Shown: positions 1-24,647 of the stretch, piece after piece
How the letters are laid out: every line of letters begins with the position of its first letter
Position numbering within the stretch: the stretch's first letter is position 1
NCBI RefSeq assembly: GCF_006345805.1
Contig: NW_021836504.1
Span: 1-24,647 of the forward strand
Length of the DNA: 24,647 bases
Direction of reading: 5' to 3'
Source: Octopus sinensis
Taxonomy: Eukaryota
Notes under the pieces: generated by a model
Seen by the model: the letters and a program-made list of their open reading frames with translations, nothing else
Databases searched by the model: none
What the model was told of the DNA's origin: nothing
Made by a program: the position numbers and the translations under genes

Positions 1-194
1 TGTAAAATGGTATCTTGTCAATATTACACTGACCATCTCATGAAAGCAATCATTTTTTTTTTTTTAATGAATCCTATACTTGTCAAAGCACAGCACTATG
101 TTTCGCTCTTAGGGAACTGCGTGGCATTTATTTTGTTTTATTCTCATCCAACTTTTTTTTTTCCTTTCTGATGTATGAGATCAATCGATAAACT

Positions 195-700
195 CTAACT
201 CTCTTTCTTTCTTCCATCTCATTCACTCATTCACTCACTTGCTTTCTTTTTCCCTCCCTCTTTCTTTCCCTCTCTCCCTCTCTTTCCCACACTCTCCCTC
301 TCTATCCCTCTCTCTCTCTCTCACTAACTTGCCTTCTCTTTCTTTCTCTCTCCCCTTCTCTTCCTTTCTTACTCTCTCTCTCTCACTCTTCATCTCCCTT
401 CTCTCATTCTCTTGCTTTCTCTTTCTTCACCTCTTTCTCCCTAGCTCTCTTTTCCTTTCTCTCCCTCTCTCTCTCTCTCCCTCTCACTCCTGGTCTCTCC
501 TCTCTCTCACTCACTTGCTTTCTCTTTCTCTCTCTGTCTCTCTCTCTCCCTTTGTCTCTCTCTGTCTCTTTCTCTCTCTCTGTCGCTTTCTCTCTGTCTC
601 CCTTTGTCTCTCTCTGTCTCTTTCTCTCACTCTCTCCCTTTGTCTCTCTCTGTCTCTTTCTCTCTCTCCCTTTGTCTCTCTCTCTCTCTCTCTCTCTCTT
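195..700. repeat. CT-rich low-complexity tract with an imperfect ~30-50 bp higher-order repeat
   Basis: Near-pure polypyrimidine; the motif CTCCCTTTGTCTCTCTCT recurs four times between ~547 and ~685. Confidence 0.9.
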
Positions 701-973
701 CTCACCCAATGATTTACACTTTAGAAACGAGCAATCTATGGACCTTTACTTTGTATGTGAACCTTTGCTCAAGTAAACCAACGGTTTTGTTTTGTTTTGT
801 TTTGTTTTTATCGACTAAGACAATATAAGAGATCAACTTTCCTTTAATGGATGGAATTTTTATTCATTAAGGCCCTTGCAGCAATGCTTCTATAACTGTT
901 TCATAACTACAGGCAACATACAATCAATTAATGCAGAAAACTCTTCTTTGGTCTGTATGCGAGTATACATACG

Positions 974-977
<4 letters not shown>

Positions 978-1055
<78 letters not shown>

Positions 1056-1076
1056 CACGCTCGCACACGCACACAC
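978..1076. repeat. (CA)n microsatellite
   Basis: Direct reading. Confidence 0.95.
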
Positions 1077-1179
1077 AGGGGTGGGTAAAAGAAGGTATAC
1101 AGTTGCTTAATATGAATGGAATGTTCTTTACACTTCTCTATTCTTTTTTGGTGGGGGTGGGGGAAGAACATTCCACTCA

Positions 1180-1402
1180 TATTGGTCTTGAATTTTGACA
1201 CAAAAAGGCCAGCAATTTCAGGGAAGCGGATAAGTTGATTACATAAACCTCAGTGTTTAACTGGTAATTATGTTATTGACCCCCGTAAAGATGAAACGCA
1301 AAGTCGACCTCTGCGGAATTTGAACTCAGAACGTAGTAACAGACGAAATACCGCTAAGCATTTTGCTCAGCGTGCTAAAAGATTCCGCCAGCTCGCCGCC
1401 TT
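1180..1402 (-). mobile_element. tRNA-derived SINE, family A
   Basis: Reverse complement starts GGCGGCGAGCTGGCGGAATC (A box), has GAGTTCAAATTCCGC (B box) and a TTTCATCTTTACGGGGGTCAATAA core that resembles the Meta/MESC-type SINE domain from memory. Many homologous copies occur in the window. Confidence 0.85.
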
Positions 1403-1421
1403 AAGTAATGATAATGATAAT

Positions 1422-1583
1422 CATTTCTTTTATAGGCACAACGCCTAAAATTTGGAGGAGGGGGATAGTCGTTTATTTCGACTCCAGTACTCAACTGGTA
1501 CTAATTTATCGACTCCGAAAGGATGAAAGGTAAAGTCGACCTCGGCGGAATTTGAACTAAAAACATAGCGGCAGACGAAATAC
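1422..1583 (-). mobile_element. SINE family A, partial copy lacking the 5' head
   Basis: B box and core match the other A copies; begins at GGTATTTCGTCTG directly after the tail of the 1584-1818 copy. Confidence 0.8.
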
Positions 1584-1818
1584 CTATTTCTTTACGACCC
1601 ACAAGAGGCTAAACACAGAGAGAACAAACAAGGACAGACAAACGGATTAAGACGATTATATCGACCCCAGTGCGTAACTGGTACTTATTTAATCGACCCC
1701 GAAAGGATGAAAGGCATGGTCGACCTCGGCGGAATTTTGAACTCAGAACGTAGCGGCAGACGAAATACGGCTAAGCACTTCACCCGACGTGCTAACGATT
1801 CTGCCAGCTCGCCGCCTT
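1584..1818 (-). mobile_element. SINE family A, full length, GTGTTTAGCC..TTGTGGG tail subtype
   Basis: A box, B box, core and tail align with the 12172-12394 copy. Confidence 0.88.
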
Positions 1819-1825
1819 AATGATG

Positions 1826-1895
<70 letters not shown>
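1819..1895. repeat. (AAT)n microsatellite
   Basis: Direct reading. Confidence 0.95.
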
Positions 1896-1897
<2 letters not shown>

Positions 1898-2190
1898 GTC
1901 GAGAGATATGACAGATTAGCTTGGGAGTTAAGTAGTAGTGGTCGAGAAAAAAGTAGCAGTTGTACCAATAATTGTGGGAGCCCTGGGAACAGTGAGCAAA
2001 AATCTCGAGAAGTACGTGGAACCAAATAGGGGTGCAATAAGGGTGGAGCACTTGCAGAAGAAAACAGCACTGCTGTGGAATTGCTCGAATACTCCGGAGG
2101 TGCTCGAAAAATAAGAGGTGTACCTCAGTTCACTGGTAGTGAACAGCTGACACTGTAGTACATCTCCAGCGTTAGAAGCTGTCAAAGGCA
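1896..2190 (+). mobile_element. 5'-truncated R4/Dong-like non-LTR retrotransposon (restriction-like endonuclease C-terminus and 3' UTR)
   Basis: Frameshifted translation VERYDRLAWEL..KVAVVPIIVGALGTVSKNLEKYV..IRVEHLQK.TALL..VLEK* matches the R4/Dong C-terminal pattern KY.DL..E..V.VVPVVVGALG..LQK.ALLGTA.ILR.VL; (AAT)n on both sides. Confidence 0.8.
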
Positions 2191-2215
2191 ATAATAATAA
2201 TATAAAATAATAATA

Positions 2216-2760
2216 GATGCAGTACCAGGCAGTGGCTCTCATGGCTTCTGATCTTAACTGATTGAAGTGTTATCATGTACATTGTTTTGTCTTGGTATAA
2301 AAGATGGGCTACAGCAAATATCTGCTCAATACCACAGATTTGCTGTCAGTTGTTTGACCTAACCAGTTGAGCATGTCCCTTAGTGGCTGACGATATGTGC
2401 ATCTCTGATCACGAGCAGAAAGTAGTGGGGAGCATCATAGCCATGTGTTGAGAAGGATTCTTTGGGGTTTGAATAATTCACCTCTGAAAACATGGGTGGT
2501 TCTTTCAAACATCCTTAAACAACCCTTATTCAGGGAACTTTGAGCGGGATGGGTTACTCGATCTGAAGAAAATTCTAAACTGGGCCCCACCTGCAAGGTC
2601 ATATGCTGTTTATCTTGATATGAGATCACCATGTCGCGCACATATGGTTGTGATGCATGTGCCTGGTGTACCCTTATCAGACGGGTAGTCATAATGGGTA
2701 TACGGGGCTCGTATATTTTACCCCAGTGTCACTTTGATGGCATACTCTGCTCGCTCACTC
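2216..2760 (+). mobile_element. Unclassified ~540-bp retroposon-like segment ending in an (AAT)n tail
   Basis: Complex sequence bounded by (AAT)n on both sides, between two Dong-like ends; no convincing ORF. Family assignment not possible from this window. Confidence 0.45.
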
Positions 2761-2784
2761 AATAATAATAATAATAATAATAAT

Positions 2785-2840
<56 letters not shown>
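2761..2840. repeat. (AAT)n microsatellite
   Basis: Direct reading. Confidence 0.95.
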
Positions 2841-2842
<2 letters not shown>

Positions 2843-3112
2843 GGTACTGAAACCTATTTGAAAATGACACCAGGCTTACCATCCCTACAGGAAGTGCAAA
2901 AAATCGTGTTAACTGGAACGGCTAATGTACTGAGAAGAGCATTATCGCTGTGAAAACAACATTCATTCATGAATTTATTTATTTATTAATTTTTTAAATA
3001 CATATTTTACCTGTGAATTTGTGTGTGTAAATCTGGGAATGCATACAATGAGCTTCTCTGCCCTAGGTGTACGGATAAAACCCGGCGAGAAATAGAAGAA
3101 AATTTCAAGAAG

Positions 3113-3113
<1 letters not shown>
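2839..3113 (+). mobile_element. Second R4/Dong-like 3' fragment (different subfamily)
   Basis: KGTETYLKMTPGLPSLQEVQKIVLTGTANVLRRALSL* matches the R4/Dong C-terminus (QK..L.GTA.ILR..L), followed by ~160 nt of 3' UTR and (AAT)n. Confidence 0.75.
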
Positions 3114-3177
<64 letters not shown>

Positions 3178-3341
3178 TGATGATGATAGTGGTGGTGGTG
3201 GTGGTGGTGGTGGTGGTGGTGTTGATGATGGTGGTGGTGGTGGTGTGGTGGTGATGATGTTGTTGATGATGATGATGATGATGACGACGGCGGCGGTGGC
3301 GGTGGTGGCGGTGGCGATGATTGCGACGACGACGACGATTA
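3114..3341. repeat. Compound trinucleotide array (AAT, GAT, GGT, GAC, GGC)
   Basis: Direct reading. Confidence 0.9.
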
Positions 3342-3444
3342 TGATGAATAGGAGGATTGAACAACTGTATACCTAGTTTTACCCACTCCTGTATACGCAT
3401 ATATATATATATATGTGCATGCATATATACACATGTGTATAAAA

Positions 3445-4064
3445 TTATAAATAAGGGAAAAAAGAATTTTTTTCTTTGCCAATAGGCTGAAAAATAGACG
3501 CTAAATCGTCTAACCACATAAAATATTTTCACATATATCAATTACACCACGCGTCGAAACGAGGAAAGCAAGCTAACAGAAATTCATAAAAATATAGTTA
3601 TCCTCAAATTTCAGCTAGCTTGCTTTCCTCGTTTCGACACGTGGTGTAATTGATATGAGTGGAAATATTTTATGTGGTTAGACGATTTGATTGTTCCTTC
3701 TCGAGTCACTCCTGGCTCATTAGGACCGGTTTGAAGGTTTCCTTGGCGTATAGGTTTCCCCACTAGGATGGGGCGCCGGTCCATCGCAAGTGAGCTGCAA
3801 GATGCAGGAGGAAAGAGTGAGAGAAAGTTGTGGCGAAAAAGTCAGCAGAAGTTCGCCATTACCCTCTGCCAGAGCAGCGTGGAGCTTAGTTGTTTCCCTC
3901 ATAAACACACACATCGCCCGGTCTGAGTTTCGAACCCGTGATCCCTCGACCGCGAGTCCGTTGCTCTAACCACTAGGCCATGAACCTCCACACGGTTAAA
4001 CGATTTAGCGTCTATTTTCAGCATATTAGCAAAGATGTTTTTTTCTTTTTGCCCTTATTTATAA
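3445..4064. mobile_element. Foldback MITE-like element (~300 bp without its insert) interrupted by a SINE
   Basis: Left arm 3445-3575 is the reverse complement of 3616-3688 plus 3994-4064; both ends read TTATAA. Confidence 0.75.
3689..3993 (-). mobile_element. tRNA-derived SINE, family D, with a 13-bp target-site duplication
   Basis: A box TGGCCTAGTGG, B box GGTTCGAAAC; TSD GGTTAGACGATTT (3676-3688) and GGTTAAACGATTT (3994-4006). Confidence 0.85.
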
Positions 4065-4368
4065 GTGTATTTATAATTTTCACCTTAAAAGGTATTTTTC
4101 AGATGCTGACCACTGATAAAAAAATTTTAATAAAATTTTATCTTTATTTTAGAAGTATGCATGTGTGTATGTGTCTTCTATTCATGATGTGCCAAATGCG
4201 AATCCAGTTATAAATAGTAGCTCGTAATACACAGGATTGGGTGGGAAATCACCAGCGGGACTCAAAGAAATTGCTGTAACCTGGATAGTCGTGATACTAT
4301 AACACCAAAGTAACACTCCTACTCTACACTGGTTAAATTTGACTCTTTAATATTAAAATGAAAGATTA

Positions 4369-4583
4369 AAGCAGCGAGCTGGCAGAACCGTTTGCACGCT
4401 GGGCAAAATGCTTAACGGCATTTCGTCCGTCTTCACGTTCTGAGTTCAAATTCCGCCGACGTTAACATAGCCCTTCATACTCTCGGGATTGATGAAATAA
4501 GTACCAGTTAAACACGCGGTTTGTTGTAATCGACTTACCCTTCCTCTGAAATTGCTGGCCTCGTGCCAAAATTTGAAACTAAT
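4369..4583 (+). mobile_element. SINE family A
   Basis: GCAGCGAGCTGGCAGAACCG head, GAGTTCAAATTCCGCC B box, core and tail as in other copies. Confidence 0.85.
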
Positions 4584-4584
4584 A

Positions 4585-4711
4585 TTCTTTTCTATTCTAG
4601 GCACAAGACCCGAAATTTTGGGGGAGGTGGGGGCCAGTCGATTGAATCGACCTCAGTACGCAACTTAATTTATCGACCCCGAAAGGATGAAAGGCAAAGT
4701 CGAAATCGGCG
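4585..4711 (-). mobile_element. SINE family A, 3' half, tail-to-tail with the 4369-4583 copy
   Basis: ATCGACCCCGAAAGGATGAAAGGCAAAGTCGA core. Confidence 0.75.
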
Positions 4712-4781
4712 ACTTGCATCAGTCATATGACTGCGGCCATGCTGGAGGACTGCCCTAAAAGGCTTTAGTCGAAGAAGTCGA
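4712..4781 (-). mobile_element. SINE family B, 3' tail fragment
   Basis: CCAGCATGGCCGCAGTCATATGACTG motif on the minus strand. Confidence 0.7.
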
Positions 4782-5462
4782 TATATATGTGCGTGATCGC
4801 GCGCGCGCGCGCGCGTGTGTGTGTGTTCATACATATATATTTCAACAGCTGTCATCTCTTCGTTCCTCGATCTTTCCTGCCGTACTTAAACTCCCTTTCG
4901 TACATCACAACCACCACCACCACCACCACCACCTTTCGCCCTAATTAAGCAAAGGTGTTAATTACAATTCCAGTGAAAGCTACCTGCAGTTGACCTAGTT
5001 AGTGAAATCAAACATGGCGACTGACTAATTTTGAAGAAATGTCCTTCCTCACCCCTCTTACTTTTTCTTTCAATTCCAGCTGTATGAATTTTTCATTCAT
5101 TTTCTTTTTTCGTGGTGGTGGTGGTGGGGTCTGTTGACACACTTATGTACGTGTGTATTTGTATGCGTGAGTTTGATGTAGGTATGGGGGGGGGAGTGCC
5201 TGTATATATGTCCGTGTGTGTGTATGTGTGTATGTGAATTGCAATCAACTGAGGATCTAAATAGGCTTTAGAAAGTTTTTAATTCAGATACAGCGCTCAT
5301 AGCATATCGAACGAGCACGGACACGCATACACACATGCATGTATGTGCATATATATATATATAAATATATAAATATATATATATGTATATATATATATGA
5401 GTGCATGTTTTTATATGTATGTATATTGACATATATGTATATGAATATGTGTGTATGTATAT

Positions 5463-5503
<41 letters not shown>

Positions 5504-5513
5504 TATATTATAT

Positions 5514-5543
<30 letters not shown>

Positions 5544-5545
<2 letters not shown>

Positions 5546-5952
5546 CTCTCTTACTCTTTACTTGTTCAGTCATTTGACTGCGGCCATGGTGGAGCACCGC
5601 CTTTAGTCAAACAAACCGACCCCGGGACTTATTCTTTGTAAGCCCAGTACTTATTCTATCGGTCTCTTTTGCCGAACCGCTAGGTGACGGGACGTAAACA
5701 CACCAGCATCGGTTGTCAAGCAATGCTAGAGGGACAAACACAGACACACAAACATATACATGCACATACATATACATATGCATATATACGACAGGCTTCT
5801 TTTCAGTTTCCGTCTACCAAATCCACTCACAAGGCTTTGGTCGACCCGAGGCTATAGTAGAAGACACTTGCCCAAGATGCCACGCAGTGGGACTGAACCC
5901 GTAACCATGTGGTCGGTTAGCAAGCTACTTACCACACAGCCACTCCTGCGCC
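5544..5952 (-). mobile_element. tRNA-derived SINE, family B, full length, CORE-like domain
   Basis: Head GGCGCAGGAGTGGCTGTGTGG, B box GGTTCAGTCCC, CORE-like TTGGGCAAGTGTCTT, internal microsatellite, stem-loop tail. Confidence 0.88.
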
Positions 5953-5970
5953 TATATATATATATTCATA

Positions 5971-6318
5971 GGCGCAGGAGTGGCTGTGTGGTAAGTAGCT
6001 TGCTAACCGACCACTTTGGGCAAGTGTCTTCTACTATAGCCTCGGGCCGACCAAAGCCATGTGAGTGGATTTGTTAGACGGAAACTGAAAGAATCCCGTC
6101 GTATATATGTATATTTTTGTGTGTCTGTGTTTATCCCCCCAATCATCGCTTGACAACCGATGCTGGTGTTTGGGTCCCCGTCACTTAGCGGTTCGGCAAA
6201 AGAGACCGATAGAATAAGTACTAGGCTTTCAAAGAATATGTTCTGGAATCGATTTCCTCGACTAAAGGCTGTGACCCAGCATGGCCATAGTCAGATGACT
6301 GAAACAAGTAAAAGAGTA
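5971..6318 (+). mobile_element. SINE family B with the B box deleted, head-to-head with 5544-5952
   Basis: Same head, CORE-like domain and tail; ~32 bp missing after GACCAC. Confidence 0.88.
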
Positions 6319-6319
6319 C

Positions 6320-6354
<35 letters not shown>

Positions 6355-6356
<2 letters not shown>

Positions 6357-6518
6357 AAGAATTCAAAAAGATGAAGTCAGGTGGTGTAGACAACAAACAG
6401 ATGTATTAGTTTAACGCTCGGGAAGTGAAAAAGTCTTTAACGTTTCGAGCCTACGCTCTTCCACAGAAAGGATCACAGAAAGAAGCAAGGAGAGAAAATA
6501 AAGAATGTACAGAGGCTA
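6355..6518 (-). mobile_element. Penelope-type terminal-repeat fragment carrying a hammerhead motif
   Basis: Reverse complement aligns with 24400-24592; both share GAAGAGCGTAGGCTCGAAACGT and end at (TA)n. The Penelope call rests on the known association of minimal hammerheads with Penelope pLTRs. Confidence 0.65.
6435..6470 (-). ncRNA. Minimal type I hammerhead-like motif with a non-canonical core (CUGUGGA)
   Basis: CUUU-CUGUGGA-A-GAGC(GUAG)GCUC-GAAACGUU^AAAG: stem I 4 bp, stem II 4 bp, palindromic ACGU stem III, U at position 6. Confidence 0.55.
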
Positions 6519-6540
6519 GCGATCTATCATACGTATACAT

Positions 6541-6653
<113 letters not shown>

Positions 6654-6744
6654 GAGTTTGACTCAGATATGCGTTCCTAAGTTTCATAGACACAAAAAGC
6701 ATCGCTATTCTGAGACACCCGGTTTTGAGAGCCAAGAATGTTAC

Positions 6745-6797
6745 TCTTTCGGACGGATGAAACACAGTGCCGTGTTTCCAAAGTTTAGGATAAATTC
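6745..6797 (-). CDS. Candidate 53-nt internal exon of an unidentified host gene
   Basis: Strong acceptor tctgtttgtctctgtcttcctttcattttacag|G and donor AGA|gtaaca; open in phase 0 as EFILNFGNTALCFIRPK. No protein recognised. Confidence 0.4.
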
Positions 6798-6927
6798 CTG
6801 TAAAATGAAAGGAAGACAGAGACAAACAGAGTTTGGGAGCATGGGAATTAGTTCTACATGCACAATTTAATAGTTAGAGTGAAAAGATTTTCAATAGCCA
6901 GTTTCCTTTCTTATTCTTATTTCTTTA

Positions 6928-7983
6928 CTAGCAGAGATACCCGGCGTTGCCCCCCGGTTACATTCAATGGAAGAAATAGACTTTTCTATTATATTTTCTG
7001 AATGAACTGGAATATCTATGTTTCGAATTTCATCAAAATTGCAGATGAGGGTTATTTCCCTCTTTACACACCCTAAAAAAATTGTAATCGTGCCACATGG
7101 AAACCAAAAGACGAATGATCACGATAAGCAGTCAGTTACCCTACCCTAGTCTTTACCACTCCCAATGTAGGATTCCTCACCATCCAGGTGACAGGCACAG
7201 CCGTAAGATGCATTACGAATCTATAGCAATTGGAAGGGCGTGACCCAACTTGAAATCAACATTAACAACTGTGTGACGTGAGGGCTTAGGAGAAATTAAG
7301 TGTCACCTCTGGAGTGTGCAAATGACCACTATACTGATACGTAACTGGACAGAATGATTTTAAAATCTATAAATGCCTTTGAATAACCAGTCACTCATCT
7401 GGGAAGGCCTTGTAATCAATGTTACCATCTGGGGACTATGTGTGACCGAGTGATGATAAAAAGACTGAAAGGAGGTCTGCAATCAAATAACTTTACTCAA
7501 CACTTTGCAACTGAATCAGTGAAGACAAAGATGCCTATCATTTACTTGACAATTTATGCACCACATTGCAGAAATCACAATGTAAGTGTATGTCAAAGCA
7601 AACTGTTACACTGTTGTACCATTGAATTACAAATAATGCTCAACTTTTATGCTCGGGTAACCCTACAGCTTCCAAGAGCACAACTGTATTCGTTTTTGCT
7701 TAGATAAAAATGTCAAAATTGTGGGTGTTAAGTCCCCATGGAGGGTCTTTCTAACTTTGTAAGAAGATGAAATTTTATAAATATCACTTCATTTGTGTCT
7801 AATATCTATGGTTAAAATTTCATCAACAACAAAAATATATTAATTGTGATGGGGGCTATGGCCCTTATACTAAGAATATAATTTCCAAATTTCATAAAAA
7901 TCCATTCAGTACTTGGACCTAGTTTGGGATCATAAAAGAAATGACTAAAATTTGGGAGTTAAGGCTCCCATTAGGGTGTTATA

Positions 7984-8026
<43 letters not shown>
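6928..8026 (-). mobile_element. Probable non-autonomous Helitron; 3' end well defined, 5' end uncertain
   Basis: Minus strand ends GGCAACGCCGGGTATCTCTG-CTAG|T, the same hairpin plus CTAG style as 20595-20991. The 5' TC is placed tentatively in the (TA)n tract. Confidence 0.45.
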
Positions 8027-8070
<44 letters not shown>

Positions 8071-8083
8071 TATATATATATAT

Positions 8084-8123
<40 letters not shown>

Positions 8124-8214
8124 CACCACACACACACAAACACACACAAAGATAAATTGATAGATACAACTGAGTGGGCAAACAAAAATATGAGACACAG
8201 CCTAGTGCCTTTTA

Positions 8215-8396
8215 TGTTGATAAGCCTAGTACTTATTCTATTAGTTTGTTCTTGTGAAACCAGTAAGTTTTGTGGGTGTAAATAAATGAACATCAGTTGT
8301 GAAGCAGTGATGAGGGCGAAACACAGACACACATACACTTACATATATACATATATATACGATTGATTTGTTTCAGTTCCTGTCTACGAAATCCAT
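8215..8396 (-). mobile_element. Degenerate SINE family B fragment
   Basis: TAAGCCTAGTACTTATTCTAT, AAACACAGACACACA and TTTCAGTTCCTGTCTACGAAATCCA match family B. Confidence 0.6.
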
Positions 8397-8401
8397 ATAT
8401 A

Positions 8402-9430
8402 TTGTTGTTGGCATCCTTTTTGTCTCGGGAGACAATGGAGTTGCGCATAAAATAATCTAGTCCGGCTTTTTCATTTCATGTCCTAATACATCTGCTGTGG
8501 CTGTGTAGTCCTATCCTGGACAAACACTCCCTCTGGCAGGTGCCGCAAATGTAGCGAAGACTTTGCCTGGCTGGTTGTAATGTCATACTTTCTTGTTGAC
8601 GTCTTTTCTTGTCTTTCTATTTCTCCTCTCCCTCTATGTCACTCGTTTGTGTTCCCTCTTTTACGGTACGTCGCCAATCTCCATGGTTGCTGGCAACTGC
8701 TTCCCAGTTGGTAATATTGATGTTGCAGGCATTCATGTCCCTTTTGCAAACATCCTTGTATCGTAAGAACGGTCTTCACACAGACCTAGCGCCTCTAGCA
8801 AGCTCTCCGTTGAGTATGTCCTTAGGGATTCTGCCATCTTCCATACGGCTAACATGTCGAAGCCATCTCATACGTCTTTGTGTGAGGAGTGTAAACATGC
8901 TTGGTATTCCTGCTTGCTTGAGGACATCTTTGTTGGGGACATGATTCTGCCATTTGATGCGAAAGATTTTCCGGAGGCAACGCAGGTGAAAGATATTTAG
9001 GCGACGTATGGCGTCGTATGACGTGTGTATAGCGTCCAAGTCTCACTTCCATACAGTAGAGTGCTAAGTACACATGCCTGGTAAATCATTTTTGTGGTCT
9101 TGGTCAGCTTATTGTTGTCCCATGCCCGTTTGGAGAGTTGGGCCATCACACCAGCTGCCTTGCCAATGCGTATATTGAGCTCAGTATCAAGGGATAGGTA
9201 GTAGGTGACGGTAGAGCCAAGATAGGTAAATTTCTCCACTTCCTGTAGTCTGTGGTCTCCAATATGTATGTTTTGGATGGTCGATGTAGCCTGACCCATG
9301 ATGTTGGTCTTCTTGAGGCTAATAACTAAGCCAAAGTTGCCACATGCTTGCTCAAAACAGTTGATGAGCCTTTGTAGGGCTTCTTCTGTGTGTGATACCA
9401 GAGTGGCATCATCAGCAAATTGCATCTCCC
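8402..9430 (-). mobile_element. 5'-truncated RTE-clade LINE (reverse transcriptase C-terminal half and 3' end), decayed
   Basis: FADD motif, FTYLGS, RIGKAA, LLYGSETWT, LNIFHLRCLRKI, RRMRWL.HV.RMEDGRIPKDIL.GEL, RYKDVCKRDM across frameshifts; 3' stem TGTCTC/GAGACA and a CAACAACAA tail. Confidence 0.93.
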
Positions 9431-9463
9431 GGCGGGCTAGCGTTTCTGCCAGCTCGCCACCTT
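9426..9463 (-). mobile_element. SINE family A head (first ~37 nt, A box) fused to the RTE 5' end
   Basis: AAGGTGGCGAGCTGGCAGAAACGCTAGCCCGCCGGG matches the family A 5' end. Confidence 0.75.
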
Positions 9464-9636
9464 TACTCAGAAAGCCAGTTTCCTTTCTGGGTAAATACTA
9501 TTCGGTAGATGTTGATATCCGCAGCTGTACCAACACTGCTGCTGGCCGTGTGAGTCAATTGCCATTCTTAGTTCTGTACCCCAACTTGGAATCCACTCCT
9601 ACTTGTATTCCTGTGAGACACGCGTATATTGATTTA

Positions 9637-10093
9637 TGATAAACTCCCGATTATCCGGTACTCAAATAACGGAAACTCTCAAGCAACCGGAACCCAGGAA
9701 AAATATAATGGAAAATATGTTAATTAGAGTCAAAAGAATTCGCACTAATCTGTGTTAATTAATTGTCATTAAAAGAAATAAAGTTTCTACTGTATTTGAA
9801 ATGGGTCGTTACTTTTCAAATAACTGTAGACTGTTTTATTATACTACAAGAAACAGTAGGTGTGCTTTATTAGGTTAATAAGACATGTTCTTAAATTATA
9901 CTTTTATTTCTTCCTACTTGTCTCATTTCTACTAATTTCAGAATAATAATTATAATATTAATGTATTTATAGAGCTTTAATTACATTTGTATGGTGCAAT
10001 GTTAATTTAAAAAGTGATGTTTAGATATCCGGAAAATTCAGGTATCCGGCACCCGTCCTGGCACTGATGTGCCGTATAGCAGGGAATTTACTT
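9637..10093. mobile_element. Decayed MITE with terminal inverted repeats, possibly Tc1/pogo-type
   Basis: Left TAAACTCCCGATTATCCGG versus right CCGTATAGCAGGGAATTTA, an imperfect reverse complement; subterminal TATCCGG motifs; AT-rich interior. Confidence 0.45.
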
Positions 10094-10398
10094 TTTATGC
10101 AGCATTGCACAGTGGCAATAAGGGAAGGACGGGTCGCCAGTTTACATCAATAGGAGTATTAAGAACTGTCGTAATGTATTTGTGTGTCTGAGCGTGTGTG
10201 TGTGTGTGGATGCATGCATGCATATATGTATGTATGTATGCACGTACGTATGTATGTATTATGTACGTATATATGTATGATGCATTTATGTATGTATGTA
10301 CGCATGCATGCATTTATAAATGTATATATGTGTGCATGTATATGATATATGTGTGTACGTACGTATGCAAACTTGCACGAATGTATGTACACACACAG

Positions 10399-10447
<49 letters not shown>

Positions 10448-10452
10448 ATATA

Positions 10453-10724
10453 TCACCGTGATCACCGTGACCTATATATATATAATATCACCGTGATCAC
10501 CGTGACCGACCAGACTATCAGATGTCGCTACACATCGCTGGTCACAATGCGCTTCGCATTGTTTTAGCCACTCCGCTGGCTAAGCGAGCAGGCCAACAGA
10601 AGATAGAGTGAGAGAAAGTTGTGACGAAAAAGTACAGCTTTAGGTGTTTTCGGTCAATAAACACTCACAACGCCCGGTCTGGGAACCGAGTCCGCTGCTC
10701 TAACCACTGGGCCATTGCGCCTCC
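10453..10724 (-). mobile_element. tRNA-derived SINE related to family D, different tail with ATCACGGTG repeats, internal deletions
   Basis: Head GGAGGCGCAATGGCCCAGTGGTTAGAGC; shares AGAGTGAGAGAAAGTTGTG with the 3689-3993 copy; B box missing. Confidence 0.75.
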
Positions 10725-10774
10725 ATATATAAAATGCACACACATCTCTATTTTATTTATATATTATATATATT

Positions 10775-10804
<30 letters not shown>

Positions 10805-10811
<7 letters not shown>

Positions 10812-11564
10812 AGCCGGGAACCAGCCATGCTGAATGTGGCTAGGGACATGGCGGGGTGGTGGGGGTTTACTGATGCATTTAGGCCCGGCCCCAGGCGACT
10901 ATAGACGTCACCATGTAGAGAGCCGACCCATCACGGTTTCCTTGCTAGCCTGTAAGGGAGATCAGCCTCCCCCCCGAAATACGGATGCTACACACGGACC
11001 GGTTTCGAGGTGGTCCCTCTCGTCAGCGCATGGCAAGCACCGTTCTTCGTTGAGGGACTTCCTCCACAGGCTAGAATAATATAGATTTTCACTGTAAACA
11101 CAGTCACTGGCGTCTAAAATCTGTTCGATAACAATAATAAATCTCTAAGCGAGGTATAAACAGTAACTGCTCTGTAATATAAGCGGGACCAGCCATCTGA
11201 ATGTGGCTAGGGACAGGGCGGGGTGGTGGGGGTGTTACTGATGCATTTAGTCCCAGGCGACTATAGACGTCACCAGGAGAGCCGACCATCACGGTGTCCT
11301 TGCTAGCCTGTAAAGGGAGATCAGCCTCCCCGAAGATACGGATGGTCTTCCACACGTATCTTCGGGGAGCTGATCTCCCTTTACAGGCTAGCAAGGACAC
11401 CGTGATGGTGTCGGCTCTCCTGGTGACGTCTATAGTCGCCTGGGCTAAATGCATCAGTAACACCCCCACCACCCCGCCCTGTCCCTAGCCACATTCAGAT
11501 GGCTGGTCCCGCTTATATTACAGAGCAGTTACTGTTTATACCTCGCTTAGAGATTTATTATTGT

Positions 11565-11567
<3 letters not shown>
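10805..11567 (-). mobile_element. Retrozyme-like hammerhead repeat: partial unit, one full 360-nt monomer and an inverted partial copy, inside (TA)n
   Basis: 10805-10996 is a diverged direct repeat of 11175-11356 (period 360 at the cleavage site); 11355-11567 is the reverse complement of 11128-11340; hammerhead at 10985-11040. Confidence 0.8.
10985..11040 (-). ncRNA. Type I hammerhead ribozyme with an intact canonical core; predicted cleavage between 10997 and 10996
   Basis: GUGCUUGC-CAUGCG-CUGACGA-GAGG(GACCA)CCUC-GAA-ACCGGU-C^CGUGUG-UAGCAU: all conserved core bases present, stem I 6 bp plus extension, stem II 4 bp, palindromic stem III ACCGGU, GUC triplet. Confidence 0.88.
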
Positions 11568-11595
<28 letters not shown>

Positions 11596-12011
11596 TATAA
11601 TAGATATATATATATATTATATATATATAAAATGAGATGTGTGTGTATTCGCTTTTCACGCGAAAACGGCGTCACCAGTTGCTCCCATACTTGTGATGTA
11701 TGAATAATTTGACCTCGGACATGTGTTAGACTCTCCATTTGATTTTTTTTTTATCAAAAATAAAAATTATTACTTTACATTTATGATTCACTTGTTTAAA
11801 TGTGTTTCTCAATGTCAACTTCCGGTATTGACGTAAAAACAAGCGAATTCTCTCACTCTCTATTTTAATGTTCGCTTGTTTGTAAACAACTGCGAAAGAA
11901 ATATTTACTAAATTCACAAATTTAAATATTCGGTACAAGATAGTTTTAACCGTGCTTGTATTTATACGTTTTTTTTTCCATTCTATGGTAATCTCGTTCA
12001 TTGTATGCACA

Positions 12012-12552
12012 CAATCGCCAGAAAAAACCAGAGGAATTTTCTTTCTTGGTGCTCCTGGTAGCACAGGTAAAACATTTGTAACATTGCTTCTCTGCAAGGT
12101 AAGGTAACAAAAAATTGCAGTTACTGAACCATTATCAAGGTTGATTGTGAAGGTATTATCTCCAAAAAAAAACGGCGAGCTGGCAGAAACGTTAGCACGC
12201 CGGGCGAAAGCCGTATTTCGTCTGTCGTTACGTTGTGAGTTCAAATTCCGCCGAGGTCGACTTTGCCTTTCATCCTTTCGGAGTCGATAAATTAAGTACC
12301 AGTTACGCACTAGGGTTTATATAATCGACTTAATACCTATGTCTGTCCTTGTTTGTCCCCTCTGTGTTTAGCCCCTTGTGGGTAATAAAGAAATAGGTAT
12401 TATCACCTAATGTGACAGTAGCTACTATCATTACTGGATGTGTCCCTGGGCAAGAGGTTTTCATTCCAAGAATTAAAATCAAACCAACAAATATACCATT
12501 TGAGGTACAATTTCCAGTGCGACTTTGCTTTGCAATGTCTATTAATAAAGCA
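12012..12552 (+). pseudogene. Helitron RepHel PIF1-type helicase remnant, internally deleted and SINE-interrupted
   Basis: GIFFLGAPGSTGKTF (Walker A; Helitron FFLDAPGGTGKTF), then RLIVKVLSP / VLSPNVTVATIITGCVPGQEVFIPRI..PFEVQFPVRLCFAMSINKA (Helitron QFPVRL.FAMSINKAQGQ). Confidence 0.88.
12172..12394 (+). mobile_element. SINE family A inserted in the Helitron remnant with a 13-bp TSD
   Basis: TSD AGGTATTATCTCC (12151-12163) and AGGTATTATCACC (12395-12407); helicase homology resumes after the insert. Confidence 0.9.
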
Positions 12553-12661
12553 GTGTTATTATACGCCTCTCCACCACAAAAAACACGTGATAGCAAAGAC
12601 GAACTACTTAACTACACAACTATGTAGGCACCTGTTTGCTACCGTATTTAAATCATATTTG

Positions 12662-12881
12662 GTATTGGATTCAAATTCCTGCACAAGGCCAGAAATTTAA
12701 GAAAGGTGTTCAAGTCGATTACATCGATTCCAGTGTTCAACTGGTACTTACTTTATCAACCCGGAAAGTGATGAAAGGTAAAATCAACCTCGGCGGAATT
12801 TGAACTCCGAACGCAAAGGCAGATGAAAAGCTGCTAAGCATTTTGCGCGGCGTGCTAACGATTCTGCCAGCGAGCTGCCTT
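12662..12881 (-). mobile_element. SINE family A
   Basis: Head, B box and core match other copies. Confidence 0.85.
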
Positions 12882-12895
12882 ATTGCACCGTATAG

Positions 12896-13065
12896 ATATT
12901 GGTTTCAAATTTTGGCACAAGGCCAGCAAGTTCGGAGGTGGGGGGGGGGAAGTCGTTTACGGTGACCTCGTTATTCAACTAGTACTTATTTTATCAACCC
13001 TGAATTTGATGAAAGGCAAAGTCAACCTCTGCGGAATTTGAACTCGTCTGCCAGCAAACTGCCTT
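12896..13065 (-). mobile_element. SINE family A with an internal head deletion
   Basis: Core and B box present; sequence between B box and A box missing (AACTC|GTCTGCC). Confidence 0.8.
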
Positions 13066-13602
13066 ATTGCGTTTTATAAATATAGAACTTGTAACTCCAG
13101 ATTGTCAGTGATATGTCCAACAGCATGTGAACGTTTTCGAAATGCTTGGCTTTCTTTGGGTTTCAAGGGAGAGCACTGCATTTCGTGACTGCATATTTAT
13201 ACATTGTAGGATACAACTTTTAGTTTGCTCTACGGTGTTTTTATCTTTTATTCGTTCCAGTCATTTGACTGTGAGTATGCTGGTGCTGTTTCTATTTTAT
13301 TACATCCTCATTCCCCGATTACTCCGCGGCGACTTTGTGTATCATTAGCACCACGCCATCTTAGAACGAATTGTCAGTCATGTGAGTTTCCGAAAATTTT
13401 AATGGGGCTATAAATCCCAATATTTCATTACATCTAGTGAATGAATATATGTTTTAAGCTAGTACATACAGCTGTGTTTTTATCTAGCGATCAAAATTTT
13501 GTTTATGGCGATATTTCAAAGAGAAACAATGAGAGTTATTTTACAAAAAAAAAATATTGTGACAGCTTTGAAATTATGTATTTATTTTTTTAATTTTATC
13601 TA

Positions 13603-13632
13603 GTTTCAGCTCACGAGCTGTGGCCATGCTGG

Positions 13633-13637
<5 letters not shown>
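13603..13637 (-). mobile_element. Orphan retroposon 3' tail
   Basis: TGCCCCAGCATGGCCACAGCTCGTGAGCTGAAAC, the same motif as the CR1-type and SINE B tails. Confidence 0.65.
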
Positions 13638-13667
<30 letters not shown>

Positions 13668-13761
13668 TTACCCACACACATACGTACATACATACAGACA
13701 GACAGACAGTCAGACAGATAGGTAGGTTGGTAGATCAATATATATATATATATATATAGTG

Positions 13762-13815
<54 letters not shown>

Positions 13816-13964
13816 CATGAATACACAGGCGCGCACGCGCAGATATTAAATGCATAAATGTATGTCATTCGTGAATGCATGTATATATGCCATAATCAAA
13901 CTCAAACGAACAGAAATGTTAGATCGTTCATAAATATGCACATTAATAAATCCTGAAATCCTTT

Positions 13965-14160
13965 AAAATGTTTCAGCCCGAAAGCTGCGGCCATGCTGGG
14001 TCACCACCGTTCAATGTGCTACACTAGTATGTGAAAGCACCTCTGATACGTGGCACTTGGTCAACAAGGGAATTCGACGCCGCTGCCCGCATCTGTGTTT
14101 CCTGCCGAGGGGTAGGTTCATCTGGAACCCTGACAAGAGATCCAGTTTAGTTTTAAACTC
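13965..14160 (-). mobile_element. 3' end of a CR1-type LINE (ORF2 C-terminus, stop codon, 3' stem-loop)
   Basis: EFKTKLDL/frameshift/RVPDEPTPRQETQMRAAASNSLVDQVPRIRGAFTY* (stop 14024-14026) fits the invertebrate CR1-group pattern FK..LD..L..VPDEP...RAA.SNSL..Q recalled from memory; followed by CCAGCATGGCCGCAGCTTTCGGGCTGAAAC. Confidence 0.65.
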
Positions 14161-14178
14161 TATATATGAATGTATACA

Positions 14179-14248
<70 letters not shown>

Positions 14249-14256
14249 CACACACC

Positions 14257-14306
<50 letters not shown>

Positions 14307-14800
14307 GTTGTGTGTGTGTGTACGCTCAAATATGGATGAACATGGATGCATACAAAGCCATACACATATATTATACATTTATGTATTTATGTACTATTTT
14401 GTAATCATCATCATCATAACCATCATCACGACTCAATTAAGCTATCCACCCAATTAGTCAGACAGCCAGACAGCCAGAGAGACAGACAGGCAGTCAGTCA
14501 GCTTGCACACCCATTCAAAATATTACACAAAGAAGTTAAGCATCACAGATTTTTTTTATACACAATTTAATAGCAGAAGGTCCCATAAAAAGCTCTTTTC
14601 AAAAAACCAGTGAAGTTTATTGAGTTTTCTTTCTTTATGTATATATATATATTATATACAATCATCCCCCCAACCCACGCCTACACACATATACATAGAC
14701 CGCGCTATCTCCGAGGGATTTTTTCAAACTTTTTTAGTTCCAGGTTTTTTTTTTTTTTCTACCATTTTTAAAATAGAGGAAATTATCAAATCGCAGGAGA

Positions 14801-14839
<39 letters not shown>

Positions 14840-14860
14840 ATATATATGTATATGTATATA

Positions 14861-15493
14861 TGATATGTATGTATGTATGTACCTTTGTATGTATAAATAA
14901 TATGATATATCTAGTTTTGTACTGATGTTTGAATTTTTCGAAATCCCTTATCTCTCTTCCCTTTTCCCTTCTCCTCTCTATCTCTCTCTCTCTCTTAATC
15001 AATCTGTCTATCTATCCATCTATCAACTTATATATAAAAATATCCCATAAACATTGCCTCGCTCTCTTTCATTTATTCGATCACTAACTCCTCACATATT
15101 CAATCGATCATTCGATAAATCACTTAAATATTATTTTGCTTTTGCTTATGTGTATTGAAGTGAGTGTATATGCTTGTGTGTTTGCATAGAGATATTGCTA
15201 ACTTCCATATGTTACATATGTACACACGTACGGGTTGGCATAGGCGCGAATATATGTGTATGGGAATCTCTCTATGTGAGAATATGTGTGTGTATATATA
15301 CAGGCATGTATATGTGTTTGAAAACATTCGTTAATGAGTATGCATAAATATTACATACGCACATACATAAATGTTCGTAATTAAGCCTAAATTTTGTATG
15401 GAGATTTACTATACAAGCAGCGGTACATACATCCATCCATACATACATACACTCAAATATACACACATACATATATATATCTATATCTATATC

Positions 15494-15532
<39 letters not shown>

Positions 15533-15534
15533 TA

Positions 15535-15580
<46 letters not shown>

Positions 15581-16389
15581 CATACACCCATACGTTCACA
15601 TATGTTTGTGTGTGAGTCTGTGTAAATGACCAGATAAGAAGAGAAGAAATGAGAGAGAGAATAGAGATTTATTCCATTGTTGACAGCTGTTTCGTAATCT
15701 GTTAGTTACATAAGCAACGCTACACCATCCGTCATATATATATATATATGTTATTGATGTATGTAGTACCTTGTATTATAAACTAATATGATATATCTAG
15801 TTTTGTACTGATGTTTGAACTTTTTCGAAATCCCTTATCTCTCTTCCTCTTTTTCCCTTCCTCCTCTCTCCTCTCTCTCTCTCTTAATCAATCTGTCTAT
15901 CTATCCATCTATCAACTTATATATAAAAATATCCCATATAAACATTGCCTCGCTCTCTTTCATTTATTCGATCACTAACTCCTCACATATTCAATCGATC
16001 ATTCGATAAATCACTTAAATATTATTTTGCTTTTGCTTATGTGTATTGAAGTTGAGTGTATATGCTTGTGTGTTTGCATAGAGATATTGCTAACTTCCAT
16101 ATGTACATATGTACACACGTACGGGTTGGCATAGGCGCGAATATATGTGTATGTATGAATCTCTCTATGTGAGAATATGTGTGTGTATATATACAGGCAT
16201 GTATATGTGTTTGAAAACATTCGTTAATGAGTATGCATAAATATACATACGCACATACATAAATGTTCGTAATTAAGCCTAAATTTTGTATGGAGATTTA
16301 CTTATACAAGCAGCGGTATATACATCCATCTATACATACATACACTCAAATATACACATACATACATATATACATCTATATCTACTATA

Positions 16390-16469
<80 letters not shown>

Positions 16470-16640
16470 TATATACATACCACATACGTTCACATATGTT
16501 TGTGTGTGAGTCTGTGTAAACTGACCAGATAAGAGAAGAGAAATGAGAGAATAGAGATTTATTCCATTAGTTGACAGCTGTTTCGTAATCTGTTAGTTAC
16601 ATAAGCAACGCTACACCATCCGTCATATATATATATATAT
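14861..16640. repeat. Tandem duplication of ~886 bp (about 14861-15748 and 15755-16640)
   Basis: TATGATATATCTAGTTTTGTACTG at 14901 and 15787; both copies end CTACACCATCCGTCATATAT; differences are mostly small indels. Confidence 0.92.
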
Positions 16641-16651
16641 TGAATATACAT

Positions 16652-16771
16652 GCTTACGGCCATATCATGTTGAAAGCACCGGTTCTAGTTTGATCACCGA
16701 AGTTAAGCAACATTGAGCCTAGTTAGTACTTAGATGGGTGACCGCTTGGAAAGCCCAAGTACTGTAAGCAT
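16652..16771 (+). rRNA. 5S rRNA-derived sequence, full length (120 nt), probably a pseudogene or SINE head
   Basis: GCTTACGGCCATATCATGTTGAAAGCACCGG...GATCACCGAAGTTAAGC...AGTTAGTACTTAGATGGGTGACCGC...GTACTGTAAGCAT; boxes A and C present; several CpG-type changes disturb stems. Confidence 0.9.
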
Positions 16772-16835
16772 TCCATTTTATAACAATGGTGCCCCAGCTG
16801 ACCGCAGATTTAAAGCTGAAACGCTTAAGAGAAAA
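16772..16835 (+). mobile_element. Retroposon 3' tail directly downstream of the 5S copy
   Basis: GGTGCCCCAGC-TGACCGCAGATTTAAAGCTGAAAC..AAGAGAAAA aligns with the SINE B and CR1-type tails. Confidence 0.7.
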
Positions 16836-16847
16836 TATATATGAATA

Positions 16848-18082
16848 TACCAGGTTGAGACAAATGTTTTTTTCGTGTTTCAATCTTTATTTAATAGTTC
16901 AAACAAATTACGAAGAGCGTTTATTTATCAAAATTTATCCAATCATATTCCGTTGTCTGTTGCCATCGTTATGTCTGAAGCTAAATTTCTCGCTTATACC
17001 ATTTGCCTGGTTCAGAAGCAAAAGAAACCCCTGCACCGGTTTGCAACCTTACTCACTTTGTCGAACCTCCGGCTGTGAAGGGGATGAGCCGTGGCCCAGA
17101 AAAAGTAGAAATCTGATGGTACAAGGTCTGGATTATAGGCAAGGTAAGGCAGCGCTTCCATCCCTTCAAGTTCCTCAAGTTTGCGCTGGGTGACATTGAT
17201 GGTCTGTGGTGTGGGGAAGGGGCGTTGTCATATTGTAATAATGCACATCTTTGATTGACCATTGACGAGTAGCTTTCAAAGCATCATATACTCGCTGAAG
17301 TTATTGGGCATAAAGGTTAGCGCTCAGAACATGCACATCTGGGACAAGTTCAAAGTGCAACGCCACCTCGAAATTACACCAAATCACATAACATAACATT
17401 CTGTTCAAACTGCCCGGAACTAAGCTATTGATTTTTCTTATTTGGATAATGAAAATAAATGAAGTTTTCATCCCCTGTTATAGTTCGACGCCAATGACGG
17501 GCATCTCAAGGATTTGCCAGCAGCTGTTTGTAAATGTTCATACGTCGTTGAGCCTGGTCATGAAGGGCTTCTCAACAACGTCTATTCACAAGGTTGAGCT
17601 TTTGGAGGTGTCTATTGATGGTGCTTTGTAAAGGACCAAGTTCTGTCGACCATGTACGAGTGCTTGTGCTTGGCTCAACCATTTCAAACAAGGCCACATC
17701 TTCTACATCAGAAGGTCTCCCTCGCCTTGGATTGCCTTTGAGGATCGCATCACTTTCCTAGAAACGTCTGAACTAGTTTTATGCTACACATTTGTTAACA
17801 GTTCCTAGGCCTTTTACATCATTTATTTCTTTTGCCACTGCCATCAATTCTTCCTTTTCCACATGTAGCGTAAAATGGCTCTAATTGCAATTATTTCACC
17901 ACTCATTATCAAAGCTTTAAAATTAAGAATAACCAATAAATGTTTATATGTTATATATGAAAACAACGTATCAACAATCCAGGAATCATTGCACAACAAT
18001 GAAATCAGTGATATAACATGGAAGTACTAGTTGCCAAAAATCATCAGTGAAAATCCGAAAAAACTTTTGACTCACCCTGGTA
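16848..18082 (-). mobile_element. Full-length (~1.24 kb) decayed mariner DNA transposon
   Basis: TIRs TACCAGGTTGAGACAAATGTTT and AAACTTTTGACTCACCCTGGTA (3 mismatches), flanked by TA. Confidence 0.92.
16921..17906 (-). pseudogene. Mariner transposase pseudogene
   Basis: MSGEIIAIRAILRY.., RRGRPSDV, ITGDENFIY, LLQYDNAP, YNPDLVPSDF (mariner TGDEKW, HDNARPH, YSPDLAPSD); many stops and frameshifts. Confidence 0.9.
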
Positions 18083-18365
18083 TATGCACACCCCATATAT
18101 ATAATTGTGATGTAACACAAAGAACTGACTACACTTTCGGACTTTCCATGTCAAGTTAAGACACTAGACTCTACTGTATAGCAAAGAGTTTCATCATATA
18201 GTCACAGACAATAGATGTATTCGGCAGATTCCACTCCTTACAAATACTAGAATTATCTTATATGAATTGCATTAATGAAGTGATAACAGTGGATGAATAC
18301 AAATTCTGGTAAAAAGGTAAATACAATAAAATAAATAAAATAAAGGTTAAAACATTATATTTACT

Positions 18366-18574
18366 ATCTTTTTACTTGTTTCAGTCATTTGACTATGGCC
18401 ATGCCGGAGCAACGCCTTTAGTCGAGCAAATCAACACCATGACTTATTCTTTGTAAGCCTAGAACTTATTCTATCGGTCTCTTTTGCCGAACCGCTAAGT
18501 TACGGGGACGTAAACACACCAACATCGGTTGTCAAGCGATGCTGGTGGGGGGGACAAACAACGCACACACATTA

Positions 18575-18629
<55 letters not shown>

Positions 18630-18828
18630 ATATATTATATATATATATACATATATACGACGGACTTCTTTCATGTTCCGTCGTATATATATATATATAA
18701 CATATATACGACGGACTTCTTTCAGTTTCCGTCTACCAAATCCACTCACAAGGTTATAGTAGAAGACACCTGCCCAAGGTGCCACGCAGAACCATGTGAT
18801 TGGTAAGCAAGCTACTTACCACACAGCC
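18366..18828 (-). mobile_element. SINE family B with internal deletions and a small inversion-duplication
   Basis: Tail, body and head match family B. Confidence 0.88.
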
Positions 18829-19063
18829 TGAAAACTATTTTAGAATATTTTTTCAATGAGTGCTTGATGAAACATATTAAATTTGATTTTTCCACAAAAT
18901 ATACTTGCAAAATACAGTATTCCCAAAAATTTCGTTCATCGTACCGTAGTATGTAAAGGAATAAACCATATGATGCAAAAATAGAGAATAAGATAACGAT
19001 AAATGAATGAATAAATAGAAAAAATACATAGAGAAGAAAAAGTATGGAGAAAAGGAAGAGAAA

Positions 19064-19279
19064 TGGCTCTGTGGTAAGTAAGTAGCTTGCTTACCAAACA
19101 CATTGTTCTGGGTTCAGTCCCATTGCGTGGCACCTTGGCAAGTGTCTTCTAGTATAGCCTCGGACCGACCAAAGCTTTGTGAGTGGATTTGGTAGACGGA
19201 AACTGAAAGAAGCCCGTCGTATATATGTATGTATGTGTGTGAATATATAATATATATATATATATATATATAATATATA

Positions 19280-19311
<32 letters not shown>

Positions 19312-19324
19312 TGTGTGTGTGTGG

Positions 19325-19357
<33 letters not shown>

Positions 19358-19580
19358 CATGTATGTATGTATGTATGTATGTATGTATGTATGTATGTAT
19401 GTATGTGTGTATATATTTGTGTGTCTGTGTTTGTCCCCCAACATCGCTTGACAACCGGGCTGGTGTGTTTACGTCCCCGTAACTAGGCTTACAAAGAATA
19501 AGTCCTGGAGTCGATGTCTTCGACTAAATGCGGTGCTCCAGCATAGCTACAGTCAAATGACTGAAACAAGTAAAAGAGTA
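19064..19580 (+). mobile_element. SINE family B with an expanded internal microsatellite
   Basis: Head with B box GGTTCAGTCCC, CORE-like domain, tail CAGTCAAATGACTGAAACAAGTAAAAGAG. Confidence 0.88.
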
Positions 19581-19677
19581 AAAAAAGTATGAATAAACAG
19601 GGTTTTGAATATCGAGATAGGAGACTGTGTATGTAAAGGCAATGCATATGTTTTTGGAAAGAGAGATACTTAGTTAC

Positions 19678-19717
19678 CGTAGCAGAGAGTCCTGAACTGT
19701 TGGAATTTCATGTACGA
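19678..19717 (-). CDS. Candidate 40-nt exon
   Basis: tttctgtcctgaatcag|TC..CTACG|gtaact; reads (L)VHEIPTVQDSLL(R) in phase with the 21512-21566 exon. Confidence 0.35.
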
Positions 19718-20054
19718 CTGATTCAGGACAGAAATGTCATTCCAAGACCATTGATAATGGCAAAAACGTACATGCACACACACACCTCCTATGAATGTTC
19801 TTAGACACATTCATACGCATACCTTCACATACATACGCTCACACACAAACACACACACACACGCATGCGCACTTTAACTCACACACACACACACACACCA
19901 GATCTCATAAATTATTTATATCAAAACAGTAATTCCATAAATAGCAGAAGTTCATCGCTTGGTTTAAGGGATCAGATCTATTTATACCATCATTTGTGTA
20001 TATATATATACATACATATATATTCATAAGCATATATACACAGATGATATTCAC

Positions 20055-20368
20055 ACCTACATATATACATGCATACATACATACATACATACATACATAC
20101 ATACATACATACATACATACATACATACATACGTACATACATACGTACGTACATACATACATATATACATACGACATACATACATACATACATACATATA
20201 TACATACATACATACAATACATACATCCATCCATACATACGTACATACATACGTACGTACATAATACGTACATACATACATACGTACATACATACGTACA
20301 TACATACATACATGCGTACATACATACATACATACATACATACATACATACATACATACATACATACA
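20055..20368. repeat. (TACA)n microsatellite with TACG variants
   Basis: Direct reading. Confidence 0.95.
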
Positions 20369-20594
20369 ACGATTCATACTCTAACTCATTAGCAATCCTA
20401 AGAGTTAGGATATACTAGTTAAAGTTACATACTATGTAAATGAAAACGAGAGGCTAAAAGTGAGGGATCAGATATAATCAATACAATAAAGTACGAGAAA
20501 CATAAAGCTAGAAGTAAGGTAAGTGTGGGAGGGTTACATTTTAGAATTAACTGGTGGTATAATTAGCGCTCTCGAGTTCACGCTTATCGTATAA

Positions 20595-20991
20595 TCTTTA
20601 TATATAAAAGAGAGGTTGTGTGTCTGTCTCCTAGGATTTAGATTCCTAACTACTCCCACATTTTGCGGTGCAGTTTAACCAAAACCGGGTATCTTATAGT
20701 CGTGATTCATATCGAGCCCTTCTGGGTATTAGCGCGCGTCTACGATGAGTCTATGATTAAAAAAGAAAATTACCATCATTTTTTTCCATTTTAATGCATT
20801 TTTTCGCTATTATATAAGGGAAGTAACTCTCTAAAAATGTCTACGATGAGTCAACGATTTTTTAAAAAAATTACCATCATTTTTTTTCCATTTTTAATGC
20901 ATTTTTTTGCTATTTTTGGCTATAACTCTCTAAAAATGCTTATATAGTTATTTCCCTTACAAACCCGAGCAACGCTGGGCGATACTGCTAG
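20595..20991 (+). mobile_element. Complete non-autonomous Helitron (397 bp)
   Basis: A|TCTTTATATATAAAAG 5' end, subterminal hairpin CCCGAGCAACGCTGGG, CTAG|T 3' end, no TSD; internal ~100-bp tandem repeat (20738-20838, 20839-20938). Confidence 0.88.
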
Positions 20992-21104
20992 TTATTAGTA
21001 AAATAGTTGTGACTACAAAATGAAGTCGGTTTGGCGTAGACCAATGTAGAGCTATAGAATGTGACCCTAATACATTTTGTTTTTCTTTTTTCTTTTTTTC
21101 AAGT

Positions 21105-21378
21105 CTGATACTCATTCTGACGGTCTTTTTTTGCCAAACTGCCTGGCTACGTGGACGTAAACAAACCAAGGTTATCAAGCGGTGGTGGGGCCAAACACAG
21201 AGACACAGTATGACAACCGGTGTTGGTTTGTTTCCGTCTGCCAAAATCCACTCACAAGGCTTTGGTCGATCTGGGGCTATTGTAGAAGATATTTGCCCAT
21301 GGTGTCAATCACTGGGGCTAAACCCACAACCATGTGGTTGGGAAGCAAACTTCTTACCACACACCCACGACAGCGCCT
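21105..21378 (-). mobile_element. Old, diverged SINE family B copy
   Basis: AAATCCACTCACAAGGCTTTGGTCG and AACCATGTGGTTGGGAAGCAAACTTCTTACCAC. Confidence 0.75.
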
Positions 21379-21511
21379 AATTCTTTTTTTTTTCTTTTTT
21401 TTTTTTCTTTTGCTGCTCTTATAGTGTAAAAGGCAAAATGTCAGACTGTGGCAGGCAGTCATTCAGAGAAACTGGCGGACATACTGACAGTGAAACACTC
21501 TTAATACTTAC

Positions 21512-21566
21512 GTTTGAATCGTTGAATCCTGTCTACGACACCATTATCTGATGATTCCGTAGCTTC
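21512..21566 (-). CDS. Candidate 55-nt internal coding exon of an unidentified host gene
   Basis: ~70-nt polypyrimidine tract, aaacag| acceptor and a consensus |gtaagtat donor; only phase 0 is open: EATESSDNGVVDRIQRFK. Confidence 0.6.
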
Positions 21567-21777
21567 CTGTTTTGAAAGATAGGAAGAACGAAATAGGGTT
21601 GGGAGAAGAGGAGGATAAGAAAGGAAGAAAGAGAATATCTGGAAACCCTTGCTGCCATACAGCATTAACTGCTGGTTATTTAGCTTATTATTGTAGATAA
21701 GATGACCACCCACGTCTTATATGTCAGCATGTTTTGATTGGTTAGCTGGTTATCAGCTTGTTTTGATTGGATAGCCT

Positions 21778-22113
21778 GGCTCTCCGTCGGTGACGACGAC
21801 GAGTGCTCCAGTTGTTCCTATAAACGGAACAGCCTGCTCAAGAAATATCCTGAGCAGGCTGTTCCGTACAAGTGACTGAGCTCTGCACAAACATGCGTAC
21901 TTTTAATGTAGTTCTCAAGGAAATTCAGCGTGACATAGAATGTGACAACGCTGGCCTTCTTGAATTACAGGTACAACTAATTTTCGCCAGGTGATTGGAC
22001 TGGAGTGACATGAAAGAAAGTGTTTTGCTCAAGGCCACAACGCGCCTCCGGGAATCGAACTCACGACCTCACGATCGTTGGTCAAATGCCCTAACCACTA
22101 AGCCGCGCGCCTT
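21778..22113 (-). mobile_element. tRNA-derived SINE, family C (CORE-like)
   Basis: Head GGCGCGCGGCTTAGTGGTTAGGG, B box GAGTTCGATTCC, GGCCTTGAGCAAAACAC CORE-like motif; homologous to 22900-23211. Confidence 0.85.
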
Positions 22114-22145
22114 AGCTGGTTAGTTGGTTGTTAATGACTGAAGAA

Positions 22146-22295
22146 GCTGGCTTTTTGGCTGGTTAGTTGGTTGGCTGGTTGGTTGGCTGGTTGGCTGGTT
22201 GGCTGGCTGGTTGGCTGGTTGGCTGGTTGGCTGGATGGCTGGACGGGTAGATGCGTGCATGTGTGGCTTGCTGACTGGCTGGCTGGCTGGCTTAA
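22146..22295. repeat. (TGGY)n tetranucleotide repeat
   Basis: Direct reading. Confidence 0.9.
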
Positions 22296-22335
22296 CATAT
22301 TAATAACATTGGCATCGAGCTGGTACACAGAACAC

Positions 22336-22433
22336 AGAAAAGGGAGAAAGTAGATTGGTGGCCGATAAAATAGCGGAAGTTTGCTGTGTGGGCGATGTTT
22401 TTGATCCGGTTGATGAAACGGATCGCACAGGAA
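22336..22433 (-). CDS. Weak candidate exon (98 nt)
   Basis: Long polypyrimidine tract and tatccag| acceptor; open as VPVRSVSSTGSKTSPTQQTSAILSATNLLSPFS; donor (|gtgttc) is poor. Confidence 0.25.
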
Positions 22434-22700
22434 CTGGATATAAAAGAGAAAGAGGAGAAAGAGAGAATGAAAGCAGAAGGAGGAAGAAGAGGAATAAGAA
22501 TAGCAGAGGGTTTAAGGTGGAATTGAAAGAGGGAAAGAAAGGGTGAAGCAGGAGCAAGGCGTTGTTATTGTTTAAACCAATAGTTCATAACCATCTTTTA
22601 CCTATGGACCCCTTTGATTCCTATTTTGCTCAGGGGATGGGACCCTCATAACCATTCAAAGTCTTAAAACTCCTGTGCTATATTTAAGAGATCAGGAATT

Positions 22701-22853
22701 ATGTACATTATTTACATTATTTATATTTGACGGATATTTCTCCTTATCTCCTCATCTTGTTTGTTGTTAACACAACGTTTCGGCTGATATACCCTCCAAC
22801 CTACATCAGGTATCTTTTGAACATGTGTTCTCATTCCAAGGTATTTGCGATGT
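22701..22853 (-). mobile_element. Penelope-type repeat tail with a hammerhead motif
   Basis: Contains CTGATG..GGTTG/CAGCC..GAAACGTT; ends in AATAATGTA-type repeats. Confidence 0.6.
22769..22814 (-). ncRNA. Degenerate minimal type I hammerhead
   Basis: GAUAC-CUGAUG(U)A-GGUUG(GAGGGUAUAU)CAGCC-GAAACGUU^GUGUU: stems I and II pair, ACGU stem III, core position 9 altered. Confidence 0.6.
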
Positions 22854-22899
22854 TATTATTATTATTATTAGTATTAAATAAAAAAGAAGTCCCCTATAG

Positions 22900-23211
22900 T
22901 ACTCCGCGGTACGACGACGAGGGTCCCAGCTGATACGACCAATGGAAAGCTTGCTCGTGAAATTAACGTGCAAGTAACTGAGCAATTTACGGACATGTAC
23001 CCCTAACGTAGTTTTTAGGGAGATTCAGTGGACACAGAGTGTGACAAGGCTGACCCTTTGAAATACAAATACAACTAATTTTTGCCAGCTGAGTGGACTG
23101 GAGCAACGTGAAATAAAGTGACTTGCTCAAGGACTCAACGCGTCGCTGGGAATTGAACTCACCACCTTATAATCGTGAGCCGAATGCCCTAACCACTAAG
23201 CCACGCGCCTT
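22900..23211 (-). mobile_element. SINE family C, within an (AAT)n tract
   Basis: Head GGCGCGTGGCTTAGTGGTTAGGG, B box GAGTTCAATTCC, GTCCTTGAGCAAGTCAC CORE-like motif. Confidence 0.85.
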
Positions 23212-23214
23212 CAC

Positions 23215-23275
<61 letters not shown>

Positions 23276-23278
<3 letters not shown>

Positions 23279-23349
23279 ATCACTACCTGGAATCGAACTC
23301 GGAATCTTGGGGTTAGTAGCCCACGCTCTTAACCACTACACCATATGCC
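23276..23349 (-). mobile_element. tRNA-like SINE head followed by (AAT)n; not called as a functional tRNA
   Basis: GGCATATGGTGTAGTGGTTAAGAGCGTGGGCTACTAACCCCAAGATTCCGAGTTCGATTCCAGGTAGTGATCTG: A and B boxes, anticodon-like and T-like stems, but no paired acceptor stem. Confidence 0.7.
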
Positions 23350-23490
23350 TTGTGGGTGGATTTGATAGACAGAAACTGAAAGAAGCCCGTGATATATATA
23401 ATTATATATGTGTGTGCGTGTGTGTGTGTGTGCTTGTGTGTGTGTGGCCCCAACAGCGCTTGACAACCGATGCTAGTAGATTTTACGTGT
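23347..23490 (+). mobile_element. SINE family B internal fragment
   Basis: GCCTTGTGGGTGGATTTGATAGACAGAAACTGAAAGAAGCCCGT and CTTGACAACCGATGCT. Confidence 0.75.
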
Positions 23491-23577
23491 ATTTATGTAT
23501 ATGTATGTAATATAATATATAGCATATATATATATATATATATATATAATAAATAATATATATATATATATATATAG

Positions 23578-23653
<76 letters not shown>

Positions 23654-24278
23654 TACAGACGTACCGAACTGCGTAAACAACATGAAGTACGAAACAAACG
23701 AGTTAAATATGCAAACAACGAGAGAAAATTTTGGTGAACAAGACAAGTAACACAGAGAACGACTCTTCATCAGTTGTCAGCTGTCTATCTACACCCCATT
23801 TCGAGCGTTCAACGACAATATGAGCTTTCGGAAGCAGTTGCTCTCATAAATTCCAAATAAAATTTTGGATTTATGGAGAGTCAAAGTTGGGAACAAAAAC
23901 AGAACAGTGGAGACATACAAGGAAGCCAAACGAAAACAAACATGGAGGGTCGTTAGACCAGAACGATAGGAAAATCATGAACGCTGGGAGAAATATTTTC
24001 TTTGAAAAAAGAAAAGAGAGAAGAGAGATAAGGAAAACGTCCAATCATGAGCACGTCGAGCAGGAAAAGAAAGATGGTCACGTGGGGAAAAGAAAGTTGA
24101 ACGATGGTCACATGTAAGTAACAAGAGAGGGGAAAAAGAGCAAGAAGGGGAGAGAGAAGAAACGGTGAAGGGAAGAAAAAGGAAATAAGATAAGAATGGG
24201 GGAGAAAACTGTATAGAGTAGAGTTGCATCAAAAAGGTTAAGATAAACTTACTTGGACATGGATGCGTGGTGTTCAAT

Positions 24279-24329
<51 letters not shown>

Positions 24330-24332
<3 letters not shown>

Positions 24333-24595
24333 TTTCGCTCTTGCGTCTCACGTTTGATCTTTGACTTCTGGCCGGAATCAGATCGCCATGTTGATTCGCT
24401 AGCCTCTGCACGCTTTTTTTTTTCTCTCCTTGTTTCTCTCCGTGTTTCTTTTCTGTGTATCTTTCTGTTGAAGAGCGTAGGCTCGAAACGTAAAAGACTT
24501 GTTTTATTTCTATTCCTGAGCGCCATACTAATACAATTGTTTGTTTGTATTCCACCTGCCTTCGTCTTTTGTTTATTTTCATAAAGCTTCCCGTT
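24330..24595 (+). mobile_element. Penelope-type terminal-repeat fragment between (TA)n tracts
   Basis: Homologous to 6355-6518; carries a hammerhead motif. Confidence 0.6.
24460..24497 (+). ncRNA. Minimal type I hammerhead-like motif with a non-canonical core (CUGUUGA)
   Basis: UCUUU-CUGUUGA-A-GAGC(GUAG)GCUC-GAAACGUA^AAAGA: stem I 5 bp perfect, stem II 4 bp, ACGU stem III, GUA triplet, U at position 6. Confidence 0.6.
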
Positions 24596-24647
24596 ATATA
24601 TATATATATATATACATATGCATATATATATTGCCTTTATATATGCA

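What the first reader, a model, noticed from the sequence alone, without database searches (positions are those of the whole stretch)
10997..11356. A 360-nt hammerhead-bearing monomer: candidate cephalopod retrozyme and circular RNA
Seen: an intact type I hammerhead (minus strand, CUGACGA..GAAA..GUC) lies in a non-coding, relatively GC-rich repeat with a 360-nt period. 11356->10997 runs exactly from one predicted cleavage product 5' end to the next cleavage base. Circularising it lengthens stem I (CUUGCCAUGCG/CGUGUGGAAG, 10 bp, one bulge). Distal parts are complementary (11066-11074 with 11303-11311; 11041-11049 with 11331-11340). Known: metazoan non-LTR retrozymes are tandem non-coding monomers of a few hundred nt with one type I hammerhead each and yield circRNAs. 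Inference: this is such an element, integrated at more than unit length. I do not know whether it has been described in octopus.
Basis: partly seen in the sequence, partly recalled or inferred. Interest (0 to 1): 0.92.

Follow-up and report, generated by a model that had tools for sequence, protein, structure and literature searches.

The report
Hammerhead retrozyme-like insertion, one dead-end copy
A real self-cleaving hammerhead ribozyme sits in a 360-base non-coding repeat whose layout is that of a Penelope-type retrotransposon insertion, so it is a new example of a known kind of element, and this copy cannot make a circular RNA because it has only one ribozyme.

Summary
A canonical type I hammerhead lies on the minus strand (core 11026->10997, cleavage between 10997 and 10996). 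No dinucleotide shuffle of the window gave a motif as good (0/1000). A covariance model built from four experimentally validated retrozyme hammerheads finds it as the only significant hit (20 bits, E~6e-4). Rfam's own models miss it.

The 360-nt unit folds into a strongly paired circle (z = -3.75), with helix I extended to about 44 bp.

The locus holds one full unit, a 182-nt second partial unit at 87% identity, and a 213-nt inverted copy. That inverted copy is joined exactly at the predicted cleavage site. Both ends abut (TA)n, and the two 3' ends lie 47 nt apart.

This matches the published signature of Penelope-like element insertions: partial tandem, inverted 5'-truncated copy, one-sided tail and an AT-rich target. 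No RT or GIY-YIG coding sequence is present.

Best reading: a non-autonomous, Penelope-mobilised, retrozyme-type RNA inserted at more than unit length. With a single dimer-dependent ribozyme, this copy is a dead end.

Copy number, circles and the octopus origin could not be tested. It is a new member of a known kind.

The parts
10733..10753 (+). Left outer flank, one arm of a 21-nt inverted repeat (AATGCACACACATCTCTATTT) lying outside the (TA)n tracts. Origin unexplained.
   Evidence: GAGATGTGTGTG occurs exactly only here and at 11634-11645. Only 1 of 16 other (TA)n tracts in the window has inverted flanks.
10754..10811 (.). (TA)n microsatellite abutting the 3' end of the direct copies. Presumed half of the AT-rich target.
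   Evidence: (TRF).
10805..10996 (-). Partial unit 2, equal to unit positions 1-182. It is 87% identical to unit 1 (5 substitutions, 9 indels) and ends in TATATTA, which merges into (TA)n.
   Evidence: (D4-D7).
10991..11032 (-). Type I hammerhead ribozyme. Helix I is 6 bp (CAUGCG/CGUGUG). The core is CUGACGA. Helix II is GAGG/CCUC with loop GACCA, followed by GAAA. Helix III is the palindrome A-CCGG-U with no loop, and position 17 is C. The scissile bond lies between 10997 and 10996.
   Evidence: 0/1000 shuffles as good; a model built from validated retrozyme hammerheads scores 20.0 bits, E~6e-4, and it is the only significant hit. Rfam gives no hit.
10997..11356 (-). Unit 1, the 360-nt hammerhead-delimited monomer. 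Position 1 is C11356 and position 360 is C10997.
   Evidence: circular MFE -118.3 kcal/mol, z = -3.75, 65% paired.
11027..11074 (-). Unit positions 283-330, the 5' strand of the extended helix I. It pairs with unit positions 1-54 (window 11356-11303) over 44 bp.
11128..11174 (-). Unit positions 183-229, a 47-nt AT-rich 'tail' segment (GC 32%). In the terminal copies it is present at the inverted-copy end (about 11521-11567) and absent from the unit-2 end.
   Evidence: Compared with the Penelope-like element tail described in PMC8557442 and PMC11167929.
11341..11354 (.). 14-nt spacer at the centre of the palindrome (unit positions 3-16). The CG at 11355-11356 is shared by both arms as microhomology.
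   Evidence: (I6). The sub-threshold miRNA-family Rfam hits at 11304-11390 are this hairpin.
11355..11567 (+). Inverted 5'-truncated copy, equal to unit positions 17-229 on the opposite strand. It differs from unit 1 by 0 substitutions and 3 indels, and is joined to unit 1 exactly at the predicted cleavage-product 5' end.
   Evidence: (I1, I6, I16).
11565..11629 (.). (TA)n microsatellite abutting the 3' end of the inverted copy. Presumed other half of the target.
11630..11649 (+). Right outer flank, the second arm of the flank inverted repeat (AAATGAGATGTGTGTGTATT).

Best explanation
The locus 10805-11567 is one retro-insertion of a short, non-coding, hammerhead-bearing RNA with a 360-nt period. 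That makes it a non-LTR retrozyme-type element, in other words a non-autonomous derivative mobilised by a Penelope-like element (PLE). It was made by PLE-type machinery acting in trans.

Shown by the sequence:
- A canonical type I hammerhead.
- A 360-nt unit followed by 182 nt of a second unit.
- An inverted copy of unit positions 17-229 joined head-to-head at the ribozyme's scissile bond through a CG microhomology.
- Both outer ends embedded in (TA)n.
- Two different 3' termini, at unit positions 182 and 229.
- No coding sequence.

Inferred mechanism:
1. Source arrays elsewhere in the genome are transcribed as oligomers.
2. Hammerheads of neighbouring units pair through the palindromic helix III (ACCGGU) and cut after GUC. 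This gives 360-nt monomers whose ends are held together by a ~44-bp extension of helix I. Such monomers are good substrates for a tRNA ligase (RtcB-type), which would make circles.
3. A PLE endonuclease cuts an AT-rich target, and its RT starts internally in the RNA, near position 182 or 229.
4. The RT copies through one uncut or religated hammerhead junction and runs off at a hammerhead-cleaved 5' end.
5. The inverted copy arises either by snap-back self-priming of the cDNA 3' end or by a second target-primed reaction on the other DNA strand.

This particular copy keeps one dimer-dependent ribozyme. It is therefore a dead-end 'monomer derivative' and not a source of circRNA.
For: Ribozyme:
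- All core positions are present, with G10.1-C11.1 and helices of 6, 4 and 2 bp.
- 0 of 1000 shuffles give as good a motif.
- A covariance model built only from coral, mussel and axolotl retrozyme hammerheads with mapped cleavage sites (sequences, alignment, model) gives one significant hit, 11032->10991, 20 bits, E~6e-4, with all 13 pairs standard. The next best hit scores 9.6 bits.
- Helix III (A-CCGG-U) has the same form as in axolotl Ax330 (A-CAUG-U). The axolotl ribozymes cleave weakly within monomeric repeats and much better in dimeric constructs.

Short periodic template:
- The direct repeat has 358-368 nt spacing.
- No protein similarity in any of the six frames, and no Pfam hit.

RNA structure:
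- Circular MFE -118.3 kcal/mol, z = -3.75, with 44 bp between positions 1-54 and 283-330.

PLE-type insertion signature, as described in PMC8557442 and PMC11167929:
- Partial tandem.
- Inverted 5'-truncated copy adjacent to the 5' end.
- A tail present at one end only (here 47 nt).
- An AT-rich / (TA)n target.
- Both DNA strands cut and extended, with two internal RT start sites.
All of these are seen here.

Junction:
- The plus strand reads ...GGTCTTCCACA[CG]TATCTTCGGGG..., as expected if a cDNA ending at the complement of the cleaved 5' end primed on a CG.

Literature context:
- Non-LTR retrozymes of 350-390 bp exist in a mollusc, the mussel.
- Retrozymes are argued to be PLE derivatives.
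- Octopus genomes carry recently active Penelope families.
Against: - Only one locus is available. No other copy, array or transcript could be retrieved, so 'family' and 'mobile' are inferences.
- Only one hammerhead instance exists, so there is no covariation within the element.
- Rfam's hammerhead models give no hit even at E <= 10 on an 86-nt stretch.
- GC is 50.6%, at or above the upper bound (<45-50%) quoted for metazoan retrozymes.
- The tail is 47 nt, not 30-40 nt.
- The palindrome arms differ only by indels. That also fits a long-read assembly artefact or gene conversion.
- The outer flanks beyond (TA)n are themselves an inverted repeat. The simple insertion model does not explain this.
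- In vitro, hammerhead cleavage was not needed for PLE insertion, and no reads ending at the cleavage site were found in Anolis.
Confidence: 0.68

Rival explanations
1. The locus is a remnant of an autonomous Penelope-like element: a solo or internally deleted pseudo-LTR, not a member of a separate short non-autonomous family.
For: - Hammerheads are typical of PLE pseudo-LTRs, and most PLE insertions are 5'-truncated with a single terminal repeat.
- The insertion architecture here is PLE-like in every respect.
- Retrozymes and pLTRs are sequence relatives in Xenopus, so the boundary between the two is soft.
Against: - The direct repeat recurs at 360 nt, so the template had a 360-nt period and not 3-4 kb.
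- The 178 nt between the repeats shows no RT or endonuclease similarity in any frame.
- No PLE ORF occurs anywhere in the 24.6-kb window. The only RT fragment (9000-9497, minus strand) has a C-terminal RVT_1 match and a FADD motif that I read as LINE-type from my own knowledge. It is separated from the unit by a SINE-like sequence.
- The ribozyme has the canonical 6/4-bp helices of retrozyme hammerheads. It lacks the long helix II, short helix I and extra nucleotide after A9 described for metazoan PLE min-hammerheads.
Confidence: 0.12
2. The repeat architecture is not an RNA-mediated more-than-unit insertion. It would be the product of DNA-level events at a fragile (TA)n palindrome (fold-back inverted duplication plus deletion, or tandem duplication), or partly an assembly artefact, around a single hammerhead-bearing sequence.
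For: - The arms of the 213-215-nt palindrome differ by indels only, with 0 substitutions. That is the pattern expected from long-read errors or a very recent DNA event.
- The inverted repeat extends beyond the element into the outer flanks (10733-10753 with 11630-11649). This is unusual for (TA)n tracts in this window, seen at 1 of 16 others.
- PMC8557442 notes that such complex structures cause assembly problems.
Against: - Both the palindrome axis and the upstream end of the direct repeat fall within 2 nt of the predicted scissile bond. That is about a 1-2% coincidence for a random breakpoint in 360 nt, and this estimate was made after seeing the data.
- The right arm is not a simple mirror of the left arm. 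It lacks 313 nt, so a second event would be needed.
- The whole pattern matches a published insertion signature point by point.
Confidence: 0.14
3. The hammerhead-like motif is a chance match with no catalytic activity, and the repeat is an ordinary low-copy segmental feature.
For: - Rfam's curated hammerhead models do not report it at any threshold tried.
- There is only one instance, so no covariation supports it.
- A monomer with a 2-bp, loop-less helix III is not expected to cleave on its own.
Against: - 0 of 1000 shuffles give as good a motif, and 5 of 1000 give any relaxed hit.
- An independent model from validated ribozymes gives E~6e-4, about 10 bits above the next hit.
- Helix I is prolonged by 44 bp of pairing with the sequence that starts exactly at the cleavage site.
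- The repeat boundary coincides with the scissile bond.
Confidence: 0.05

Closest known systems
Metazoan non-LTR retrozymes, in particular the Mytilus galloprovincialis 350-390-bp retrozyme (clone Mg353) of Cervera & de la Pena 2020 (PMC7229834)
   Same: - The host is a mollusc, if the window is indeed cephalopod.
- The non-coding unit has nearly the same size (360 vs 353 nt).
- It carries one type I hammerhead with a 6-bp helix I, a 4-bp helix II with a 5-nt loop, and a palindromic helix III.
- The predicted circle is highly self-paired (65% vs 71% paired).
   Different: - There is no sequence similarity outside the catalytic core.
- GC is 51% against 37%.
- Here there are only 1.5 units and one ribozyme instead of tandem arrays.
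- Helix III is shorter (ACCGGU vs ACGCGCGU).
- Expression and circularity are unknown here.
Axolotl retrozyme Ax330 hammerhead / newt satellite-2 type (dimer-dependent type I hammerheads)
   Same: Helix III has the same form, a 4-nt palindrome between A15.1 and U16.1 (CAUG vs CCGG) with no loop. This predicts weak activity as a monomer and efficient cleavage only when two ribozymes pair.
   Different: - The sequence is unrelated.
- The host is a vertebrate with around 10^5 copies in long arrays.
- Here a single copy is seen.
Penelope-like element insertions (pLTR architecture; Craig et al. 2021 PMC8557442; Frangieh et al. 2024 PMC11167929)
   Same: - Partial tandem.
- Inverted 5'-truncated copy at the 5' end.
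- Extension ('tail') at one end only.
- (TA)n / AT-rich target.
- A hammerhead upstream of the internal 3' termini.
   Different: - No RT/GIY-YIG ORF.
- The period is 360 nt instead of 3-4 kb.
- The tail is 47 nt, not 30-40 nt.
- The ribozyme has the canonical type I form, not the PLE min-hammerhead form.
- Here the 5' end coincides with the hammerhead cleavage site, which was not observed for the Anolis element.
Plant LTR retrozymes (Cervera et al. 2016, PMC4918200)
   Same: A non-autonomous, non-coding retroelement whose hammerheads delimit a unit proposed to circularise.
   Different: Plant elements have type III hammerheads inside true LTRs, a primer-binding site (PBS), a polypurine tract (PPT), 4-bp target duplications and a presumed Gypsy partner. 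None of these is seen here.

Membership tests
Hammerhead ribozyme, type I (canonical metazoan form) | Conserved core C3-U4-G5-A6-N7-G8-A9, G12-A13-A14, the A15.1-U16.1 pair and H17, with a G10.1-C11.1 pair | tested here: met
   CUGACGA / GAAA / U-C^ with G10.1-C11.1 (GAGG...CCUC)..
Hammerhead ribozyme, type I (canonical metazoan form) | Three helices in type I topology: open helix I of about 6 bp, helix II of about 4 bp, and a short helix III with a small palindromic loop | tested here: met
   Helix I is 6 bp (10 bp in the circular or tandem context), helix II is 4 bp with a 5-nt loop, and helix III is A-CCGG-U.. This matches the description in PMC4209133.
Hammerhead ribozyme, type I (canonical metazoan form) | Match to Rfam hammerhead covariance models at the gathering score | tested here: not met
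   No hammerhead family is reported at the gathering score, at E <= 10 on 1.2 kb or at E <= 10 on 86 nt. I could not test whether Rfam recognises the validated loop-less helix III ribozymes, because only the window and fetched loci can be scanned.
Hammerhead ribozyme, type I (canonical metazoan form) | Match to a model built from ribozymes with experimentally mapped cleavage | tested here: met
   Model R1 (coral, mussel and two axolotl ribozymes) scores 20.0 bits, E~6e-4, full length, with 13 of 13 standard pairs. It is the single significant hit in 24.6 kb on both strands. E-values from the shortened calibration are rough.
Hammerhead ribozyme, type I (canonical metazoan form) | Self-cleavage at the predicted site | not testable with these tools
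   This needs in vitro transcription of monomer and dimer constructs.
Metazoan non-LTR retrozyme | Short non-coding unit (about 170-400 nt) carrying one type I hammerhead | tested here: met
   The unit is 360 nt. There are no homologues for any of the six frames and no Pfam hit.
Metazoan non-LTR retrozyme | Head-to-tail tandem repeats, so that two hammerheads flank a unit (dimers to multimers) | tested here: not met
   At this locus there are 1.5 units and one hammerhead. Upstream of 11356 lies an inverted copy, not a ribozyme. It would count as a 'monomer derivative' in the sense of the 2026 preprint.
Metazoan non-LTR retrozyme | Multi-copy family in the genome | not testable with these tools
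   There are no other copies in the window. None of the collections searched for other copies can be expected to hold this genome, and the protein-database routes found nothing.
Metazoan non-LTR retrozyme | Predicted circRNA is highly self-paired | tested here: met
   Circular MFE is -118.3 kcal/mol against -97.4 +/- 5.6 for shuffles, z = -3.75, 65% paired.
Metazoan non-LTR retrozyme | Low GC content (<45-50%) | tested here: inconclusive
   Unit GC is 50.6% (positions 1-182: 56%; the remainder: 32-62%), against 37.9% for the window. This is at the upper limit quoted in PMC7229834.
Metazoan non-LTR retrozyme | Expressed as linear and circular RNA of unit length | not testable with these tools
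   No transcriptome is available.
Penelope-like element (autonomous) | Single ORF encoding a telomerase-like RT plus a GIY-YIG endonuclease | tested here: not met
   No such ORF is found in or next to the element or anywhere in the window. The only RT fragment has a C-terminal RVT_1 match with a FADD motif, which I read as LINE-type, and it lies 1.3 kb away.
Penelope-type insertion architecture | Partial tandem (pLTR-like direct repeat), an inverted 5'-truncated copy at the 5' end, a tail at one end, and an AT-rich/(TA)n target | tested here: met
   The direct repeat covers positions 1-182. The inverted copy covers positions 17-229. The 47-nt extra segment (183-229) is present only at the inverted-copy end. 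(TA)n lies on both sides. Compared.

The most novel reading that the evidence does not exclude
Both the head-to-head junction of the inverted copy and the upstream end of the direct repeat lie exactly at the hammerhead's scissile bond, and the two 3' termini lie 47 nt apart inside the unit. If this is not coincidence, the locus is a genomic footprint showing two things. First, a hammerhead-cleaved RNA (5'-OH end) was the in vivo template for Penelope-type reverse transcription. Second, that transcription used two internal start sites and priming on both DNA strands or snap-back. This would be the first direct evidence that ribozyme processing defines insertion ends in the retrozyme/PLE life cycle. 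The role of the hammerhead in endonuclease-containing PLEs is still called unclear in the literature, and no cephalopod case is described in the papers I could search.
Probability: 0.3. Interest if true: 0.6.

Novelty: new member of a known kind. Interest (0 to 1): 0.4.

Why it matters
Hammerhead retrozymes are known from cnidarians, mussels, insects, amphibians and other animals. A 2026 preprint argues, for vertebrates only, that they derive from Penelope-like elements. In the literature I could search, no paper links hammerhead ribozymes or retrozymes to cephalopods, although octopus genomes carry recently active Penelope families.

If the source genome proves to hold arrays of this unit, the consequences would be:
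- The retrozyme-PLE partnership would extend to an invertebrate lineage that the preprint did not sample.
- A 360-nt ribozyme-made circRNA would be predicted in an animal famous for RNA-level complexity.

Independently of that, the anatomy of this one insertion carries mechanistic information that can be tested genome-wide. Its 5' end lies at the scissile bond, its inverted copy is joined by a CG microhomology, and its two internal 3' ends lie 47 nt apart. The question is whether retrozyme or PLE insertions generally end at the hammerhead cut.

As it stands, this is one dead-end copy of a known kind of element, so it is interesting but not surprising.

Tried and rejected
1. Rfam. Gathering threshold on the whole window, E <= 10 on 1.2 kb and on 86 nt gave no hammerhead family. 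The only hits were sub-threshold miRNA-family matches, caused by the palindrome centre, and noise. I do not treat this as refuting the ribozyme, because a model built from validated retrozyme hammerheads does find it. It is still recorded as a failed membership test.

2. Finding other copies through spurious ORFs in the protein database. The 122-aa ORF and a six-frame concatenation of the unit gave no hits. Exact-product look-ups for four window ORFs found nothing on record. These negatives are uninformative, because the window's genome does not seem to be represented.

3. DNA pattern scans. A degenerate hammerhead pattern in metagenome contigs, and a 24-mer shared by all three copies in metagenome, prokaryotic-genome and viral collections, gave 0 matches, as expected for collections without animal genomes.

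4. Verifying the taxon. The LINE RT fragment gives only ~67% matches to assorted aquatic animals. Searches of papers for the hammerhead sequence and for the abundant SINE consensus found nothing.

5. Homology to the mussel retrozyme Mg353. No similarity above shuffled controls.

6. A general tendency of (TA)n tracts in this window to have inverted flanks, which might have explained the flank palindrome. Rejected: 1 of 16.

7. RNAcofold of two junction segments to display the dimeric hammerhead. The MFE was a trivial strand swap and says nothing. The dimer argument rests on ACCGGU being self-complementary and on the axolotl precedent.

8. MAFFT alignment of my hammerhead with the four validated ones misaligned the 3' half, so no pair-count table was made.

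9. One literature search was badly designed and returned irrelevant papers.
Full report
**1. What is there**

Read on the minus strand, the region contains, from 5' to 3':
- a (TA)n tract (11629-11565);
- an inverted partial copy of the element (11567-11355);
- a 14-nt spacer;
- a full 360-nt unit (11356->10997);
- 182 unit positions of a second unit (10996->10805);
- a second (TA)n tract (10811-10754).

A BLAST of the unit against the window finds only these three copies. The repeat finder reports the same picture. Direct blocks D4-D7 are spaced 358-368 nt apart. Inverted pairs I1, I16 and I6 together make a palindrome with arms of about 215 nt at 96-100% complementarity.

Pairwise alignment shows two things:
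- The inverted copy equals unit positions 17-229, with no substitutions and three small indels.
- The second direct copy equals positions 1-182, with five substitutions and nine indels (87% identity).

**2. The ribozyme**

The sequence is CAUGCG-CUGACGA-GAGG(GACCA)CCUC-GAAA-CCGG-UC^CGUGUG. It carries every conserved hammerhead core position, the G10.1-C11.1 pair, a 6-bp open helix I, a 4-bp helix II, and a helix III made only of A15.1-U16.1 and C-G around 'CG'. In other words, helix III is the self-complementary hexamer ACCGGU. The scissile bond lies between C10997 and C10996.

Three tests bear on whether it is real:
- A descriptor scan finds this one motif in the window. Five of 1000 dinucleotide shuffles give any relaxed hit, and none gives one as good.
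- Rfam does not report it at any threshold.
- I took the four retrozyme constructs with mapped cleavage sites from Supplementary Table 2 of Cervera & de la Pena 2020 (coral Amil224, mussel Mg353, axolotl Ax353 and Ax330). I aligned their hammerheads, built a covariance model with the three helices and searched the window with filters off.

That model gave a single significant hit, 11032->10991 on the minus strand. It scores 20.0 bits with E about 6e-4 (rough calibration), is full length, and has all 13 pairs standard. The next hit scores 9.6 bits.

The motif has the 'canonical metazoan type I' form described in PMC4209133: helix I 6 bp, helix II 4 bp, helix III 1-2 bp with a small palindromic loop. 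It does not have the PLE min-hammerhead form, which has a long helix II, a short helix I and an extra nucleotide after A9. Its helix III has the same form as that of axolotl Ax330 (A-CAUG-U). The axolotl ribozymes cleave weakly within monomeric repeats and much better in dimeric constructs.

**3. The RNA**

The 360-nt unit has 50.6% GC, against 37.9% for the window. Its circular MFE is -118.3 kcal/mol, against -97.4 +/- 5.6 for shuffles (z = -3.75), with 65% of bases paired.

They are parts of one feature: unit positions 1-54, which start at the base after the cut, pair with positions 283-330, which end at the base before CUGA. This gives 44 bp and prolongs helix I. [quoted passage not shown] This is the geometry expected for ligation by a tRNA ligase (RtcB-type), as shown for other retrozymes. 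Here it is inference.

**4. Coding content and neighbours**

A 122-aa ORF crosses the palindrome, but it has no homologues. The same is true of a concatenation of all six frames of the unit, and Pfam finds nothing.

The window contains no PLE-type RT or GIY-YIG sequence. The only RT remnant (9000-9497, minus strand) is a C-terminal RVT_1 piece with a FADD motif, which I read as LINE-type from my own knowledge. Its best matches are about 67% identical to RT-domain proteins of assorted animals. It is separated from the element by a tRNA-like SINE head.

It is not met at this locus. The direct repeat recurs after 360 nt, so the template RNA had a 360-nt period.

**5. How the insertion was made**

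The layout matches the published signature of Penelope-like element insertions point by point. Craig et al. [quoted passage not shown] Frangieh et al. 2024 show in vitro that a PLE protein cuts and extends both strands of AT-rich DNA. They also show that reverse transcription starts at two adjacent internal sites, and that the sequence between those sites is the tail.

Here:
- The direct copies end at unit position 182 (TATATTA merging into (TA)n).
- The inverted copy ends at position 229 (GTTAT merging into (TA)n).
- The 47 nt in between are therefore present at one end only.

At the other end, the plus strand reads ...GGTCTTCCACA[CG]TATCTTCGGGG.... This is what is expected if a cDNA that ended at the complement of unit position 1 paired its terminal CG with a CG 14 nt further in on the same cDNA (snap-back), or with the end of a second cDNA made on the other strand. 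It would then have been extended.

Both models explain the junction. The zero substitutions between the arms are automatic under snap-back. They also follow if both reactions copied the same unit of one RNA.

The important point is that the upstream limit of the direct repeat and the palindrome junction fall, within the 2-nt microhomology, on the predicted scissile bond. For a random breakpoint in a 360-nt unit, that is roughly a 1-2% coincidence. This estimate was made after seeing the data.

The template was therefore more than one unit long, cut by a hammerhead at its 5' end, and uncut (or religated, or joined by template jumping) at the internal junction. The 13% difference between the two direct units fits either a heterogeneous source array or a jump between two different monomers. 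Heterogeneous retrozyme RNA populations are reported in mussel.

**6. What this copy can do**

Very little. It has one hammerhead of the dimer-dependent type, and no second cleavage site upstream. A transcript across the locus could be cut at most once and cannot release a 360-nt monomer. [quoted passage not shown] If transcribed, its 440-nt near-perfect hairpin would make long dsRNA.

**7. What remains unexplained or untested**

- The 21 nt outside the two (TA)n tracts are also an inverted repeat (10733-10753 with 11630-11649). This is not a general property of (TA)n tracts in the window (1 of 16). Two explanations remain open. Either the element landed in the centre of a pre-existing AT-rich palindrome, or a DNA-level fold-back event contributed to the structure.
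- An assembly artefact cannot be excluded for the palindrome, because its arms differ only by indels.
- No other copy of the element could be retrieved from any collection at hand. Family size, arrays, association with PLEs, transcription and circularity are therefore all open.
- The cephalopod origin of the window could not be verified.

**8. Comparison with what is known, and verdict**

The element works like a metazoan non-LTR retrozyme, and it was inserted like a Penelope-like element. As a member of the retrozyme family it fails one defining feature at this locus (tandem units, each with a ribozyme), and several others could not be tested. It is not an autonomous PLE. It shows no sequence similarity to the mussel retrozyme, as expected, because these elements are species-specific.

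In the literature I could search, hammerheads and retrozymes are not described in cephalopods. Octopus vulgaris is reported to have 30 recently active Penelope families.

I rate the finding as a new member of a known kind, with interest 0.4. The most novel reading not excluded by my evidence is that the junction is a footprint of hammerhead processing during PLE-type retrotransposition. I give it a probability of about 0.3.

Noticed in passing
window 16652-16770 (+), with 14846-16640 upstream: There is a full-length 5S rRNA match (94.2 bits, gathering score 38), followed by a TTTT run about 10 nt downstream. Immediately upstream is a 0.9-kb tandem duplication (14846-15749 vs 15734-16640, 94.7% identity) that does not itself contain a second 5S gene. 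Whether this is a real 5S gene or the head of a 5S-derived SINE was not examined.
   Followed up: partly
window 1179-1840, 4365-4711, 12150-12401, 12663-13045: At least seven copies, on both strands and 72-87% identical, of a ~200-nt SINE-like repeat. Its consensus ends ...GGCGGAATTTGAACTCAGAACG...GTGCTAACGATTCTGCCAGCTCGCCGCCTT, followed by AT-rich or trinucleotide tails. One copy lies about 600 nt upstream of the hammerhead element. The family occurs without the hammerhead unit elsewhere, so it is independent of it.
   Followed up: partly
window 5538-6320, 8217-8395, 18356-18830, 19064-19581, 21093-21379, 23347-23488: A second dispersed repeat family, 70-91% identical and found in both orientations, regularly sits next to (TA)n or (TATG)n microsatellites. 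Not classified.
   Followed up: no
window 10560-10730 (-): A tRNA-like sequence (GGAGGCGCAATGGCCCAGTGGTTAGAGCAGCGGACTCGGTTCCCAGACCGGGCG...) begins about 20 nt beyond the left flank of the insertion. ARAGORN calls no tRNA. It looks like the head of a tRNA-derived SINE. It has no other copy in the window.
   Followed up: partly
window 8779-9497 (-): A frameshifted remnant of a reverse transcriptase. It has a C-terminal RVT_1 match (E 3.5e-8) and a FADD motif that I read as LINE-type. Its best database matches are about 67% identical to RT-domain proteins from fish, gastropod, tubeworm, crab and sea cucumber. It is not attached to the hammerhead unit.
   Followed up: yes
window 17015-17760 (-): Open frames with motifs that resemble a mariner/Tc1 transposase C-terminus (...YNPDLVPSDFYFF...). 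Pfam gave no significant hit, so this rests on my reading only.
   Followed up: partly
window 11304-11390, both strands: Rfam miRNA families (mir-1684 at 46.6 bits, mir-584, mir-4864 and others) match the centre of the palindrome below their gathering scores. They reflect the perfect hairpin, not a miRNA gene, but the 440-nt hairpin would be a dsRNA source if transcribed.
   Followed up: yes
window 10437-10507 and 18636-18733: Two short tandem duplications are embedded in (TA)n tracts. One is a 35-nt unit with ATATCACCGTGATCACCGTGACC repeated exactly. The other is a 51-nt unit present in 1.9 copies.
   Followed up: no
window 14176-14302: (AC)n is directly followed by (AT)n, and the flanks form an inverted repeat (score 16). 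This is the only other (TA)n tract in the window with palindromic flanks, and there it is explained by low-complexity (AC)n/(GT)n sequence.
   Followed up: partly

What the first reader, a model, noticed from the sequence alone, without database searches (positions are those of the whole stretch)
16641..16850. 5S rRNA fused to a LINE-type tail: candidate 5S-derived SINE (SINE3)
Seen: a solitary full-length 5S copy (16652-16771) is followed within ~17 nt by the GGTGCCCCAGC..GCAG-stem-CTGAAAC tail and a purine-rich end. TGAATATACAT directly precedes the 5S G1, and TGAATATA follows the tail at the point where the mariner inserted, a possible TSD but of low complexity. Known: 5S-derived SINEs exist but are much rarer than tRNA SINEs. 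Inference: an ~185-bp 5S-headed SINE using the CR1-type machinery. Caveat: a T4 run (16776-16779) lies between head and tail and could terminate Pol III, so a one-off chimera is also possible.
Basis: partly seen in the sequence, partly recalled or inferred. Interest (0 to 1): 0.75.

Follow-up and report, generated by a model that had tools for sequence, protein, structure and literature searches.

The report
Decayed 5S-headed retroposon (SINE3-type) copy
A complete 5S ribosomal RNA copy fused to the short 3' tail that the abundant SINEs of this (octopus-like) genome use was pasted in as one unit by a LINE reverse transcriptase; it is most likely an old, dead copy of a 5S-derived SINE, a known though uncommon kind of mobile element.

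Summary
Rfam finds one full-length 5S rRNA at 16652-16770 (94 bits). Sixteen bases later comes a 45-nt tail (16788-16832). It belongs to a tail family with nine copies in the window and a hairpin supported by compensatory changes. Once the nested mariner (16850-18080) is removed in silico, the unit is flanked by a direct repeat: TGAATATACAT/TGAATATATAT, or 17/19 with one gap. The window's own background gives this p~0.01. The 5' repeat abuts 5S G1. Four of 34 5S base pairs are broken, all by transition-type mismatches, so this is a decaying retrocopy, not a working gene or an array member.

I could not do the decisive test, a genome-wide count of copies with the same head-tail junction. No cephalopod DNA is reachable in any collection; control searches with the abundant SINE tail also returned nothing. 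A 2026 Octopus vulgaris repeat annotation lists four "5S" SINE families covering 9.8 Mb. That makes one copy per 25-kb window unsurprising, though part of the 9.8 Mb may be 5S rDNA arrays.

Best reading: a member of a 5S-derived SINE family (0.6). Main rival: a one-off template-switch chimera (about 0.27). "CR1-type" is unsupported. Interest is modest.

The parts
16641..16651 (+). 5' target-site duplication TGAATATACAT. It extends to 16633-16651 (ATATATATTGAATATACAT) if one gap is allowed.
   Evidence: Abuts 5S G1. Matches the 3' repeat 10/11 ungapped and 17/19 gapped. Empirical frequency in this window is 1-3%.
16652..16771 (+). 5S rRNA-derived head, full length. By position homology to the Xenopus internal control region (established knowledge): box A about 16701-16715, intermediate element about 16718-16723, box C about 16731-16748.
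   Evidence: Rfam RF00001 94.2 bits, model 1-120. The MFE fold gives the three-way junction, z=-2.6. 30 of 34 model pairs are canonical; the 4 broken pairs are all C.A or A.C. The strongly conserved consensus residues of box A and box C are matched in the cmscan alignment.
16772..16787 (+). 16-nt linker TCCATTTTATAACAAT containing the T4 run (16776-16779), a potential Pol III terminator 5 nt past the 5S 3' end.
   Evidence: Read directly. Its origin (5S trailer, tail donor or filler) is unresolved. Alignment to the other tails is weak in this part.
16788..16835 (+). LINE-type 3' tail GGTGCCCCAGC-TGACCGCAG-ATTTAAAG-CTGAAAC-GCTTAAGAGAAAA. The hairpin is 16805-16818 (CAGAT/TTAA/AGCTG, one A.G mismatch), followed by AAAC.
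   Evidence: Profile of the tails: 33 bits, E=1e-9. 62-74% identical to the other tails, closest to 13960-14004(-). Across 7 tails the hairpin has 97% of cells paired and 2 pairs with compensatory changes; slid controls give 9-43%.
16836..16841 (+). AT-rich stretch between tail and 3' repeat. It belongs either to the 3' end of the element or to the longer version of the target-site duplication.
   Evidence: The boundary is ambiguous because of the TA repeats.
16842..16849 (+). 3' target-site duplication, first part (TGAATATA). It continues as TAT at 18083-18085 after the mariner.
   Evidence: In-silico excision of 16850-18082 restores TGAATATATAT.
16850..18080 (-). Nested mariner-like DNA transposon with a frame-shifted transposase. 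It is not part of the element, but it shows the element is older than this insertion.
   Evidence: TIRs and TA duplication. Mos1 transposase match E=3.4e-7.
18083..18085 (+). 3' target-site duplication, last 3 nt (TAT).

Best explanation
This is an old, inactive copy of a 5S rRNA-derived SINE (SINE3-type), about 185-190 bp long, made of a complete 5S head, a 16-nt linker and a roughly 48-nt LINE-type tail, with no separate body.

Inferred life cycle: a source copy is transcribed by RNA polymerase III from the type-1 internal promoter in the 5S head (box A, intermediate element, box C), starting at G1. The transcript must run past the linker into the tail. The tail's hairpin-AAAC module is the same module carried by the abundant tRNA-derived SINEs of this genome. 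A partner LINE reverse transcriptase recognises it and copies the RNA into a nicked AT-rich site by target-primed reverse transcription, which leaves an 11-19-bp target-site duplication.

Shown here: the head, the shared tail with a covarying hairpin, a start exactly at +1, one repeat pair around the whole unit, decay of the head, and a later mariner insertion. Inferred, not shown: membership of a multi-copy family, Pol III transcription, and the identity of the LINE. The founder of such a family most plausibly arose when the reverse transcriptase switched template from a tail-bearing RNA to a 5S transcript.
For: The 5S head is full length. The tail belongs to a family with 9 copies in 24.6 kb. 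Its hairpin is kept by compensatory changes, UA<->CG and CG<->UA, with 97% of cells paired against 9-43% when slid. The 5S tail is only 62-74% identical to the other tails, whereas the abundant SINE's tails are 85-87% alike. It is therefore a separate lineage, not a fresh piece of the abundant SINE.

The direct repeat encloses head plus tail and abuts G1: 10/11 ungapped, 17/19 gapped, p about 0.01-0.03. Chance placement of an unrelated tail within 20 nt downstream in the same orientation is about 0.4%, from the tail density. Four broken helix pairs, all transition-type, point to a neutral retrocopy.

Literature: the O. vulgaris annotation has 4 '5S' SINE families covering 9.83 Mb of 2.8 Gb, which is about 0.3 copies expected per window of this size (PMC13282606). 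HaSE3 in Helicoverpa has the same design, a 5S head sharing its 3' part with a tRNA SINE of the same genome (PMC3272025).
Against: No second copy with this head-tail junction was seen, and none could be looked for. The T4 run between head and tail would stop much Pol III transcription before the tail. Two full-length copies of the abundant SINE have no T4 in sense over 460-516 nt. The element has no body, so it looks just as a chimeric 5S retrocopy would.

Part of the annotated 9.8 Mb may be 5S rDNA arrays: 7 'recent insertions' cover 42 kb. Whether those families carry this tail is unknown. That the window comes from an octopus rests on my recollection of the octopus SINE consensus, not on a tool result.
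Confidence: 0.6

Rival explanations
1. One-off or very low-copy chimeric retrocopy. During target-primed reverse transcription of a tail-bearing LINE or SINE RNA, the reverse transcriptase jumped after about 50-60 nt onto the 3' end of a 5S primary transcript and copied it to its 5' end. The product never propagated.
For: The architecture is what template switching predicts: a sense, full-length small RNA at the 5' side, the 3' end of a retroposon at the 3' side, and one repeat pair. The T4 run sits 5 nt past the 5S end, where a 5S gene's own terminator would lie. The head may therefore be the whole primary transcript, U-run included. There is no body. Helices I-III are fully paired apart from one pair, so the head is close to a real 5S RNA. 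Such chimeras are documented and do not propagate (PMC11838501; PMC4824008).
Against: A random 25-kb window would rarely hold one of a handful of unique chimeras, whereas 5S-class SINEs are annotated at 0.35% of an octopus genome. Human 5S/L1 chimeras are mostly antisense and truncated, unlike this one. The 8 nt between the T-run and the tail are unexplained.
Confidence: 0.27
2. Two independent events: a 5S retropseudogene or orphon, and a 5'-truncated SINE or LINE tail that later landed just downstream.
For: Tail-only fragments are common here, for example 13594-13636(-) and 13244-13286(-). The T-rich linker could attract an endonuclease.
Against: The expected chance of a tail in the same orientation within 20 nt is about 0.4%. 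The direct repeat encloses both parts rather than the tail alone. No separate repeat flanks the tail.
Confidence: 0.06
3. A working solitary 5S rRNA gene, with the sequence after 16771 being ordinary spacer.
For: The copy is full length and folds into the 5S three-way junction. The conserved promoter residues are kept. The TA-rich upstream sequence could mimic a TATA element. T4 lies at the expected terminator position.
Against: It is not in an array: there is one 5S in 24.6 kb. Four helix pairs are broken by C.A or A.C mismatches, three of them in helices IV/V. GC is low at 45%. The upstream boundary coincides with a direct repeat exactly at +1. The downstream sequence is a retroposon tail.
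Confidence: 0.03

Closest known systems
SINE3 of zebrafish and other 5S rRNA-derived SINEs (Kapitonov & Jurka 2003; fruit-bat, springhare and beetle families, as listed in PMC3272025)
   Same: 5S-derived head carrying the type-1 Pol III promoter, a 3' tail shared with LINE-mobilised elements, and target-site duplications.
   Different: Those families have a body between head and tail and no terminator after the head (from my knowledge of the zebrafish family, not checked here). Their copy numbers and partner LINE are documented. Here there is no body, a T4 run follows the head, the copy number is unknown and the LINE is unidentified.
HaSE3 of Helicoverpa armigera (PMC3272025)
   Same: 5S head joined to the 3' part of a tRNA-derived SINE lineage of the same genome. 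Origin was proposed to be a template switch from SINE RNA to 5S rRNA. It is low in copy number relative to the tRNA SINEs, which was explained by the dependence of type-1 promoters on upstream signals.
   Different: HaSE3 shares body and tail at 94% identity with HaSE1, and its partner LINE (HaRTE1) is known. Here only about 48 nt of tail are shared, at 62-74% identity.
Chimeric retrocopies of small RNAs fused to LINE-1 3' ends (U6/L1, 5S/L1; Buzdin et al. 2003; PMC11838501)
   Same: Small Pol III RNA at the 5' side, retroposon 3' end at the 3' side, inserted as one unit with 7-15-bp duplications.
   Different: The mammalian cases depend on L1 and poly(A). 5S/L1 cases are mostly antisense and truncated, and each is unique and non-propagating. 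Here the 5S is sense and full length, and the tail is a hairpin type without poly(A).
tRNA-derived SINEs of octopus (OK, OR1, OR2; Ohshima & Okada 1994, cited in PMC4824008) and the abundant SINE seen in this window
   Same: The same tail module, CCAGC..CCGCAG-hairpin-CTGAAAC..AAAAGAG, and therefore presumably the same LINE machinery.
   Different: Their heads are tRNA-like with a type-2 promoter, and they have a long body with an internal microsatellite. Which published family the window's copies belong to was not checked.
'5S' SINE class in the Octopus vulgaris repeat annotation (Bonar et al. 2026, PMC13282606)
   Same: A 5S-related interspersed repeat class in what is probably the same genus: 4 families, 9.83 Mb.
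   Different: Only counts are published in the text held here.

Membership tests
5S rRNA-derived SINE (SINE3), by the SINEBase definition (PMC3531059) | At least 60% identity to 5S rRNA over at least 60 nt, with the internal promoter region retained. | tested here: met
   Rfam 5S model matched end to end at 94.2 bits. The conserved box A and box C residues are present.
5S rRNA-derived SINE (SINE3), by the SINEBase definition (PMC3531059) | Short (<1 kb), interspersed, not tandem. | tested here: met
   The unit is about 185-190 bp and solitary in 24.6 kb. There is no 5S in the neighbouring ~890-bp tandem repeat.
5S rRNA-derived SINE (SINE3), by the SINEBase definition (PMC3531059) | [quoted passage not shown] | not testable with these tools
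   No cephalopod DNA is in the reachable collections. The abundant SINE tail, used as a control, gave 0 hits in metagenome, viral and genome contigs. The 5S pattern gave 0 and the protein-word searches gave 0. The only support is indirect, from the literature.
5S rRNA-derived SINE (SINE3), by the SINEBase definition (PMC3531059) | 3' tail shared with a partner LINE. | tested here: inconclusive
   The tail is shared with 8 other retroposon copies and has a covarying hairpin. No LINE with this 3' end was found. The only RT fragment in the window (8997-9425, minus strand) shows no such tail.
5S rRNA-derived SINE (SINE3), by the SINEBase definition (PMC3531059) | Retroposition hallmarks: starts at the transcript's +1 and is flanked by target-site duplications. 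| tested here: met
   TGAATATACAT/TGAATATATAT abuts G1; 17/19 gapped, p about 0.01.
5S rRNA-derived SINE (SINE3), by the SINEBase definition (PMC3531059) | Pol III can transcribe from head to tail, with no internal terminator. | tested here: not met
   This copy has T4 at 16776-16779. It may be specific to this old copy, since another SINE copy here carries a private T5. The result therefore says little about a family consensus.
Template-switch chimeric retrocopy (Buzdin type) | Full-length small RNA in sense fused to the 3' end of a retroposon, with a single pair of duplications. | tested here: met
Template-switch chimeric retrocopy (Buzdin type) | A unique junction that does not propagate. 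| not testable with these tools
   No genome of the source species is available.
5S rDNA array member / functional 5S gene | Tandem array with a regular spacer, and all helices intact. | tested here: not met
   Single copy. 4 of 34 pairs are broken. The downstream sequence is a retroposon tail.
   A hairpin is present. No terminal short tandem repeat appears in any of the tails. No CR1 sequence was available for comparison.

The most novel reading that the evidence does not exclude
The copy preserves the birth state of a SINE: a complete 5S primary transcript, still carrying its own terminator U-run, welded by template switching to a bare LINE recognition hairpin. If the genome holds a family that keeps this T4, its propagation would have to rely on routine Pol III read-through of a minimal terminator, or on transcription from outside. 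That would make it a natural system for studying how a terminator-bearing chimera becomes a self-propagating SINE in a lophotrochozoan.
Probability: 0.12. Interest if true: 0.5.

Novelty: new member of a known kind. Interest (0 to 1): 0.3.

Why it matters
5S-derived SINEs are far rarer than tRNA-derived ones. I found no curated description of one from a cephalopod or any other mollusc, only a '5S' class in an automatic annotation of O. vulgaris. A minimal head-plus-tail element that shares the recognition hairpin of the dominant octopus SINEs would show that the same LINE machinery has recruited a second kind of Pol III promoter. It would also give a clean example of module shuffling by template switching.

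For annotation the practical point is simple. This 5S hit should be masked as a retroposon copy, not counted as a 5S rRNA gene.

Tried and rejected
1. Genome-wide copy count. The 5S 3'-half pattern in metagenome contigs gave 0 hits. The control pattern from the abundant SINE tail also gave 0 in metagenome, viral and prokaryote-genome contigs. These collections therefore hold no cephalopod DNA, and the negatives carry no information.

2. Finding other copies through spurious ORFs. Neither the peptide across the 5S-tail junction nor a SINE-derived ORF found anything.

3. Fetching octopus contigs through protein look-ups. Three window ORFs are not on record. RT homologues reach only 58-67% identity, and the contig fetched (L001) carries no octopus repeats.

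4. Paralogous empty site. The ~890-bp tandem repeat upstream ends in the (TA)n just before the 5' repeat. It never continues past the insertion point, so it gives no empty site.

5. Literature search by sequence strings of the tail and SINE head found no paper. A search for an octopus 5S rDNA sequence found nothing usable, and Walker & Doolittle 1983 is not held. The head could therefore not be compared with the real cephalopod 5S rRNA.

6. Bacterial-type promoter/terminator scan: irrelevant hits only.

7. Considered and rejected: a 5S array spacer, a functional orphon gene, and chance juxtaposition (see the rival explanations).

Full report
**What is there.** Rfam finds exactly one RNA family match in the window: 5S rRNA at 16652-16770 on the + strand, at 94.2 bits (gathering score 38) and E=1.6e-19, covering model positions 1-120. 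There are no tRNA genes and no second 5S fragment.

The 120-nt copy folds into the 5S three-way junction (-35.9 kcal/mol, z=-2.6 against shuffles). I read the cmscan alignment pair by pair. Thirty of the 34 modelled pairs are canonical. The four exceptions (9-110 C.A, 68-107 C.A, 70-105 A.C, 78-99 C.A) are all one transition away from the consensus pair. GC is 45% and CpG observed/expected is 0.66. The head therefore sits very close to a real 5S RNA but carries unrepaired transition damage in helices I, IV and V. That is the pattern of a neutral copy, not of a gene in use.

**The downstream part.** After 16771 come 16 nt (TCCATTTTATAACAAT, with T4 at 16776-16779). Then follows GGTGCCCCAGCTGACCGCAGATTTAAAGCTGAAACGCTTAAGAGAAAA (16788-16835).
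- The exact 20-mer is unique in the window, but the module is not.
- A relaxed pattern finds seven copies, and a stricter gapped pattern finds four against zero expected.
- A profile built from the aligned tails finds nine, on both strands.
- Several of these are the 3' ends of long SINE copies with a tRNA-like head and an internal microsatellite, for example 19065-19580 (+) and 18367-18826 (-).
- From memory I recognise those as the abundant octopus SINE. No tool confirmed the organism.

In the seven-tail alignment (A1) the core is a 5-bp hairpin with a 4-nt loop, followed by AAAC. 97% of the cells are paired, against 9-43% when the 3' strand is slid. Two of the five pairs change on both sides (U-A to C-G, C-G to U-A). 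The single unpaired cell in the matrix is the A.G in the 5S element's own hairpin (16808/16815), which again fits a decayed copy.

The 5S element's tail is 62-74% identical to the others, closest to 13960-14004(-). The tails of the abundant SINE are 85-87% alike. The 5S tail is therefore a separate branch of the tail family, not a recent piece of the abundant SINE.

**Boundaries.** The sequence at 16850-18080 is a mariner-like transposon.
- Its terminal inverted repeats are CCAGGTTGAGACAAATG and CCAGGGTGAGTCAAAAG.
- It has a TA duplication at 16848-49 and 18081-82.
- It carries a frame-shifted Mos1-like transposase on the minus strand (E=3.4e-7).

I joined the two flanks in a script. With one gap it becomes ATATATATTGAATATACAT against ATATATA-TGAATATATAT, 17 of 19.

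The window is full of TA-type microsatellites, so I measured the background in the window itself. A match of 11 nt with at most one mismatch at the right distance occurs at 1.6-3.4% of comparable positions. A local alignment score as high as the observed one occurs at about 1%. The 5' repeat ends exactly at the base before 5S G1. The repeat pair encloses head, linker and tail together.

Given nine tails in 24.6 kb, an unrelated tail lying within 20 nt downstream of a given point in the same orientation has a chance of about 0.4%. I conclude that head and tail entered as one RNA-derived unit that started at the 5S transcription start. The mariner came later.

**What it is not.**
- It is not a member of a 5S array. 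There is one copy in 24.6 kb. The ~890-bp tandem duplication just upstream (14842-15727 and 15728-16620) contains no 5S and simply ends in the (TA)n that precedes the 5' repeat.
- It is unlikely to be a working orphon gene, because of the broken pairs, the retroposition hallmarks and the retroposon tail in place of a spacer.

**SINE family or single chimera.** SINEBase defines a SINE by, among other things, at least 100 copies that descend from SINE source copies rather than from the cellular RNA (PMC3531059).
- No reachable collection holds cephalopod DNA. The octopus-type 5S pattern gave nothing in metagenome contigs. The control pattern from the abundant SINE tail also gave nothing in metagenome, viral or prokaryote-genome contigs.
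- Protein-word searches with the junction peptide and with a SINE-derived ORF found nothing.
- Window ORFs are not on record. The RT homologues come from other animals.

The evidence that remains is indirect.
- The curated-plus-automatic repeat annotation of Octopus vulgaris lists a '5S' SINE class of four families covering 9,831,953 bp of a 2.8-Gb assembly (PMC13282606, supplementary table 1). At about 190 bp per copy, that is roughly 0.3 copies per window of this size. Meeting one in a scan window is then expected, whereas meeting one of a handful of unique chimeras would be a roughly 1-in-1000 event.
- Two cautions apply. The same paper's 'recently active' 5S entry is 7 insertions covering 42 kb, which looks like tandem 5S rDNA, so part of the 9.8 Mb may not be SINEs. 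I also could not see the consensus sequences, so I do not know that they carry this tail.

**The T4 run.** A run of four T lies 5 nt past the 5S end, where a 5S gene's own terminator would be.
- On the family reading, it is either a private mutation of this old copy or a leaky terminator. Another SINE copy in the window has a private T5, while two full-length copies have none in 460-516 nt.
- On the chimera reading, it is the U-run of the 5S primary transcript onto which the reverse transcriptase jumped.

The two readings are not exclusive. The accepted origin of 5S-headed SINEs is exactly such a jump (Nishihara 2006 as cited in PMC4824008; HaSE3, PMC3272025). The second reading describes the founder of the first. 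Human 5S/L1 chimeras are mostly antisense and truncated and do not propagate (PMC11838501), which is unlike this sense, full-length case.

**Mechanism, with status.**
- Shown: the 5S head with conserved promoter residues, the tail module with a conserved covarying hairpin, a start at +1, a single target-site duplication, decay, and the nested mariner.
- Inferred from established knowledge of SINEs: Pol III transcription from the type-1 promoter (TFIIIA-dependent and sensitive to upstream context, hence usually weak after retroposition, as argued in PMC3272025), recognition of the tail hairpin by a stringent-type LINE reverse transcriptase, and target-primed reverse transcription at an AT-rich nick.
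- Unknown: the LINE.

**Comparison and verdict.** The closest described relatives are SINE3-type elements, and above all HaSE3, which joins a 5S head to the 3' part of a tRNA SINE of the same genome. This element differs in having no body, a shorter and more diverged shared tail, and a T4 after the head. I found no curated description of a 5S-derived SINE from a cephalopod or other mollusc. The known octopus SINEs OK, OR1 and OR2 are tRNA-derived, and only the annotation class in PMC13282606 points to one.

I rate it a new member of a known kind, of modest interest. Probabilities: SINE family member 0.6, one-off chimera 0.27, independent juxtaposition 0.06, functional gene 0.03. The remainder is unassigned.

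Noticed in passing
window 14842-16640: Tandem duplication of about 890 bp (units 14842-15727 and 15728-16620), each ending in a (TA)n tract. It looks like unequal exchange between TA microsatellites. The third (TA)n directly precedes the 5S element's target-site duplication.
   Followed up: partly
window 16850-18080: Mariner-like DNA transposon nested in the 3' target-site duplication. It has 17-nt imperfect terminal inverted repeats, a TA duplication, and a frame-shifted transposase on the minus strand similar to Mos1 (E=3.4e-7).
   Followed up: yes
window 11128-11567: Near-perfect palindrome of about 440 bp, with outer arms of 126 nt at 99% complementarity and a centre near 11347. It may be a foldback element or an inverted duplication, and it is followed by a (TA)n tract.
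   Followed up: no
window 4719-4747(-), 5557-5597(-), 6271-6315(+), 13244-13286(-), 13594-13636(-), 13960-14004(-), 18369-18412(-), 19532-19577(+): Eight further copies of the same hairpin-AAAC 3' tail. Some end long tRNA-headed SINE copies with an internal microsatellite. Three have no recognisable head and may be truncated SINE or LINE 3' ends. The density is about one per 3 kb.
   Followed up: partly
window 8997-9425 (-): LINE reverse-transcriptase fragment (142-aa ORF). The best public relatives are only 58-67% identical and come from other invertebrates. No tail of the hairpin-AAAC type lies downstream of it.
   Followed up: partly
window 1232-1327, 1649-1744, 12712-12807, 12950-13045 (+); 1579-1737 inverted with 12243-12401: Another dispersed repeat family of roughly 100-160 nt (AAGTCGATTACATCGACCCCAGTG...GGCGGAATTTGAACTC), 66-89% identical between copies. 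Probably a further SINE or MITE family.
   Followed up: no
window 5525-5691 and 6177-6343: Two copies of the abundant SINE's 3' half in inverted orientation, 485 nt apart (81% complementary), forming a large potential hairpin.
   Followed up: no
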